NCBI GenBank assembly: GCA_020632095.1 | Contig: JACKGF010000001.1 | Location: 930,713-994,712, forward strand | Source: Candidatus Nomurabacteria bacterium | GTDB lineage: Bacteria > Patescibacteriota > Minisyncoccia > Phycocordibacterales > UBA918 | Length of the DNA stretch: 64,000 nt | Direction of reading: 5' to 3' | Part shown: piece after piece, positions 1 through 64,000 of the stretch | Numbering within the stretch: position 1 is the first letter of the stretch | Layout of the letters: the number at the start of each line of letters is the position of its first letter | The notes under the pieces: model-generated | Database searches by the model: none | The model's input: only the letters and a program-made list of their open reading frames with translations | Told to the model about the DNA's origin: nothing | Program-made: the position numbers and the translations under genes

Positions 1-82
1 GTGTATACAATTAACGGTTACTTTTTAATGTAAGTTCTTCACAAGTAGTGCTTTTCAAAACCTATCACTTAGGAGGGAAAAT

Positions 83-1132
83 ATGAAAAACCCAATGTCG
101 TATTTTTACGGTTCGTTCGCTAGCCTGCTCGTTGCCTTACCTTTTGGTTATTGGGTGATGGGTTGGTCAGGTGTGTGGGTCGTTACTGTGTTGGCTGTTC
201 TGGAAACATCGTTGTCATTGGACAACGCGGTCGTGAATGCTAAAGTGCTTGACGGCTGGGACAGTACTTGGAGAAGAATCTTTCTCTGGGTCGGGCTTCC
301 GATTGCTGTTTTTGGCATGAGATTGGTCTTTCCAATCTTGATTGTGTCGTTGACCACTGGTCTCGGTATGACTGAGGCTTTTCAGCTGGCGCTTCACAAG
401 CCGGATGAATACGAACATGCGCTGACTTCAGCACATCATGAAGTGGCTGCCTTTGGTGGATCTTTCTTGATGATGGTGGCGCTTCAATTTTTCTTCGATG
501 ATGAAAAGGACGTTCATTGGTTGAAGCCACTGGAACAAGCTTTTGCAAAGTTAGGGAAGTACGAAGTCGCCCTAGAGGCCGGCATTACGATGCTTGTCTT
601 GATGATTGCGGCATCGTTGCTTCATGGTCACGAGAAAGCTGAGTTTGTGGTCGCTGGTGTGTACGGTTTTATTACCTATATCACCACAAAAGCGGTGGGG
701 CAATTGCTTTCTGGAGATAATGAGGATACCGGCAAGAAAGTGGCTCAAGGTGTCGGTGGTATGTTGTATCTTGAAGTGCTGGATGCTTCGTTCAGTTTTG
801 ACGGTGTTATCGGCGCCTTTGCCATCAGTAACAATCTTCTGCTCATTCTCGCTGGTTTGGGTGTGGGCGCGATGTTTGTCAGGTCGTTCACTATCTACCT
901 GGTAGACAAGGGTACGTTGGGTAAGTATCAATATCTAGAACACGGTGCCTTCTGGGCAATCGCCGCATTGGCAGTAATCATGTTTGTCGGGGTTGAAATC
1001 GAGATTCCCGAAACCATCACCGGTTTCATCGGTGCCGGTTTCATCGGTATCGCCTTCTGGAGTTCAGTGCGGGCAAACAAAAAGACCGAGGCAGAAAAAG
1101 TAGAAGCTGAGATTGTGCCCGAAAAGGTATAG
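83..1132 (+). CDS. TerC/DUF475-family integral membrane protein
   Basis: 349 aa multi-TM protein with SLDNAVVNA motif typical of TerC/DUF475 clan; AGGAGG RBS 8 nt upstream of ATG; heads a cluster with TelA-like and TerD genes. Confidence 0.6.
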   Translation: MKNPMSYFYGSFASLLVALPFGYWVMGWSGVWVVTVLAVLETSLSLDNAVVNAKVLDGWDSTWRRIFLWVGLPIAVFGMRLVFPILIVSLTTGLGMTEAFQLALHKPDEYEHALTSAHHEVAAFGGSFLMMVALQFFFDDEKDVHWLKPLEQAFAKLGKYEVALEAGITMLVLMIAASLLHGHEKAEFVVAGVYGFITYITTKAVGQLLSGDNEDTGKKVAQGVGGMLYLEVLDASFSFDGVIGAFAISNNLLLILAGLGVGAMFVRSFTIYLVDKGTLGKYQYLEHGAFWAIAALAVIMFVGVEIEIPETITGFIGAGFIGIAFWSSVRANKKTEAEKVEAEIVPEKV

Positions 1133-1279
1133 CTCAAATTTGAGAGGTAACTACTCTTCGGAATAACCATTGGGACGAATCCGTTAAGTTCGTCCCCTCA
1201 CTAGGAGTGACAATCTCATTAGATTGAAGCCCCTTAGAGTTGTGTCCTTTGACAATTTAACTTTATAGAAAGGTGATAA

Positions 1280-2488
1280 ATGAAACCTACTACCATTGGT
1301 TCTGTTGTTAGGACGACTGTGCCGGTTGCTATGCCTGAAGCTCAGGTGGTGTTTGCACCGGTCGTTGTTTCAAACCTACCTTGCGCTGTTAACTCTGAGC
1401 AACTGGCTCTCGTGAATAAATATCTTTCTGAGGTTGACTTCATGACGCTTCCTACGCGGGAGATTGCCACGCTCGGTAATGATGCTGAAATAGCTCTTCA
1501 CCGCACGCTGGATGGTTTTCTGTCTAAAATCGATCAATTCGAAAGTCCATGGCTGTTTCAGCTCATGGTGGAATTGAAAGAAGTAGTGGATAAACAGCAT
1601 CTGCCTGAACTCGCTGATCGAATCTTAAATGACAAGCCGGGGATGTTAGACCGTTTCAAAGGCATATTTAGTCGCAAAGCACTCACGAAGGCGATGGATG
1701 AAGCTTGGGAAGAGACTAAACGTCTCGCCTCGGGCAAAACCAAAACCTTGGCTGATCTTGTCACGACTATGGATCGTGAACTTAAGACCGAGCAACAAAA
1801 GCTTTGTATGGAGATTCGTTCCATGGAAGAACTCAAGGATGCTTATCGAAATCGCTTTGGCGATTTCGTGGTGGCTACTGCGTTTACTTCTGTATTCTTT
1901 GGACGTGCCAAAGAGCAGGTGATGCTGTTTGAGCAATCAATGGATCCGAACAACCCTGTGCAAAACGCGGAGTTGCAGGAATTGCATGATAAGCTCCAGG
2001 CTCTTGAAAGCCGTGCACTCGCTCTAGAAGGAACGTTGACTAGCTTGCCTGCGGATCAACTTGTGATTCGACAGCTTCAAAATGCTGGTATCTCAACCCT
2101 GCAAGAGACCACAGCAACGGCCTCGGCTCGATTCGCAAGTATCAAGATGACACTTCTGACGCTTCATGGAGCGTTGGTTGCCAAAGGTGTCCAGCGTCTT
2201 GCAGCGCAAGGTGCTGCACTGGACGCAAATCTGTTGGCTGTTCGTGGTCAGTTGATGAAGGATGTTGTTACAACTTCAGCTAATGCGCCCGGTGACAACC
2301 GACTCGCACAAGCTAAGCAGCTGTGTGATATCGTTACAGAGACTGCTGAGTTGGTAAGTATTGTTGAACAAGCTCGTGTGAGTAATCAGCAGAAGTTTGC
2401 GCAAGCACGTCAGCTCTTTGAAGGGTCTCGGCAACAAATGCTTATGCTCGGTAAGCAAATTCGTCCTGATCAAGAGTTGAATAACTAA
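1280..2488 (+). CDS. TelA-like toxic anion resistance family protein (putative)
   Basis: 402 aa soluble, coiled-coil-rich protein of TelA/KlaA size, placed between TerC-like and TerD genes; GGTGA RBS; family assignment from context and gestalt, not verified. Confidence 0.4.
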   Translation: MKPTTIGSVVRTTVPVAMPEAQVVFAPVVVSNLPCAVNSEQLALVNKYLSEVDFMTLPTREIATLGNDAEIALHRTLDGFLSKIDQFESPWLFQLMVELKEVVDKQHLPELADRILNDKPGMLDRFKGIFSRKALTKAMDEAWEETKRLASGKTKTLADLVTTMDRELKTEQQKLCMEIRSMEELKDAYRNRFGDFVVATAFTSVFFGRAKEQVMLFEQSMDPNNPVQNAELQELHDKLQALESRALALEGTLTSLPADQLVIRQLQNAGISTLQETTATASARFASIKMTLLTLHGALVAKGVQRLAAQGAALDANLLAVRGQLMKDVVTTSANAPGDNRLAQAKQLCDIVTETAELVSIVEQARVSNQQKFAQARQLFEGSRQQMLMLGKQIRPDQELNN

Positions 2489-2498
2489 GGAGGATGTC

Positions 2499-2687
2499 AT
2501 GAAATGTAGAAACTGTGGGTCGGAAGACTTTGATGTGAATAATCATTGTAAAAGATGTTCACATCGGTCAACTAGTCGCAGAGATGAATCGGTCACCGAC
2601 GAAATTATCGATATAGTTGGTGATGTGGTTGAAAGTGTCTTTGAAGGTGTAGGTGATGTTGCTGGAGATATTTTCAGCGACTTTTGA
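2499..2687 (+). CDS. small zinc-ribbon protein (CxxC...CxxC)
   Basis: 62 aa, strong AAGGAGG RBS, two CxxC pairs then acidic tail. Confidence 0.3.
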   Translation: MKCRNCGSEDFDVNNHCKRCSHRSTSRRDESVTDEIIDIVGDVVESVFEGVGDVAGDIFSDF

Positions 2688-2782
2688 AATTGTAGTAAAA
2701 AATGTAGTTTAACCATAGCCCTTAAGGGCGGCCTGATGTGTATCTGCCATGGTATACGGAAGGCTTGATTAGGAGTTACAAC

Positions 2783-3397
2783 ATGGCTTTGAAACCTCTC
2801 AACTTGGTAAAACAAGGCGACGTCGCCCCTAAACTTTCTCTGAATCTCTCCAAAGTGGCGCGGTTCACTGCGGAACTGTTCTGGGACTCGGAACATGACC
2901 TCGACGCCCACGCCCTGCTCGCCACTAATTCCGGTGATGGGGCCAAGGTGTCGGCTTTCGAGCAGGTGCTCAGTACCTACAACTGCAAGAAAACCAATCC
3001 TCAAGGTTGTTTGAATGGCAACTCTGACGGATCGTTCTCGACGCCGGAAGGAGCTTTGACTCACGGTGGCGATGCTCGGACTGGTGTCAACGCTGATGTC
3101 GACGAGGTCATCATCATCGACGGCGCAAAAATGCCGTCTGGTGTGAATGAAATCCCGATTTTCGTGACGATTCACCCTTCCAAGTCGGCCAAGTTTGCCG
3201 ACGTGAAATCGGCAGGTATCCGCATCAAAAATGACCAAGGTGTCGTGCTTGGTGAATACGAGTTGTCCAATCAGTTTGGCCAGTTCGATGCTGTTCAGAT
3301 GGGGAGCTTGCTTCTCGGTCCGTCCGGTTGGGAATTTGTTGAAGCTGGTGCCGGTTTTAACGGTGACTTCAACAGTATCCTGGAATACTTTTCGTAG
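2783..3397 (+). CDS. TerD-domain stress protein
   Basis: Motifs DLDAHALL and GGDARTG..DVDEVIIIDGAKMP..IPIFVTIH match the TerD/CABP fold signature (GDNxTGEGDGDDE-I-I-L); true start taken at MALKPLNL with AGGAG RBS rather than the longer track ORF. Confidence 0.7.
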   Translation: MALKPLNLVKQGDVAPKLSLNLSKVARFTAELFWDSEHDLDAHALLATNSGDGAKVSAFEQVLSTYNCKKTNPQGCLNGNSDGSFSTPEGALTHGGDARTGVNADVDEVIIIDGAKMPSGVNEIPIFVTIHPSKSAKFADVKSAGIRIKNDQGVVLGEYELSNQFGQFDAVQMGSLLLGPSGWEFVEAGAGFNGDFNSILEYFS

Positions 3398-3417
3398 TAA
3401 TCAACTAGGAGATTCTG

Positions 3418-4524
3418 ATGTCAGGAACAAACGGCTGTCAACAACCTCCGTTGGTTCCTGGCACAGTGTCTGGGACAACAAGGAGGCCGACTGTGATCGG
3501 AGATAGGAAAGGAAGTCCTTCGCATTCAGCAACCGCTTTACAAGATCGGAAGCCGACCGTGCTAGGGTCCAAACCAGCTCCGGTTGCAAATAGGCCAACA
3601 ACCATGATGGGAGAAAGTCCGCCAGCAACCGTCTCACAAGAGCGGAAGTCGACGGTTATCTCTCATGTCCAGCCCAGTATGACAGTATCTGAAGATGCTC
3701 CCAAAAAACCATTTATCGTTTCGAAACCCTCGGTTATACCAGGGACGGTGCGTAAGGGGTTTGTCGTAGAAACTGCTGATCTTAAGAAAGCCTTTGTTGG
3801 TTCGTCACATGAGGTGATTGTGAGAGCAGTAATTTTGTTGAGAGGTACAATTGTAGAAACTCTCAATACATCAGCTTGTTCACAGTGGGGAGCGATAGTT
3901 GGACAGCGATATGGGGTGCTTGTTAATGAAGCTCTAACCCACGCCTCATCAAAGGCAATAAGGGACGGAGCAAGTCATATGAGACGACTTTATCGCTTGT
4001 TAGAAGAAGTAGCTCAAGCTTTCCAAAAGAAGAGTTCAAAGGGAAGGTTTTGGGAAAAAGCGAAGACGCCTTGGGAGAAATTCCACGATGTCCAAGCAGA
4101 AGTAGATCAGCTTCGTGTGCTATTAGGTAATGTATTGCCCGGTTTGCGTGAGGTGCAGGTTAAGCTCGGGAATGTTTCGACTGATCTGCTTGAACTATCT
4201 TCAGAAATTGAAGCGTGGAGTATCGCGGCCTGTTTCCTGGCCGACACTCTTGGTCAAAACGACCAAAGGTCTTCGCACTTAATGGATCAGAGTATAAGCC
4301 TCGCTAAGATGATTGCTCTGATTCAAGAGGGAGTATTGATGCGTGAGGACAGCATTAGAGAAGTCGATGCTCTCGCTGATCGTATTCAGGAAGGGGTCCT
4401 AGTGACCTTGCCTGCGTGGATTGAAAAAGTTGTACATGTATCACAAAAAACCTCTCATACTGAAACGGATAGTTATACTCTCCGGCAAGGTATTGAGAAC
4501 ATCATACAATGTATCAAACCGTAA
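3418..4524 (+). CDS. hypothetical protein with N-terminal degenerate repeats (RKxTVxG..KP)
   Basis: 368 aa ORF, AGGAG RBS; three imperfect 12-15 aa repeats near N-terminus; no recognisable domain. Confidence 0.45.
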   Translation: MSGTNGCQQPPLVPGTVSGTTRRPTVIGDRKGSPSHSATALQDRKPTVLGSKPAPVANRPTTMMGESPPATVSQERKSTVISHVQPSMTVSEDAPKKPFIVSKPSVIPGTVRKGFVVETADLKKAFVGSSHEVIVRAVILLRGTIVETLNTSACSQWGAIVGQRYGVLVNEALTHASSKAIRDGASHMRRLYRLLEEVAQAFQKKSSKGRFWEKAKTPWEKFHDVQAEVDQLRVLLGNVLPGLREVQVKLGNVSTDLLELSSEIEAWSIAACFLADTLGQNDQRSSHLMDQSISLAKMIALIQEGVLMREDSIREVDALADRIQEGVLVTLPAWIEKVVHVSQKTSHTETDSYTLRQGIENIIQCIKP

Positions 4525-4535
4525 AGGAAAAAATA

Positions 4536-5341
4536 TGGCTCTGCAACTTGATTTGAACAAAGCTTCCGCCAAGTTGGTGCTCTCGCTTCAAAAGGCAGGT
4601 ATCACTACTCCGCCTTCTGTCGAGGTCGCTTTTGATCTGGATGTTTCAGGTTCGTTCGAAGACGAGCATCGTGATGGCTTGACGAATGATCTCATGGCAC
4701 GGCTTGTGCCTTGGGGTCTGGTGTTTGATCCGGACAAACAGCTCGACGTTTTTACCTTCAGTAGTCGGCCGGACAGTGTCTACAATGTGGGTTCGGTAAA
4801 CGCCGATAACTACGAAGGTTTCGTGATGAGGGAGATTTACGAAAAAGTTCCGGGTTGGAGCGGTGGTACTGACTACAGCTACGTGTTGCAGCGCAACCTA
4901 CAACTGTTTGGTTGGGCACCACAAGACGAAGTCGCGGCTGAAAAAACCAAGAGTTTCTTCGGCGGATTGTTTGGTGGAGGCAAAAAACCAACCGTTGCAT
5001 CGGCTCCGGTTGCGAAGCGTAAGTCGCTCGTTCTTTTTACTACGGACGGCGAAAACTCCGACAAGGACCGTACTGAGCGTCTGTTGGCTGAATCCGAAGC
5101 CCGCGGAGATGGGGTGTACTTTCTCTTTCTCGGTGTTTCACAGCAAGAGAAGCAACGTGCCGCCGAGTCGAAGAAAGCCTTCGGTAAGCGCGCCTTTCCG
5201 TTCATTCACGGCTTGGGCGAGAAGTTCAATAATGTCGGCTTTGAACCCATTAGCGACGTTCGCGAGTGGGTGAGTCAGACGGATGAAGCAATCAATGAGG
5301 CACTCATCAGCGATGAACTCGTCCTTTGGTTCAAGCAATGA
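4536..5341 (+). CDS. vWA-like (TerY-like) domain protein
   Basis: MIDAS-like DLDVSGSF motif after a hydrophobic strand, FTFSS and GGTDYSYVL motifs in vWA order; start moved to ATG at 4536 (AGGAAAAAAT upstream) because the track ORF overlaps the previous gene. Confidence 0.45.
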
Positions 5342-5374
5342 TGTGTTCTTGAAAAGTTAGCCTCTTAATTGAGG

Positions 5375-5402
5375 AACGCCCCTAGTATAGGGGCGTTTTT
5401 TT
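5375..5402 (+). terminator. rho-independent terminator
   Basis: GC hairpin cccctagtataggggcg followed by T7 run. Confidence 0.6.
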
Positions 5403-5547
5403 ATATCTAAAAACCTCCGGCTTCAGCCGGAGTGTACGTTTGCAGGCAACGCATATACTAAAGCTGTCCGGCAGGACAGCTTTAGTAATTAATACAATAC
5501 GTATACGCAAACGTACCATTAAAACCCTATCACATTGTTATTACGAA

Positions 5548-5958
5548 ATGAAATACCACCTAGTATGGACTCCAAAATACCGAGGTAAGGTACTAGGCCC
5601 ACAAAAGGTTAAAGATGAGTTTCGAATAACCTTTGAAACCATAACAAGATGGAAACACTGGGAAATCATTGAACTCAATATCCAAGAAGACCATATACAC
5701 ATGATTCTATCAGCTTCACCTAGAGACTCCATCTCATACATAATGCAGATGATTAAAGGCACAAAAGCTCAGCTTGGTTAAAAAAGAAAATTAAAAGAGC
5801 TCATGGTCTTTATGAACAAAAGTCACCATGGGCCAGAGGCTATTTTGTTTCTACGATTGGTCTAGATGAAATGATTATCCGTCGGTATGTTAAACACCAA
5901 CATCACCATAATCAAATGGTCTTTATGAACAAAAGTCACCATGGGCCAGAGGCTATTT
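5548..5958 (+). pseudogene. tnpA: IS200/IS605 tnpA, frameshifted
   Basis: N-terminal part MKYHLVWTPKYRGKVL...EDHIHMIL ends at 5781; C-terminal conserved part (SPWARGYFVSTIGLDEMIIRRYVKHQ) continues in another frame and runs into a tandem duplication. Confidence 0.6.
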
Positions 5959-6028
5959 TGTTTCTACGATTGGTCTAGATGAAATGATTATCTGTCGGTA
6001 TGTTAAACACCAACATCACCATAATCAA
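5803..6028 (+). repeat. tandem duplication, 2 x 113 bp, 1 mismatch
   Basis: atggtctttatgaacaaaagtcaccatggg...catcaccataatcaa occurs twice back-to-back (5803-5915 and 5916-6028), covering the tnpA 3' end. Confidence 0.85.
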
Positions 6029-6570
6029 GTTGATCAACCATCTCTCTTTACCAAACTTATCTCTGATTAACTATGTATCTGCCCGCTTCGCGGGCCTGAA
6101 GCTCACGCCGTTAGGTTGAGCCAAAGCCACCGGCCCTAAGGCCGGTGGTTGTTTACTTACTTATGTATAAATTTGTCAACCAAAACCAGATTTTCTATTG
6201 CTTTTTGGGTATATTCTGGTATTGTTGCGGGCAAGACGTGCAGGTACTTACTGATCAACTGTTTTAAAGTCTCAACACAATTGAGACGTATAAAGCATTG
6301 TTTCGGGTCGTCGTGTCTAAAAATATGGCTACAAAACTGCGGTTCACCCTCAATGAACATTAGTTCATTTCAGGCTCCACCTTGTTTTTCGCTCATATTT
6401 TTAAACACTTTGGACCGCGATGATTCTTTAAACAGTTTCTCGAGAAGCCTGTCGTTGAAGGCGAGGGGGGTGGTAAAGATTCTTTTAGAATTTTTATCAC
6501 CCACGAGCCGGATTTATAAGGGGGCACGTCATCGTTTCTAGGTGATACGGCTCCATAACAAAAAATAATC

Positions 6571-6756
6571 GTGGCACGAAAGGCTTTAATTATCCGCTCA
6601 GAGCGGACACCAAAGTTCAATTCGCGTGTGGTCCGACGTTGCAAGCTTTGCGCTCGCGGCAAGGGGTACATGCGTGACTTCGATATGTGTCGTATTTGCT
6701 TCCGCGAACACGCACACGAAGGACATATACCAGGCATAAGAAAATCATCATGGTAG
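6571..6756 (+). CDS. rpsN: 30S ribosomal protein S14 type Z (zinc-binding, 61 aa)
   Basis: MARKALIIRSERTPKF...CKLCARGKGYMRDFDMCRICFRE is the classic S14Z sequence with CxxC-CxxC. Confidence 0.85.
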   Translation: MARKALIIRSERTPKFNSRVVRRCKLCARGKGYMRDFDMCRICFREHAHEGHIPGIRKSSW

Positions 6757-7145
6757 GCGACTCAATTGGCGATTTGATTATCCGCCTTAAAAACGCAGGC
6801 GCTGTAGGAAAAAGTACTGTTTCATTACCGTACTCAAAACTCCGACACGCAGTTGCAGATAAGCTAGCAGAAGCAGGGTATGTTGCGTCAGTAACAACCA
6901 AAGGAAAGCAGGTACAAGAAAAAACCCTCGAAGTGACACTTAGCTATGTAAACGACGAACATCGAATTACTGATGTGAAGCGAATTTCAAAGCCAGGTCG
7001 ACGTCTCTACACGAAGGTGGCGGATTTACATCCGGTTAAATTTGGAAAGGGACACATGATTCTTTCTACTCCAGCTGGCATTCTAACGAATGACGAGGCT
7101 AGAGCTAAGAAAGTTGGAGGTGAACAACTTTTCATCATTTGGTAA
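6740..7145 (+). CDS. rpsH: 30S ribosomal protein S8
   Basis: MVGDSIGDLIIRLKNAG...; start chosen at ATG 6740 overlapping rpsN end, the track ORF has an in-frame upstream extension. Confidence 0.85.
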
Positions 7146-7678
7146 GTATGAGTCGATTAGGAAAAATTCCAGTAACTATTCCAGCCGGCGTCACTGTGAC
7201 GTTTGCGGACGGGGTACTGACGGTCCAAGGACAAAAAGCGACACTAACTCGTGAGATGAAAGATGATGTAAATGTGGTTGTTGCCGATGGCACAATTACT
7301 TTTTCACCAGGTAACACACCAGAAGCTAAGGCTTTGTGGGGAACTTACGCTGCTCACGCTCGAAATATGATTACTGGTGTAACTGAAGGGTTCACTAAGA
7401 TTCTTGAAATCGAAGGAGTTGGTTACCGAGCAGAAGTGAAGGGAAATGAAATCGTTTTGAACGTTGGATTTTCTCATCAAGTCATGCTGACTATTCCCGC
7501 AGGCATGACAGCTGAAGTAGTAAAGAATGTTATTACTCTAACTGGGTATGACAAAGATGCACTAGGTCAGTTTGCTGCTAATGTGCGTAAGGTTAAGAAG
7601 CCTGAACCATACAAAGGAAAGGGTATTAGGTACCGAGGAGAATTTGTTATCCGCAAGCAAGGTAAGAAGTCTGTTTAG
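7139..7678 (+). CDS. rplF: 50S ribosomal protein L6
   Basis: MSRLGKIPVTIPAGVTV... two-domain L6 signature. Confidence 0.85.
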   Translation: MVSMSRLGKIPVTIPAGVTVTFADGVLTVQGQKATLTREMKDDVNVVVADGTITFSPGNTPEAKALWGTYAAHARNMITGVTEGFTKILEIEGVGYRAEVKGNEIVLNVGFSHQVMLTIPAGMTAEVVKNVITLTGYDKDALGQFAANVRKVKKPEPYKGKGIRYRGEFVIRKQGKKSV

Positions 7679-7687
7679 TTTCAGTAA

Positions 7688-8044
7688 TTGTATATGGAAA
7701 AATCACAATACAAATCACAAATGCGAACACAGCGTCACAAGCGTTTACGTTCAAAGGTGTCTGGTACTGCAGCTCGACCGCGGTTAGCAGTATTTAGGAG
7801 TAATACAGCAGTGTATGCTCAATTGATAGACGATGAAGCCGGAAAGACATTAGGAGCAGCTGATTCTCGAAAGGAAGCAAAAGGCACTCTAGTCGAAAAG
7901 TCTAAGTTAGTAGGAGCAAATATCGCTAAAATGGCGGTAGAAGCTAAGATTACTGAAGTAGTCTTTGACCGTGGTGGTTTTCGCTATCAGGGCACAATAG
8001 CCGCTTTGGCTGATGCAGCAAGAGAGGGAGGGTTGAAGTTTTAG
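7688..8044 (+). CDS. rplR: 50S ribosomal protein L18
   Basis: [24 protein letters not shown]...DRGGFRYQG typical L18. Confidence 0.8.
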
Positions 8045-8213
8045 ACCTTAGTGCTGGCTGGATTTGAAAGCAAAGCTTTCAAATCCAGTCATCGCACTAA
8101 AGTCGTTCTACTAAACAGTCCAGTGGACTGTTTAGTAGAACTAGAACTCATAATACTCAAAGAACTCTCATGAGTTCAAAATTATCAAAAACTGAAGTAG
8201 TGAAAATCCCAAA

Positions 8214-8933
8214 TTGATAAAATTTCACTACCTTCATAAGAAAACAACAATGTCAGAAACAAAACAGCAGGAAGCTACAACTGACGTAGAGTCAGACACC
8301 GCTGCTCTCGAGCCAGCATCTGCAGCAAAACCAAAATACAATGGTGATGCAGGAGCTCGAACAGCACCCGATGCACCAGCTGCGACAGGAACGGACCGAG
8401 GTCCTCGTGGTCGTCGTGGTGGAAGTAATGATAGACGAGGTGGTGGAGGAGCCGGCGGTGGACGAAAGCCACGTCGTGGCGCTCGACCAGAACGAGTACG
8501 ACCAGAGTTCGATCAAAAGATTGTCAGTATCCGCCGAGTAACTCGTGTGATGGCAGGTGGACGACGTTTCTCTTTCTCAGTTTCAATGGTTATTGGAGAT
8601 AAGAAAGGAAAGGTGGGAGTCGGTATCGGAAAAGCTAGTGACACACAACTAGCAATTGAAAAGGCAGTTCGTGACGCAAAGAAGCACATGATTGTTGTAC
8701 CGATGGATAATGACGGACGAATTCCACATGATGTACATGTAAAGTACGCTTCCAGTGAAGTAATGATGATGCCAGCGGCTGGTCGTGGACTAGTGGCCGG
8801 TTCATCAGTTCGTACTGTACTTGAACTAGCTGGAGTAAAAGATATTACAGCGAAGATTTTCTCTCGTAGTAAGAACAAACTTAATAACGCACGCGCTGCA
8901 GTCGAAGCGCTCAAGCAACTTAGAAAAGCTTAG
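8214..8933 (+). CDS. rpsE: 30S ribosomal protein S5 with Gly/Arg-rich N-terminal extension
   Basis: VSIRRVTRVMAGGRRFSFSVSMVIGDKKGKVGVGIGKA core S5 motifs; true start may be ATG at 8247. Confidence 0.8.
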   Translation: MIKFHYLHKKTTMSETKQQEATTDVESDTAALEPASAAKPKYNGDAGARTAPDAPAATGTDRGPRGRRGGSNDRRGGGGAGGGRKPRRGARPERVRPEFDQKIVSIRRVTRVMAGGRRFSFSVSMVIGDKKGKVGVGIGKASDTQLAIEKAVRDAKKHMIVVPMDNDGRIPHDVHVKYASSEVMMMPAAGRGLVAGSSVRTVLELAGVKDITAKIFSRSKNKLNNARAAVEALKQLRKA

Positions 8934-8936
8934 TCT

Positions 8937-9386
8937 ATGCAACTTCATGAACTAAAGCCAAGTACACCCCGTCAAACAGCTAAGAGAATTGGACGCGGAG
9001 GAAAGCGTGGTAAGACCTCAGGAAAGGGTCATAAGGGACAAGCAGCACGAGCGGGTAATAGTACCCGTCCAGAAATGCGTGAATTTATCAAGAAGCTACC
9101 AAAGCTTCGTGGACACGGAAAGAACCGAGCCAGAACAGTAAACTCAGAACGAATACTACCAGTAGTAGTAAATGTGTCAGCATTGGAATCAGCTTTTGAG
9201 GCAGGAGCAACTGTTACACCAAAGACAATGGTATTAGCTGGGGTAGTAGAATCAGTAAAGCGACGAGCACCAAAAGTTAAGATTCTTGGAAATGGAAATA
9301 TTACTAAAAAACTAGTTGTTGAAGATTGTCAGGTATCGCAGTCAGCCAAGGAAAAGATTGAAGCCACTGGCGGAAGCGTTAAATAA
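8937..9386 (+). CDS. rplO: 50S ribosomal protein L15
   Basis: MQLHELKPSTPRQTAKRIGRGGKRGKTSGKGHKGQ N-terminus. Confidence 0.85.
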   Translation: MQLHELKPSTPRQTAKRIGRGGKRGKTSGKGHKGQAARAGNSTRPEMREFIKKLPKLRGHGKNRARTVNSERILPVVVNVSALESAFEAGATVTPKTMVLAGVVESVKRRAPKVKILGNGNITKKLVVEDCQVSQSAKEKIEATGGSVK

Positions 9387-9403
9387 GCGGTAGCATTAAG
9401 CTT

Positions 9404-10675
9404 ATGCAAACATTCTTACACAAACTAAAAGTAGTATTTACCGAACCAGCTATCCGTAATCGAGTATTGTTTGTACTCGCAGCGTTGACGGTTTTCCGAA
9501 TGCTAGCAGCAATTCCGATTCCTGGTGTTGATCATGGTGTTCTTGAACAATTCTTCACAGACAATCAATTTCTCGGTTTGCTCAATATCTTCTCTGGTGG
9601 TGGTTTGGCAAACTTGTCGATTGTGATGCTTGGGGTGGGGCCATTTATTACTGGTTCTATCATTATGCAGTTGGCGACAGTGATGTCACCAGCTCTGAAG
9701 AGTATGTACACCGAAGAGGGTGAAGCCGGACGAGCTAAGTTTACTCAGTTTAGCCGTATGCTCACATTACCATTAGCGATTTTGCAAGGTTTTGGATTCT
9801 TGACCCTACTTAAGAGTCAGGGAGTGCTGATGGATTTGTCAGTCTTTGGCTTTACCTTAAACGTTATATTGATTGTAACTGGTTCTGTCCTACTGATGTG
9901 GATTGGTGAACTGATTACTGAATACGGAGTTGGAAACGGTGTCTCGATCATTATCTTCTCAGGTATTGTAGCGAGCCTGCCATCGAACGTTAGTCAGTTA
10001 ATCTTCAATTACGAATCTTCACAATTACCACTTTATGTAGGATTTTCTCTAGTGGCGATTGGAATTATTTACTTAGTGGTAGTGATGACAGAGGCTGAAA
10101 GGCCAGTACCAATTACCTACGCTAAGCAAAGTCGAGGAGGGTCTACGTATGGTTCAAGCTCTTCTTATCTACCGATGCGACTCAATCAAGCGGGAGTGAT
10201 TCCAATCATCTTCGCCCTATCGATTATGCTTTTTCCACAGATGGTATTAAACATCTTGTCTGCCTTTGATTTACCTTGGGTAACCAATGCTAATGAAGTA
10301 GTGACAAGTTTCTTGAATAACCAGTGGGCTTATGGAGCTACGTACTTTGTATTAGTCTTCCTATTTACTTTCTTCTATACCGCTGTCACCTTTGATCCTG
10401 ATGCAGTGTCAAAGAACTTGCAGCGTAGTGGAGGATTTATTCCTGGAATTCGTCCCGGTGCCAATACCTCTGAGTATCTCGGTAACTTGGTGACTAGACT
10501 GACTTTGGTCGGTGCGATGTTTCTCGGTTTGGTAGCGGTGCTTCCGGTCGGTATGCAAATTGCCACTGGAGTTTCAGCGCTAGCGATTGGAGGAACAGCC
10601 GTATTGATTGTGGTGTCAGTGGTGCTTGATTTGATTAGGCGGCTTGATGCTCAGGTCTCCATGCGCGAGTACTAA
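9404..10675 (+). CDS. secY: preprotein translocase subunit SecY
   Basis: 423 aa 10-TM protein, follows rplO as in the spc operon. Confidence 0.9.
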   Translation: MQTFLHKLKVVFTEPAIRNRVLFVLAALTVFRMLAAIPIPGVDHGVLEQFFTDNQFLGLLNIFSGGGLANLSIVMLGVGPFITGSIIMQLATVMSPALKSMYTEEGEAGRAKFTQFSRMLTLPLAILQGFGFLTLLKSQGVLMDLSVFGFTLNVILIVTGSVLLMWIGELITEYGVGNGVSIIIFSGIVASLPSNVSQLIFNYESSQLPLYVGFSLVAIGIIYLVVVMTEAERPVPITYAKQSRGGSTYGSSSSYLPMRLNQAGVIPIIFALSIMLFPQMVLNILSAFDLPWVTNANEVVTSFLNNQWAYGATYFVLVFLFTFFYTAVTFDPDAVSKNLQRSGGFIPGIRPGANTSEYLGNLVTRLTLVGAMFLGLVAVLPVGMQIATGVSALAIGGTAVLIVVSVVLDLIRRLDAQVSMREY

Positions 10676-10813
10676 CAAAATTTCCTAAAATCACTTCATC
10701 TGCGTCGTTGTGTTCGTGAAAAAATTATTCACTGTACAATAAGTACACCTCATAATTTTTTCGCTCCACGCCTCGCACCTAAAGCAATTTTCGAAAATTT
10801 GACTATATAACAA

Positions 10814-10842
10814 AAAGACCCTTCATCGGGGTCTTTTTGTTA
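10814..10842 (+). terminator. rho-independent terminator after secY
   Basis: aaaagaccc-ttcatc-ggggtcttttt hairpin plus T-run. Confidence 0.65.
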
Positions 10843-11510
10843 TACTGGTGCTATGAAAATATTTGTTTCACATACTAAGCAGATTGATTACGAGAATGAG
10901 TTATATAGAACAATCCAAGAATCAGATTTAAGTAGTGTTCATGAATTCTTTTTACCTCACAGTGAATGAAAAAATGTTAATACAAAATCAGAAATACAAT
11001 CATCAGACTTGATGATTGCAGAAGTATCCTGCGTTGCTACCGGCAGCGGTATCGAAATTGGTTGGGCAGGTGCTGCCAGTATTCCATTACTCTGTATCTA
11101 TAAAAGGGTTCTCAACCTTCTGGCTCACTCAAATATATCACTACTAATTTTATCGAATATTCTTCAGCAGAGGAACTGATTCAGAAGATAAGAAAGTTTC
11201 TAAATAATAATTACACCCATTAGCCAAAGTAGATAAATGTCTCAATATGCAAATTAGTGTTGCAAAGGTATAGAAACCTTGCGAGGTGTTGACGATTAAG
11301 CGTGTAATTTTTATGTTTACAAATCTGGTTTAGTTTTAGCGAAAAGTTCACATTAGGTGGTTGTAGCGAACGTAGTTCTCAATTTTACATAATTATATTC
11401 AAAAGTGGGGGAGGAATATGAATACCAATCATCAGATTAAATTCGCAAAAGAAAAAGCCATCACAGATGACCTTTTCAGGTTGTGATGGCTTAGTGGTTT
11501 GCTTCTCAGG

Positions 11511-11951
11511 TCAGCTTCCGTACGCATCCGAGCGTTCTTTTTCCGACATCTTGTACAGAACCTCGTTCTGTTCGTTGATGTAAGTCGAAGCTTTCTTCCA
11601 GTCGAGGGCGTGGCAGATGGTGCCAAGGGCCAACAGGATGTGTCTCAGACACTCAAGCTGCATGCCTGCTGTATAGCAAGCATGGGCGCCCCGCAGTCGC
11701 TGTCCAACACCGAATTCGAGATTGGTCCTGGCGCGATCTTCAGCGCACTCCATATCGGGAGCGAATTCTTCGTTCGTGCAAAAGGCCGTTTCCTGTCCTC
11801 GGATCATGATGTTGTTGGCTTTGACATTGCCGTTGAAAACGGCACGTTGCTGCTCAACTTCACGCTCAGTGGCCTGGCGAAAGAAAAATTCTACAGCAAG
11901 TATGGATACGTTGTTGATGGCGGCGGAAGCTGCTTGAATTGTTTTGAACAT
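11511..11951 (-). CDS. hypothetical protein
   Basis: Minus-strand ORF with strong AAGGAGAA RBS 7 nt upstream of ATG (MFKTIQAAS...); preferred over the overlapping plus-strand ORF 11499-12014, which lacks an RBS. Confidence 0.35.
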   Translation of the reverse strand: MFKTIQAASAAINNVSILAVEFFFRQATEREVEQQRAVFNGNVKANNIMIRGQETAFCTNEEFAPDMECAEDRARTNLEFGVGQRLRGAHACYTAGMQLECLRHILLALGTICHALDWKKASTYINEQNEVLYKMSEKERSDAYGS

Positions 11952-12350
11952 TTTGGTTCTCCTTGTTGTCCAGATGTACGAGGTTTGGTCAATGAAGACC
12001 ATTCGATTGCTTAAACAATAATAGCACTATATTAGAAATATGTCAAGTCAAATTCACACGAATCCTTGATTTACTACCTAAGAAATTATTGAATAATCTA
12101 GTGTAGGCTGATGAATATAATTTGTTACAATAAATAAATGGAAAAAATGAACAAAGTTTTTCATGGTTCGTGTGAAAAATTTGACTCAGAAGAGGCAAGA
12201 CCTTCAAGACAGATTAGGACCTAGGAAGACCAGAATGGTAATGAGATTATTGTATTTGATGAAGAATCTTTTCATACAACACCACACAAATGGATTGCTC
12301 TTGCGTACACAGGAAAGACATTTTCTATTGAGCGTGGAGATATTTGTGGA

Positions 12351-12662
12351 ATGTACAGCATGTCAGTCAACCTATATGAAGATAATAAAAAGATAAAGAT
12401 TATCGGGATTGATTCTCTAGAGGATAGTCTGAAGGTTATATATGGAGAAGGTGGTTATCTTTATCATTTTGATGATGAAACTTTTGTTTATAAAGAAGGA
12501 TTGGGGGATATGGAAGTGGTATCAAATGTTCCAACAAAGCCGATTGAGATGGAAAGAATCGACGATCCGGTGGAGGAAATGAGAAACCTCGGTGTCACAT
12601 TCGAGTTTATAGATATTTCATTACCCGAAAATTCAAGATACAGGATTACTGCATCTACATAA
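12351..12662 (+). CDS. hypothetical protein
   Basis: 103 aa ORF in AT-rich inserted block, no recognisable motif. Confidence 0.25.
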   Translation: MYSMSVNLYEDNKKIKIIGIDSLEDSLKVIYGEGGYLYHFDDETFVYKEGLGDMEVVSNVPTKPIEMERIDDPVEEMRNLGVTFEFIDISLPENSRYRITAST

Positions 12663-12697
12663 TCTGGTTAAGAAAGTGACTCATCAGGTTTGTGCAG

Positions 12698-13783
12698 CTA
12701 TTGCTGGGGTCTGTAATCAATTGGGGGGCAGGGAGGAGCTTTTTGAGATTCTTCGTGGGTTAAGAAGTTAACTTTTGTGCCGTAGAAGTTTTCATAAGCC
12801 TTAACTAATTTTGGTAATTCGGTTTGTAGATAGGAGGTTTTTTCATTTCCGTCAAGTTTAGCAGCATAGTCGCGAATTTCAAATGCTAAATTAGAGGTGG
12901 CCCTAGTGGAGACGTTGGCAATTTTCTTGGCCATTGTTTTAAGTATAAGGTTCACACTTTCACCAATTACCCCGTCTTTCATCAATAGACCAAATGTCTT
13001 ACCGACTTCAAAGTTATTGGCTTCGGGAATTATCTCTACCATTTCCCAAAGTGTGTTGGCTATCTGTTCTGGTGATAATGTATCAATCTCGTGTCCTTTG
13101 TCTGACATGAGTATTCGTAGCTCATTGAATGTTGTATTTGGTTGAGAATCATTTACGATTCTATCTAGCCAATTTCTAACTGTGTTTATAAGTTCTATGC
13201 GTTCTGGTTCAATCTCAGAAGCAATGTTTTTCGCTACTAATTCAGGATTATAGCCTTCATAATACCAAATACCATTTGTGTCAGCCATCATGCCAGCTAC
13301 ACTTACATGGTCTGAGAAAACAGAGGATGGTCCTTCTGATAATTCATTAACATAATTCACAAATTTAGGTAATTGGCTTACGTCAATATAGCTGGGCCCA
13401 GGGGTTATATTATTTGAGGTCGGGTGAGTGTGACCAATACAAATACGCTCAATACTTTTTTCAGAATTATCTTTTTGTGCTGCCTCCACAGTTTCATCGA
13501 ATTCAATTTGCCCGGTATTCTTGCTGTGTTCCTGAGGACTTATCCAGGCTCCCGATGACTTGGTCTTTAGATATAAATAACTCCACTCGTTGTCTTCGTG
13601 ATTAGCAGTCATCTCAATCCTTTTGATTCCATCATACCAATCAGTTCCATTTGGAAATTCCAGAGCGTCGGCTTTTTGGGGTAAAGCTAACATGACTGCT
13701 CCAATGAGCGCGTACATTATCTGTCTTTTGTGCTCCGGACTTTCAAGATCTTTGTGTGTATGAAAAGCTTGAAATTCTTTCAT
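12698..13783 (-). CDS. secreted hypothetical protein with HxH...SxxD metal-site-like motif
   Basis: 361 aa, N-terminal signal-like hydrophobic segment, NHEDNEW then IGHTHPTSNNITPGPSYID resembling a JAMM/MPN-like HxH-S-D arrangement with non-canonical spacing. Confidence 0.35.
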   Translation of the reverse strand: MKEFQAFHTHKDLESPEHKRQIMYALIGAVMLALPQKADALEFPNGTDWYDGIKRIEMTANHEDNEWSYLYLKTKSSGAWISPQEHSKNTGQIEFDETVEAAQKDNSEKSIERICIGHTHPTSNNITPGPSYIDVSQLPKFVNYVNELSEGPSSVFSDHVSVAGMMADTNGIWYYEGYNPELVAKNIASEIEPERIELINTVRNWLDRIVNDSQPNTTFNELRILMSDKGHEIDTLSPEQIANTLWEMVEIIPEANNFEVGKTFGLLMKDGVIGESVNLILKTMAKKIANVSTRATSNLAFEIRDYAAKLDGNEKTSYLQTELPKLVKAYENFYGTKVNFLTHEESQKAPPCPPIDYRPQQ

Positions 13784-13788
13784 AATTT

Positions 13789-14436
13789 CTAATACTGATT
13801 CTTATAAGAATACCCAAGTGGAACAGAGTTGTGACGTTGTTCCCAGATTTCGGAGTCGAGCCAGTCTTTGTAGGCGTCGAAGACGGCGATGGCGACTGAC
13901 TGAGGATTTTGGCGGGAGGTGTCAATAACCAGATCGAAGTGGTTGCTATCGTAAGGGTTTACACCGTAAAGTTTTTTGAAGCGATTTTGTTCGGTCAACA
14001 TTCTTTCTCGAACTTGTCTTGAGACTTCGGTCAAGGAAGAGGAGTTAGTTCCGACTGATTTACGCGCGTTGTTACTTACTGCATCTTTAAAAATACGAGC
14101 AGTAGCGATATCTAGATCTAAGTCCAGATAAACTTTAAAGGACTCAGGTAGCCAGTAGAAACCGAGACGAGAGTCAACCACAATGTCACTTTTGGTTCTT
14201 AAGTTGCGAAGTTTTTCATCAACTTTTGCGTCGAAGGCATGGTCATCATTGGCGAGTTCGTTGTACTTTTCGAGAGTCATTCCAGATTGGCTAAGTACTT
14301 GCCGCACCATGTCGCCGGATGAGTGGCGGGTGTAGCCGAGTAATTCTGCTACTTTATCTGCGGTTGATGATTTGCCACTACCAGGCTTACCCGAAATTGT
14401 GATGATGTGTGGTTTTTTCATATTCGCCAATAGCAT
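13789..14436 (-). CDS. P-loop nucleoside monophosphate kinase, cytidylate kinase-like
   Basis: ITISGKPGSGKSSTADKVAELLGY Walker A and cmk-like downstream motifs; start chosen at internal Met (MLLANMKKPH) to avoid overlap with divergent gene. Confidence 0.5.
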   Translation of the reverse strand: MLLANMKKPHIITISGKPGSGKSSTADKVAELLGYTRHSSGDMVRQVLSQSGMTLEKYNELANDDHAFDAKVDEKLRNLRTKSDIVVDSRLGFYWLPESFKVYLDLDLDIATARIFKDAVSNNARKSVGTNSSSLTEVSRQVRERMLTEQNRFKKLYGVNPYDSNHFDLVIDTSRQNPQSVAIAVFDAYKDWLDSEIWEQRHNSVPLGYSYKNQY

Positions 14437-14484
14437 ATCACACAGTTGCACTATAGTTAAAAAGTTGGTAACCTCCTTTAGTCT

Positions 14485-15057
14485 ATGGAATATTCGACTA
14501 AATATCAAAGCGTTGTTTTAATGGGAAAAATTGCTTCTGGTAAGGGTACTCAAGCAGATTTAATATTAAACCACTTTGGTGGAACTCTTTATTCAAATGG
14601 AAATAAGGTGCGAGAATCAGCTCAGCTTCCTACTCCTTTTGGCAGGAAGATGAAGGAGATGTATGAAGGAGGGTACTTAATGCCAGAGTGGATCGCTTCA
14701 TACTGGATGACTCATGCTCTTGTGTCACAATATCAATCAGAACGAGTGGTTTTTGAGGCGGTGGCCAAAAAGCCTAATGAAGCGGAATTGTTTCATGAAA
14801 TTCACGAATGGATAGATCGGCAATACGTGGTTTTTAATTTAGATATTTCTGACGAGTTGGTAAAGGCACGAAGTCTAGCACGAGCGCGCGACGTGGTGGA
14901 TTCGGAAAAGTCAGTTGCTAAGCGACTCGAAGAATATCATACTTATACTGCTCATTCGATAGAATTTTTCCGGAACAAAGGTACCTTGATAGATATCGAT
15001 GGAACCAAGTCGCCAGACGAGGTAAAAGAACAAATTTTTACGTATTTAAATTCATAA
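14485..15057 (+). CDS. adenylate kinase-family protein (divergent paralog)
   Basis: GKIASGKGTQ P-loop typical of adenylate kinases, 190 aa. Confidence 0.5.
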   Translation: MEYSTKYQSVVLMGKIASGKGTQADLILNHFGGTLYSNGNKVRESAQLPTPFGRKMKEMYEGGYLMPEWIASYWMTHALVSQYQSERVVFEAVAKKPNEAELFHEIHEWIDRQYVVFNLDISDELVKARSLARARDVVDSEKSVAKRLEEYHTYTAHSIEFFRNKGTLIDIDGTKSPDEVKEQIFTYLNS

Positions 15058-15059
15058 AC

Positions 15060-15659
15060 ATGCAACCAATCACAGTTATTTTTATCGGTCCACAAGGCAG
15101 TGGAAAAGGAACCCAAATCGAGCGACTCGATAAAGTAATTGCAGAAGTCGACCCGCTAAGAAGAGTGGTAGATATTCAGACTGGTCGTCGCTTTCGTGCG
15201 TTGGCAGCTAGACAAGAAACTTTTGCTGAAAAGAAAGTGGCGCGTGGATTGGTTACTGGTGAACTCCAGCCAGATTTTCTGACACATATTCTCTGGGGGC
15301 AAGCGATGTTAACTCAGTTAGATGCCAAGAGTCACTTGTTTATTGATGGGTTTCCTCGAACTGTGATTCAAGCGAAGGTGTTGGAAGAAGCGCTGGTTTT
15401 CTTTGAGCGAGAAAATGTACATATTATAAATCTCGATACGCCAGAAGATATTGTGCGTCGCCGTATGCAAGGTCGGGCTCGAGAAGACGATACAGTCGAC
15501 TCTATCGAAACTCGTCTGCGTTGGTACCGAGAGGATACTTTGCCAGTATTAGATTATTACCGAGCCAGAGCCGACACTTTCGTACACGATATCAACGGTA
15601 CCGATTCGATTGAAGGTGTGCATCAACAAATCCTAAAAGCACTAAATATTTCACAATGA
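15060..15659 (+). CDS. adk: adenylate kinase
   Basis: IFIGPQGSGKGTQ P-loop, 199 aa, position before map as in spc/alpha region. Confidence 0.75.
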   Translation: MQPITVIFIGPQGSGKGTQIERLDKVIAEVDPLRRVVDIQTGRRFRALAARQETFAEKKVARGLVTGELQPDFLTHILWGQAMLTQLDAKSHLFIDGFPRTVIQAKVLEEALVFFERENVHIINLDTPEDIVRRRMQGRAREDDTVDSIETRLRWYREDTLPVLDYYRARADTFVHDINGTDSIEGVHQQILKALNISQ

Positions 15660-16426
15660 TTACTAAAAAATCTCCCGAGGAAATAGAGGTTTTAAAAGCC
15701 GGTGGGAAGCTGTTGGCAATGTTTTTGAAGGAAATTACTAAAGAGGCGGTACCAGGGGCGACCACTCTTTCACTTGATGATCGAGCGATGGAACTAGTTG
15801 AAGAGTATGGGGTTGAACCGATTTTGCTTGGTTACCACCCTGACTTTGCAGATCGACCATATCCAGCCGCGGTTTGTATTTCGGTTAATAATTGCGTGCA
15901 ACATGGTATTCCCTCTGAAGAAGTAGTTTTGCAAGAAGGTGACGTAGTGAATATCGACATGTCGATTGCTTATGAAGGAATGGTGGTAGACTCGGGTATT
16001 ACAGTTGGTGTTGGTGAGATTGATGATGAGGCGAAAAAATTAATCGCCGTTACTCAAGAAGCGTTAGCTCATGGTATCAAGGCTGCTAAGCCGGGGGGTC
16101 ATATAGGAGATATTAGTGCGGCGGTGCAGAAGTTTGTCGAGTCGCGGGGAATGTCTGTTGTGCAGGTGCTTTGTGGTCACGGGGTAGGTTACGAAATACA
16201 TGAAGAACCAACCATTCCCAACTTCGGTAAGGCTGGTACTGGCCCTCTAATCGAGGCTGGTCACGTCTACGCGATTGAACCAATTGTTAATGTCGGCAAG
16301 CCTGAAGTCTGGTTTGATGACGAAGGGGATGGATACAGCGTCTACACCCAAGATGACTCCTGGAGTGCCCATTTTGAACACACAGTAGCCATCACCAAGG
16401 ACGGCCCGGTTATTTTGACTAAGTAA
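15656..16426 (+). CDS. map: type I methionine aminopeptidase
   Basis: 256 aa; pita-bread fold motifs (GHGVGYEIHEEP, metal-ligand D/E/H pattern). Confidence 0.85.
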   Translation: MITKKSPEEIEVLKAGGKLLAMFLKEITKEAVPGATTLSLDDRAMELVEEYGVEPILLGYHPDFADRPYPAAVCISVNNCVQHGIPSEEVVLQEGDVVNIDMSIAYEGMVVDSGITVGVGEIDDEAKKLIAVTQEALAHGIKAAKPGGHIGDISAAVQKFVESRGMSVVQVLCGHGVGYEIHEEPTIPNFGKAGTGPLIEAGHVYAIEPIVNVGKPEVWFDDEGDGYSVYTQDDSWSAHFEHTVAITKDGPVILTK

Positions 16427-16467
16427 ATTTGCTTGCAGTCCACAATCCAAAATGATCTAATTGGTCT

Positions 16468-17232
16468 GTGGAGCTAAACTTTAAACAAAATATAACTGCC
16501 CAGTATAAAAGCCAAGCACAGGTGGCTAGAGTTTTGACTGAGGATTGGGTTTTAAGCGAAATATATTGCCCTAATTGTGGTGGAAGTTTGGCTGGTTATA
16601 TAAATAATAAACCCGTTGCTGATTTCTATTGCTTGAAGTGTGCTGAAGACTTTGAATTGAAATCAAAGAAAGGGAAAATCGGCAGTAAAGTAACGGCGGG
16701 TGCTTACAGTGAAATGATTAAGCGTATTGGTTCCAGTCAGAGGCCAAACTTTTTCTTTTTAGCGAGACAAGAATCCGTATCGGTTACTGATTTATTTGTT
16801 GTCCCAAAATATTTTTTTGTCCCCGGCATTATTGAGAAAAGAAAACCGCTTAGAGAAAATGCTAAGAGGGCAGGGTGGGTTGGTTCAAATATCTTGTTCT
16901 CAAAAATACCGTTTGCCGGACAAATTCATTATGTAAAAGATGGTGTAGAGATATTGAAAGAAGAAGTTTTAGATAAATGGAACAAAACGAAATTTCTTAA
17001 GGCGGTTCAACGTCCAGAATCGAAAGGATGGATTTTAGATATTATGAATTGCATTGATGAGTTAAAAAAGAATGAATTTTCGTTATCAGACTTGTATGAG
17101 TTTGAAAAAGCTTTACACGAAATTCATCCCAATAACAAAAATGTAAAACCAAAGATAAGACAACAACTTCAATTCTTACGTGATAAAAGATATTTAGAGT
17201 TTGTAGGGGAAGGTAGATATCGATTAGTTTGA
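16468..17232 (+). CDS. DpnI-like (Dam-replacing family) methyl-directed restriction endonuclease
   Basis: 254 aa; N-terminal CPNCG...CLKC zinc motif with D...ELK PD-(D/E)XK-like triad (ADFYCLKCAEDFELKSKKG) and C-terminal winged-helix-like RQQLQFLRDKRYLEFVGEGRYRL, matching DpnI architecture as I recall it. Confidence 0.5.
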   Translation: MELNFKQNITAQYKSQAQVARVLTEDWVLSEIYCPNCGGSLAGYINNKPVADFYCLKCAEDFELKSKKGKIGSKVTAGAYSEMIKRIGSSQRPNFFFLARQESVSVTDLFVVPKYFFVPGIIEKRKPLRENAKRAGWVGSNILFSKIPFAGQIHYVKDGVEILKEEVLDKWNKTKFLKAVQRPESKGWILDIMNCIDELKKNEFSLSDLYEFEKALHEIHPNNKNVKPKIRQQLQFLRDKRYLEFVGEGRYRLV

Positions 17233-17293
17233 TTAGTGATGTTCTGGGGATAATACACTTGATCTAATTTTAAGAACGATCAATGATCGGGAT

Positions 17294-17497
17294 GTGAATA
17301 AAATAATTCAAAAGTTTTCTTGTCACGCTTGTCAGTATTGTGGATCAGAGCAGAAATTGGTAGAGACACTTATTGATGATGAGTTTTTTTGGAATGAGTC
17401 AGAAAAAAGATATGAACCAAACAAATTTACAAATAATTTTGAACACACTGGTAATGATAGGTGTTCTCTGTGTGAAGCAGACTGGAGTGGTTTATAG
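17294..17497 (+). CDS. small Cys-rich (zinc-ribbon-like) protein
   Basis: 67 aa, CHACQYC ... CSLCE. Confidence 0.3.
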   Translation: MNKIIQKFSCHACQYCGSEQKLVETLIDDEFFWNESEKRYEPNKFTNNFEHTGNDRCSLCEADWSGL

Positions 17498-17585
17498 GTT
17501 GAATTGTTTAAAAAGGGTCGAAAAATACTTTGTATTTTTCGACCCTTAGGCTATACTGCACGCATAAATTTTAAGGTTTATTTAT

Positions 17586-18191
17586 ATGACAAAACATCCA
17601 AATCAAGAGCGATCATTAGTACTACTGAAGACAGATGCTGTCCAACGCAGTCTAGTAGGTGAGATTATCAAGCGGTTTGAGCAAACTGGTCTGAAGATCA
17701 GTGCCATGAAAATGGTTGAAGCCACCGAAGCTCAATTACTCACTCACTACAACAAGAGTGATGAATGGTACGAGAAGAAAGGGAAAGGAATTGTTGAAGA
17801 GTTGAAGTCACGAGGGGTGGAAGTAGAAAAGGAAGCGATTGAGTACGGTAAGGATATTATTCGTACTGTAGTGAAGTACATGATGGTTAGTCCAGTGGTT
17901 GCGATTGTGTTTGAAGGGAACAAGGCAGTATCTGTGGTGACTAAGATTGTTGGTACGACTGAGCCTGCGACTTCCGATGTGGGAACTATCCGCGGTGACT
18001 ATACTGTCGATTCCTATGGACATGCTACTTACGAAAATAGAGCCGTTCGCAACCTGATTCATCAGTCAGAGTCTCCAGAAGAAGCTGAACGAGAAATCGC
18101 AATTTGGTTTAAAGAAGAGGAAATTATGCAGTACACCACTGCTCAAGAGAGAATACTTTACGACGTAAATCTTGACGGTTCGCCAGAGTAA
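17586..18191 (+). CDS. ndk: nucleoside diphosphate kinase with C-terminal extension
   Basis: LVLLKTDAVQRSLVGEIIKRFEQTGLKI NDK N-terminus, 201 aa. Confidence 0.8.
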   Translation: MTKHPNQERSLVLLKTDAVQRSLVGEIIKRFEQTGLKISAMKMVEATEAQLLTHYNKSDEWYEKKGKGIVEELKSRGVEVEKEAIEYGKDIIRTVVKYMMVSPVVAIVFEGNKAVSVVTKIVGTTEPATSDVGTIRGDYTVDSYGHATYENRAVRNLIHQSESPEEAEREIAIWFKEEEIMQYTTAQERILYDVNLDGSPE

Positions 18192-18216
18192 ATTCGTAGT
18201 TTATTATGCACAGCGG

Positions 18217-18250
18217 TGGCCCCTTTGGGGCCACCGCTGTTCTGATATAA
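18217..18250 (+). terminator. hairpin terminator after ndk
   Basis: gcggtggcccctttggggccaccgc perfect hairpin, weak T-tract. Confidence 0.45.
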
Positions 18251-18264
18251 TACGAAGTGGAACC

Positions 18265-18440
18265 ACATTACGTATGTTCCGATTACATAGCGTAAGGGCT
18301 GCCAGCAGTCGCGAGGAGTAATGAGAATCCATTCGGAATTTCAGACACGAATCGGAAATGGTGCCCACCTGATTTTTTAAGTCAGGAGCATACGTTAGTG
18401 GTTCCCTAGAAAAAACATCTCTCCGAGGTGTTTTTTCTTT
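18265..18440 (+). ncRNA. candidate structured small RNA (unclassified, 6S-like closed architecture?)
   Basis: Extended -10 TGaTATAAT at 18248-18257; about 175 nt later a hairpin plus T-run terminator (18407-18440); long-range complementarity GUGGAACCAC...GUGGUUCC and ACGUAUG...CAUACGU closes the molecule. Confidence 0.25.
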
Positions 18441-18506
18441 TGATATTGACTTTTTGGTAAAATCTTTTATAGTCAACTATAGTTAGTTGCTTGGTGTATT
18501 TCCATT

Positions 18507-19148
18507 TTGGAGCTATTGCTCAAAGGGGGTGTTGTGAATACAGAATTTTGGGGATACTTATCCGCAATCATAGTTGGTATTAGTGGTGGGTATTACGCCT
18601 TCCGTGCTTGGCAGGGTAAAATTTATCCCAATCCCGTTAGTTGGAGTGTCTGGGCTGTGGTAGGTGTAGCGTTGTTTCTGACCGCAGAGGCATCTATGAT
18701 TGACGCAGTGTACTTCAGTACTCTTGTGTCGGCTTTTAATCCGGCATTGGTGGTGGCTGTCATAATATGGCGTTCTAAATCAAAAACCTATACTATGGCG
18801 CCACATGAACAGAAGTGTCTAGTACTTGCTTTGATAGGGTATGCTTTTTGGTTTTGGGTTAAAGATGAGCCTAGCGCCGCAACTTGGTCAATGTACTGGA
18901 TGATCGTTGTCGATATCGTTGTGCTTTGGCCGACCTTTAAGCAAGTGTTGGCCGACCCGATGTCCGACAAGCCTTTGCCTTGGATAATATTTGGCTGGGG
19001 CTTTCTTTTGTCGGTGTTGGCTGTAGAGGAAAACACTTTTGCTAACCTTGTTATACCTTGGTACATGTTCTTGGGTTCACAGGCAATTGTTATACCAATG
19101 GTCGTCAGGCGTATACGCCGACGGTCTCCGCTTGCGGAATGGGTGTAA
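18507..19148 (+). CDS. hypothetical multi-pass membrane protein
   Basis: 213 aa, 6-7 hydrophobic helices; candidate promoter TTGACT-N17-TATAGT at 18447-18480. Confidence 0.45.
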   Translation: MELLLKGGVVNTEFWGYLSAIIVGISGGYYAFRAWQGKIYPNPVSWSVWAVVGVALFLTAEASMIDAVYFSTLVSAFNPALVVAVIIWRSKSKTYTMAPHEQKCLVLALIGYAFWFWVKDEPSAATWSMYWMIVVDIVVLWPTFKQVLADPMSDKPLPWIIFGWGFLLSVLAVEENTFANLVIPWYMFLGSQAIVIPMVVRRIRRRSPLAEWV

Positions 19149-19156
19149 AACCCTAA

Positions 19157-19200
19157 TCGCCTCTCGAGATTTTTTCGAGAGGCGGTTTGTATATTTTTTT
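19157..19200 (+). terminator. rho-independent terminator
   Basis: cgcctctcgagattttttcgagaggcg hairpin followed by T7. Confidence 0.6.
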
Positions 19201-19260
19201 AGGGTCATACAGATACTTCTAACCCTTTAGTCTTAATCGAAATCTTGGTAATATATAGCA

Positions 19261-19632
19261 ATGATTCGGCCGATGGTTTTAATATTTGTTTTGCTGGGAA
19301 CTGTCTTTGCGGGAGTGCATCTGTTTGCTACTAAGGTGTCTTTGTATTGGTACTATTGGTGGTTTGATATTATGATGCATTTTTGGGGTGGAATACTGAT
19401 TGGTCTCGGGGTGCACTCATTTTGTACATTTAGTCGCATTAATCTAAAACCAACTCTCAAACTAGTATTGTTCACATTGCTACTAATTACGGTCACTTGG
19501 GAGGTGTTTGAGCGTCTGACAGGGCTTTTTGTCACAACTAACTACCTATTTGATACAGCTAAAGACATCGTTATGGGCTTCAGTGGGGGATTACTCGCAC
19601 ATATTATTTTGAAAAAATATACAATAGGCTAA
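19261..19632 (+). CDS. hypothetical small membrane protein
   Basis: 123 aa, 4 predicted TM helices. Confidence 0.4.
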   Translation: MIRPMVLIFVLLGTVFAGVHLFATKVSLYWYYWWFDIMMHFWGGILIGLGVHSFCTFSRINLKPTLKLVLFTLLLITVTWEVFERLTGLFVTTNYLFDTAKDIVMGFSGGLLAHIILKKYTIG

Positions 19633-19633
19633 T

Positions 19634-20995
19634 ATGAGTTCAACAATAGGTTTTTATGGAGGAATCGGTTCAGTGACGGGTGCAAACTTTATGCTAGATA
19701 CCGGTGAGCTGGCGGTGTTGGTGGATTGCGGTTTGGTGCAGGGTGATAAATTTGCTAAGGAAATAAACGCAGAGAAGTTTGTTTATGATCCGAAGAAGGT
19801 TGATGTTTTGTTTTTGACCCACGCGCACGCTGACCATATTGGTCGCGTTCCTAAGTTGGTGCGAGATGGTTTTCGCGGCCGGATTTATTCTACTCTACCA
19901 ACGCGAGAATTATCCGAAGTGATGTTTGACGATGCTTTTTATATTATGCAGTATGAAGCGAAGCGAGATAATCAAGAAATGATGTATAGCCAAGAAGATA
20001 TCGAGTTGGCTTTATCTTTGTGGCACGTGGTTGGTTACCATGAAGCGATTGATCTTGGTGACGATGTTATCGCTACGCTCACCAACGCCGGCCATATACT
20101 CGGCTCAGCCATGGTTAACTTCGAACGTCATGGCAAGAAGGTGGTATTTACTGGCGATATTGGTAATGTCCCACAGCCCCTAGTCGACCGACCAGAAGTA
20201 CCTACTGGTTATGATTATATGGTGATGGAAAGTGTTTATGGAGACCGCGTGCATGAGGAAGTGGAAGAGCGCACTGCGATTTTGCAACACCACATTGAAG
20301 AAACTATTCGCCAAAGCGGAACGCTTATCATTCCAGCTTTTTCACTGGAGCGCACCCAAGGGATTTTATTTGAAATCAACAACATGATTGAGTCGGGTAG
20401 GGTGCCGGCCATCAAAACATATCTTGATTCACCACTAGCGATAAAGGTGACAGATATCTATCAACATTCCACCGCATTCCTTAAGCCAGAAGTACAAGAT
20501 CAAATCAATGGAGGAGATGATATTTTTTCTTTTGAAGGTTTGTCTTTTACTGAGACAGTCAAAGAGTCTAGTCAGATTGATAAGTTTAAAGGTCCGAAGA
20601 TTATTATCGCTGGTTCAGGTATGAGTCACGGCGGCCGGATTCGTGGACATGAGCAAGAATATCTTGATGATGCAAACACCACTTTGCTTTTAGTTGGCTA
20701 TCAGACCGTCGGTAGTGTTGGGCGATTGTTGCAAGATGGTGCCAAGAAAGTTTGGATAGATAAAATGGAAGTGAAGGTCAAGGCCAAGATAGCGACTATC
20801 AGAGGCTTCTCTGGTCACGCCGACCGTAATCAATTAATCGACCTAGTACACGGTGGCGCCGAAAACGCCAAGCAGGTGTTTGTGACCATGGGGGAGGAGC
20901 GCGCCTCACTTTTCCTGACTCAACGCTTACGTGATTACTTGGGAGTAAACGCAATTACACCCGAGCCGAACGCTGAGGTGGAGATAGATTTCTAG
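19634..20995 (+). CDS. MBL-fold metallo-hydrolase, beta-CASP RNA-metabolising family
   Basis: LTHAHADHIG HxHxDH motif, 453 aa with beta-CASP-like C-terminal half. Confidence 0.6.
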   Translation: MSSTIGFYGGIGSVTGANFMLDTGELAVLVDCGLVQGDKFAKEINAEKFVYDPKKVDVLFLTHAHADHIGRVPKLVRDGFRGRIYSTLPTRELSEVMFDDAFYIMQYEAKRDNQEMMYSQEDIELALSLWHVVGYHEAIDLGDDVIATLTNAGHILGSAMVNFERHGKKVVFTGDIGNVPQPLVDRPEVPTGYDYMVMESVYGDRVHEEVEERTAILQHHIEETIRQSGTLIIPAFSLERTQGILFEINNMIESGRVPAIKTYLDSPLAIKVTDIYQHSTAFLKPEVQDQINGGDDIFSFEGLSFTETVKESSQIDKFKGPKIIIAGSGMSHGGRIRGHEQEYLDDANTTLLLVGYQTVGSVGRLLQDGAKKVWIDKMEVKVKAKIATIRGFSGHADRNQLIDLVHGGAENAKQVFVTMGEERASLFLTQRLRDYLGVNAITPEPNAEVEIDF

Positions 20996-21032
20996 GTCCC
21001 GAAAAGCTTTAGTGACTAGAATGAATAAAAAG

Positions 21033-21066
21033 AAAGGCCGGCGCTTTGCGCCGGCCTTTCTTTTTC
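21033..21066. terminator. bidirectional hairpin terminator
   Basis: aaaggccggcgctttgcgccggccttt flanked by A-run and T-run, between convergent genes. Confidence 0.65.
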
Positions 21067-21083
21067 TAAAGTCTCCCTTAAAA

Positions 21084-21431
21084 TTACTTACTCGCTTCGG
21101 CTACGATTCGGCCAAAGGCTTCTGGGTTTTCAACTGCGATGGTGGCTAGCACCTTGCGGTCTAGTTCAATATTGCGGTCTTTCAAAGCTTTGATGAATCG
21201 GCTGTACTTAAGTCCAAATGACATTAAAGCGGCGTTGATTCGAACTGTCCAAAGTCGTCGGAAGTCGTTCTTCTTGTCCTTACGGTGAGCAAAAGCGTAG
21301 AGTTGTGCGTGATAGATTGCTTCGCGCGCTACTCGCTTTTTCTTTGAGCGCTGTAGACGATACCCTTTAACTTCATCAAGAATATTACGTCGGCGCTTTT
21401 GGGCCATTAGACCTCCTTTTACACGTGCCAT
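21084..21431 (-). CDS. rplT: 50S ribosomal protein L20
   Basis: MARVKGG...RRRNILDEVKGYR classic L20. Confidence 0.9.
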   Translation of the reverse strand: MARVKGGLMAQKRRRNILDEVKGYRLQRSKKKRVAREAIYHAQLYAFAHRKDKKNDFRRLWTVRINAALMSFGLKYSRFIKALKDRNIELDRKVLATIAVENPEAFGRIVAEASK

Positions 21432-21454
21432 ACTTGTTTGTTATTGGTTAATAA

Positions 21455-21646
21455 TTAAGCGCCGGTACTTGGTAGAAAGCGACGAGTGATACGCTTACCC
21501 AAAGTGAGTAATTGTGTGCGCTTTCGAGCTAGACGTTGCTGACCAGTTTGGCGGGCATTAAAGTGGTTTTGACCAGGCCGGCGAGCAACCAGCTTGCCGT
21601 TTTTGGTGACCTTAATGCGCTTGGTAAATGATTTGTTTGTTTTCAT
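21455..21646 (-). CDS. rpmI: 50S ribosomal protein L35
   Basis: MKTNKSFTKRIKVTKNGKLVARRPGQNHFNA; the track ORF is longer, true start set at MKTNK. Confidence 0.8.
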   Translation of the reverse strand: MKTNKSFTKRIKVTKNGKLVARRPGQNHFNARQTGQQRLARKRTQLLTLGKRITRRFLPSTGA

Positions 21647-21833
21647 AAAATTCGAATTTTTTGATCGGGCTTCGGCCACAGGGAAATGGCAAAGTGGGCA
21701 AAATATACCGCATTTGGTTGATAAAGTCCAGCAATATTTACATATATTGGCTATCTTCAATACATAATATAGCAAATATGATTGATTAGAGACAGGAAAG
21801 CCTAGCAGTAGGCTAGGCTTTTCTTAAATCATC

Positions 21834-22574
21834 TTAAATCATTCCGTTTTCTAGGAGGTCGTCCAGACTCTTCTTTTTGGACTTGGTGCCTGACTTTTCT
21901 TCGGTCTCCTCATCATCTTTCTCCTTTTTTTCAGTCTCGTCTTTACGGATCACCTTTGGTGGTTTTTGCACTTTTGTACCAGGGATGCGCTCGATGGTGG
22001 TAGTGAAGCCTTTCGGGCTTTTCTTGATAGGGTCAGCTAGTTTGTATTCAATCGGGATAATTTTTAGGAAGCGTTCGAGACGTTCTTTAAGAAAACCAGC
22101 TTCCATGTATTTATAGCGCCCCCACAGGAATAGATCGACTTTTACACGGTGACCTTCTTCTAGCCATTCTGCAATACGCTTGGCTTTGAGTTGTTGGTCG
22201 TGGTCGCCAGTACCAATCTTTACTTGAGCACTCTTGGTTTCTGTCACATGAGCTTTGGACTTTGCTTCACTCGCCTTGCGCTTGGTGTCATAACGATATT
22301 GACCGTAGTCCATGATTTTGGCGACTGGTGGCTTGGCTTTAGGCGAAATCTCAATCAAGTCGAGCTTCATCTTCTCGGCTTCTTTGAGTGCGTCTGTCGT
22401 GGAGAGGGTACCGAGATTTTCACCTTTTGGTCCGATGACGCGGAGTTCCGAAGCACGAATAGCGTGGTTAATTCTGGTCCGAGTATCTTTACCTGAAAAT
22501 GTTCGATTGGGTTTTTGCAATGTAAATGGGTTTATGAAATAAAATACACGGCCTTCCGAATGAAAACGGTGCAA
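21834..22574 (-). CDS. infC: translation initiation factor IF-3 with Lys/Glu-rich C-terminal tail
   Basis: RINHAIRASELRVIGPKGENLGTLS...ISPKAKPPVAKIMDYGQYRY; the IF-3 start is probably a non-AUG codon inside the track ORF, so the 5' coordinate is uncertain. Confidence 0.8.
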   Translation of the reverse strand: MHRFHSEGRVFYFINPFTLQKPNRTFSGKDTRTRINHAIRASELRVIGPKGENLGTLSTTDALKEAEKMKLDLIEISPKAKPPVAKIMDYGQYRYDTKRKASEAKSKAHVTETKSAQVKIGTGDHDQQLKAKRIAEWLEEGHRVKVDLFLWGRYKYMEAGFLKERLERFLKIIPIEYKLADPIKKSPKGFTTTIERIPGTKVQKPPKVIRKDETEKKEKDDEETEEKSGTKSKKKSLDDLLENGMI

Positions 22575-22642
22575 TAATTAAGAAAATGTAACATATAAAG
22601 GCCGCTTTGCAAGGAGGTGGGTAAGAATAGGTGGCAAAACGC

Positions 22643-22677
22643 TTGACAAATACCTGACACTATGCTACTATGGTAGG
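22643..22677 (+). promoter_or_regulatory. sigma70-type promoter TTGACA-N17-TACTAT
   Basis: Exact -35 TTGACA, 17-nt spacer, TACTAT -10 read directly from the sequence. Confidence 0.5.
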
Positions 22678-22882
22678 TATAAAGTTTTTTATGTTCTTAC
22701 TGGCATGCCGCCAAAGGAGGTGTTATGCGAAGATAGTTTGAGTGCTGGCCTTGACCAGCCCAGGGGTCACACAGGTACCAGGTCGCGTGCTATGTGTGAA
22801 AGCACCTCTGTCCGAGCAACCCTCGGAAAGTCTTAAGCTAGCTTAAATAAAGGTCAGTATGCAATCGTGTACTGACCTTTTT
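22678..22882 (+). ncRNA. candidate small RNA, about 200 nt (unclassified; SRP-RNA-like UACCAGGUC motif)
   Basis: Consensus promoter upstream, multiple internal hairpins, ends in ggtcagtatgcaatcgtgtactgacc plus T5 terminator; no protein gene downstream on this strand; contains a 3-codon ORF (AUG CGA AGA UAG) behind a perfect AAGGAGGUG SD. Confidence 0.35.
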
Positions 22883-23033
22883 CAATATTTAATTTTTAAC
22901 CCTGTACTAAAAATATCTTCTGAGCCTTTGTGTAAATCGATAGCATAACAGGCGTGGTTTCCTTTGAGGCTGGTTTGACGAGTATTCTGGATCAGGTCTA
23001 GGCTATTTAGATTGAGGTATTCAGGTTTCTAAA

Positions 23034-23804
23034 TTACTGACTTGCTTCATCGACCTGAATTTTTAAACCCTCTAGGAGTTGTTGGTCGTACTCACTTCTC
23101 TGTACTTGATATGATATAAAGTAAACCCCAGGGGTTACAAAAGTGTGTTGTAGCTTATTGGTTCTGAGACATTTCTTACCGCTGGAATCGAACTGTTCAC
23201 ATTTTACTTCAAGTGCTTGGCGGGTTCCGTTCTCTGCAAATTCAATCGTTAAGTTGTCATATTGGCTACCAGGGTGAATTACTGAGAAAACTACATTAAG
23301 TGGAGCTTCACCTGCTTCAGTGTTTACTGTAAAGACAGGATTTGGTGAATGGAATGAACAATAGGTCATGTCTCCATTGCGAGATGACATGCAATCATTC
23401 CATAAAAAAGACTTTGCTTCTTCCTCAGGAAGAGCTCTTGTATACCAAGGTAGCCATTCACATTTGTAGTTTTTGATTGAATTTGTAAACTTGTTTTCTC
23501 CTACTAGATCATTGCAGTGTGAGCCTTTAAAGCTACCTCCTGTAATTCCTCCCACGATACCAAAAAACAAATTGTTAACGAACAGTACAACAAAGATGAT
23601 GGTCATCGCTAAGGTTCCAAAAATCACTTTAAAAATCAATTTTGGTGGATTTGTTAATGCGATGTAAGGTAACGTAAAGAGTGCTAGTTTGAATAGTGTG
23701 CCATTGATAAACCCTAGAAACATCGGACTGGACACACTTAAATTAATTGCTATCACGGTAGCAATACACCAATAAGATATTTTAAATATTTTAGCTTGAT
23801 TCAT
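23034..23804 (-). CDS. hypothetical membrane protein
   Basis: 256 aa, several N-terminal TM helices, Cys-containing extracellular domain. Confidence 0.4.
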   Translation of the reverse strand: MNQAKIFKISYWCIATVIAINLSVSSPMFLGFINGTLFKLALFTLPYIALTNPPKLIFKVIFGTLAMTIIFVVLFVNNLFFGIVGGITGGSFKGSHCNDLVGENKFTNSIKNYKCEWLPWYTRALPEEEAKSFLWNDCMSSRNGDMTYCSFHSPNPVFTVNTEAGEAPLNVVFSVIHPGSQYDNLTIEFAENGTRQALEVKCEQFDSSGKKCLRTNKLQHTFVTPGVYFISYQVQRSEYDQQLLEGLKIQVDEASQ

Positions 23805-23809
23805 TGCGC

Positions 23810-24400
23810 CAGCCTAAACCACCGCCTCCGGCGGTGGTGATCAAAAAAAAGGTTCCACCAGTCTATCTAGTACTATTAACATAGCTCCAGTGATGAAGGC
23901 ACTGAAGCTATGAAAACACAATATAAGAAATTGTCACACACCGTATGGCTGTGTACTTATCATATCGTATTTTGTCCTAAATATCGATATAAAATCCTAG
24001 AAGGAAAAGCCGAAGTATTGGTACGAAACTACTTCTACCAACTCTGTGGAAGAAAAGACCAAGTAACGATTGAAGAAATAAATATCCAACCAGATCACGT
24101 CCACATGATAATCTCCATACCACCAAAATACTCCATTTCAGATATGATGGGATACCTGAAAGGAAAAACTGCTCTCAAATTATTTCAAGAACAAAAAACC
24201 ATGACCAAACGATACTGGGGAAGACACCTGTGGAGTCGTGGGTACTGTGTATCCAGTGTGGGTCTGAATGAAGAACAGATACGAAAGTATGTGAAATGGC
24301 AACAAGAACGAGATTCTAAAGGTTAACATTAACCACTAATAATTTATGCCTTCTAGGCTGGAGTTCATACCACCGCTTTTAGCGGTGGTTGTTGATTAGT
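23810..24400 (+). mobile_element. IS200/IS605-family insertion sequence (tnpA only), apparently intact
   Basis: tnpA flanked by subterminal hairpins accaccgcctccggcggtggt (about 23826-23848) and accaccgcttttagcggtggt (about 24372-24394). Confidence 0.7.
23910..24326 (+). CDS. tnpA: IS200/IS605 Y1 (HuH) transposase TnpA
   Basis: 138 aa; YHIVFCPKYR, HVHMII HuH motif and catalytic-Tyr region RGYCVSSVG. Confidence 0.8.
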   Translation: MKTQYKKLSHTVWLCTYHIVFCPKYRYKILEGKAEVLVRNYFYQLCGRKDQVTIEEINIQPDHVHMIISIPPKYSISDMMGYLKGKTALKLFQEQKTMTKRYWGRHLWSRGYCVSSVGLNEEQIRKYVKWQQERDSKG

Positions 24401-24464
24401 AAATTTTATCACAAGAGCACAAGGTACGTCTTTCATCACTGTTGGTGACAATGAAATCGCTCTG

Positions 24465-26141
24465 ATGAAGCGTATTTACCTAGCCACTGACCTGCCCACA
24501 GGTCACATTATTGGCACCGGATCACAAAAAGGAAAGAAGGCCGAGACCATTGGTCCCGGGTTTCATTTCTCCTTCGGTCTGAATGTTCTTAATGATGTTG
24601 AGAAGGTGAAAATGATTACTGTGAGACCGGGTAATTACCGTACTCTGTCTGCGCGGGATGGTAAGCCTTTGCCTCCTGGTGTCACTTACGCACCAGCATT
24701 TCAGTCTCAATTGAACACGTTTCTCGAAGCTGATGTTTTTCTGAGTACTCAGGAACCGCATATTGGTTTCAAGGGTCCGCAAGCAACGGTTCTTCCTCCT
24801 GGCACTTACCGTGTAAACACGTATCTGTGGGATGTGTCAGAAGACCGTAGGGCGACTGATGTTGACCAAGGATTCGTGGGTGTTGTGAAATCAAATGCAC
24901 TTACGGCAGTGAACTTCGGTTCAGCTATGACCGCTGCGTTCCCTGAGTCAGGGAAGTGTGTAGCTATTGAGGATAACTCACATGGTTCAGGCGCATTGTC
25001 CAGTCCTCTGATGCCAGTTGGTTGTATTGGTATTTGGAACGAAGTCCTTCCTCCTGGAAAATACTATGTCAATGAAGATGTGTTTACGGTAACTCCCGTG
25101 GATATTCGTGTTCAAGCATGGGAATACAAAGGTGGATACCTCAGTCGTTTTGTAGATTTGTCAGTAGATGCTAAGGGTGAAATTACTCAGAAACCGCGAC
25201 AGGTTGAAGTGCCTAAGCCCGAAGGTGCAGCTGATGAAGCTATCGGTATCAAAATCGAAGGCTACACCATCCATCAGTCACTTCGTGTGCTGGTTCAGGT
25301 GACGCCACAGAATGCCCCGTTCATTGTGGCATCAGTAGGTAGTATGAAAGAAGTTGAGGATCGCATCATCACCCCTGCGGTGCAAAGTGCGGTTCGTGAC
25401 CTTTCTGGTCAGTTTATCACTGTGACGGAAGCTGTTATCGATCGTGAGACCGGTAAGCCAAAGCTTGATGCTGATGGCAACGCTGTGACTCGTGAATCGC
25501 GTCGGCCGGTTGCGCCGCTTGATCTCATCGAACGTCGTGGTGTGCTTCAAACAGTTGCTGAAGAGCAAATCAAGCCCGAAGGTGAGAAGGCTGGTGTTTC
25601 CATCCGTGAGGTTCGCTTCTTGCAGCCTGACATGCCGCCCGAGGTGCTCATTCCTCGCAAGCGCCAGCAGTTGGCGTTTGAGATGATTGAGACCTTGAAG
25701 AAAGAGCAACAAGCTCAGGTTGAGCGTATCGCCAAGGCAAACGCTGAAGCAACTGCTGAACAACAACCAGCGCTAGTGGAAGCTCAACAGGCGGTGAAGA
25801 TTGCCGAGCAGTACAAACAAAAGCAACAACTGCGCGGTGAAGCTGACCGTAAATATCTGGAGCAAGTTGCTGCTGGTCAAGATGCACAAGCAAATGTTCT
25901 TGGTAAAGATTTGGTTGCTCGATTGAAGATGATGGAGCTTATCTTGGAGAACCCGGCAGCTTTGGCCAGTTTGGGCAAAACAGTTCCGAACATCGTCGTG
26001 ATGAGTGGCGGCGGTAAAAGCGGTATCGGAGGCATTGGTTCTCTGGAAGGACTAGCTGCAGTTCTAAGTGGCGGCGGAGTCCTTGGTAGTGAAGGGGTAG
26101 GACTTTCGGCTCAAAAGACTCAAAAACCAGTAGCACAGTAA
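24465..26141 (+). CDS. SPFH/band-7 (flotillin-like) domain protein with C-terminal coiled coil (putative)
   Basis: 558 aa; central region and a long Ala/Gln/Glu-rich coiled coil resemble flotillin-like proteins; no N-terminal TM detected; start uncertain. Confidence 0.3.
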   Translation: MKRIYLATDLPTGHIIGTGSQKGKKAETIGPGFHFSFGLNVLNDVEKVKMITVRPGNYRTLSARDGKPLPPGVTYAPAFQSQLNTFLEADVFLSTQEPHIGFKGPQATVLPPGTYRVNTYLWDVSEDRRATDVDQGFVGVVKSNALTAVNFGSAMTAAFPESGKCVAIEDNSHGSGALSSPLMPVGCIGIWNEVLPPGKYYVNEDVFTVTPVDIRVQAWEYKGGYLSRFVDLSVDAKGEITQKPRQVEVPKPEGAADEAIGIKIEGYTIHQSLRVLVQVTPQNAPFIVASVGSMKEVEDRIITPAVQSAVRDLSGQFITVTEAVIDRETGKPKLDADGNAVTRESRRPVAPLDLIERRGVLQTVAEEQIKPEGEKAGVSIREVRFLQPDMPPEVLIPRKRQQLAFEMIETLKKEQQAQVERIAKANAEATAEQQPALVEAQQAVKIAEQYKQKQQLRGEADRKYLEQVAAGQDAQANVLGKDLVARLKMMELILENPAALASLGKTVPNIVVMSGGGKSGIGGIGSLEGLAAVLSGGGVLGSEGVGLSAQKTQKPVAQ

Positions 26142-26205
26142 ACCTCTAGTGAGGTAGGTGGTGAGGGGTACAAGCCCCTCACTATCAGAAATATATGAAA
26201 CATTT

Positions 26206-26240
26206 ATCTCGCGTTCCTACGCGAGATTTTCTTTTTTTCT
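26206..26240 (+). terminator. rho-independent terminator
   Basis: atctcgcgttcctacgcgagat hairpin plus T-rich tract. Confidence 0.6.
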
Positions 26241-26428
26241 GATGCATATTTTTAGTTAGGTGCTACACATAGACATACTCATATAAAATAAATAACTAGT
26301 TGAATCGAGAGAAAACCCTTTACAAACCACCTATCGTGTTGTAATTTAGGTCAAAGTCTGGGGCTGGTTTTGATTGGCTCTAATTTCGTTCTTAAATCAA
26401 AGCAGTACTTCTTATCAGGAGAATCACC

Positions 26429-27151
26429 ATGAGTGATAATAAACAAGGAAAGACTCGGCAATCACCTTTTGTGAAGTTTTTAGTTCGTTCGGCGTCGGGT
26501 TGGCCGGGGGTTTGGATAGGGGCGATTTTCATTTTTTGGGGATTTCAAACGTTTTCTTTCTGGACGGTGGGCGCGGTAAGTGCAGCATTGCTCACCTTCT
26601 TTCTCTCGTACTCCTTCGGTGAGATTGTAATCAAGCCGGAAGAGTTTCTCGACAGAGCAACGGAGGACCCTTTTTACTACAAGGCTGTAAATGCGGAGGG
26701 TTTGTTGTACAAGTCTAAAGGACAGTCTGCAATTCTAAAGGTGTTCAATCGTTGGGCGGAGCCTGTTCAACAGGAGTTGGAGGAGTGGATCCGGAAACAA
26801 AAAGCGCGCGAGTTGCTTTCTGAAATGGATTATTGGTCAGGGCTGGATGACCGTCTTGACGGTGTGATTGATGCTCTGGCTCTCGATCCAACTTGTTTGG
26901 ATGAAGCGTTAGTTCGCGTTCAATCACTTATACGAAAAGACACAGAGAGACAGAAACAACTTTTGGATGCTCATGCAGTCAGAGATTCAGAACTCAGTTC
27001 TGATAACCGGTATGTACAACAAGCACGAGAATACATATCGGCAAACAATATGAAGCGTTCGATTGCAAGTGAGGCCGAAACAATGCTCAGAAAGATTGAA
27101 GAACGGCTGGCTGTCTATGAGAAAACCGGCACCTACCCTGCTTGGGAGTAG
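26429..27151 (+). CDS. hypothetical membrane-anchored protein
   Basis: 240 aa, two N-terminal TM helices; GGAGAAT RBS. Confidence 0.4.
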   Translation: MSDNKQGKTRQSPFVKFLVRSASGWPGVWIGAIFIFWGFQTFSFWTVGAVSAALLTFFLSYSFGEIVIKPEEFLDRATEDPFYYKAVNAEGLLYKSKGQSAILKVFNRWAEPVQQELEEWIRKQKARELLSEMDYWSGLDDRLDGVIDALALDPTCLDEALVRVQSLIRKDTERQKQLLDAHAVRDSELSSDNRYVQQAREYISANNMKRSIASEAETMLRKIEERLAVYEKTGTYPAWE

Positions 27152-27168
27152 TTAGGCTCCGTATCACA

Positions 27169-27204
27169 CCGCCCTCAACGAACCGTTGGGAGGCGGTTCT
27201 TTTT
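27169..27204 (+). terminator. rho-independent terminator
   Basis: ccgccctcaacgaaccgttgggaggcgg hairpin plus T-run. Confidence 0.6.
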
Positions 27205-27372
27205 ATGTTTGGTTAAGAAGATTAAAGCTTTGATTGCTCAGATTTTAGCTTTAGTGTCGGTGATGTAACCTGCCACCACTTTTTATGGTTGTATTTTATG
27301 GTGAGCCTGGATAGTTTTTGTCTGGCTTGAAATTTAGTTCTAAATGAGTAGCCTTTTGCTAGGAGAATTGTT

Positions 27373-27843
27373 GTGAATATAGCAAAACTTAGTAGTTCAT
27401 TCAAGATTTTCTCTACTATGATGGGTTGGTGGAGAATGTTGGGTATTTATGCTCAGCTTGCAATTCTTTCGCCCATTTTGGTTTTTGGGATATTTCCTCT
27501 GATACCAATTGAAGTTTGGTTATTGTTTGGAGTTAGGACGTCTCCAGAATTGTATTCTGAAAATAATTCTGGGGTTAAGTGCGCATTCGAAATACTTTTA
27601 TTGCTTGGTTGTTTTATTCCGTTGAGTGAAGTGTATCACTATGCTGTGCGTGAGCCGAGGATGTTTCTTGATGAAATCAATAAAACTTCCTCTAGTGAAG
27701 TTTCAGAATCAGAAAGCAAAAAAATGGAAAAGATTCTTAAGATAGCCGAGAAGAAGCTACGGAATGCTCCTTTCTTAGCCTACTGGGCGACACCTGTGCA
27801 TGCTGGGTTAAGGGGCTATCTTGGATACAATAAAAAGAAATAA
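27373..27843 (+). CDS. hypothetical membrane protein
   Basis: 156 aa, 3 TM helices. Confidence 0.35.
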   Translation: MNIAKLSSSFKIFSTMMGWWRMLGIYAQLAILSPILVFGIFPLIPIEVWLLFGVRTSPELYSENNSGVKCAFEILLLLGCFIPLSEVYHYAVREPRMFLDEINKTSSSEVSESESKKMEKILKIAEKKLRNAPFLAYWATPVHAGLRGYLGYNKKK

Positions 27844-27902
27844 AATAAGAATAGTAAGGTTATAACAAATAGTAGAAGAAAACAGTATATAAGATTATAT
27901 GT

Positions 27903-27945
27903 CGCCTCTAACAAATTGTTGTGAGGCGGCTATTATTTTTTTAAA
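27903..27945 (+). terminator. rho-independent terminator
   Basis: cgcctctaacaaattgttgtgaggcgg hairpin plus T-run. Confidence 0.55.
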
Positions 27946-27997
27946 ACCCCACCTTTACGTATGTAAAAGCGGGGTTTTGGTGTCTGTATAGTACTGA

Positions 27998-28360
27998 CTA
28001 GTCTATACGGACACCATTTAAGTCTATAAAAAAATCTTCTCCATCCAAGCTCTGTACTTGAGCTTGACCGTTTTTGAAACGACCAACCCAACGAAATCTT
28101 GCTACGTAGGCTGGACTACCATCTGTCAGTATGTGGTACGCCAGACCGTTTTGCCACACAGCAGCCCGTTCTGCGAAGAAGGGTCGAACTCTTTGAAAAC
28201 TACGTCTGTGTAGCGGTTGCCCGTTACGATCAATGTGCAAATATCGTCCCCTAAATCTTGCCCAGGCAACATCTGTATTCCTGGTTGGCTCGCTTACGAC
28301 GAATGCTCCTACGGAGTCGTAAGTCATCATTTCCTTTGGTACAAAGGTTGTTTTGGGCAT
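27998..28360 (-). CDS. hypothetical protein (WG-repeat-like)
   Basis: 120 aa ORF, GC-richer than its neighbours. Confidence 0.35.
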   Translation of the reverse strand: MPKTTFVPKEMMTYDSVGAFVVSEPTRNTDVAWARFRGRYLHIDRNGQPLHRRSFQRVRPFFAERAAVWQNGLAYHILTDGSPAYVARFRWVGRFKNGQAQVQSLDGEDFFIDLNGVRID

Positions 28361-28528
28361 TTCTTATCCTCTGAAATAATGAAAAAATCAAAAGCTACAT
28401 TATATAGTATAATCAAATTTATAGATGTCAATAGTGAATGTGCGTTGACATAAGTATGGTTATGATAAATAGTGTTAGTAGTCAAAGGTTCGTTGTCAAG
28501 GTTGTAAATATTTTATTGATTCAGAAAG

Positions 28529-29092
28529 GTGGGTAACGTGATGAATTGGAGAATTATCAAGTACGGTGGTCTTTTGTTGCTATTTTTACTTAGTATTTTT
28601 TACTCGGCATTTTGGTTGCAGAAGCAAGAGTTAGAGGTTTCTTTTCCAACTAATCCTAGTCGGGAGCAGAAAGAATTAATTTGCCATTTCCTAGAAAGTA
28701 AGGAAGTCCGTAAACAGTTTGATTCCATTGATGGTACTTGTTTGGGTTCTATCAGAGAGTGGTGGAAAGGTGAGGGTTTATCAGAATATGAAAAGCGGCA
28801 AGTGACCAATCTTGGTATTTATGAGGCACCAAGCTGGGTCTATGGAGTAGAGACTTTAAATTGGTATGGTTTTGAGAAATTAAAATTATTGATACAGGTA
28901 TTCTTCATAATCGGATTTGCTTTTGTTTATTTTTTACGCTGGCCAGTATTGTTAGTCTTGGTCTGGTTCTTCGTTTCTTTTGAGGTGTTGTCGCCTATAC
29001 TTATATTAGCATTTTTGTTGGGAGGATTATCGGATTTGGTTTACGAGAAGATAGTTGAAAGGTTAAATAGTTCACCTGTTAAGGGTGGTTAG
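28529..29092 (+). CDS. hypothetical membrane protein
   Basis: 187 aa, N- and C-terminal TM segments. Confidence 0.4.
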   Translation: MGNVMNWRIIKYGGLLLLFLLSIFYSAFWLQKQELEVSFPTNPSREQKELICHFLESKEVRKQFDSIDGTCLGSIREWWKGEGLSEYEKRQVTNLGIYEAPSWVYGVETLNWYGFEKLKLLIQVFFIIGFAFVYFLRWPVLLVLVWFFVSFEVLSPILILAFLLGGLSDLVYEKIVERLNSSPVKGG

Positions 29093-29109
29093 AATTGTGA
29101 GGGATAAAG

Positions 29110-29145
29110 GGGGAGGAGGCCGTAGGCCACCCTCCCCTTATTTTA
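29110..29145 (+). terminator. rho-independent terminator
   Basis: gggggaggaggccgtaggccaccctcccc hairpin plus T-run. Confidence 0.6.
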
Positions 29146-29246
29146 AATTAATATAAATTAATATAAATATTCAACATTTACCCTTCTGAGTATTATTCGG
29201 TTCGATAGCTTGGCTAAATGTTTGCAGGTGGTACAATCTATGCTAT

Positions 29247-29927
29247 ATGCCAAGTCCTTCAGACGGTGAGGAAAAAGTAGTAAGACGACGACGAGCTCCT
29301 GCCCGGGTTGTTGCTGATGGTGATGAAACTCCAGTAGCGAAACGTCCGCTAAAAACTGCGGTTAGAAAAGCACCAGTCAAGCGTGCTCCAAGGAAAGTTA
29401 CTCCACGAGAAATAGAAAAAGCGGAAGTGAGAGTAGACAATGAGCTCGAAAGTGTGACGCGAAAAGCGCCAACGCCGATTCGTAGTGAACAACGTAATCG
29501 TCAACTACGAAAAAAACAAATAATCATAGTGGCTTCAATTATTCTGGTTGGTATTGGGGTTTCAGCTGCGGTAGGGTTGTCTGATCCTGGTCAAATTAAT
29601 GTTAGTCAAACAGTAGAAGCAAGAAATGAGCGTATCCGTACAAATAATACTGATGAAAGAGATGAAAATACGAGTTTGGTTGAAGTCCCAGTCCAGAACA
29701 CTTCAAACGCAGGAAAATCATTAAGTGGTTTTGTGGGTATTGGTTCAGCAAAGCCAGATGCATCTAAAATAGAAGAGAAGGAAACAGCCTCAACTACCGC
29801 TTCGACTGCTTCCAGTACCGAAGAAGTAGTAGCTTCTAGTACAGAGTCTGTAGAGACAGGTAGTGTTGATGTTGAGTCTATTGAAACAGGAAGTAATCCT
29901 GAGGTTGAAGAAGCTCCTTCCATTTAG
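29247..29927 (+). CDS. hypothetical low-complexity protein with one TM helix
   Basis: 226 aa; basic N-terminus, TM segment, Ser/Thr/Glu-rich tail. Confidence 0.35.
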   Translation: MPSPSDGEEKVVRRRRAPARVVADGDETPVAKRPLKTAVRKAPVKRAPRKVTPREIEKAEVRVDNELESVTRKAPTPIRSEQRNRQLRKKQIIIVASIILVGIGVSAAVGLSDPGQINVSQTVEARNERIRTNNTDERDENTSLVEVPVQNTSNAGKSLSGFVGIGSAKPDASKIEEKETASTTASTASSTEEVVASSTESVETGSVDVESIETGSNPEVEEAPSI

Positions 29928-29931
29928 ATTT

Positions 29932-30318
29932 CTAAGTAGCGAGACATTTTTCGCATTTGCACCCAAACGGTTTAATCATAATTTCAAAATACTCCTTTCC
30001 GTAGTTATAAGTTAACTCCTCACCGGGGTTTATTTTTTTCTTGGCGTAAATGAAAACGTGTTCCTCATCTTCATCTAGCTCGGGATAGCAGTTTGGTTTG
30101 CAGCTATGGTTGATGTAGCGGGCGATATTTTTGCGCCCTTTGCCGTCTATGGTCCAGTCGTCATTGAGTTCAAATAAATATCTACCACCACGACGGTTAG
30201 CTTCAGCAGAAGAAATTTTTTCGCCAGTGTACTCAATTACTAAGTCGCCTTTTTTAAAATTTTTGTTAGCGAAAAGTCCAAGACCAGCTCGACTTCTTTT
30301 GATAGATAAATTTGACAT
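29932..30318 (-). CDS. SET-domain protein (putative protein-lysine methyltransferase)
   Basis: GLGLFA..GDLVIEYTGE...ARYINHSCKPNC...GEELTYNYG plus post-SET CKCEKC; canonical SET signature. Confidence 0.75.
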   Translation of the reverse strand: MSNLSIKRSRAGLGLFANKNFKKGDLVIEYTGEKISSAEANRRGGRYLFELNDDWTIDGKGRKNIARYINHSCKPNCYPELDEDEEHVFIYAKKKINPGEELTYNYGKEYFEIMIKPFGCKCEKCLAT

Positions 30319-30399
30319 GCCGGCTAGTATAGCAAAGTTAAAGATTTATACAGTATGTTTACACAGTGTGGACAAACTTAAATTTTAAAACCTGATAGA

Positions 30400-32763
30400 A
30401 TGAATCATATGAGTGATGTTCTTAAAAAGTTCTGTCGGGCCGCTAACTATTTGTCAGCCGCTCAGATTTATTTACAAAGTAATACTTTATTAGCTGAGCC
30501 ATTAAAAGCTGACGATATTAAGCCGCGACTACTGGGGCACTGGGGAACCTGTCCTGGTATAAACTTTACATACGCCCACCTCAACCGAGCCATTATCGCC
30601 CACGACGTCGACATGATGTTTGTCCTTGGTCCTGGTCACGGATTCCCTGCAGTGCAGGCTAACCTTTTCTTAGAAGGAACACTGTCAAAATATTTTGGTG
30701 AAATTCCCCGTAACACTGCTGGAATATCACACATGGCAAAGAAATTCAGTTGGCCTTATGGTTATCCAAGTCATAGTAACCCTGAAGCTCCAGGAGTAAT
30801 TTTGGAGGGAGGGGAACTTGGTTATTCACTCTCAACTTCATACGGAGCAATTTTAGATAATCCAAACCTAGTCGTAGCGTGTTTGGTGGGAGATGGTGAA
30901 GCCGAGACTGGCCCAACCGCGACCGCTTGGCATCTAAATAAACTCATAGACCCAGCGACCAATGGTGCTGTGTTGCCGATTCTCCATCTCAATGGTTACA
31001 AGATTTCTGGTCCTACTTTCATGGGTCGTATGAGTGACGATGAGCTACGGGCCTTGTTTTATGGCTATGGGTACGAACCTCACTTTGTTGATGCTTACAC
31101 CGAAGAAGATGTGCACGCACGCATGATGGAAGTTATGGACACAGCGATTGAAGCAATCCGTTTCACTCAGCACTGTGCTAGAGAAGGTACTCTGCAAGAA
31201 AATCCACGTTTCCCGATGATTGTCCTTCGAACACCAAAAGGTTGGGATAGTATCGACTACATCGGAGACCAAAAAATCGAAGACAACCACTACTCTCATC
31301 AAGTGATTGCTGTAAACGCTAAGACCAATGATAGTGAACGTGCTCAACTTGAAGAGTGGTTGCGTTCGTATCGTTTTAACGAATTGTTTGATGGCGAAAA
31401 TTTTGATGCTGATATCCAAAGCTTGATTCCACGAGAGGGTAGGAGAATGGGAGACAATCCACACGCTCGCGGGGGAGATCCGTGTTACAAACCACTGTCA
31501 TTACCAGCTATAGAAAATTATTCTGTTACCGGTACTTGTAATCTAAATGACCCAATCTGCGGTACTGAAAGTGGAATGGAAAAGATTGGACATTACTTGC
31601 GTGACATCATGCGTGACAACGCAGCTAATCGAAACGTTCGTCTGATGTCTCCAGATGAGACTTATTCCAACAAGTTAGACGCGGTCTTTGAGGTTACTGA
31701 CAGAGCGTTTGTTTGGCCACACAAGGAATGGGACAAAAACCTAGCTTGGGATGGTCGGGTACTGGAGATGCTGTCTGAACATAGTTTGCAGGGTATGCTC
31801 CAAGGTTATGTATTAACCGGTCGTCACGGAGTGTTTGTTTCCTACGAAGCTTTTGTGCAGATTGTTGCTAGTATGACTGACCAATATGCTAAGTTCCTCA
31901 AGATTGCTCGTGACGTGAAATGGCGAGGAACCATTCCTTCACTCAACTACATCTTGACTTCTGGTGCTTGGCGTCAGGAACATAATGGTTTCTCTCACCA
32001 AAACCCAGGTTTCATTGACGGAGTTTTGCAACGACAAGGTTGCTTCACTAATGTGTATTTCCCAGCCGACGCTAACACTGCTTTAGTGACATTTAACCGC
32101 ATGATGGCTTCCACTAAAGAAATCAACGTACTCGTTGGCTCTAAGCGACCATTACCGATTTGGCGCTCACTAGAGGAAGCGAAAAAAGATGTGATGGATG
32201 GAATCTCAGTTTGGAAGTTTGCCAGTGATGAAGATCCTCATGTGGTATTTAGCGCAGCAGGGGACTACCCAACTCTAGAAGCCCTAGCGGCAATGAGCTT
32301 GGTCCGCAAGTATGCTCCAGCGGTACGAATGCGATTTGTGAATATTACTTCACTATCTGTTCTTGGTATTGGTAACTCACAGTGTCGAGTACTACGTCAT
32401 GACTTTGAACACTACTTCACAGAAGACAAACCAGTAATTGTTAACTTCCACGGTTACCCACAAACCATCAAGCAAGTATTATTTGATTATGTTGATGACA
32501 CAAGACGCTTTGTAATCCACGGTTATGAAGAATCTGGCTCAACCACAACTCCGTTTGATATGATGGTGCGCAATCGAGTAGATCGGTTCCATCTAGCAAT
32601 GGAAGCCTTTGCTAAGGCTGCTGAACAGGGAGTGATTGCCGAAACGGAAGCTCAAGAACTCATAGCCTCTTTCCAAGAAAGGTTAGCTGAACACCGAGCT
32701 TATGTAGTTGAACATGGCGAAGATATCGCTGAAATCACTAACTGGGTATGGGAACAACGCTAG
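30400..32763 (+). CDS. xfp: xylulose-5-phosphate/fructose-6-phosphate phosphoketolase
   Basis: 787 aa; GHWGTCPG motif and overall XFP architecture. Confidence 0.9.
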   Translation: MNHMSDVLKKFCRAANYLSAAQIYLQSNTLLAEPLKADDIKPRLLGHWGTCPGINFTYAHLNRAIIAHDVDMMFVLGPGHGFPAVQANLFLEGTLSKYFGEIPRNTAGISHMAKKFSWPYGYPSHSNPEAPGVILEGGELGYSLSTSYGAILDNPNLVVACLVGDGEAETGPTATAWHLNKLIDPATNGAVLPILHLNGYKISGPTFMGRMSDDELRALFYGYGYEPHFVDAYTEEDVHARMMEVMDTAIEAIRFTQHCAREGTLQENPRFPMIVLRTPKGWDSIDYIGDQKIEDNHYSHQVIAVNAKTNDSERAQLEEWLRSYRFNELFDGENFDADIQSLIPREGRRMGDNPHARGGDPCYKPLSLPAIENYSVTGTCNLNDPICGTESGMEKIGHYLRDIMRDNAANRNVRLMSPDETYSNKLDAVFEVTDRAFVWPHKEWDKNLAWDGRVLEMLSEHSLQGMLQGYVLTGRHGVFVSYEAFVQIVASMTDQYAKFLKIARDVKWRGTIPSLNYILTSGAWRQEHNGFSHQNPGFIDGVLQRQGCFTNVYFPADANTALVTFNRMMASTKEINVLVGSKRPLPIWRSLEEAKKDVMDGISVWKFASDEDPHVVFSAAGDYPTLEALAAMSLVRKYAPAVRMRFVNITSLSVLGIGNSQCRVLRHDFEHYFTEDKPVIVNFHGYPQTIKQVLFDYVDDTRRFVIHGYEESGSTTTPFDMMVRNRVDRFHLAMEAFAKAAEQGVIAETEAQELIASFQERLAEHRAYVVEHGEDIAEITNWVWEQR

Positions 32764-33929
32764 TCGTCAATCCAGGTAGTTCATCAAAAAAATACGCGCT
32801 TTATAACGACGGTGAACCAGTCATAGAAATTCGCTTCGAAAAAACCAATACGGGTTTCGAGACTTGTTTAAGTGTAATTGGAGGTCAACAGACTTGCGAA
32901 TCTGTTTCAGCTATTGGTTTTTCTGACGCTTTTTCTAAAGTTTTTTCTAGCACTAGAGATTATCTAAAACAGGCGAATCTCAGTGAATTAGATTCAATTG
33001 TAGTACGAGTGGTGTCACCAGGGACTTTTTTCCAGAAGCATGCAGAAGTAGACAAGGAGTATTTGGATCAGCTTAACAAACGACAAGCTTCCGCACCGCT
33101 ACATATTCCAACTATCCTAAAAGAAATAAAAAGTATTCAAAAACATTATCCAAAAATTAGGATAATTGCTGCCTCAGATAGTGCTTTTCATGCTGATATG
33201 CCACCGCAAGCTAGAGACTTCAGTATTGCTGTGAAAGATGTTAAGAAGTTTGATATTCATCGATTCGGTTATCATGGCTTGTCAGTAGCTTCGGTGGTGA
33301 GACGGATTCATTCTGTAATCGGTCAAGATCCAGAACGAATGGTGGTTTGTCATATCGGTAATGGTGTTAGTGTGACAGCGGTTAAGGGAGGGAAGAGTGT
33401 TGATACGACCATGGGGTTTTCTCCAACTAGTGGTTTGCCGATGGGTAGTCGGGCTGGTGATATCGATAGTGCAGCCTTGCTAGAATTGATGCGAGTGAAG
33501 AATTTTCGTCCAACTGATGCTGAGATGTATCTAAACACCAATGGTGGTCTCTCCGGTATGGCTCAAGATTCTGATATTCGTCGTTTGCTCGACCGTCGTT
33601 CCAAACACGACCCGGTCGCTGTGCAAGCATTAGATACTTTTGCTTACAATATTCAAAAAGCAGTCGCCGCCATGACAGTAGCCCTTGGCGGTTTGGATGT
33701 ATTGGTTTTGACCGCTACGGCCTCTGTGCGTAGTTCAGAGCTAAGGTGTCTGATTTTGAGTGGTTTAACCCATCTTGGGGTGGACGTGCATCAAGATAGA
33801 AATGATTTGTTTGTTGGTAAGGAAGGGGTGGTTAGTAGTAATAACAGCCAGATTAAAGTGGTTGTCATGAAGACTGATGAGATGGGAGAAATGGAGCAAG
33901 TTGCAAGACAACTTAATTTACCAAATTAG
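32748..33929 (+). CDS. ackA: acetate kinase
   Basis: LVVNPGSSSKKYALY N-terminus, 393 aa; overlaps xfp end, so exact start uncertain. Confidence 0.85.
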   Translation: MGTTLVVNPGSSSKKYALYNDGEPVIEIRFEKTNTGFETCLSVIGGQQTCESVSAIGFSDAFSKVFSSTRDYLKQANLSELDSIVVRVVSPGTFFQKHAEVDKEYLDQLNKRQASAPLHIPTILKEIKSIQKHYPKIRIIAASDSAFHADMPPQARDFSIAVKDVKKFDIHRFGYHGLSVASVVRRIHSVIGQDPERMVVCHIGNGVSVTAVKGGKSVDTTMGFSPTSGLPMGSRAGDIDSAALLELMRVKNFRPTDAEMYLNTNGGLSGMAQDSDIRRLLDRRSKHDPVAVQALDTFAYNIQKAVAAMTVALGGLDVLVLTATASVRSSELRCLILSGLTHLGVDVHQDRNDLFVGKEGVVSSNNSQIKVVVMKTDEMGEMEQVARQLNLPN

Positions 33930-33987
33930 CAATTTGGTAAATTGTTGTTTGTTTAGATGGTAAACTAGTCAAGAAGCAGGTACGGAT

Positions 33988-35307
33988 ATGAATCCTTGGT
34001 CAAATCAAAATAAAAAAGCTTTTTTTCAATCAATTCTTGTTTTTACAATTCTGTTTTCAGCAGTGATTTTGTTGACTGTTTACTATGATTTCACTGGTGT
34101 CGATATGGGGGGGTTGCTGTTTTTGTCAGCCTTTTTACTTTGTGTGTTTGCTGCCAAAAATGCTTATGATACTACTAGGGGAGCGGTCAGCTCAGCTTTT
34201 TTAAAAAAGAACGTTGGCGAGAGTTTAGACTTCACCTCTGAAGAATTGTACGTTCAGTTGTATAAAAATAGTCCGATACCATATCTTTTAATTGATATAG
34301 ATGGGCAGGTACAGTCGGCCAACCTAGCGGCGGCGCGTATGTTTGGTATGACTCAGGCCAATGTCACTGGTCTTAATGTATTCAGCCGAGTGGAGTGTGA
34401 TGTGGTTGAGCACCTTGATTTTTTAATAGAGAAATTTCGTCGTGGAGTATCGATTAGTGACGAAATAGTGCGTGTGAAGCGGGAAGATTTTAAAGAAGAA
34501 TGGGCATTATTGTCACTTTTTCGTTTTACTGATATACACGGTCAACGAATTGGTCTTTTGACTCTGGTTGATATCACCAAGCAGAAAAGAGCTGAAGACG
34601 CCAAGTCAGAATTTGTTTCACTAGCTTCGCATCAACTCAGGACCCCGATTGCTGGCATGAAGTGGAGTGCTGAGTTACTGCAATTAGACAATCCCGAGAC
34701 TCTAACCGATAGACAACAAAAGTACATTGAAAGATTGTTGATCAGTATTAAGAGAATGGCTATTCTGGTGGATGATTTTTTGCGAGTGTCCCGCTTCGAG
34801 TTGGGAACATTTCAAGCTGAGCTGGAGGAGGTTAAATTGTCTGAACTTTTTGAAGACATAATGTCTGAACAAGAGTCTAGAGCAAAACAAAAGAAATTGT
34901 CAGTTAAGTCGTTTTATGAAAAGTCTATCGACACAGTAATAACTGATCCGAATCTTGTTCGGATGATAGTAACAAATCTTTTTTCAAACGCTGTTAAATA
35001 CACTCGTGAGAAGGGAACGATTCATATTGGCTTTGGTCGTAAGGATGACAATATTATTATTACAGTAGCCGACAATGGTATGGGTATTCCGGCTGAAGAT
35101 CAGGACAGTATTTTCTTAAAGTTATTTCGAGCTTCAAACGCGGTGCGAGATGTTCCAGATGGAACTGGGTTAGGTTTGTATATTGTACACGAGGCGGTGT
35201 CAGTCCTTAAAGGAAACATAACCTTCACTACTACTGAAGGTATCGGAACTACATTCGAAGTATTGCTACCACTTGAGTTACCTGGAGAAAAAACTAAAGA
35301 AGATTAG
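33988..35307 (+). CDS. sensor histidine kinase (TM - PAS - HisKA - HATPase_c)
   Basis: H-box SHQLRTPIAG, N-box NLFSNAVKYT, G-boxes DNGMGI and GTGLGL. Confidence 0.75.
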   Translation: MNPWSNQNKKAFFQSILVFTILFSAVILLTVYYDFTGVDMGGLLFLSAFLLCVFAAKNAYDTTRGAVSSAFLKKNVGESLDFTSEELYVQLYKNSPIPYLLIDIDGQVQSANLAAARMFGMTQANVTGLNVFSRVECDVVEHLDFLIEKFRRGVSISDEIVRVKREDFKEEWALLSLFRFTDIHGQRIGLLTLVDITKQKRAEDAKSEFVSLASHQLRTPIAGMKWSAELLQLDNPETLTDRQQKYIERLLISIKRMAILVDDFLRVSRFELGTFQAELEEVKLSELFEDIMSEQESRAKQKKLSVKSFYEKSIDTVITDPNLVRMIVTNLFSNAVKYTREKGTIHIGFGRKDDNIIITVADNGMGIPAEDQDSIFLKLFRASNAVRDVPDGTGLGLYIVHEAVSVLKGNITFTTTEGIGTTFEVLLPLELPGEKTKED

Positions 35308-35678
35308 TCGTTGACGAGAGCTTCGATTTTGCTTAGTAAATCCTTAATGCTCCAATCTGGTTTAAAAAGTACGTAATCTTTAGGTAGATCAATATTTTTG
35401 GAAATATTTTCGATTGATTCGGAGGCAGTGAGAACTACTATTTTTGCTTTGGCCCCCCATTTGTCTTCGCGAATTCGACGATAAACTTCATAACCATCAA
35501 TATCTGGTAAACGGATATCTAACAAAATAAGGTCTGGTTGTTGTTCTAGGGCAGCGACAACCCCGTCACGACCGTTGGCCGCTACTATTGCACCGTATTC
35601 TTTAATGGTAAGCATGTCTACCAACGACTCGGCAAGGTAGGGCGAATCTTCAATTATAAGGACAGTTTTCTTTGACAT
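35304..35678 (-). CDS. single-domain response regulator (CheY-like receiver)
   Basis: 124 aa; DD...D(LILLD)...K receiver pattern. Confidence 0.75.
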   Translation of the reverse strand: MSKKTVLIIEDSPYLAESLVDMLTIKEYGAIVAANGRDGVVAALEQQPDLILLDIRLPDIDGYEVYRRIREDKWGAKAKIVVLTASESIENISKNIDLPKDYVLFKPDWSIKDLLSKIEALVND

Positions 35679-35770
35679 GTTTCTATTTTACCTTATTTTT
35701 CTCTTTTAGGTTGGAACGTCTGTATGTATAATGTTTGTAAGAAAGAGATAAAAATTTCGTCATTAAAGAT

Positions 35771-36382
35771 ATGAAAAAAATACATTTGTTTGCAGGGATT
35801 GCCGTTTTGGTGATCGTCGTATTGATAGGTTACACACAATTAATTAAACCAAAGCTAGATAATAGAACCGTCACTACTGTAGTGTCTACTACCATCACTC
35901 AACCAGAGCTTGATTTTGAGTTCACATATCCGAGTGGTGAAGAGGGGTATAGTTTAATTGAGCCGCCAGTGACAACTTCCTCTGGTTCTGAACTGAAGAA
36001 GATTTACCTGATGATGCCGACCGAAAATTATATTGGCTATCAAGGTAAAGAGGATTCAGAAGACGCACCACCAACTACAAGTGTTTTTGTTTTTGAAGAT
36101 CAGTCTGAGGAGGGTGATTCTGGCCGAGTAACACTCTTGCAGAATTGGGCCAATAGTCACGCTGGACTTACTGCTTTTGATCAGATATCTACTGAGGCTG
36201 AAGTAATAGAGCTTGATGGAGCCAAGGCTTTGCATTATCAAGTAGAAGGTACCTATAAAAAAGACGTTTATTTGGTTAGTCATCAAGGTAATGTATATTT
36301 GTTTGTTGGCCAGTATAAAGAGGCTGGTGATGCTCTACAAACTGAATTTACAAAAGTCGTCAATTCTGTGCTTTTCTACTAG
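35771..36382 (+). CDS. hypothetical secreted or membrane-anchored protein
   Basis: 203 aa with N-terminal signal anchor. Confidence 0.4.
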   Translation: MKKIHLFAGIAVLVIVVLIGYTQLIKPKLDNRTVTTVVSTTITQPELDFEFTYPSGEEGYSLIEPPVTTSSGSELKKIYLMMPTENYIGYQGKEDSEDAPPTTSVFVFEDQSEEGDSGRVTLLQNWANSHAGLTAFDQISTEAEVIELDGAKALHYQVEGTYKKDVYLVSHQGNVYLFVGQYKEAGDALQTEFTKVVNSVLFY

Positions 36383-36939
36383 ATTTTCACCGATTTACAA
36401 TGTTAAAGGCGACGTGGAAGATAGATAATCATCTATTTTCCACGTCGCCTTTTGACGGTGGGTATTAATCTGAATTATGAAATGATTCGTACTCTTTAGT
36501 ATCCATCAGAATTTGCAGGTTTCGTCTGTTGAACCCTTTTCCTCTAGATTCGAGTGTTATGTCGCTTATACCTATAATTAGACGTAAAAGACTGTCTCTA
36601 GCTATCTCCATAGAACGCATTCCAAAAGTCCTATTCTCAGACATTACTTTCATTCTTAAGAAGAGATTCCAAGCCCTGTCCAAGTCTGTCCAACTGACTC
36701 TTTTGGCGGGAGGCCATCTCAAAAATAGGAAACAAATTGTTTTTCGTTGCGAATGGATCCTCGAAGGTTTTTTCTTATTCTTAAGAAGAGCGCATACCTC
36801 CCCTTGTCCATATGACCTGCCTTTAGTTTTCACTAGCTGTATCTCCCGAAATGTTTACTAATCTGACTGTGATTATGCACTATAAAAATAATTTTTCAAT
36901 TCCCAGCTCAATTATAAAATGACTCAGAATTCCTTAATA

Positions 36940-36975
36940 AAAAAATCCCCGCTGGCCAGGCGGGGATTAAACATA
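36940..36975 (-). terminator. rho-independent terminator (minus strand)
   Basis: cccgctggccaggcgggg hairpin preceded on plus by A7, which reads as a T-run on the minus strand; lies just downstream of the minus-strand gene ending at 36996. Confidence 0.6.
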
Positions 36976-36995
36976 CTATTTGTGATCTGGTAATT

Positions 36996-38123
36996 CTATA
37001 CTCTCATCTGACTCAATATGGCATTATTTTTTGCTTTCCTGGATGTCCTATTAGACCGTTTTTTCTCAAGACGAGTTTGGCCTTGGGTAATAAAAAACCC
37101 CAACCTTTCTTTCATTTCCTTATCTTCTTCGTCAGCCTCTTCAAGCATCTGGCGGGCCATTTTCATTTCGTCATCATGGTGGACGCTAAAAGGTCCGAAT
37201 TCACAGTGGTCACCCAATACAATATATCGGGCAAAGCGACGCCGGAGATCAAGAAACTTAACTTCAGATAATAGATTTAGAAAATACTTGCATGTATGAA
37301 CCTGAATTCCTCTTGCGCCGGGCTTATCACCCGGTCCAATCAAAAACTCAACTTGCTCCGCCAACAAATCAACGGCGTAGGGTAGGGCTCGACCTCCGAT
37401 TATGCACAATTCAATCTGGTATAAGTAGCAGCGACGCGCGTCTTCATGGTCGGCGCGAGGCTGTGTTTTACCAGCATTCTCGGACAGAATAATCCGAACC
37501 ATTCTTTCGTGCGCCTTTTTCTTCCAGGAAGAAGGAATTCTGGCTTGTAACAACGCTCTTAGCTGGTCGTAACCAGAGGCAAAGTCCATGTTCCAATACA
37601 CTACCGGGTCAAGTGGTTGCCAGAGCTGAAAAAGCTCTTCCGCCAGCGGGTCATCTTCTGCCAGGACGCTAAGAGCAAAGATTATTGCCTTGTGGTAAGT
37701 GGGGACAGATTCATCCGCTTTATGCCCGCTCTCTTTATCAGCGTCTGGAGTAGCCTTCATGCATAGGGGCAAGAGCTGGAATAGAAACTTTTGCAGAGCC
37801 CGCGACAATGTTGCAAAATCAAAATCTCTCAACAACCCGTTGAGCTTTCTCTTGGCCGAAGCTTGGTTGTTTGCCCACGGAAACGGCGAGAGTGAGATGT
37901 TGGGTGACAGCAATACCACCAAAGCACGGGCTTTGTAGGTATCATTAATTTCTTTGTTGGTAAGTAATTCTAGAAGTGCGTGGTTCTCATTTTTTACAAA
38001 CGCGCACCACTTGCTCCAAACCTGACCGGGAAAGTTAATGTTGGCGTCAACGTGGCCAAAGTGCAATCCGTGAAGCGCACGAGCTTTTTTGATAAAGTCG
38101 ATACTGCTATTTTGTTCAGACAT
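36996..38123 (-). CDS. hypothetical cytoplasmic protein
   Basis: 375 aa ORF, no motif recognised; GC-richer than surroundings. Confidence 0.45.
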   Translation of the reverse strand: MSEQNSSIDFIKKARALHGLHFGHVDANINFPGQVWSKWCAFVKNENHALLELLTNKEINDTYKARALVVLLSPNISLSPFPWANNQASAKRKLNGLLRDFDFATLSRALQKFLFQLLPLCMKATPDADKESGHKADESVPTYHKAIIFALSVLAEDDPLAEELFQLWQPLDPVVYWNMDFASGYDQLRALLQARIPSSWKKKAHERMVRIILSENAGKTQPRADHEDARRCYLYQIELCIIGGRALPYAVDLLAEQVEFLIGPGDKPGARGIQVHTCKYFLNLLSEVKFLDLRRRFARYIVLGDHCEFGPFSVHHDDEMKMARQMLEEADEEDKEMKERLGFFITQGQTRLEKKRSNRTSRKAKNNAILSQMRV

Positions 38124-38605
38124 TTACTTCTCCTTCGGTTGTGTTTTTAACAATTACACTAGTTGAACAACAACATTTTACTAAGAACCCTCCATTGAGA
38201 AATATAGCATTAGGGTATGGATTGTAAACACTTAGGGCTCTCACTCTTGCTAGCTGGATTTTTTGTACCATAATGTACAATTTTGTTTGTTGCTGATTTT
38301 TTTATGCACGGCTTATAAAGAACTTTTACGATAGTTATACACAATCTTATCCACGGTTTGAGATTTTAGGATTTAAGACAGACTGAAAACAAACGATTTC
38401 TGGTCTTGCGAAATTTTTGGTGTGAAATTTCGTGTTGAATTTGACATGTCAAGCAATAATTGACCCTGGCTGTAAAGGGGGTAAATTTAAGATTCATAGA
38501 AATATATTTTGCGGTTCTTCTCGGTATTTATGCCGAAAAATGATGGGGCCACAACATATATTTCTAGGAAATATTTTAAGAGATTTAATTACTTAAAAAG
38601 GTGTT

Positions 38606-40252
38606 ATGAATTATAAAAAAATAGTAATGAGCGCCAGTACGATTGCATTCGTGACCGCTCTAGTGATCGGAGGGACCGGAGCTTTCTTTAGTGACACTGA
38701 AACCTCAGAAGCCAACGTGTTTACTGCTGGCTCAATAGATCTGAAGGTGGATAGTACACAACATTATAATAATGCAATTTGTGAAGGTGGAGTGTGGGTT
38801 TTGGTAGGTGAAGAAACTGTGCCCCAATACCCAGTAATAGGTAGTGCTTGTGATGGAACATGGGAAGAAACAGATCTTGGGCCAACAAATCAATTTTTTG
38901 ATTTTGACGATGTAAAGCCGGGTGATCTTGGTGAAAATACTATTTCACTGCACGTTGTAAACAACGATGCTTATGCCTGTGCTGATTTGTCTAACATCAT
39001 AAATATTGATAACGGCTTCAGTGAGCCAGAAGATGAAGTAGATGGTCCGGCTACTCCGGGTGACGATGGTACTCCTGATGGAGATTTGGCTCAAAATCTC
39101 GACTTCCTTGTGTGGTCAGACAATGGAGCTGCGGAAGGTCATGCAGGAAACAACATTTGGGACGCTGACGAGGTTGGTGACGACACTTCTGGTGGAGCTC
39201 CAACAACAAATATGTCATTCCCACTAGCTGTTCCAGGTAACCCACTGCCTGGTGGACAAACTCGATTCTTAGGATTTGCTTGGTGTGCTGGAACCTTTAC
39301 AGCAGGTGGTCCTGGTGTTGCTCCAGTTTGTGACGGTTCAACTATGGGTAATATTGCTCAAACTGACAAATATCAAGCTGATATTACTTTGCGAGTTGAA
39401 CAAGCTCGAAATAATCCAAACTTCACATGTGAAGCTCCACAAGTAGTAGAGCGACAACTAGTTGGATCAGAAGCGTTGGCCTATGTTGCGCCTACTTGTG
39501 ATGTGACTGTAAGTGGAGATGAGTCAATTCAAACTGCGGTAAGTGGTGCAGCAGAGAATAGTACTGTTTGTGTTGATTCTACTTACGACATGAGTGGAGA
39601 TAATGTGGCAATACGTATTGAAACTCTAGGCCTCACACTAGCCGCTGTTACTAAGGGCGTTGATTTAGATGTGCCTGTCGTGCTTAGTAACAGTAATGTA
39701 ACTGTGACTGGGTTTGATGGCGTAATTGGTCAGGCAGAAAGCCCAGCTGAACAAGCGGCCTTTTATCTGGATAATGACGCAGATGGTGCAGAAATTTCTC
39801 ACAACACAGTAACAGGTGGTGTTGGAGCCGCTGTGCTTACAGAGACTGGTGCCGCTAATGGTGGAAGTCTTATCGCTAACAATGTATTTACCGGTGCAGT
39901 TCAAGGTATTTACACTAATCCACACACAGGAATAATTGTAATTGAATATAACGATTTCGTGGATAACGTTGTAGGGGTTGCAGGTTTAATGGGTGCAACA
40001 GTTCGTTACAATGAATTTACTCACACAACTCCTGCTTCAGAGGCTATTGGTATTGATGGCTCATTCGACAGTAATGTTGCTACTATTAACTTCAACAACT
40101 TCTTAAACGGAGTGAAAATAAACGACTATGGAGCTACAGCGGTTATTAATGCAGAGAATAACTTCTTTAGTGTAAGTGGTGCACTACAAACTACTACCCC
40201 GGCAGACTTTGATATCACACCGGAGGAAGTAAGTGTTTTCCCACACAACTAA
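38606..40252 (+). CDS. TasA/camelysin-like surface protein with SipW-cognate signal peptide and beta-helix-like repeats
   Basis: N-terminus GTGAFFSDTETSEANVFTAGSIDLKVD matches the SipW-cognate signal class (AFFSD motif); C-terminal half has NxxxG/T-rich parallel-beta-helix-like repeats. Confidence 0.6.
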   Translation: MNYKKIVMSASTIAFVTALVIGGTGAFFSDTETSEANVFTAGSIDLKVDSTQHYNNAICEGGVWVLVGEETVPQYPVIGSACDGTWEETDLGPTNQFFDFDDVKPGDLGENTISLHVVNNDAYACADLSNIINIDNGFSEPEDEVDGPATPGDDGTPDGDLAQNLDFLVWSDNGAAEGHAGNNIWDADEVGDDTSGGAPTTNMSFPLAVPGNPLPGGQTRFLGFAWCAGTFTAGGPGVAPVCDGSTMGNIAQTDKYQADITLRVEQARNNPNFTCEAPQVVERQLVGSEALAYVAPTCDVTVSGDESIQTAVSGAAENSTVCVDSTYDMSGDNVAIRIETLGLTLAAVTKGVDLDVPVVLSNSNVTVTGFDGVIGQAESPAEQAAFYLDNDADGAEISHNTVTGGVGAAVLTETGAANGGSLIANNVFTGAVQGIYTNPHTGIIVIEYNDFVDNVVGVAGLMGATVRYNEFTHTTPASEAIGIDGSFDSNVATINFNNFLNGVKINDYGATAVINAENNFFSVSGALQTTTPADFDITPEEVSVFPHN

Positions 40253-40376
40253 CATAAGAAATAAGAAAATCTAGCAATCTTATCTAGCCGTTCCACTCAT
40301 CACTTTGGTGGTGAGTGGCGGGCTGGAAGGGAAATCAGCGGCACATTAAAAATTACTTATCATTAAATACTCGCTT

Positions 40377-42035
40377 ATGAAACGCATCATTACAAGTTTA
40401 TTCCTCATCACAGTTGTTACCGGAGCGGTGGTTCTGGGGGGCACAAACGCTTTTTTCTCAGACGTTGAATCTTCAACTGCCAATACTTTTGCGGCTGGAG
40501 CCATAGACCTTAAGGTAGACAACGAAAGTTACTACAACGGTAAAGTAAACGAAGAGACTTCTTGGGATTTGGTTGATTTAACCGTTGAGAAATTTTTCGA
40601 TTTCCTCGACCTTAAGCCTTCTGATTACGGAGAAGACACAATCTCTCTTCATGTTGAGACTAATGATGCCTATCTATGCGCCAATGTGACGCTGACCTCC
40701 AATGAAGAAAATCTAATCAATGAGCCAGAATCACTAGTAGACCAAACCGATGGTCCAGGAGAAGGTGAACTAGCCGGCTTGGTGAATTTTATCTGGTGGG
40801 CGGATGATGGTGATAATGTCTTCGAGAGTGATGAGGTTGTGATTTCTCAAGGTAATTTAGGTGAATTGGGGATTGGTAATACCTATCCAATTACACTAGC
40901 TGATAGTGATGAAAATGTTTGGACTGGAGTGGGTGGTCCAGTTCCTGGTAACGAAACTCTTTATCTTGGTAAGGCGTGGTGCTTTGGAACTATCGGTACT
41001 GATCCGATTGAGCAAGATGGCAAAACAGATGCTATGTCTCCAGCCGGAAATAATAACGGTAACGATGTTGATGGTGAGCCTGAGGATGGTGGAATCACTT
41101 GCGATGGTTCATTACTCGGAAATGAAAGTCAGACAGATACTTTGACGGCTGACGTGACCTTTGAAGCAGTGCAAGCTCGACATAACGATGATTTCCAATG
41201 TACTGCTACTCCACGAACAACTTTGACTTTGGTTAAGCAGTTGCTAAATGGAGACAATGTCGTGACTGATTGGACACTAGAAGCGGCTGGTCCAACTAAT
41301 ATTTCAGGTCTAACTGGGGAGGTAGGAATTACCAACGCCGCTGTTTTAGCTGGTAGCTACAATTTGTCTGAATCTGGTCCTGGAGAATATGAGGCAACAA
41401 ACTGGTCATGTAGTGGTGGTAATCAGATTGACGGAGATACTGTAGAGATTGCTGATGGAGATAACGTGGTTTGCAAGATAAGTAATTACTTGGTGTGTGA
41501 TCCAAAGTTAGCTTATGCTGACGATGTTGTGAGCTCTGATCAAGGGGTAAGGAAAAATGGTACAGGCATTGCGCTAGATAGAACAGATCCGACTAAGGCA
41601 CTCGGTGCACCGCAGAGTTCTGGAGCACCGTATGACAATCCAGTGGTTCCTGGTTCCTTCTTTAGTCTTGGTTTCAATCCAGTTACTACAGCTACTTCTG
41701 GCGGTTCTATAGTGGTTAAGTTTAACGATAGTTACATTGTTGATGGCCCAGGTAATGACTTGCGAGTTTGGGAAATTACTGGCGGTACAGATTATCCGGT
41801 TGAAAAAGTAAAGATTGAGGTGAGTCAAAATGGAATTTCATGGTTTGAAGTAGCATCTAGTCTTGATCGTGATGCCGAAGCCGATCTGTTCGCTTCTGGT
41901 TTGACTTGGGCACGCTATGTCAGGCTGACCGATGTGTCTGACCGAAGTCTATTTGAAGCGACTGCCGATGGCTTTGACCTCGATGCCTTCAGTGCTCTCA
42001 ACTGTGCCGACCGGACCTTCATTCCTAATATCTAG
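40377..42035 (+). CDS. TasA/camelysin-like surface protein paralog 2, C-terminal discoidin-like domain
   Basis: N-terminus GGTNAFFSDVESSTANTFAAGAIDLKVD; C-terminal WARYVRLTDVSD-type jelly-roll features. Confidence 0.6.
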   Translation: MKRIITSLFLITVVTGAVVLGGTNAFFSDVESSTANTFAAGAIDLKVDNESYYNGKVNEETSWDLVDLTVEKFFDFLDLKPSDYGEDTISLHVETNDAYLCANVTLTSNEENLINEPESLVDQTDGPGEGELAGLVNFIWWADDGDNVFESDEVVISQGNLGELGIGNTYPITLADSDENVWTGVGGPVPGNETLYLGKAWCFGTIGTDPIEQDGKTDAMSPAGNNNGNDVDGEPEDGGITCDGSLLGNESQTDTLTADVTFEAVQARHNDDFQCTATPRTTLTLVKQLLNGDNVVTDWTLEAAGPTNISGLTGEVGITNAAVLAGSYNLSESGPGEYEATNWSCSGGNQIDGDTVEIADGDNVVCKISNYLVCDPKLAYADDVVSSDQGVRKNGTGIALDRTDPTKALGAPQSSGAPYDNPVVPGSFFSLGFNPVTTATSGGSIVVKFNDSYIVDGPGNDLRVWEITGGTDYPVEKVKIEVSQNGISWFEVASSLDRDAEADLFASGLTWARYVRLTDVSDRSLFEATADGFDLDAFSALNCADRTFIPNI

Positions 42036-42070
42036 TTTCTAACGTAACGCAGTAATCAATCAAAAGCAAA

Positions 42071-43051
42071 ATGACTAGCCACTACCTCACAACATTAATA
42101 AAAATCAGTTTGATTATCGGAACAGTCGTTCTGCTGGGATTATTGATGCTGGGGAAAGAGGCGGTTGGTCAGACTTTTGCAACTGGGTCTGGGACTGGAG
42201 GATTGGAATTAAAGATAGATAGTACAACTTATTACAACGGTGTAATACAACCACAATTATCTTGGTCTCTTAAGAATCTAAAACCATGGCATGATAAATT
42301 CTTTAGTTTCGATGATGTTAAACCGGGTGATTTTGGCTCTAGTTCTATTAGTATTCACATTAAGAAAAATCCGGCTTACGTTTGTTTAGATTTTCAGAAT
42401 TTAAAAGATAAAGAAAATGGTCGCAACGAACCGGAAAGAGAAGTTGATGGTAATGGTAAAGGAGAACTATCTTCCGAAATTGAATTCTTCGCGTGGCGGG
42501 ATGACGGTGATAATTTGTTTGAAGTCGGAGAGGAGGCACTATTTGGTACTTCCACTCAGTCAGCTAAGCAGGTGTTGAAAGGGAAGACTTACCCTCTAGC
42601 AGATAGCAAGAATGGTTCTCCTTATTTATCAAATAAAACCAAATACATTGGAATCAATTGGTGTGCTGGAGATTTGGCGGTCGACTTGTCGACCGCCAAG
42701 ATCACCTGCGATGGTGAAACAATGGGTAACGAAGCTCAGACCGACTCCATGACATTTGATGTTTCCTTGCGAGCCGTGGTGGCCAAACAACAACCTTGGT
42801 TTACTTGTGTGCAAGGGGAAAAACCTCATGGTGATCATCATGATGATGACGAGGATGAAGATGATGATCATGAATCAGAACATGACGACGACGAAGATCA
42901 TGGTGGTGGTTCTGGTCATGGTGATCAAGACGACAATCATAATGACGATGATGACCATAGTTCTTGGCACTGGGCAAAAAAGACTCGATGGGAATCAGTC
43001 AAAAATTATTGTGTGGGAGCATGGAATAACGTACGTAATAGACATTCATGA
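42071..43051 (+). CDS. TasA-like paralog 3 with His/Asp-rich C-terminal tail
   Basis: ELKIDSTTYYNG, FSFDDVKPGDFG and ITCDGETMGNEAQTD align with paralogs 1 and 2; C-terminal DHHDDDEDEDDDHESEHDDDEDHGGGSGHGDQDDNHNDDDDH. Confidence 0.45.
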   Translation: MTSHYLTTLIKISLIIGTVVLLGLLMLGKEAVGQTFATGSGTGGLELKIDSTTYYNGVIQPQLSWSLKNLKPWHDKFFSFDDVKPGDFGSSSISIHIKKNPAYVCLDFQNLKDKENGRNEPEREVDGNGKGELSSEIEFFAWRDDGDNLFEVGEEALFGTSTQSAKQVLKGKTYPLADSKNGSPYLSNKTKYIGINWCAGDLAVDLSTAKITCDGETMGNEAQTDSMTFDVSLRAVVAKQQPWFTCVQGEKPHGDHHDDDEDEDDDHESEHDDDEDHGGGSGHGDQDDNHNDDDDHSSWHWAKKTRWESVKNYCVGAWNNVRNRHS

Positions 43052-44649
43052 AAATAATCATCACCATTTTTAACGTTGTAGTTTGTGTACTGATGCTAGC
43101 AGTAGCTTTACTCTTTGTAACACCGCTATTACCACTAGAAAATAATATTGAGTTACGGATTGTTCAGTCAGGTTCGATGGAGCCGTCGATAATGACGGGA
43201 GCGGTGGTTTTGGTGGTTCCTCATGAAAATTATAAAGTAGGGGATGTTATTACCTTCGGAGGAAGTGCGGCTAAGGTGCCGACTACACACCGTATTGTAG
43301 AGATTTATGAAGAGGGTGGTCAGAGCTGGTTTGTTACTAAGGGTGATGCCAACGAAGAAGCTGATACCGCTGTTACCCCAAGCAAAGACATCATCGGTTC
43401 AGTTTTTGTAGATGTTCCTTACGCTGGCTATGTGCTCGATTTTTCTAGGCAGCCACTCGGTTTCTTTTTCTTGATTGTTTTACCAGCCTTGCTAATCGTA
43501 TTTAGCGAAATTGAAAAAATTTGGTCAGAAATAAGAAACAAAAAGTCAGAAGCAAAAGATGTTGATGATAGAGATAAGACCGAGGATGTCCCTCATAGCG
43601 GTCCAGAGGAAATAACTACATACCCAGTCCGGGGTCAAAGAATGATGGATATTGGCAATCCAGTGCGCTATTCGTATTCTGGTTTTAGTGAGAGTGAGTC
43701 ACAGAAAATGTCTACTCTAAAATTTTCACCTGCTATTCCCAGCGCGAAAAGTTCGAAGTTTAGTTTAAATTGGAAAAGTTTTGGGGTTGGGGTTTTGATC
43801 TTGGGTACTGTCATCGGAATAAATTTTGTTCCGTTAACTATGTCTTACTCAAATGACTCTGAAGACTCTACAGGTAACACTTTAACAGCAGTTTCTCTAG
43901 ATTTTAAAACTTTACCAGACGGCCAAATTTATAGTTTTATCAATGGCGAATTGTCTGGTGATGATGATGGGGCTTTGGTAACAGTGGTGGCACCAGAAGC
44001 GGGGAGTGTACCAGTGCGATACAATATTGCGGTAGAGGTGACAGGCGGTAGTCAAGCTTTTTGTGATGCGATACAGGCGGTAGCTGATGAACCATTTATT
44101 TATACTGGGTCTTTGACAGCACTCGTGGCCGATGGGGTTTACTTTGACTGGCCGTGGTCACTCAACCTGTCTTTGCCAAATTCTGATGGTTTGAATTTTA
44201 GTGATACTTGTCAGGTTGATATTGTTTATACTGCTTGGCATTACGATGAAGAGACGGACCAAGGTTATTTTGATGAAGAAAAAGTCCCGCTGTCGTTTAC
44301 TTTGTTAGCAGAAATTGTTCCGGTTGCCAGCTTCGAATTGCAGTCTTTCTCAGTCCCTCTAGAAGAAGAAACACCAGAATCTGATAAACCAGAACCAGAA
44401 CCGGTGATAGAGCCAGGATTAGAAACTGAATTAGAAAAAGTAGTTGAAGCAGAAGACAAGAAAGAAATAACTGAGCCCACCGCTAAAGCAGAGACAGAAG
44501 TAGAGGTTGTGATAGAAGAAGTGGTAGACGATAATTCTGATCCAGTAGTAGAGAATCCACCAGAAGAAACTGAACAACCAGAAATTACTGAAGAGACCAA
44601 AAAAGAAGAGGTGGTCGAGATAGTAAAAGAAGTTACGATAGAAGACTAG
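43048..44649 (+). CDS. SipW-like (archaeal/ER-type) signal peptidase I with long acidic Glu/Pro-rich C-terminal extension
   Basis: VQSGSMEPSIMTGAVV...THRIVEI: catalytic Ser-His motifs of S26B peptidases; followed by about 350 aa with a TM segment and an EPEPE/ETE low-complexity tail. Confidence 0.65.
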   Translation: MKIIITIFNVVVCVLMLAVALLFVTPLLPLENNIELRIVQSGSMEPSIMTGAVVLVVPHENYKVGDVITFGGSAAKVPTTHRIVEIYEEGGQSWFVTKGDANEEADTAVTPSKDIIGSVFVDVPYAGYVLDFSRQPLGFFFLIVLPALLIVFSEIEKIWSEIRNKKSEAKDVDDRDKTEDVPHSGPEEITTYPVRGQRMMDIGNPVRYSYSGFSESESQKMSTLKFSPAIPSAKSSKFSLNWKSFGVGVLILGTVIGINFVPLTMSYSNDSEDSTGNTLTAVSLDFKTLPDGQIYSFINGELSGDDDGALVTVVAPEAGSVPVRYNIAVEVTGGSQAFCDAIQAVADEPFIYTGSLTALVADGVYFDWPWSLNLSLPNSDGLNFSDTCQVDIVYTAWHYDEETDQGYFDEEKVPLSFTLLAEIVPVASFELQSFSVPLEEETPESDKPEPEPVIEPGLETELEKVVEAEDKKEITEPTAKAETEVEVVIEEVVDDNSDPVVENPPEETEQPEITEETKKEEVVEIVKEVTIED

Positions 44650-44840
44650 GTGGTAGAAGTTGAGCAACCTGTTGAGACTAGTGAAACTGAATAGGGAATC
44701 TACAAATGAAAACGTCCCATCAATTGACAGGACGCTCGACCATTAGGTCTATTAATCTATAATACCCAGAAATTTCCTGTCTTTTTTTGACAATTTTTCT
44801 ATATCTTCCTTCGTCATGCCAGTTACATACGAGTGGTAGC

Positions 44841-45098
44841 CTATGCTAACTGCGTCACAACACACTCTGACAGCTTCGGTAAGGTTTTGGCAAGGAGTAT
44901 CAAAAAAGCACGCCTCCCAGTCGAATCCATGAACACAGTAAGGACTGTCAGGTTTATCGCAGGCACAATTTTTATTGGCAATAAATATGTCTTCGTTCTG
45001 CGTGTTTTTTTATTCACTCTCTGACACAGCGGAATCTTTTGCTCTGCGGTTACTGTACCGCAGACGGTACATACTGCTTCGTGAACATCTTTATCCAC
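44841..45098 (-). CDS. hypothetical small protein (CxxC start)
   Basis: 85 aa; GAGGTGGA RBS 7 nt upstream; weak call. Confidence 0.2.
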   Translation of the reverse strand: MDKDVHEAVCTVCGTVTAEQKIPLCQRVNKKTRRTKTYLLPIKIVPAINLTVLTVFMDSTGRRAFLILLAKTLPKLSECVVTQLA

Positions 45099-45326
45099 CT
45101 CGGTTTCCTTTTAAAGGTTGGTTGGTTCGATTAACAAAAAACCCTTCTGTTCAAATAATACACTAGATATTAAAGTTAATGTTTGTGGGGTGGTAATAGA
45201 CAATACTTTCGTAAGCACCTAGTTTTTATTTATAGGCTTTAAATAACCTTTGACTTTGGGCTAATTGTAAGTATTATCACTAATCTAATAGATTACTTTT
45301 AACATTATTCTGTCTACAGCCACGAC

Positions 45327-46073
45327 ATGAAAACATCTAGTATTATTCTCGCCGCCGGTAAGGGGACACGAATGTTGTCGGAAACTCCTAAGGTTCTACA
45401 TGAATACGAAGGTCGTCCTTTTGTATGTTCAATCTGTGACAAGGCAATAAGTTGTTCTGACGAAACTGTGGTGGTGGTCGGCTATAGAGGGGAGGATGTA
45501 ATAAAGGTATTACCTGAAGGGGTAAAGGTTGCTTGGCAGAAAGAACAGCTTGGTACCGGCGACGCAGTGCGTACTGCCTTGGTCGAGGTTTCGCCAGACA
45601 CCGATACGGTATTGGTGATGCCGGCTGATCATCCGCATATAACAGCTGAAACTTTAGCTGAACTTTTTACTAAACATCATTCGCATGATTTCCCGGTTAC
45701 TTTCGCTACTGTGAGTTTTTCAGATTATGGTGAATGGCGTAGTGCTTTTGTGAGACACGGACGAGTGATACGAAACGAGCACGGGGTAGTGGAAAAAATT
45801 ATTGAGTACAAAGATGCAGATGAAGAGGAGCGAGCTATAACAGAAGTCAACGTTGGAGTATACGCTTTTGATACTAGTTGGCTACGTCAACATATTGGTG
45901 AACTGAATAATAATAACAACGCTCAGGAAATATATATAACAGACTTGGTAGCGGTAGCGGTTGCTACCGCTGGTGGAGCCTTTGCTTCACCACTTGGTGA
46001 TATTAGACAAGGTCTCGGAGTTAATTCGCTTGAAGATTTGTCGGTGCTACAAGGTCTACATCTGGAAACGTAA
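45327..46073 (+). CDS. sugar-phosphate nucleotidyltransferase (GlmU N-terminal-like)
   Basis: ILAAGKGTRM, LGTGDAV motifs of NTP-transferase domain; 248 aa. Confidence 0.65.
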   Translation: MKTSSIILAAGKGTRMLSETPKVLHEYEGRPFVCSICDKAISCSDETVVVVGYRGEDVIKVLPEGVKVAWQKEQLGTGDAVRTALVEVSPDTDTVLVMPADHPHITAETLAELFTKHHSHDFPVTFATVSFSDYGEWRSAFVRHGRVIRNEHGVVEKIIEYKDADEEERAITEVNVGVYAFDTSWLRQHIGELNNNNNAQEIYITDLVAVAVATAGGAFASPLGDIRQGLGVNSLEDLSVLQGLHLET

Positions 46074-46111
46074 GCGGGGTAGTTTTGATTGGGGTAAATG
46101 TAGATAAAAAC

Positions 46112-46144
46112 AAACCGCCCGTGTTGCTTGGGCGGTTTTGCTCT
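46112..46144 (+). terminator. rho-independent terminator
   Basis: aaccgcccgtgttgcttgggcggtt hairpin plus T-run. Confidence 0.55.
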
Positions 46145-46513
46145 TTAGAGCGGTAGCGAGATTGTATAAAAGCTTATGGTCAAGGCTATTGCCTCCATCT
46201 CCACCCAGCTTATTTCAGAGGTTGCCACCCTCAGTACTCCTGGCGGAACCTCTTCCTCGCATTTAGTTTCGGTAACCAGAATAACTAGGTTGCCCGGAAA
46301 ACTTTTTGCCAGACCGCGCGCCGTCTTTGCATCGCCCACAAACATGATGCTGTTGGGTAATGCGTCATCTTCAACGAACGGTAGGGTGTTCATACCGAGT
46401 CTCTCAATAAGGCTTCGGATTCGAGTATCCGAAGCCTTCATTTCTTTGGGGCATCCCTCAACATGATTGTTGCTGGGAAAAATCGAAAAGTAAATGGGAG
46501 ATTGTGCTGACAT
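46145..46513 (-). CDS. hypothetical protein
   Basis: 122 aa minus-strand ORF with AAGGAG RBS 6 nt upstream; preferred over antisense plus ORF 46176-46466. Confidence 0.4.
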   Translation of the reverse strand: MSAQSPIYFSIFPSNNHVEGCPKEMKASDTRIRSLIERLGMNTLPFVEDDALPNSIMFVGDAKTARGLAKSFPGNLVILVTETKCEEEVPPGVLRVATSEISWVEMEAIALTISFYTISLPL

Positions 46514-46697
46514 GACCTACTCCTTGAGTGGGGTTTAAAGGACTACATTTTAAATAGTATACATAATTTTCAACAAAAGTCAAGGACTACGTCTTGAGCA
46601 AGATTTACCTAATTTAAATCAATAATGTTTATTAGATATAATTTTAGCGTGTTTTGTAAAGTATAATAAATGTACTTATAAATTAACTATTACTCAT

Positions 46698-48521
46698 ATG
46701 GAGCTCTTGTTCATTGTTGTTATTATCTTAATAGTTTATACCTTTTCGGTGAGTGGAAAAGTTAATAAGCTTGAGGATAGGATTAATAGGCTTGAGTCAA
46801 GAGGGGTGGGAATGGATGTTTTGCAGACACCACAAACTTCAGTGCATCAAGGTGTGGATGAAGGTCAGTTGGCTCCAGTTCCGCAAGCTTCAGATAGAGG
46901 TTCTGCTTACGAATATACTCCAAATGGTCTCTCATACGCCAGGGTCGAGCGTTCATTTAGTGAACATAATCCATTTTCAGAAAGAAAACCAAATGCTTTT
47001 TGGGAGTGGTTAAAAGAGGATTCATTTGTGAAGTTAGGGGCTTTTCTACTGTTGATTGCAATTGGTTGGTTTGTTAGTTATGCCTTTATGAATAACTGGA
47101 TTGGTCCAGCAGGAAGAATATTCATGGGCTTGTCACTGGGAGTGGTTCTGCTTGTAATGGGAGTCTGGCGTATTCAAACTCATGGTCATCAAGGAGGAAT
47201 CTTTACCGCTGTCGGTGCTACTACAATTATGATGACGTTGTTTGCCGCTCGTGAGTTATATGATTTTTTCACTCCGGTGTCGGCCTTGTTTGTGATGTTT
47301 ATGACGGTTGTGTTTGTGGCTTTTGTAAGTGTGCGATACCAACGTCAAGCGCTAGCTTTGGCTGGATTAGTTTTGGCTAGTATTGCGCCGTTATTTACTA
47401 GTGTTCAACAATTGGAAATCAGTGTTTTGTTCACTTATCTACTTGTAGTTATCCTCGGTTCATTATGGGTTGTAGCAGTTACTGGTTGGAGTCGTTTGAT
47501 ACCGGTTTCTCTATTTATCTCATTTATGTACAGCTTGCCGTCTTTCGCCGGACAATTAAGTGAAGGAGATAGAGATGTAGCGGTTATTTTCTCATTTATT
47601 TTTGTGAGTATATTCTTTATTGCAAATATCATCAGTATCTTACGTCGTGTAGATACCGAACATATGCACAATCACTCCACCACTGCACTCGGTTCCGCAA
47701 TATTCTTATTTATTTGGATTCAAACGGCGGTTTCAAATGAGTTACAAAGTTTGTTGTATGTCGCCTGGGCCTTAGTGTTTTCTGTTGGTACCTACTTAGT
47801 ACATTATTACAGCTATAATCGCACAGCTTTCTTCCTTTACGGCGGAACAAGTGTAGCGTTGTTAGCGGCGGCTACCGCCGCAGAGCTTAGTGGTCCAGCG
47901 CTAACGATTGCATTTTTGTTTGAAATATCAGCGATTGTTATTGCGTCAGCTGCACTGCATGCCGAAAGAAGTTTGGTCACTAGGCTTTGTTGGTTATACG
48001 TGGTGCCAGTTGCGATGTCACTTGAAAGTGCTGGTTCATCAAAATGGTTTAGTGGTATCTGGCATTGGGACTTCTTCGTTGTGACACTTACTATAATTAC
48101 TTTATTGTTGGTAGGAGTATTGATACACACTGAAGTAAACAAATCTGAAGATGAACCACAAAATAAGACGGGCAAGTACATGATTGTAATTGGATTGGTA
48201 TACCTTACTGTATGGGTTTGGTTGGTGTTACACGCTTTGTTTAATGATGAGTCTGGAACTACTCTGTCTTTGATCGCTTACACTATTGCTGGTATTTCTC
48301 TCTACGTACAAGGTAAGCGAGAAGATAATAAGACTTATCTAATTGGAGGCCGGTGTCTAATTGCTTTTGTAGTATTTTGGTTATTTATTAATGTTATGAG
48401 TATGGATATTGTAGGGCGAATTATTACCTTCTGTATTGTTGGGGTCTTATTGATGTCTACCGCTTTTATCAGAAAGAATAACAAGAATGAAATTGAAAGT
48501 GTTAATAATCAAGAATCATAA
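46698..48521 (+). CDS. large polytopic membrane protein (about 14 TM), hypothetical
   Basis: 607 aa; N-terminal coiled-coil then many hydrophobic helices. Confidence 0.5.
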   Translation: MELLFIVVIILIVYTFSVSGKVNKLEDRINRLESRGVGMDVLQTPQTSVHQGVDEGQLAPVPQASDRGSAYEYTPNGLSYARVERSFSEHNPFSERKPNAFWEWLKEDSFVKLGAFLLLIAIGWFVSYAFMNNWIGPAGRIFMGLSLGVVLLVMGVWRIQTHGHQGGIFTAVGATTIMMTLFAARELYDFFTPVSALFVMFMTVVFVAFVSVRYQRQALALAGLVLASIAPLFTSVQQLEISVLFTYLLVVILGSLWVVAVTGWSRLIPVSLFISFMYSLPSFAGQLSEGDRDVAVIFSFIFVSIFFIANIISILRRVDTEHMHNHSTTALGSAIFLFIWIQTAVSNELQSLLYVAWALVFSVGTYLVHYYSYNRTAFFLYGGTSVALLAAATAAELSGPALTIAFLFEISAIVIASAALHAERSLVTRLCWLYVVPVAMSLESAGSSKWFSGIWHWDFFVVTLTIITLLLVGVLIHTEVNKSEDEPQNKTGKYMIVIGLVYLTVWVWLVLHALFNDESGTTLSLIAYTIAGISLYVQGKREDNKTYLIGGRCLIAFVVFWLFINVMSMDIVGRIITFCIVGVLLMSTAFIRKNNKNEIESVNNQES

Positions 48522-48522
48522 T

Positions 48523-49812
48523 ATGAAATTTTTCACAGCTGTATTTATTTTAAGTTTTTTGCTTAGTGGTAATCAAGCTTTTGCATTAATGGCAGCTCCT
48601 CCGATAGATGACTCTAGTTTACCTAGGGCTCCACAGTTGCCTGCTCAAAGACCAGAAAGTGTCCCTGTTCAACCTCTCAATAATTTTCCAGAAACTACTC
48701 CTTTTCAAAATTTTATTTTTGTACCAGCTGTTCCTATAGTTGTACCAACAGTGGTTGCACTACCGATTGATGAAGGGCTGTTTTTAGGTAGTCAGTTTTT
48801 GGTTAGGGAAAAGGAGACTGGTGCGATAATCGGGTCTTACTATAAGCGTGTGTATACAGCTGAGGAGCAACGGGTGACGGTGGTAACTACTCCTCCTGTG
48901 CCAAACACACAATTTTTAGTTGATAAAAATTCAAACACTAGTGTAGATTTTGATTTACCGGAAGATAATAATGGGAGTGTAAAAATTAGTATTGTGGTAC
49001 CGGAAGGGGTGACTACTTCTGAGTTAAGGTTCAATTTAGCACCAAATGTTTCGAATCCAAATACTGTTACTGTCCAGGCGCAGACTAGTAACGGACTTAA
49101 AACAGTCGTTGCCACTACTCAAGTTTACGGTTCTTCGGTTAAGTTTCCAGAAACTACAGCCAACTATTTTGAAGTAACTTTTACTTATGTACAACCCCTT
49201 AGAATTTCAGAGATTTCTTTAATTCCTAAAATCGTTAATCAATCAGTTGATCAAACCTTGCGATTTTTAGCACAACCGATGATGTCATACGAAGTCTTTC
49301 TCAACGCTGATAGTTCAGTGTCAGTTACGTCATCGGAAGCCGGTAATTTGACCAAAGATGAAGGGGTACTATTGTTGGATCGATACCCTGCTCAGACCAA
49401 TATGTTTTACATTCCAGCAGACGTTGATTCTGATGGCGTCCGTGATACTTTAGATAATTGTGTTAAAACTTTCAATCCTAAGCAAGAAGACATAGATCGT
49501 AATGGCCGAGGGGATGCTTGTGAGGATTTTGATCGAGATGGGTACATGAATAACGTTGATAATTGTCCTAATAATCCAAACTATAATCAGCGTGATGAAG
49601 ATGGAGATGGAATCGGTGACGTTTGTGATAGTGAAGAAAGTCGTTTTACCGAAAGAAACAAATGGGTGCCGTGGGTAGGTATCGGAATGGCAGCGCTTGT
49701 GATTTTAATCTTATTCACACTAGTTGCTACCAGTACCAGAAGAAAGGAGGGTGAAGCAGAGGATGTTCCAGACTTAGATTCTGAAGGAGGTTCAGAGAGG
49801 GAAGGAGATTAG
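48523..49812 (+). CDS. secreted protein with thrombospondin type-3 (Ca-binding DxDxDGxxDxxD) repeats and C-terminal TM anchor
   Basis: Signal peptide MKFFTAVFILSFLLSGNQAFA; repeats DSDGVRDTLDNC, DRNGRGDACEDFDRDGYMNNVDNC, DEDGDGIGDVCD; start moved to ATG 48523. Confidence 0.6.
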   Translation: MKFFTAVFILSFLLSGNQAFALMAAPPIDDSSLPRAPQLPAQRPESVPVQPLNNFPETTPFQNFIFVPAVPIVVPTVVALPIDEGLFLGSQFLVREKETGAIIGSYYKRVYTAEEQRVTVVTTPPVPNTQFLVDKNSNTSVDFDLPEDNNGSVKISIVVPEGVTTSELRFNLAPNVSNPNTVTVQAQTSNGLKTVVATTQVYGSSVKFPETTANYFEVTFTYVQPLRISEISLIPKIVNQSVDQTLRFLAQPMMSYEVFLNADSSVSVTSSEAGNLTKDEGVLLLDRYPAQTNMFYIPADVDSDGVRDTLDNCVKTFNPKQEDIDRNGRGDACEDFDRDGYMNNVDNCPNNPNYNQRDEDGDGIGDVCDSEESRFTERNKWVPWVGIGMAALVILILFTLVATSTRRKEGEAEDVPDLDSEGGSEREGD

Positions 49813-49901
49813 TAAGACAGTGCTTCTTCAGAAGAGTTAGAGAACTCAAAGTGTTGCCATAAAGGCGAAGTTTTTGGCTCTGAATATTAGCCAATAAAAA
49901 T

Positions 49902-49936
49902 AGTAAAATACCCGCAACACTAAGTTGCGGGTATTT
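49902..49936 (+). terminator. rho-independent terminator
   Basis: acccgcaacactaagttgcgggt hairpin plus T-run. Confidence 0.6.
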
Positions 49937-49984
49937 TTGTAGCCTAGGCTAATGTTTGATTTAATTTTTTGTTCAAATTAATAA

Positions 49985-50281
49985 TCAGACATGCATGAAC
50001 ACTTCTGCAAAAGGGTCTAAAACCAGCTGTATTTCTCTACTGTCTAAATACCTGGCTGACATCCGCCAGTAATCTGATGAACCGTCTGGTGGATAGAGCC
50101 AATAATCATGGCTATCTCTATGAAGTTCAAAGCGTTTAGTTGTCTCGTCCCAAATTACTGGACAAGATTTCACTTCGTCTGGTGCAAATATGTGGTTTGC
50201 AATTTTCTGAGCAAATCTAACTCTCTGCTCAGGGGTTATAAGGTTTGACTTAAGTGTACTTGGTACAAAATTCACATCCAT
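49985..50281 (-). CDS. hypothetical protein
   Basis: 98 aa ORF at the edge of the ssrA-associated region. Confidence 0.35.
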   Translation of the reverse strand: MDVNFVPSTLKSNLITPEQRVRFAQKIANHIFAPDEVKSCPVIWDETTKRFELHRDSHDYWLYPPDGSSDYWRMSARYLDSREIQLVLDPFAEVFMHV

Positions 50282-50770
50282 TCTTATTTTCTCCAGTCAA
50301 AAAACATTTCAACCTATAGTAAAGATTATTTAATCACACAAGTCAATCATAGGTTAGGTCATTTAAATTTTTGAAACGGATAGAATATTGAATGATAACA
50401 AATTCATGTTTTGTTTCTTTTTTGTTTCTTGTGAATTGAATTGTAAAAAACGGCCCGGTGTTTATTCCGGGCCGAGGTTGACATTGCTTAGACGCCAAAA
50501 TTTTGCTTAGTTAGGCGATCGATGGTGCCATCACCCCACATTTTCAACAAAACGGCGTTAAAAGTTTCCCGCAGATTGCCAGGTGTATCGGTTTCATCAC
50601 AAGAGTTTTGCAATCTGAACGGCGTTTAGGGTCGCACCCTTCAGTACTTAGTCGCCTACGACCCAGATAATCACAAAGCCACCGCTCTGTTGAGCGGTGG
50701 CTTTGTGATTTCAAGTCCTAAAAAGTTTCTTTAGCCCGAAATACTAAATATTGAGAATGAAATAGACACT

Positions 50771-51133
50771 TTGCTTAGCAGAGTTACCAAGACAGAAAAC
50801 CAAAGCCTAATAAAAATATATGAAGATAAGATTACTAGTGCGCAAAGGAAAAAAGTAAAGCTACAGAATAGTAAGACCATTAGCAAAAGAACCAAAGAAG
50901 AATTTAGAACCGCCTTAGATGAGGTGATGGGTTGTGTTAAAAGCCCTTACAATACATGGCTGAATGGAGGCTTTAACGACAAAAGACTAGTATTATTACT
51001 AGTCTTTGTCGAGCCTATTGTATATAGCGTAGAAAATGGATTTAGAACCACAAATCCGTCGCATATTTTAAGGTTGTTTGAGGATTTTGTGTTTACAAAC
51101 TCCCAAGATGTGGAAGACTTTGCACCAAGTTAG
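50771..51133 (+). pseudogene. C-terminal fragment of a large serine recombinase (paralogous to 56627-58243)
   Basis: LNGGFNDKRLVLLLVFVEPIVYSVENGFRTTNPSHILRLFEDFVFTNSQDVE aligns with the last 60 aa of the intact recombinase (WDSDSLDDKRLVIKLVF...VIRLFERIRATNSQDVE); no catalytic domain present. Confidence 0.6.
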
Positions 51134-51191
51134 AACCTGTTTGATTGAAATGGAGTGTGCAAATTTTCTTAAGGTAGTTGACTTGTGGTGA

Positions 51192-51467
51192 TTATTTCAT
51201 TGAAACCTGCAGTGATAGATCAAGTGCTTTTGCAATTTTGTGTAGTGTTTGTAGGGAAGGGTTACCTTCGCCTCGTTCGAGTCTAGAAATAACTGGCTGA
51301 CGGCTACCAACAGCCTCTGCGAGTTGTGTCTGAGACCAGCCACGCTTAATACGTTGGTTGATGATAGTTTTAACCACTTCATACTCAGGTTCAAGAGCAT
51401 CGTATTCAGCTTTCACTGCGGGGTTCTTGAGAGCCTTGTTTTTAAATTGGTTGAATGTAGTTGTCAT
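51192..51467 (-). CDS. HTH-XRE antitoxin (HigA-like)
   Basis: RGWSQTQLAEAVGSRQPVISRLERGEGNPSLQTLHKIAKAL helix-turn-helix; downstream partner of the toxin gene. Confidence 0.65.
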   Translation of the reverse strand: MTTTFNQFKNKALKNPAVKAEYDALEPEYEVVKTIINQRIKRGWSQTQLAEAVGSRQPVISRLERGEGNPSLQTLHKIAKALDLSLQVSMK

Positions 51468-51493
51468 GAGTTAAATATAACTTATAAGTTATA

Positions 51494-51799
51494 TTACTGC
51501 AAGTTTTCTTTTGTTTCCCGTGCTCTTGTCAGTTCCTTCTCTAGGGTCCTTTGAGTTTTCTTTATACAGGAGTGCAGTAGGACGGCTTTATTTTTATGGA
51601 AACAGTAGAATATTCTGATTTCTCGTTTACCTCGAATACGCAGTTCTAACAAACCATCATCCATATGTCTACTGTGAGGCATTCCCAATTTATTTCCAAA
51701 TTCTTCCAATAGTTCAATAGTACGAATGACTTTAGCGATTTCTTTCTCATTCAGTTTTTCAATAAATGTTTCAACTGAATTTAGTAGATCAATTTGCAT
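51494..51799 (-). CDS. HigB/Gp49-like (RelE superfamily) toxin
   Basis: KVIRTIELLEEFGNKLGMPHSRHMDDGLLELRIRGKREIRIFYCFH matches Gp49-like addiction-module killer proteins; toxin-then-antitoxin order. Confidence 0.6.
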   Translation of the reverse strand: MQIDLLNSVETFIEKLNEKEIAKVIRTIELLEEFGNKLGMPHSRHMDDGLLELRIRGKREIRIFYCFHKNKAVLLHSCIKKTQRTLEKELTRARETKENLQ

Positions 51800-51880
51800 G
51801 TATTCAGTATAGCAAAATAAAAAACCTACTCAAAAGTAAGTTTTTTATTCTTCCATATATTTCTATGTTTATGTGGAGAT

Positions 51881-51897
51881 GGGGGGATGAACCTGAC
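51881..51897. repeat. 17-bp direct repeat ATGTGGAGATGGGGGGA (copy of ssrA 3' end plus recombinase stop-proximal codons); distal att-like junction
   Basis: Identical 17-mer at 58182-58198; similarity extends with a 2-bp indel (ggggggaTGAACC vs ggggggaatTGAACC). Confidence 0.7.
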
Positions 51898-51994
51898 GGT
51901 TACTAAGCTATTTTTCTTCACTGCGTTCGAAAACTAGCAAGTGCCGCGGGTCACGCCTCATTCGTTCGTCATTCTTCCTCACATCATTCTGGCG

Positions 51995-52037
51995 GTTCAA
52001 TTCCCACGTGAAGCGCGCAGGCGCTTCACTCCCATCT
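51995..52037 (+). other. inverted ssrA-3'-end-like fragment (GGTTCAATTCCC...CCCATCTCCACCA) with 25-nt hairpin insertion
   Basis: 12/12 match to T-loop region and 12/12 to acceptor 3' strand of the minus-strand ssrA, but on the plus strand, ending in CCA, with gtgaagcgc-gcag-gcgcttcac inserted. Confidence 0.5.
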
Positions 52038-52304
52038 CCACCAAAAAACAAAAAACGTCCAAAAGGACGTTAATGTTTTAAAAGTGGACATAGCTAAAAA
52101 CGAGTGGAACCAAATAGAAAGCTACATATTCGAGTCGTACCATATGATACAGGGGCTAAAAATGCGAGATATAGCAACGGTATCATAATGAATTAGTACC
52201 ACAGTGTAGTAATAGAAACACTAGAACAAAAAGAAAAAAGAATTTCATTTATCCGGATAACTACTATAGGGGCATGTGCTCATTCGTTGTAGAATTGAAA
52301 TAAC

Positions 52305-53366
52305 ATGAAAAAGAAACCTAGTTCATTGAAAGCTGTTGACTTCTTCTGTTCTGGAGGAGGAATGACAAATGGTTTAATTCAAGCTGGTATTGAGGTAGTT
52401 GCTGGTATCGATAATGACCCAATTTGTAAGGAAACGTATGAGGCGAACAACCCAGGAGCAGAATTTATACTAGAAGACGTCTTTGATCTTGAGGAGAAAA
52501 AACTTGCTAAGAAACTAGACTTAAAAAAGAATGATGACGATCTTATCCTGATAGGATGTAGCCCATGTCAGTTTTGGTCAATCATCCAGACTGACAAAAC
52601 AAAATCTGAAAAATCGAAGAATCTATTAATCGAATTTCAAAGGTTTGTTAAATACTTTAACCCAGGTTATGTACTGGTTGAGAATGTGCCGGGTATATTA
52701 AATCGAAAAGAGGAGAGTGGCTTGAAAAAGTTTGTCGATGATCTGGAGAATGATAGTTATGTGGTTCACTACGATATCGTAAACATGAACGATTATGGAG
52801 TGCCACAAGCAAGGCGCAGATTTTCTCTGATCGCTACACGATTACAAGATGTTCCTATAAAGTTAAGTCCGAAAAAGAAAAAACTAACACTTCGTGACGT
52901 TCTTGGTGAAGCTAATGGATTTCCAAAAATTGGACCCGGTCATGTAGACAAAAGTAGTCTTCAGCACTCAACAGCAAAGCTGACTGAAATAAATGTAAAA
53001 AGATTAAAGAAGACTAGGAAGAATGGTGGGTCTTGGCTTGATTGGGCAGATGATCCAGAACTAAAAAGAAAGTCTTATCGAGGTAAAGATTTCAAAGATA
53101 ATTATGGACGTATGAGTTGGGATAAGCCAGCCCCAACAATAACCACAAAATACATCAGTGTTTCTAATGGTAGATTTGCCCACCCAGATGAGAACAGGGG
53201 AATTTCAGTAAGAGAAGGTGCAACAATCCAAACTTTTCCTAAAAACTATGAATTCCGCACAGCATCTATTGCGTCAGCCGCAAAAATTGTTGGCAATGCT
53301 GTTCCCCCTGCCTTTGCAAAAACACTCGGAAAGAGTATTGTAAAGGCACATGCCACAAGAAAATGA
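52305..53366 (+). CDS. dcm: DNA (cytosine-5)-methyltransferase
   Basis: Motif I FFCSGGGMTNG, motif IV GCSPCQFWS, motif VI ENVPGIL, conserved C-terminal QTFP...GNAVPP. Confidence 0.85.
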   Translation: MKKKPSSLKAVDFFCSGGGMTNGLIQAGIEVVAGIDNDPICKETYEANNPGAEFILEDVFDLEEKKLAKKLDLKKNDDDLILIGCSPCQFWSIIQTDKTKSEKSKNLLIEFQRFVKYFNPGYVLVENVPGILNRKEESGLKKFVDDLENDSYVVHYDIVNMNDYGVPQARRRFSLIATRLQDVPIKLSPKKKKLTLRDVLGEANGFPKIGPGHVDKSSLQHSTAKLTEINVKRLKKTRKNGGSWLDWADDPELKRKSYRGKDFKDNYGRMSWDKPAPTITTKYISVSNGRFAHPDENRGISVREGATIQTFPKNYEFRTASIASAAKIVGNAVPPAFAKTLGKSIVKAHATRK

Positions 53367-55005
53367 GCCACTAAAAATGTCTTTCGATCCTAATACGATC
53401 GAACATTTGGGTGTGCGAATGTACTCAACTATACCTCCAGTCTTGGCGGAGCTTATTGCAAATTCTTATGATGCTAATGCCAAAGAAGTGCATATACAGC
53501 TGAACGACACTGACAGTAAAGAAATCATTGTTTCCGATAATGGTCATGGAATGAGCAAAGAGGATATTAATGGAAAATTCCTTCGCATTGGTAGGAATAG
53601 AAGAGACGGAGGTGATACTGCAGAGGAGGGTAGCAGGAAGCCAATTGGAAAGAAGGGACTAGGTAAGCTTTCTTTCTTTGGTATCGCAGATGAAATCGAA
53701 GTTGTTACAGTTCGAAATAATCTCAAGAATGTCTTCTTGATGAAATGGGATGATATAAAAAATACTGAAGACGGAAAGAATTATGAGCCGACAGTAATTG
53801 TTGATAATGAGTCAACAGAAGAGGAGAATGGAACTTCCATTGTTTTAAAAAACATACGGCGCACTAGTGATTTTGTGGCGCAAGACCTCGCTGTGTCGTT
53901 GTCGAAGGTCTTTGTTGTAGACAAAACATTTGGAATTTTTGTCAGACGCAATGAAGAAGATCCTGTTCAGGTAGATAACAAGATGAAATATGATGGTCTC
54001 AATGTAGAGGTTGAGTGGAATGTGCCATCTGACGTGTCTCTAGAGTCAGAATACCCTAATAAGGGAGATGTTACTGGGCACTTGATTTCAACAGAAAAGC
54101 CGATTTCCCCGCAGACGAATATGCGAGGAATAACACTTTTCTCTAGAAACAAGATGGTTAATTTGCCAGAATATTTTTCTGACAGTACTTCCAGTCACTT
54201 TTACTCGTATCTTACCGGGGAGCTACATGTTGATTTTATTGATGAGCTTGATGAAGATGTTATCGGAACTGATAGACAGTCTCTCAATTGGGGTCAGCCA
54301 GAAATGACCGAGCTAAGAGATTACTTACGTTCACTGATGAATTGGCTCGAAAGAGACTGGCGTACAAAAAGAGAAACAAAGAGACAGGAGAAACTAGATA
54401 AACAGCTAGGTATTAAAACTGACGAATGGTTTGGAACAATGCCTGATGATATAAGAGCCCAAGCCGAGACGATCGTTAAAGCAATTGTTAAGGACTCAGA
54501 ATTACCAGAAGAAATCGGATCTGCAGCCGTAAAAAGTTTTCATGCTCTCGTGCCAGAGTATCCTAAATACTATTGGCGACACCTGCATGATGAGGTTAAG
54601 GATGCATCTAGTGAATATTATCAATCAGGCGATTATTACCATGCGTTTATTGAAGCTTCAAAGAGATACGTAAATGCAGTTAGAGCAAAAGCTGTAAGGA
54701 CAACACGTGATGAGCGTGCACTTATGCAAGAAGTATTCCCAGAAGCAAGTCCTATCTTGTCGGTGACCGAAGGTTACCTAAAGCCAGATGGTAATGAATT
54801 TACGGCAGATACATTGAAAAACATCCGGGTGGCTCAACAAATGTTCTCTGAAGGTGTAATCTGCGGAGGTAGACATCCGATATCTCATGAAGAAATCGTT
54901 GACTTACGTGAGTCGGAATTATTTACAGAAAAGGATTGTTTAGACGCCCTAAGTCTTTTGTCGCATCTGTTCTGGAGACTCGAACATTCAACGAAGATGC
55001 GGTAA
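53350..55005 (+). CDS. GHKL-family (HATPase_c, MORC/MutL-like) ATPase with alpha-helical C-terminal domain carrying an Rx4H (HEPN-like) motif
   Basis: N-box ELIANSYDA, G1 DNGHGM, G2 GKKGLGKLSFFG; C-terminus GGRHPISHEE; translationally coupled to dcm (16-nt overlap). Confidence 0.6.
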   Translation: MPQENEPLKMSFDPNTIEHLGVRMYSTIPPVLAELIANSYDANAKEVHIQLNDTDSKEIIVSDNGHGMSKEDINGKFLRIGRNRRDGGDTAEEGSRKPIGKKGLGKLSFFGIADEIEVVTVRNNLKNVFLMKWDDIKNTEDGKNYEPTVIVDNESTEEENGTSIVLKNIRRTSDFVAQDLAVSLSKVFVVDKTFGIFVRRNEEDPVQVDNKMKYDGLNVEVEWNVPSDVSLESEYPNKGDVTGHLISTEKPISPQTNMRGITLFSRNKMVNLPEYFSDSTSSHFYSYLTGELHVDFIDELDEDVIGTDRQSLNWGQPEMTELRDYLRSLMNWLERDWRTKRETKRQEKLDKQLGIKTDEWFGTMPDDIRAQAETIVKAIVKDSELPEEIGSAAVKSFHALVPEYPKYYWRHLHDEVKDASSEYYQSGDYYHAFIEASKRYVNAVRAKAVRTTRDERALMQEVFPEASPILSVTEGYLKPDGNEFTADTLKNIRVAQQMFSEGVICGGRHPISHEEIVDLRESELFTEKDCLDALSLLSHLFWRLEHSTKMR

Positions 55006-55069
55006 GATTACATTATCTCCGCAATGGAGTTACAACACCTAACCCTCGCAAGAGATATGGTGCACAGAA

Positions 55070-55137
55070 TCCCACGCTAGTAGAAACGACCGTATAAGTC
55101 GGCACTTACTAGCGTGGGTTCACATCCGAAAGGATGT
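55070..55137 (+). other. tandem stem-loops downstream of the GHKL gene (12-bp stem cccacgctagta/tactagcgtggg, then cacatccgaaaggatgtg)
   Basis: Seen directly; a third copy of cccacgctaga at 55209-55219. Confidence 0.5.
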
Positions 55138-55222
55138 GGGATAATTCTCGAAAGAGAGTTGTCGTCGGTCTTGTGCGGTCGTTTGTGTACACAGGATCGA
55201 AATTAAAACCCACGCTAGAAAT

Positions 55223-55468
55223 ATGAATATTAAAAAAGTATTAAAGTACTTGGTGATTGTGGTATGTATTGCCATAATCATCTTGTTGCTTGCCGCTTAT
55301 TCCTCTGCTAAATCTGATTATCGAACTGCAGGAAAGCATTGTGACAACTATGCACGAGAGCAGGCAGGATCAAGAGGAGGTATGGTTACGTTGTATGAGC
55401 CATTGTACGTTTCTTGTATGCGATCCAATGGATATCTACTAGATGTCAGAGAAATGGAGTCAAATTAG
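55223..55468 (+). CDS. small membrane-anchored protein
   Basis: 81 aa with N-terminal TM helix. Confidence 0.3.
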   Translation: MNIKKVLKYLVIVVCIAIIILLLAAYSSAKSDYRTAGKHCDNYAREQAGSRGGMVTLYEPLYVSCMRSNGYLLDVREMESN

Positions 55469-55950
55469 GTTGTGTACCACCAAAGAAGAATAGCTAGGAA
55501 TTGATTGTAGAAAGCATGGATCAACAAAGGAATAATCAATGCGAAAGCATAGTACCTCTTCGATTTTAGTCTCACAGCACGATCAAACATGACTGCCATA
55601 GCCACGCCGGCAATTGCGTGCATCCATGGAGTAATTAGACTTGCTGTCCCATTCGGGAACCAGAAGTGGGTCAACTGCTCACCAAAACCATACCCAAGAC
55701 CAATAAATGCGATTGTAAGAGGAATTGCGCCGAGTCTGAGGGTTATGAGCGCAAATACGAATTTGAGCGATTCTTCGAGCAGTGCGCCGTATACAAACAA
55801 GCGCCATGGCACATCAGGGAATTCAAAGCGTAATAGTACTTCAAAGTGTAAAAACATCAGTACTATTCCAGAGACAAATAATGTAAAAGCTTGCAGGTAT
55901 CTTTTCATACAGACAATCATAACTTGAAAACTTGAAAAAATAGACTCCAA
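55465..55950 (-). CDS. small polytopic membrane protein (CPBP-like?)
   Basis: 161 aa, 4-5 TM helices, LLEESLKF and HxxxG-like segments weakly reminiscent of CPBP/Abi proteases. Confidence 0.3.
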   Translation of the reverse strand: MESIFSSFQVMIVCMKRYLQAFTLFVSGIVLMFLHFEVLLRFEFPDVPWRLFVYGALLEESLKFVFALITLRLGAIPLTIAFIGLGYGFGEQLTHFWFPNGTASLITPWMHAIAGVAMAVMFDRAVRLKSKRYYAFALIIPLLIHAFYNQFLAILLWWYTT

Positions 55951-56478
55951 TCAAGTTTAAGTCAGTTGAATTCCTTGAAAAAAATCACTCTATTCAACCA
56001 ACTTACAAACTGAAAAAACTGATTAAAATGTACTTAATCAGTTTCTGTAAACTTTGAAAAGATTGAAAAAAAGAGACTAATTCAATCTCTCCACAAGTAG
56101 ACACAAAAATGACAATTGCTTATTACAAACAGACGTATATACTGAGAGTAACAACTGAATATCTTAAGCTCTAGTGAGAGAAATGTTACTTGATTTGATT
56201 GAATCTGGCTTGGCGAGGCAAAATAATACGTGTGAAGACATTGTCCCTGGTAGTACGCTCTGGGTCGGACAGCATCAGAAAGACTATTTGTAACATCATG
56301 TCTTATCTCACATAAGAGGACGTATGTACTACGTTGAGCGGGTGCCTCTGAGAATCGTCTTGAATGGAAATTCGAGATGGTTCTCAGGGGTATTTTTGTT
56401 GGATTAAAGTCAGCCACACATTGTCCCGCTTTTGTTGGGTAGGTCGAGTGGCTGAACTTACCTAACAAAAGATGGATA

Positions 56479-56649
56479 ATGTTATCGATAGAAGAGTGTC
56501 GCCAGCACCTAAATGATCCAGAGTTAACCGATGAGAAGGTCGAAGAGATTCGTGATGTTCTGTACAGTTTTGCAGAAAGTGCACTAGATAAACACCTGTT
56601 TAGCGGTAGTGTGTCCTTGCAAGACAATGGCGAAGAAAAAACAAATTAA
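56479..56649 (+). CDS. small acidic alpha-helical ORF overlapping the recombinase start (unannotated, 56 aa)
   Basis: MLSIEECRQHLNDPELTDEKVEEIRDVLYSFAESALDKHLFSG...; below the ORF-track cutoff; ends 23 nt into the recombinase gene. Confidence 0.2.
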   Translation: MLSIEECRQHLNDPELTDEKVEEIRDVLYSFAESALDKHLFSGSVSLQDNGEEKTN

Positions 56650-58243
56650 TAAAGTGATGGCTCTCATTTATTGTCGAGTATCGTCAGACAGGCAGATGCA
56701 AGAGGGTCATGGGCTAGATAGTCAAGAGCAACGCTGTAAAAAGTATGCGCTTGAGCATAACTATGGAGTAGAAAAGGTATTCAGAGACAGCTACACAGGC
56801 GGTGGTGATTTTATGAAGAGACCTGCGATGGCTGATATGATTTCATACATTGAGAAAAAGCCATACACAAACTATGTCGTGATCTTCGATGATACAAAAC
56901 GATTGGCACGTGATCACATGGAGTATTGGCGACTAAGAAACTTGTTTAAGTCTCTGGAAGCTGAAGTTGAATCACCAAACTTTAGCTTTGGTGACACGGA
57001 AGAATCTTGGCTTCAGGAAGCTATAACAGCTATCTTCAGTGACTTCGAAAGAAGGTCGAACAAACGACAGGTTAATCAGAAGATGCGTGCCAGGTTAGAA
57101 TCTGGTTACTGGACATTTAATTCAACAGAAGTACCGGGCTATAAGAGGAAAGATTTGCCTGATAAAACTTGGATCCTTGTTAGGAGTGAACCGAAGGCAA
57201 GCATTATTAAAGAAGCATTGGAAGGTTATGCAAATGGCAGGTTTGACACTAAGACAGACGTACAAAAGTTTCTCCAGAGGAAAAATTATCTAGCAGAAAA
57301 CAAACAAAAAAGAGTTTACCTATCTAGAGTAGATCGGCTACTTGAAAGATCATGGTTGTATGCTGGATTTATTGAGCATCTCGAATGGGAGGTGGAGCGT
57401 CGTATAGGTAAGCACGAGGCAATCATTACTCTGGAGGTATTAAAGAGAATTGAAGATAAGTTACAGAATAAAAGCAGGGTGCGAATCCGTAAGGATTACA
57501 ATGAAGACTTTCCGTTAAGACCGCATGTGCTATGTGCTGGTTGTGGCAAGAAACTAACAGCAAGTTGGACTAGGGGAAGGAGCGGAACTTATCATCCGTA
57601 TTATAGATGTAGTAACGACTCGAAAGTGTGTCCATATGGAAATAAGAGCATACGAAGGGAAGCGATGGAAACGGAGTTTAGGGAGTTGCTTACCAGTCTG
57701 AGACCCAATCAGGGGGTTGTGTCGTTGACTCGAGCAATATTAGATGACCTGTACAAAAAGAAGCATTCTGAGACAGAAGGGTATCAAGCTGATATTGATA
57801 AGCAACTAAGGAAGTTGGATACTGAAATTGAAAAGTTGATGGACCGAGCAATGAATACAAAGAATGAGATCATGGCTGAGAGGTATGACGAACAAGCTTC
57901 GAAACTAATAGAGGAAAAAGAAAAGTTGCTAGAGAATAACAGTAAATCGGATAACTTCGATGTGGACTTTGGAACCGCCTGTGATGAAGTGATGTCAGTA
58001 ATAAATAATCCAGTAAACAAATGGGATTCTGACAGTCTTGATGATAAAAGACTAGTAATAAAGCTGGTTTTCGATGGTGATCCTACATATGACAAAATCC
58101 ATGGCTTTGGAACCACGGATTTGTCATGTGTTATAAGGTTATTTGAGAGAATTCGTGCTACGAATTCCCAGGATGTGGAGATGGGGGGAATTGAACCCCC
58201 GTCCGAATTAGGGTGCGATTGTGAATCTACAGTGTGTAGCTGA
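56627..58243 (+). CDS. large serine recombinase (resolvase/invertase N-domain + recombinase domain + zinc ribbon + coiled coil); C-terminus reads into the tmRNA gene
   Basis: ALIYCRVSSDRQ catalytic-Ser motif, zinc ribbon CAGCGKKL...YYRC; last 17 codons (MGGIEPPSELGCDCESTVCS) are translated from ssrA 3'-end DNA; start set at MAKKKQ (56627). Confidence 0.8.
   Translation: MAKKKQINKVMALIYCRVSSDRQMQEGHGLDSQEQRCKKYALEHNYGVEKVFRDSYTGGGDFMKRPAMADMISYIEKKPYTNYVVIFDDTKRLARDHMEYWRLRNLFKSLEAEVESPNFSFGDTEESWLQEAITAIFSDFERRSNKRQVNQKMRARLESGYWTFNSTEVPGYKRKDLPDKTWILVRSEPKASIIKEALEGYANGRFDTKTDVQKFLQRKNYLAENKQKRVYLSRVDRLLERSWLYAGFIEHLEWEVERRIGKHEAIITLEVLKRIEDKLQNKSRVRIRKDYNEDFPLRPHVLCAGCGKKLTASWTRGRSGTYHPYYRCSNDSKVCPYGNKSIRREAMETEFRELLTSLRPNQGVVSLTRAILDDLYKKKHSETEGYQADIDKQLRKLDTEIEKLMDRAMNTKNEIMAERYDEQASKLIEEKEKLLENNSKSDNFDVDFGTACDEVMSVINNPVNKWDSDSLDDKRLVIKLVFDGDPTYDKIHGFGTTDLSCVIRLFERIRATNSQDVEMGGIEPPSELGCDCESTVCS
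58182..58198. repeat. 17-bp direct repeat, proximal copy overlapping ssrA 3' end
   Basis: Identical to 51881-51897. Confidence 0.7.
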
Positions 58244-58579
58244 TTCCTTGGGTTTAAAATCATTTGCTTGAGAACGAGCAAAACACAAATGATTCGAGTT
58301 GTTTAATTCTTAGTCGCCTACGACAACGGCAAAGGTAACCATAGTCTCGTGTTTATTCTACGAGAAGTGCCGTATGAGACGTTTAACACTTTCGCATCGA
58401 TCCGGCAGGCGTATGATTACGCAAATGCGGGAGCGAATCCAAACGCGTTAGCGTAAGGACTTACTATTGCTTTTTTTGCAAGTAGATAGTGGAACCTTTT
58501 AACGAATTGATTACCAATTTCGACACTGCACACAACCGACACGACTAACCGTCGATGCCGAGCATCCCCTCAGTGGTAG
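58185..58579 (-). ncRNA. ssrA: tmRNA (transfer-messenger RNA)
   Basis: Minus strand: 5' GGGGAUGCUCGGCAUCGACGG (cf. E. coli GGGGCUGAUUCUGGAUUCGACGG); G3:U70 wobble and A73 Ala identity; T-arm GGGGGUUCAAUUCCCCC; internal tag ORF GCU AAC GCG UUU GGA UUC GCU CCC GCA UUU GCG UAA (ANAFGFAPAFA*); smpB 950 bp upstream. Confidence 0.7.
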
Positions 58580-58719
58580 CGGGTGAGGTCTTCCGAGGGA
58601 AGACCTCACCCGTGAACACTGAGGGACGTATGTACAAATTAAATTTAGTTACAGAAAGGTGATAGGGAAGGAATATTTTCTTCCCTATAAGAAAGCAGTC
58701 TGCAAGGCTGCTTTCGGGG

Positions 58720-59070
58720 TTAATGAATGGTTTTGGAAGTTCTTAAGGAACAGTCTGCCCACCGCTCAACTTGTTGTCTGAGGTATGAGCACGATACGAG
58801 GTCGGTACAAGTGCAAGTACTTTGTTCGACCAAGATGCTAAGGGCGGCCGCAAAGCGAAGTAAGTGTCCGTGGTAACGCTCCACTAAGACCGCTTGAAGC
58901 TTGACCTCTAAGCGGTCATTTTCGTCACCAATGGCGCGCATTAGTCCGTCGGTGAAGTCGTCGGGGTCCACGACTTCAACCTCGCTTGCACAGGGGCGTT
59001 TCACTTCCGTCATATCAAACATCCGATTCTCCTTGTGATACAGGATAATGAATCGATGGAACAGGCTCAC
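58720..59070 (-). CDS. Cys-rich small protein, paralog A (ends ...CSLRTSKTIH)
   Basis: 116 aa; GC-richer than the genome; shares its C-terminal octapeptide with the next ORF. Confidence 0.35.
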   Translation of the reverse strand: MSLFHRFIILYHKENRMFDMTEVKRPCASEVEVVDPDDFTDGLMRAIGDENDRLEVKLQAVLVERYHGHLLRFAAALSILVEQSTCTCTDLVSCSYLRQQVERWADCSLRTSKTIH

Positions 59071-59110
59071 TCCTGAACCACCTTTCTATAACCAAATTTA
59101 GTATTTATGA

Positions 59111-59128
59111 AATTGAATGTAAGACGGT
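59111..59128. repeat. 18-bp inverted repeat, left arm (AATTGAATGTAAGACGGT)
   Basis: Perfect reverse complement at 59509-59526; extends to 21/22 including flanking GG. Confidence 0.7.
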
Positions 59129-59217
59129 AGGTCGGACAGCAAGCTGGGCGGCTTGTTGTCCGACATAAGGTGCACTACTCCAGCCGTCCTTTACAAAGGT
59201 TTGGAGGGTGCCGGTTG

Positions 59218-59472
59218 TTAGTGGATGGTTTTGGAGGTTTGGCAGTCGCAATAGCCTTCCATTCCGAATGTGACAAAATACGAAAGTTGTTCATCCGTAA
59301 GATTAAGATAATGAGCCGATCTTCCCAGTTCTGCCAACTCTAAGTGACAGACTTCACATTGGGTTCGTTGTTCAGAAGGGCAGTCTGAATTCACCATAGC
59401 ATGGAGTTCCTCCTTTAATTTTTTGAGTTCCTCATCAATTGTAGGGTCTCCCAGCTTGTGTGCGATACACAT
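59218..59472 (-). CDS. Cys-rich small protein, paralog B (ends ...CDCQTSKTIH)
   Basis: 84 aa with CxxC (CEVC) and CDC; flanked by the inverted repeat. Confidence 0.35.
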   Translation of the reverse strand: MCIAHKLGDPTIDEELKKLKEELHAMVNSDCPSEQRTQCEVCHLELAELGRSAHYLNLTDEQLSYFVTFGMEGYCDCQTSKTIH

Positions 59473-59508
59473 GACCTATCCTTTCATTACTTGTGGGCAA
59501 AATTACCC

Positions 59509-59526
59509 ACCGTCTTACATTCAATT
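59509..59526. repeat. 18-bp inverted repeat, right arm
   Basis: ACCGTCTTACATTCAATT, reverse complement of 59111-59128. Confidence 0.7.
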
Positions 59527-59971
59527 ATTGAGATTTCAAGGTGCGGTTGATTTCGCGTTTGACGTCGCGGGCTTTGATGGATTCACGTTTATCGTGTTTC
59601 TTCTTACCACGTGCTACGGCGACTTCGAGCTTGATTTTCTGCTTATTATTGTACAACCTAACAGCCATAGCTGTCAAGCCAGCTGTTTCGGTTTGGTTTT
59701 CGAGCCGAGCAATTTCTTTTTTGGATAAAAGGAGTTTACGCGGTCGTTCACTGTCGTAGCTTTTGGGAGTGTTGACTGGCTGGAAGGCAGTAATATGAGC
59801 ACCAACCAAGTAGGCTTCACCACCACGTACGATTACATAAGCGCCTTCCAGCTTACCTTTCTTGGCGCGAATACCCTTAACTTCATATCCGTGCAACACC
59901 AAACCAGCTTCAAAAGTCTCAAGGATGTCGAAGTCAAAGCGGGCTTTTCTATTTTGGATATAAGTTGTCAT
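59525..59971 (-). CDS. smpB: SsrA-binding protein SmpB
   Basis: 148 aa; RKARFDFDILETFEAGLVLHGYEVK...GAHI SmpB signature and basic C-terminal tail. Confidence 0.85.
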   Translation of the reverse strand: MTTYIQNRKARFDFDILETFEAGLVLHGYEVKGIRAKKGKLEGAYVIVRGGEAYLVGAHITAFQPVNTPKSYDSERPRKLLLSKKEIARLENQTETAGLTAMAVRLYNNKQKIKLEVAVARGKKKHDKRESIKARDVKREINRTLKSQ

Positions 59972-60025
59972 ATATTAGATGTTTCAACTAGTAATGATAC
60001 TATATTAAAAACCTAAAATATAAAA

Positions 60026-60940
60026 ATGATTTTCGAAGGCGACCATTCAGTAGTAGAGGCAATTAAAGAAAAAAAGCGTCTAATGGACGCCGGTAAAGAG
60101 CATGATCACATCAGGCCTTTATTGATTCAGGGTGGGGGATTGATGCGGGGAGCTTACGGCGCCGGAGCCTCCTTGGCTTTAGAAGAACTTGGCTATACCA
60201 ACACATTCACTTCGATGGTAGGGATTTCTTCTGGCGCTCCATTAATAGCTTATTTTGCCGCAGGTAATGCCAAGGTAGCCAAGTCTATTTTTATTAAAGA
60301 TTGTGCAGATAAAAGATTTGTAAATGTTTGGCGATTTTGGAATCAGGCCGACACTAAATATTTAATCAATATTATTAGCTCAGATGAAAAGAAAAAATTA
60401 GATTTTGATAAAGTTTCGAGTAATCCAGCTGATTTATATATAGGAGTCTCAGAATTTGAAACTGCCTTACCTAAATTACTAAAACCTAAAAACGTTTACC
60501 ACTTTTTTGATTCTGTGCACGCTTCGATAAATATGCAGAACGTATCGCCACATAAAGTTATTATTGACGGTGTTCATTATGCTGACGGAGGTTTCACTAA
60601 ACCTCATATGTTTACTGAAGCATTGAAAGAGATTGATGCTACTCACATTCTTATTATTACAAATAATGATAAGAGATTTACCCCAATTTCAATAATAGAA
60701 AAAATTATGAATCGGACGTTATTTAGGTTTAGGTTAAATGGGGTATTAGCTCAAGCAATTAATAGTCGGCGAGAAGAACGTGACAAAGCGATTGCTGGGG
60801 CGATGAAAAGTGATAATGCGGTGGCGGTGGTTTGGGGTGATTGCTCGATTCATGGGATGGAAAACAATCCACAAAAAATAGCAGCTACCATTGAAGCTTC
60901 GCGTACTTGGTGGCACGGTTTGTTCTCATTAGAGAAATAA
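60026..60940 (+). CDS. patatin-like phospholipase
   Basis: GGGLMRGAYGAG oxyanion motif and GISSGA (GxSxG) nucleophile elbow. Confidence 0.75.
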   Translation: MIFEGDHSVVEAIKEKKRLMDAGKEHDHIRPLLIQGGGLMRGAYGAGASLALEELGYTNTFTSMVGISSGAPLIAYFAAGNAKVAKSIFIKDCADKRFVNVWRFWNQADTKYLINIISSDEKKKLDFDKVSSNPADLYIGVSEFETALPKLLKPKNVYHFFDSVHASINMQNVSPHKVIIDGVHYADGGFTKPHMFTEALKEIDATHILIITNNDKRFTPISIIEKIMNRTLFRFRLNGVLAQAINSRREERDKAIAGAMKSDNAVAVVWGDCSIHGMENNPQKIAATIEASRTWWHGLFSLEK

Positions 60941-60986
60941 GCGAAAACGTGGTATTTCGAGCTGTTTTCTGTATAATAGCCCTCAT

Positions 60987-63104
60987 ATGAATAAGCCTGA
61001 AAATACCGAAGAATTGAAGGAAGTAGAGACCGGTACGCCAGAAGTCCCGGTTGAATCAGATGAAAAAACGCCAGATTCAAACCAAATAGAACCTTCGCCG
61101 ATCCCTAGAGCAGAAAAAGCTGAGAAAGGAGAAAAGAATAGTTCTAGTTTAAGAGATATTGGTAAAAAAATGCCACTTGGTCCGGGCAATTTTTGGAACA
61201 ATATGCTGTCGACGGTTCTGTTACTTATTTTTGTAACAGCGTTATTTTCCTATGTAACCGAAAATCAAGTTAAGCCAGAAGAGCTAACTATCACAGATGT
61301 TGTTAGTCAAGTAAAGGCTGGTGAAGTTAAAACTATTATCGTACGGGGTGCGATGTTGGAAGTTTCATACAATGACGATACTAAGACACCTGGTGAAGCC
61401 AAGCGGGAAGTAGACGCTTCAGTTACTGAGTCACTTACTAATTTGGGTGTGACTCCGGAGGAGTTGTCTAAAATTTCGATTGATGTCCAGCGTGAGACAG
61501 GCTTCATGTATTGGTTTAGTAACTTTGCTCCGTTCTTATTCCCATTGTTATTTCTCGGGGTGATTATTTGGTTTTTCACTCGTTCAGTTAAGGGTGCTGG
61601 TATGCAGGCAATGAGTTTTGGAAATTCCAAAGCTCGTATGATCGACCCTAATGACCTTAGTCAGAAGGTGACTTTCAAGGATGTGGCAGGAGCTAAGGAA
61701 GCTAAGCAAGAGTTGGAAGAAATTGTTGATTTCCTAAAGAATCCAAAAAAGTTTCTTGATATTGGTGCTGAGATTCCAAAGGGAGTAATGATGATGGGGG
61801 CGCCAGGTACTGGTAAGACACTGCTTGCTCGAGCGGTGGCTGGAGAGGCTGGTGTGCCATTTTACTCAATTTCTGGTTCTGAGTTTGTGGAGATGTTTGT
61901 GGGAGTTGGTGCTTCGCGAGTGCGAGACCTGTTTCAGATGGCTAAGAAGTCAGCTCCTTCAATTATCTTCGTGGATGAAATAGATGCGGTAGGGCGAGTG
62001 CGTGGGACTGGTGTTGGGGGAGGAAACGACGAACGGGAACAAACTCTCAATCAGATCTTGGTTGAGATGGATGGCTTTGAGCCAAACGCAAAAGTAATCG
62101 TGATGGCGGCCACTAACCGTCCAGACGTACTCGACCCAGCCCTATTACGACCTGGTCGATTCGACCGACGTGTCACTATCGATCTACCAGACCGTAAGGA
62201 TAGAGAGGCTATACTAACTGTACATGCGCGTAAGAAGCCACTGCAAGAAGATGTGAATTTGGAAATTATTGCTAAGCGGACACCTGGTTTTTCTGGGGCT
62301 GACTTGTATTCACTGATGAACGAAGGAGCGATTCTGGCGGCTCGTGAGAAACGAAAGAAAGTTGGTCAGTTTGACTTGATTCGTTCAATTGAAAAGGTCA
62401 TGCTTGGTCCAGAGCGAAAAAGTCACGTATTAACTAAGTATGAAAAAAGAGTCACTGCTTATCATGAAGTAGGTCATGCTTTGGTGGCTTCGGTTTTACC
62501 GTACGCTGACCCAGTACAAAAGGTATCTATCATTTCTCGTGGACGGGCGGCTGGCTACACACTTAAGCTGCCAGACCAAGACCGCAGAATGCATACTAAG
62601 AAGGAATTTCTGGACGATATCGCGATGACGCTCGGCGGTTATGTGACTGAAGAAATGGTCTTCGGCGATCTTTCAACTGGTCCATCAAATGACCTTCAGG
62701 TCGTAGCCAACATAGCGAGGGATATGGTGACTAAGTATGGTATGAGTGAGACTTTAGGAGCAGTGGCTTTTGAAGGGACTGGTGGCCGGATGATCGGCGG
62801 CGGCTTGTCTGAGGATAGAGGCTATTCGGAAAAAGTGGCTAAAGAGATTGACGATGAGGTGGCACGGATTATAGAGGAAGGAAAAACTCGAGCGAGAGAA
62901 ATCTTGACTAAGTACCGAACAGCTTTGAATTCTATTTCAGAAAAGTTGGTAGAAGTTGAAACTTTAGAAAGGGAGGAATACGAAACTCTATTGAAGCAGC
63001 AAGGAGTTGAAATAAAGGATGTTTATACCGATATGTATAGTGAAGAACAGAAGGTTGGAGATCCGACGAAAAGTTTGGAGACTCCGGTGAAGGAGGTTGA
63101 GTAG
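60987..63104 (+). CDS. ftsH: ATP-dependent zinc metalloprotease FtsH with extended N-terminal region
   Basis: Walker A GAPGTGKT, second region of homology, HEVGHAL zinc motif; 705 aa. Confidence 0.85.
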
Positions 63105-63118
63105 AAAGAGTAAATAAA

Positions 63119-63150
63119 AGAGTGGCGGCCCGTAGGGCCGCCACTCTTTT
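63119..63150 (+). terminator. rho-independent terminator after ftsH
   Basis: agagtggcggcccgtagggccgccactctttt. Confidence 0.65.
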
Positions 63151-63207
63151 ATTTACATCTGTCCACCATGGATAGAAGCTAATATTATTGGACTGAAATT
63201 TCCTATG

Positions 63208-63280
63208 TCCGCCCGCCAGGACTCGAACCTGGGACCACGAAGGTATAAGCTTCGCGCTCTACCAACTGAGCTACAGGCGG
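63208..63280 (-). tRNA. tRNA with anticodon UAU (Ile-like body, would read AUA)
   Basis: Reverse complement folds as CCGCCUG-UA-GCUC AGUUGGUA GAGC-G-CGAAG CUUAUAC CUUCG-UGGUC-CCAGG UUCGAGU CCUGG-CGGGCGG-A; D-arm/T-arm nearly identical to bacterial tRNA-Ile; unusual C1:G72. Confidence 0.6.
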
Positions 63281-63418
63281 ACATAATAAACTTCAATCTA
63301 TTTAATTTATCTTAGAAGCCAAATGTCTTAAGGTTGATTCCAAGGTTCAAATTATAAGCTTCGCGCACTACTTGGACAAGTGAGGAAAAATATGGAAGTT
63401 TACTTACATATTATTTCC

Positions 63419-63470
63419 GAACGCAGTTCAAGAAAGCTTGCTTACCAACTGAGCTATGGATGGATGTTGG
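63419..63470 (-). other. partial duplicate (5' half) of the adjacent tRNA; tRNA-like remnant
   Basis: Shares TAGCTCAGTTGGTA (14/14) and a degraded anticodon-stem region with the tRNA 150 bp away; no matching 3' acceptor strand. Confidence 0.3.
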
Positions 63471-63750
63471 TACCAAGTACTATATCGTAAACAGGGTTAG
63501 TTCACAATCTAACAAATAACCATTTACTTTTTTATGATCCTAGAGTATAAAATATAAGGACGGTATTGATTTCGTCCTCTTTCCAACATCAGAAATGGAG
63601 AAGGAAATGAAATTAGAGATTGGTAATTCAATAGACAGGGTGGTTGACAGAAAGGGGGTGATCCAGCCGTTATCTGTAGACAGAACCTAATCCATACAGT
63701 GGATTAGAGAAGTCTGTCTCAGAGGTTAACCGCCTCTTAAGAAAAATTTG

Positions 63751-63780
63751 GCCCAGCACAGTCTGGGCCGTTTTTTTTTT
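63751..63780 (+). terminator. rho-independent terminator
   Basis: ggcccagcacagtctgggcc hairpin followed by T10. Confidence 0.65.
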
Positions 63781-64000
63781 GCTATTTATGAATTTTTCTT
63801 GTGTTATTTAAATAACGGGAAATTTTAGTTGCAAAGTATGATTAAATCTAGTTTGATGTATAAAGTCCAGTTATGTTATTTTAGGTTCTACAAAACACAT
63901 AATACTTACAGGAGAAATGACCAATGAGTATCATAGGAGTGAGTGTAGGCAAAAAGTTTGATTGGTACATATCCGGAAAACCTAATGCAACAAGAGATGA

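Follow-up and report, generated by a model that had tools for sequence, protein, structure and literature searches.

Positions 52305 to 55005 of the window, by which we mean the whole 64,000-nt stretch of a Candidatus Nomurabacteria genome analysed here, are occupied by an NmeAI-type two-gene module that is laid out like a restriction-modification (R-M) locus: a C5-cytosine methylase gene followed by a gene for a paraMORC-type ATPase, with a GHKL and an S5-like domain, that ends in a Ymh HEPN domain. The module lies on an island of 6.3 kb that has a serine recombinase and is situated in the tmRNA gene. The features of the island, with strand and basis of assignment, are as follows.

51871..51893, no strand: left boundary, attL-like, a copy of the tmRNA gene 3' end (repeat with 58173-58197)
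52305..53366, + strand: C5-cytosine DNA methyltransferase, NmeAI-type, 353 aa (Pfam, PADLOC, TIGR00675)
53350..55005, + strand: paraMORC-type GHKL ATPase with Ymh-family HEPN domain, 551 aa (Pfam, TIGR02391)
53350..53859, + strand: GHKL (Bergerat-fold) ATP-binding domain, about aa 1-170 (conserved motifs, Foldseek)
53860..54297, + strand: beta-rich middle (S5-like/transducer) domain, about aa 171-316 (AF2 secondary structure, Foldseek, conservation)
54298..54561, + strand: helical linker, about aa 317-404, with a long helix at 317-353 (AF2 model)
54562..55002, + strand: HEPN domain of the Ymh / TIGR02391 family, about aa 405-551
54871..54888, + strand: Rx4H motif R508-H-P-I-S-H513, predicted RNase catalytic residues (translation, conservation)
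56609..58243, + strand: large serine recombinase (Pfam Resolvase and Zn_ribbon_recom)
58173..58197, no strand: right boundary, attR-like, inside the tmRNA gene 3' end (repeat)
58175-58569, - strand: tmRNA gene (ARAGORN; Rfam RF00023, 110 bits)

The boundary repeat is exact over 17 nt, matches at 23 of 25 positions in an extended alignment and has a spacing of 6302 nt, and the 3' end of the recombinase gene overlaps the tmRNA gene. Recombinase, repeat and tmRNA gene together bear out the mobile setting that a sequence-only reading of this DNA had proposed. A LOOT RNA occurs near the module in other loci only in L001, the one homologous tmRNA island; it belongs to the island type and not to the module. 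Both open reading frames of the pair lie where that reading had placed them; their overlap measures 17 nt when the TGA stop is counted (ATG at 53350, stop at 53364-53366), one more than it gave. An AAGG lies 6 nt 5' of the ATG of the second gene, and a strongly conserved methionine, M10 (53377), could be its true start, but the two genes are packed closely whichever of the two starts is used. A promoter scan of the locus gave no enrichment over shuffled sequences, and a terminator scan found none that was clear 3' of the operon. None of the island genes has a recognisable DNase domain in the ORF list and Pfam searches, the ATPase-HEPN protein has none by Pfam, PADLOC or NCBIfam, and Vsr is absent from the window.

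The identity proposed for the first gene is confirmed by Pfam and NCBI models. Residues 9-347 match Pfam DNA_methylase (E 8e-59), and the protein matches PADLOC MTase_II (E 4e-90) and TIGR00675 dcm (139 bits; cut-off 100.65), so that the locus has the cognate methyltransferase expected of a Type II R-M system. Its probable specificity is CCGG, an assignment that rests on identity to the methylase of a Neisseria gonorrhoeae locus, L081 (65% and 56% over two halves, or about 60%), and on the literature for M.NmeAI, which methylates CCGG (PMC4676702, PMC7973814). Against it, CCGG shows no depletion across the window (observed/expected 0.97), and the 4-mer with the strongest depletion is GATC (0.57), but because the island was recently acquired such palindrome depletion is uninformative about the methylase site. 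The association of the ATPase-HEPN family with CCGG-type systems is a repeated one: in L028 an R.HpaII gene (PF09561, E 1e-110) and an unrelated HpaII-type methylase occupy the upstream position, and HpaII-like R-M genes stand immediately upstream of the ATPase-HEPN gene in L070 and L076. The HpaII-type and NmeAI-type partner methylases share about 24% identity. That two unrelated methylase families, at least one of them tied to CCGG, accompany the same ATPase-HEPN protein favours the sensing of a DNA mark over a specific protein-protein partnership.

The second protein opens with the motifs ELIANSYDA (aa 34-42), DNGHGM (63-68) and GKKGLGKLSFFG (100-111), and its match to HATPase_c_3 (E 9e-22) is above the Pfam cut-off, so the Bergerat ATP-binding fold recognised earlier from the letters is upheld. 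Residues E34, N38, D41, D63, G65, G67, G100, G103 and G105 are invariant both in 120 homologs and in a further 68, and T162 of motif IV is invariant in the 120 and kept in 66 of the 68 more divergent ones; all four ATP-binding motifs of the paraMORC GHKL domain are thus present. In the middle domain T307 and R309 are invariant in homologs, which together with the motifs is in keeping with an active ATPase. The AF2 model of the whole protein has a pLDDT of 86, and Foldseek matches its GHKL region to Hsp90/GRP94/TRAP1, MORC3 and MORC2, with alignments to the Hsp90 N+M and MORC ATPase cassettes that span some 380-400 columns; they pair its beta-rich middle domain with that of Hsp90 and with the MORC cassettes, the S5 fold and the role of R309 being putative. 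Searches of PDB sequences gave weak Hsp90/MutL N-terminal matches only and no match for the C-terminus. These data support a module of GHKL and S5-like domains of the MORC/paraMORC/Hsp90 type.

The label MORC-like, under which the protein had been introduced, holds in that general sense, although paraMORC is the better term. MORCs are told apart from paraMORCs by a sequence motif of their own (Iyer et al. 2008); the MORC resemblance here consists of general GHKL models and of fold similarity to MORC2/3, and the nearest relatives in sequence are paraMORC3-like enzymes of the HgiDII/BbrUII type. Positions 2-399 of the 659 in the model of that family, NF050001, match aa 9-380 with 246 bits against a cut-off of 550, where true BbrUII/HgiDII members score 751-801 bits; the C-termini do not align, and the window protein is not a full-length member. 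BbrUII/HgiDII proteins align to its aa 1-400 and diverge beyond. The middle domain region is common to the two families, as are W337, R341 and R369 of the linker, a possible dimerisation element, and similarity stops near aa 400. Judged from these alignments, the N-terminal 380 or so residues are homologous to HgiDII/BbrUII-type (paraMORC3-like) enzymes, and HEPN stands in the place of the PD-(D/E)xK-like C-terminus of those enzymes.

The identification of that C-terminus as HEPN is well supported. It scores 48 bits with Hypoth_Ymh PF09509 (cut-off 25, E 1.4e-12), a family classed as HEPN by Anantharaman et al. 2013 (PMC3710099), and 47.6 bits with TIGR02391 (cut-off 39.45). Chance cannot account for matches as strong as those to HATPase_c_3 and Hypoth_Ymh. 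Confident models show the helical-bundle core of the HEPN fold; the last 150 or so residues, predicted earlier to be all-alpha, consist largely of helices but include a short insert with a strand at about aa 470-483. The motif GGRHPISHEE is found at aa 506-515, and the two residues on which the HEPN proposal had been hung are conserved: R508 and H513 in 120/120 homologs (E514 in 119/120), and in the 68 bacterial and archaeal homologs taken from genomes, which are more divergent, R in 67/68 and H in 68/68. The homolog consensus is R-N-P-V-A-H-E, the residue after R being mostly N. R508 and H513 are thus the predicted catalytic residues of an RNase, with the reservation that some HEPN domains only bind and do not catalyse.

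In Candidatus Nomurabacteria a protein 100% identical to the ATPase-HEPN protein bears the name 'TIGR02391 family protein', and the family carries no annotation beyond this or 'ATP-binding protein'. The family, which is common and strongly conserved, comprises more than 120 full-length homolog clusters with the same GHKL-HEPN architecture and at least 564 hits in species genomes, among them those of pathogens (Neisseria) and reduced CPR genomes, in a patchy distribution over bacteria and archaea at 40-69% identity. Full-length relatives are scarce in the phage and plasmid collections. Coverage of the query reaches 80% or more in three 'plasmid' records, of which one is a Burkholderia replicon and the two from Neisseria, at about 2.17 Mb, look like misfiled chromosomes. 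The pairing with a methylase is strongly conserved, as had been suspected: among the 77 loci with enough upstream sequence to be informative, drawn from many bacterial and archaeal phyla, 67 have a C5-methylase gene immediately upstream in the same orientation, overlapping the ATPase-HEPN gene in 30, so that the gene is not one that occurs widely without such a neighbour. Vsr adjoins the pair in 41/80 loci, and no other nuclease is conserved across the 80; with methylase and Vsr this is the neighbourhood of a paraMORC (DNA methylases, Vsr or nucleases). The earlier remark that there is no separate endonuclease holds for the window and for most loci, but not for the minority in which an HpaII-type or HNH enzyme adjoins the gene.

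The fusion itself is not new, contrary to the suggestion that it was an undescribed one. R.NmeAIP of Neisseria meningitidis was described as GHKL plus Hypoth_Ymh by Orlowski & Bujnicki 2008 (PMC2441816), and Anantharaman et al. 2013 (PMC3710099) found that paraMORC GHKL ATPases encoded near R-M genes can carry Ymh at their C-termini, and predicted that such fusions act in the manner of PrrC/RloC. In the searchable literature we found no experiment on any member of the family, no experimentally characterised GHKL-HEPN or paraMORC-HEPN system, and no activity of R.NmeAIP. Other candidates fall away: WonAB of V. cholerae is an ABC ATPase with a PD-(D/E)xK nuclease and hence unrelated, a phage protein labelled 'ParaMORC3' belongs to the BbrUII/HgiDII family and is not a HEPN fusion, and the HEPN systems in the accessible part of the DefensePredictor account (e.g. 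DS-11, CBS+HEPN) differ from the GHKL-HEPN fusion. The fusion is thus known and widespread; what is new here is the operon statistics, the N-terminal homology to HgiDII/BbrUII and the connection with CCGG.

How might such a module work? We give about an even chance to methylation-gated, ATP-dependent activation of an RNase, that is, to an R-M-like system in which the 'R' arm is directed at RNA and not at DNA. The methylase would mark host DNA, probably at CCGG, and the ATPase would form a dimeric clamp, driven by ATP, able to detect either that entering DNA is unmethylated at these sites or that methylation has been lost once the module is gone. Its ATPase cycle would then join or release two HEPN domains, and the RNase so activated would cut cellular or phage RNA and stop growth, with abortive defence and/or post-segregational addiction as the outcome. 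An RNA-attacking 'R' arm was predicted in 2013 by analogy with PrrC/RloC (PMC3710099), and the HEPN RNase model is supported by the conserved Rx4H, the invariant GHKL motifs, the conserved operon, the CCGG link and the effector swap. A precedent is VcSduA, a validated defence protein in which the GHKL domain is proposed to govern the nuclease fused to it (PMC12137116). No part of the ATPase-HEPN protein could be identified as a reader of DNA sequence or methylation. The fuller version, an abortive system in which a MORC-like clamp reading unmethylated CCGG on foreign DNA turns on the RNase and the protein arose by a swap of HEPN for the PD-(D/E)xK DNase of HgiDII/Shedu-like enzymes, is put forward more tentatively, with the odds somewhat against it.

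An ordinary Type II restriction enzyme that cuts unmethylated DNA at the methylase site, with HEPN as a dimerisation or DNA-binding module or an unusual DNase, seems to us unlikely. The REBASE-style name R.NmeAIP implies a restriction enzyme, the operon has the same layout as Type II R-M with an upstream, overlapping M gene, homology to the restriction enzymes BbrUII/HgiDII covers the N-terminal 380 aa, PADLOC REase_II models match the protein, association with Vsr is typical of C5 R-M loci, and most loci are without another 'R' gene. Yet HEPN is the sole nuclease-type domain, and established HEPN chemistry is metal-independent and needs the RNA 2'-OH (general knowledge and PMC3710099). The part in which the sister family has its PD-(D/E)xK-like C-terminus is exactly the part that is missing, and the score of 246 bits stays below the family cut-off of 550. 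The separate HpaII-type enzyme in L028, L070 and L076 would moreover be redundant if the ATPase-HEPN protein were itself a CCGG endonuclease.

We rate equally low the chance of a guard of the PrrC type, in which the ATPase-HEPN protein would not itself read DNA methylation: its RNase would be silenced by the bound methylase or R-M complex and would fire when a phage anti-restriction factor inhibits that complex or when it is lost, loss of the partner leading to post-segregational killing. The PrrC/RloC analogy drawn in PMC3710099 speaks for such a guard, as do the tight translational coupling, which suggests stoichiometric co-production, and the loci that put the ATPase-HEPN gene after a complete R-M pair, like prrC within EcoprrI; the few loci with a true restriction enzyme beside the gene are explained equally well by an accessory or guard role and by methylation gating. 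The identities of methylase and ATPase-HEPN protein co-vary across loci (Spearman 0.35), but this could be mere joint inheritance. Partner methylases as unrelated as the NmeAI and HpaII types are hard to square with a specific latch, and most loci have no restriction enzyme to guard, a methylase alone giving no defence worth guarding.

A housekeeping role free of conflict, in which the MutL-like ATPase aids Vsr in very-short-patch repair of T:G mismatches from 5-methylcytosine deamination, is highly improbable: Vsr (Pfam) does lie beside the pair in many loci, the MutL N-terminal matches, though weak, are there, and Iyer et al. 2008 drew a parallel between paraMORC/methylase/Vsr loci and MutL-dependent repair, but Vsr is missing from the window and from about half of the loci, the invariant HEPN Rx4H would be left without a role, and a patchy distribution together with a mobile island is typical of defence or addiction genes.

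Should RNase activation gated by methylation prove right, the family would form a widespread R-M-like class in which self and non-self are sensed on DNA and the response is executed on RNA; we found no experimentally demonstrated system of this kind in the searchable literature. It would be a hybrid of R-M and abortive infection, with self-recognition by DNA methylation coupled to an RNA-degrading effector, and a simple bacterial model for the coupling of GHKL/MORC-type clamps to effectors. The window by itself contributes mainly a correct annotation, that of a known module carried by a small island that targets the tmRNA gene.

Among known systems the closest is NmeAI (V.NmeAI / M.NmeAI / R.NmeAIP), which like the window pairs a C5-methylase with a GHKL protein bearing a C-terminal Hypoth_Ymh. 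We infer from its architecture that L081 of Neisseria gonorrhoeae is the NmeAI ortholog; its ATPase-HEPN protein aligns with the window protein over 99% at 37% identity. L081 has a Vsr gene after the pair, whereas the window locus has none and sits on a CPR tmRNA island, and the gonococcal copy is a pseudogene with two in-frame stops and a frameshifted methylase. The Ymh-paraMORC fusions of PMC3710099 show exactly the same fusion and R-M setting, treated there in one sentence and without a family-level analysis.

BbrUII/HgiDII enzymes have homologous GHKL, S5-like and linker parts and are likewise encoded directly downstream of a C5-methylase, but carry a C-terminal domain of about 260 aa with a D...(D/E)xK-type motif where the window protein has HEPN. 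HgiDII and BbrUII cut GTCGAC. VcSduA of Vibrio cholerae, a type I-D GHKL-Shedu protein formerly annotated paraMORC3, needs both ATPase and nuclease residues for phage defence (PMC12137116); as in the window protein, an N-terminal GHKL ATPase is joined in one polypeptide to the C-terminal effector, which it is proposed to control. That effector is a DUF4263 PD-(D/E)xK DNase, and VcSduA works without a methylase partner; the window protein has HEPN and no Pfam match to the Shedu DUF4263 domain.

Sacsin, a giant multidomain chaperone-like protein of eukaryotes with no methylase setting, shows an architectural resemblance that is probably convergent. PrrC and RloC, embedded in R-M loci as an RNA-targeting back-up to restriction, share with the window protein an ATPase fused to an Rx4H-type RNase domain. 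Their ATPase is of the ABC/Rad50-type P-loop kind and unrelated to GHKL, and PrrC is tied to a Type I enzyme whereas most loci of the ATPase-HEPN family have a methylase only, so that the likeness would be one of functional analogy.

The methylase and ATPase-HEPN genes, the second of which encodes a paraMORC-type GHKL ATPase with a C-terminal Ymh-family HEPN domain, overlap on the plus strand within an island located at the tmRNA gene.

The gene pair and associated features, in window coordinates
52305..53366, plus strand: C5-methylase ORF, 353 aa; Pfam DNA_methylase over the whole protein (E 8e-59), TIGR00675 dcm (NCBIfam) and Type II methyltransferase models (PADLOC)
53350..55005, plus strand: ATPase-HEPN ORF, 551 aa; Pfam HATPase_c_3 at residues 29-145 (E 9e-22) and Hypoth_Ymh (PF09509) at residues 410-543 (E 1.4e-12, 48 bits against a cut-off of 25); TIGR02391 (NCBIfam) above the model cut-off
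56609-58243, plus strand: large serine recombinase, 544 aa, running into the tmRNA gene
58173-58569, minus strand: tmRNA (ssrA) gene, site of the island
59525-59971, minus strand: smpB, just beyond the island and the tmRNA gene

Both ORFs were recovered where the sequence-only reading had placed them, and the motifs it quoted are present in the 551-aa protein, with GGRHPISHEE at residues 506-515. Because the ATPase-HEPN ATG at 53350 precedes the methylase stop codon (53364-53366), the two genes overlap by 17 nt; an AAGG lies a short way 5' of this ATG.

The full-length structure model (pLDDT 86) falls into four parts. The GHKL domain (about aa 1-170) comes first and is followed by a middle domain rich in beta structure (about aa 171-316), a long helix with a helical linker (aa 317-404), and the C-terminal HEPN domain. 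With Foldseek, the first ~380-400 residues align both with the N and M domains of Hsp90/GRP94/TRAP1 and with the ATPase cassettes of MORC3 and MORC2. Two homolog sets were compared, one of 120 at 54-100% identity and one of 68 that are more divergent and come from genomes. In both, the GHKL motif residues E34, N38, D41, D63, G65, G67 and the G100-G111 loop do not vary, nor do T307 and R309 of the middle domain; T162 is invariant among the 120 and is present in 66/68 of the divergent set. ATPase activity is therefore to be expected of the protein.

Independent lines of evidence identify the C-terminus as HEPN, as the sequence-only reading had suspected from its Rx4H motif. An HMM search, proposed there as a check, matched both HATPase_c_3 and PF09509, and Anantharaman et al. 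2013 (PMC3710099) include PF09509/Ymh among the families of the HEPN superfamily. R508 and H513 are found in 120/120 of the closer homologs and E514 in 119/120, the corresponding R and H in 67/68 and 68/68 of the divergent ones, and the family consensus around the motif is R-N-P-V-A-H-E.

The proposed mobile island is borne out by direct repeats of the tmRNA 3' end and by the large serine recombinase. The repeats, at 51871-51893 and 58173-58197, bound 6.3 kb and match exactly over 17 nt (23/25 in an extended alignment), and the final ~70 nt of the recombinase gene overlap the tmRNA gene; from the repeat at both ends and this overlap we infer that the tmRNA 3' end is regenerated on integration. 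A Paceibacterota genome (L001) carries a homologous island whose genes follow one another in the same order.

The island also contains a LOOT RNA (Rfam RF03000; 55036-55163, plus strand), which lies 30 nt 3' of the stop codon of ATPase-HEPN and scores 56.5 bits, above the gathering score of 46.4. The L001 island has one at the matching position (7676-7809, plus strand), and several of the base pairs in the Rfam consensus differ on both sides between the two copies, as judged by eye. Since LOOT RNA is absent from twelve other loci with the gene pair, it seems to go with this type of tmRNA island and not with the methylase/ATPase module. Also inside the island, 55223-55950 encodes two small predicted membrane proteins: one of 81 aa on the plus strand, and one of 161 aa on the minus strand that weakly matches PrsW-like proteases.

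To the left of the island, 50640-51133 appears to be a remnant of an earlier island of similar kind: a 120-aa ORF (50771-51133) shares 37% identity with the last 115 aa of the recombinase (E 9e-22), and a tmRNA-like fragment is found at 50647-50662. These features suggest repeated insertion at one site. Between this remnant and the current left end is a HigB/HigA-like toxin-antitoxin pair (51192-51799, minus strand; Gp49/DUF891-like toxin of 101 aa, HTH_3-like antitoxin of 91 aa). Within the left end, 51990-52075 (plus strand) is a partial inverted copy of the tmRNA T-arm/acceptor sequence (GGCGGTTCAATTCCCAC ... TCCCATCTCCACCA), broken up by a strong 9-bp hairpin (GTGAAGCGC/GCGCTTCAC); a second hairpin, at 52054-52071, is flanked by A-runs and T-runs and resembles a bidirectional terminator. 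The fold z-score of 51895-52075 is -3.5, ARAGORN and Rfam report nothing at 51990-52075, and the element may be an att-site remnant or borne by the island.

An identical protein is recorded from a Candidatus Nomurabacteria genome, and the full architecture is common to more than 120 protein clusters, whose sources include Patescibacteria, Clostridium, Anaerolineales and Woesearchaeota, with at least 564 encoding loci in a scan of one genome per species. The possibility that the ATPase occurs widely without an adjacent methylase fails because in 67 of the 80 loci kept (77 with sufficient upstream sequence, 3 without) the immediately preceding gene, in the same orientation, is a C5-methylase homologous to that of the window; the two genes overlap in 30. 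A Vsr mismatch endonuclease (Pfam Vsr) adjoins the pair in 41/80, and besides these two no gene is conserved near ATPase-HEPN in the 80 loci. Methylase and ATPase-HEPN identities co-vary across loci (Spearman 0.35), consistent with inheritance of the pair as a unit.

The exceptional loci are informative. At L028, ATPase-HEPN is preceded by an HpaII-type methylase that shares only ~24% identity with that of the window, and by an HpaII restriction endonuclease (PF09561, E 1e-110). A methylase of this type also occurs at L033 and L038, together with a small ORF that resembles BsaWI weakly and below threshold; at L070 and L076 the usual pair is itself closely preceded by HpaII-like R-M genes. Compared with the methylase of a Neisseria gonorrhoeae locus (L081), that of the window shows 65% identity over one half and 56% over the other; L081 has the architecture of the meningococcal NmeAI system, in which M.NmeAI methylates CCGG (PMC4676702, PMC7973814). 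The family thus appears to be linked to marks of the CCGG type by two or more unrelated methylase families, which would favour a system that recognises the DNA mark over one that recognises a particular methylase protein. Other exceptions carry an N6/N4 methylase (L053), HNH_2 (L054) or Response_reg_2 (L031).

We note that the gonococcal module (NZ_CP119142.1, 1547366-1558976; PLSDB lists this 2.17-Mb replicon as a plasmid) is a decayed pseudogene copy, with two in-frame stops in ATPase-HEPN, a frameshifted methylase, and an intact downstream Vsr ORF. In Chryseobacterium (L031/L032, 4321-5925) the Response_reg_2 (PF19192) protein is directly upstream of ATPase-HEPN and the methylase about 5 kb off; this domain is reported with paraMORC-like GHKL proteins (PMC8011034), and the arrangement suggests that the same effector is wired to its regulation in a different way here.

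Domain composition, conserved catalytic-type residues, a conserved operon and an effector swap are established. For the mechanism as a whole, we see about an even chance that the methylase would protect host DNA while an ATPase dimer would detect unmethylated sites or loss of methylation and then switch on a composite HEPN RNase, leading to growth arrest, with abortive defence and/or addiction as the outcome. A genuine DNA-cutting Type II enzyme is unlikely, given that HEPN chemistry is RNA-specific, that the DNase domain has been lost, and that ATPase-HEPN coexists with HpaII enzymes. Improbable too is a PrrC-like guard latched by the methylase protein, against which stands the lack of relationship among the methylase partners. 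That the protein is a MutL-like helper in Vsr repair is very improbable. The importance of the locus would rise only if an RNA-targeting, methylation-gated mechanism were demonstrated.

The GHKL-HEPN fusion, which the sequence-only reading did not recognise as a described system, is not novel: R.NmeAIP was recorded as GHKL plus 'Hypoth_Ymh' by Orlowski & Bujnicki 2008 (PMC2441816), and Anantharaman et al. 2013 described the fusion of Ymh-HEPN to paraMORC ATPases and suggested for it a function comparable to that of PrrC and RloC (PMC3710099). No experimental work on any member was found in the literature searched, and the locus belongs to a known family that is described computationally and experimentally untouched. 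The N-terminal module compares most closely with the sister restriction enzyme family BbrUII/HgiDII, to whose 659-position NCBIfam model residues 9-380 of ATPase-HEPN match at positions 2-399, scoring 246 bits against a cut-off of 550. True members, such as a Halobaculum protein (801 bits) and a phage PhiR44_1 protein annotated 'ParaMORC3' (751 bits), are also encoded directly downstream of a C5-methylase and align with the window protein up to about residue 400, but then have another domain of ~260 aa with a WL(L/I)DP ... D ... (D/E)xK pattern, which fits both the RE-fold nuclease described for paraMORC3 (Iyer et al. 2008) and the DUF4263/Shedu nuclease of GHKL-Shedu proteins (PMC12137116). 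From this alignment and the unlike C-terminal domains that follow it, the window protein is best seen, on sequence comparison, as the GHKL+S5-like engine of BbrUII/HgiDII with HEPN replacing the DNase.
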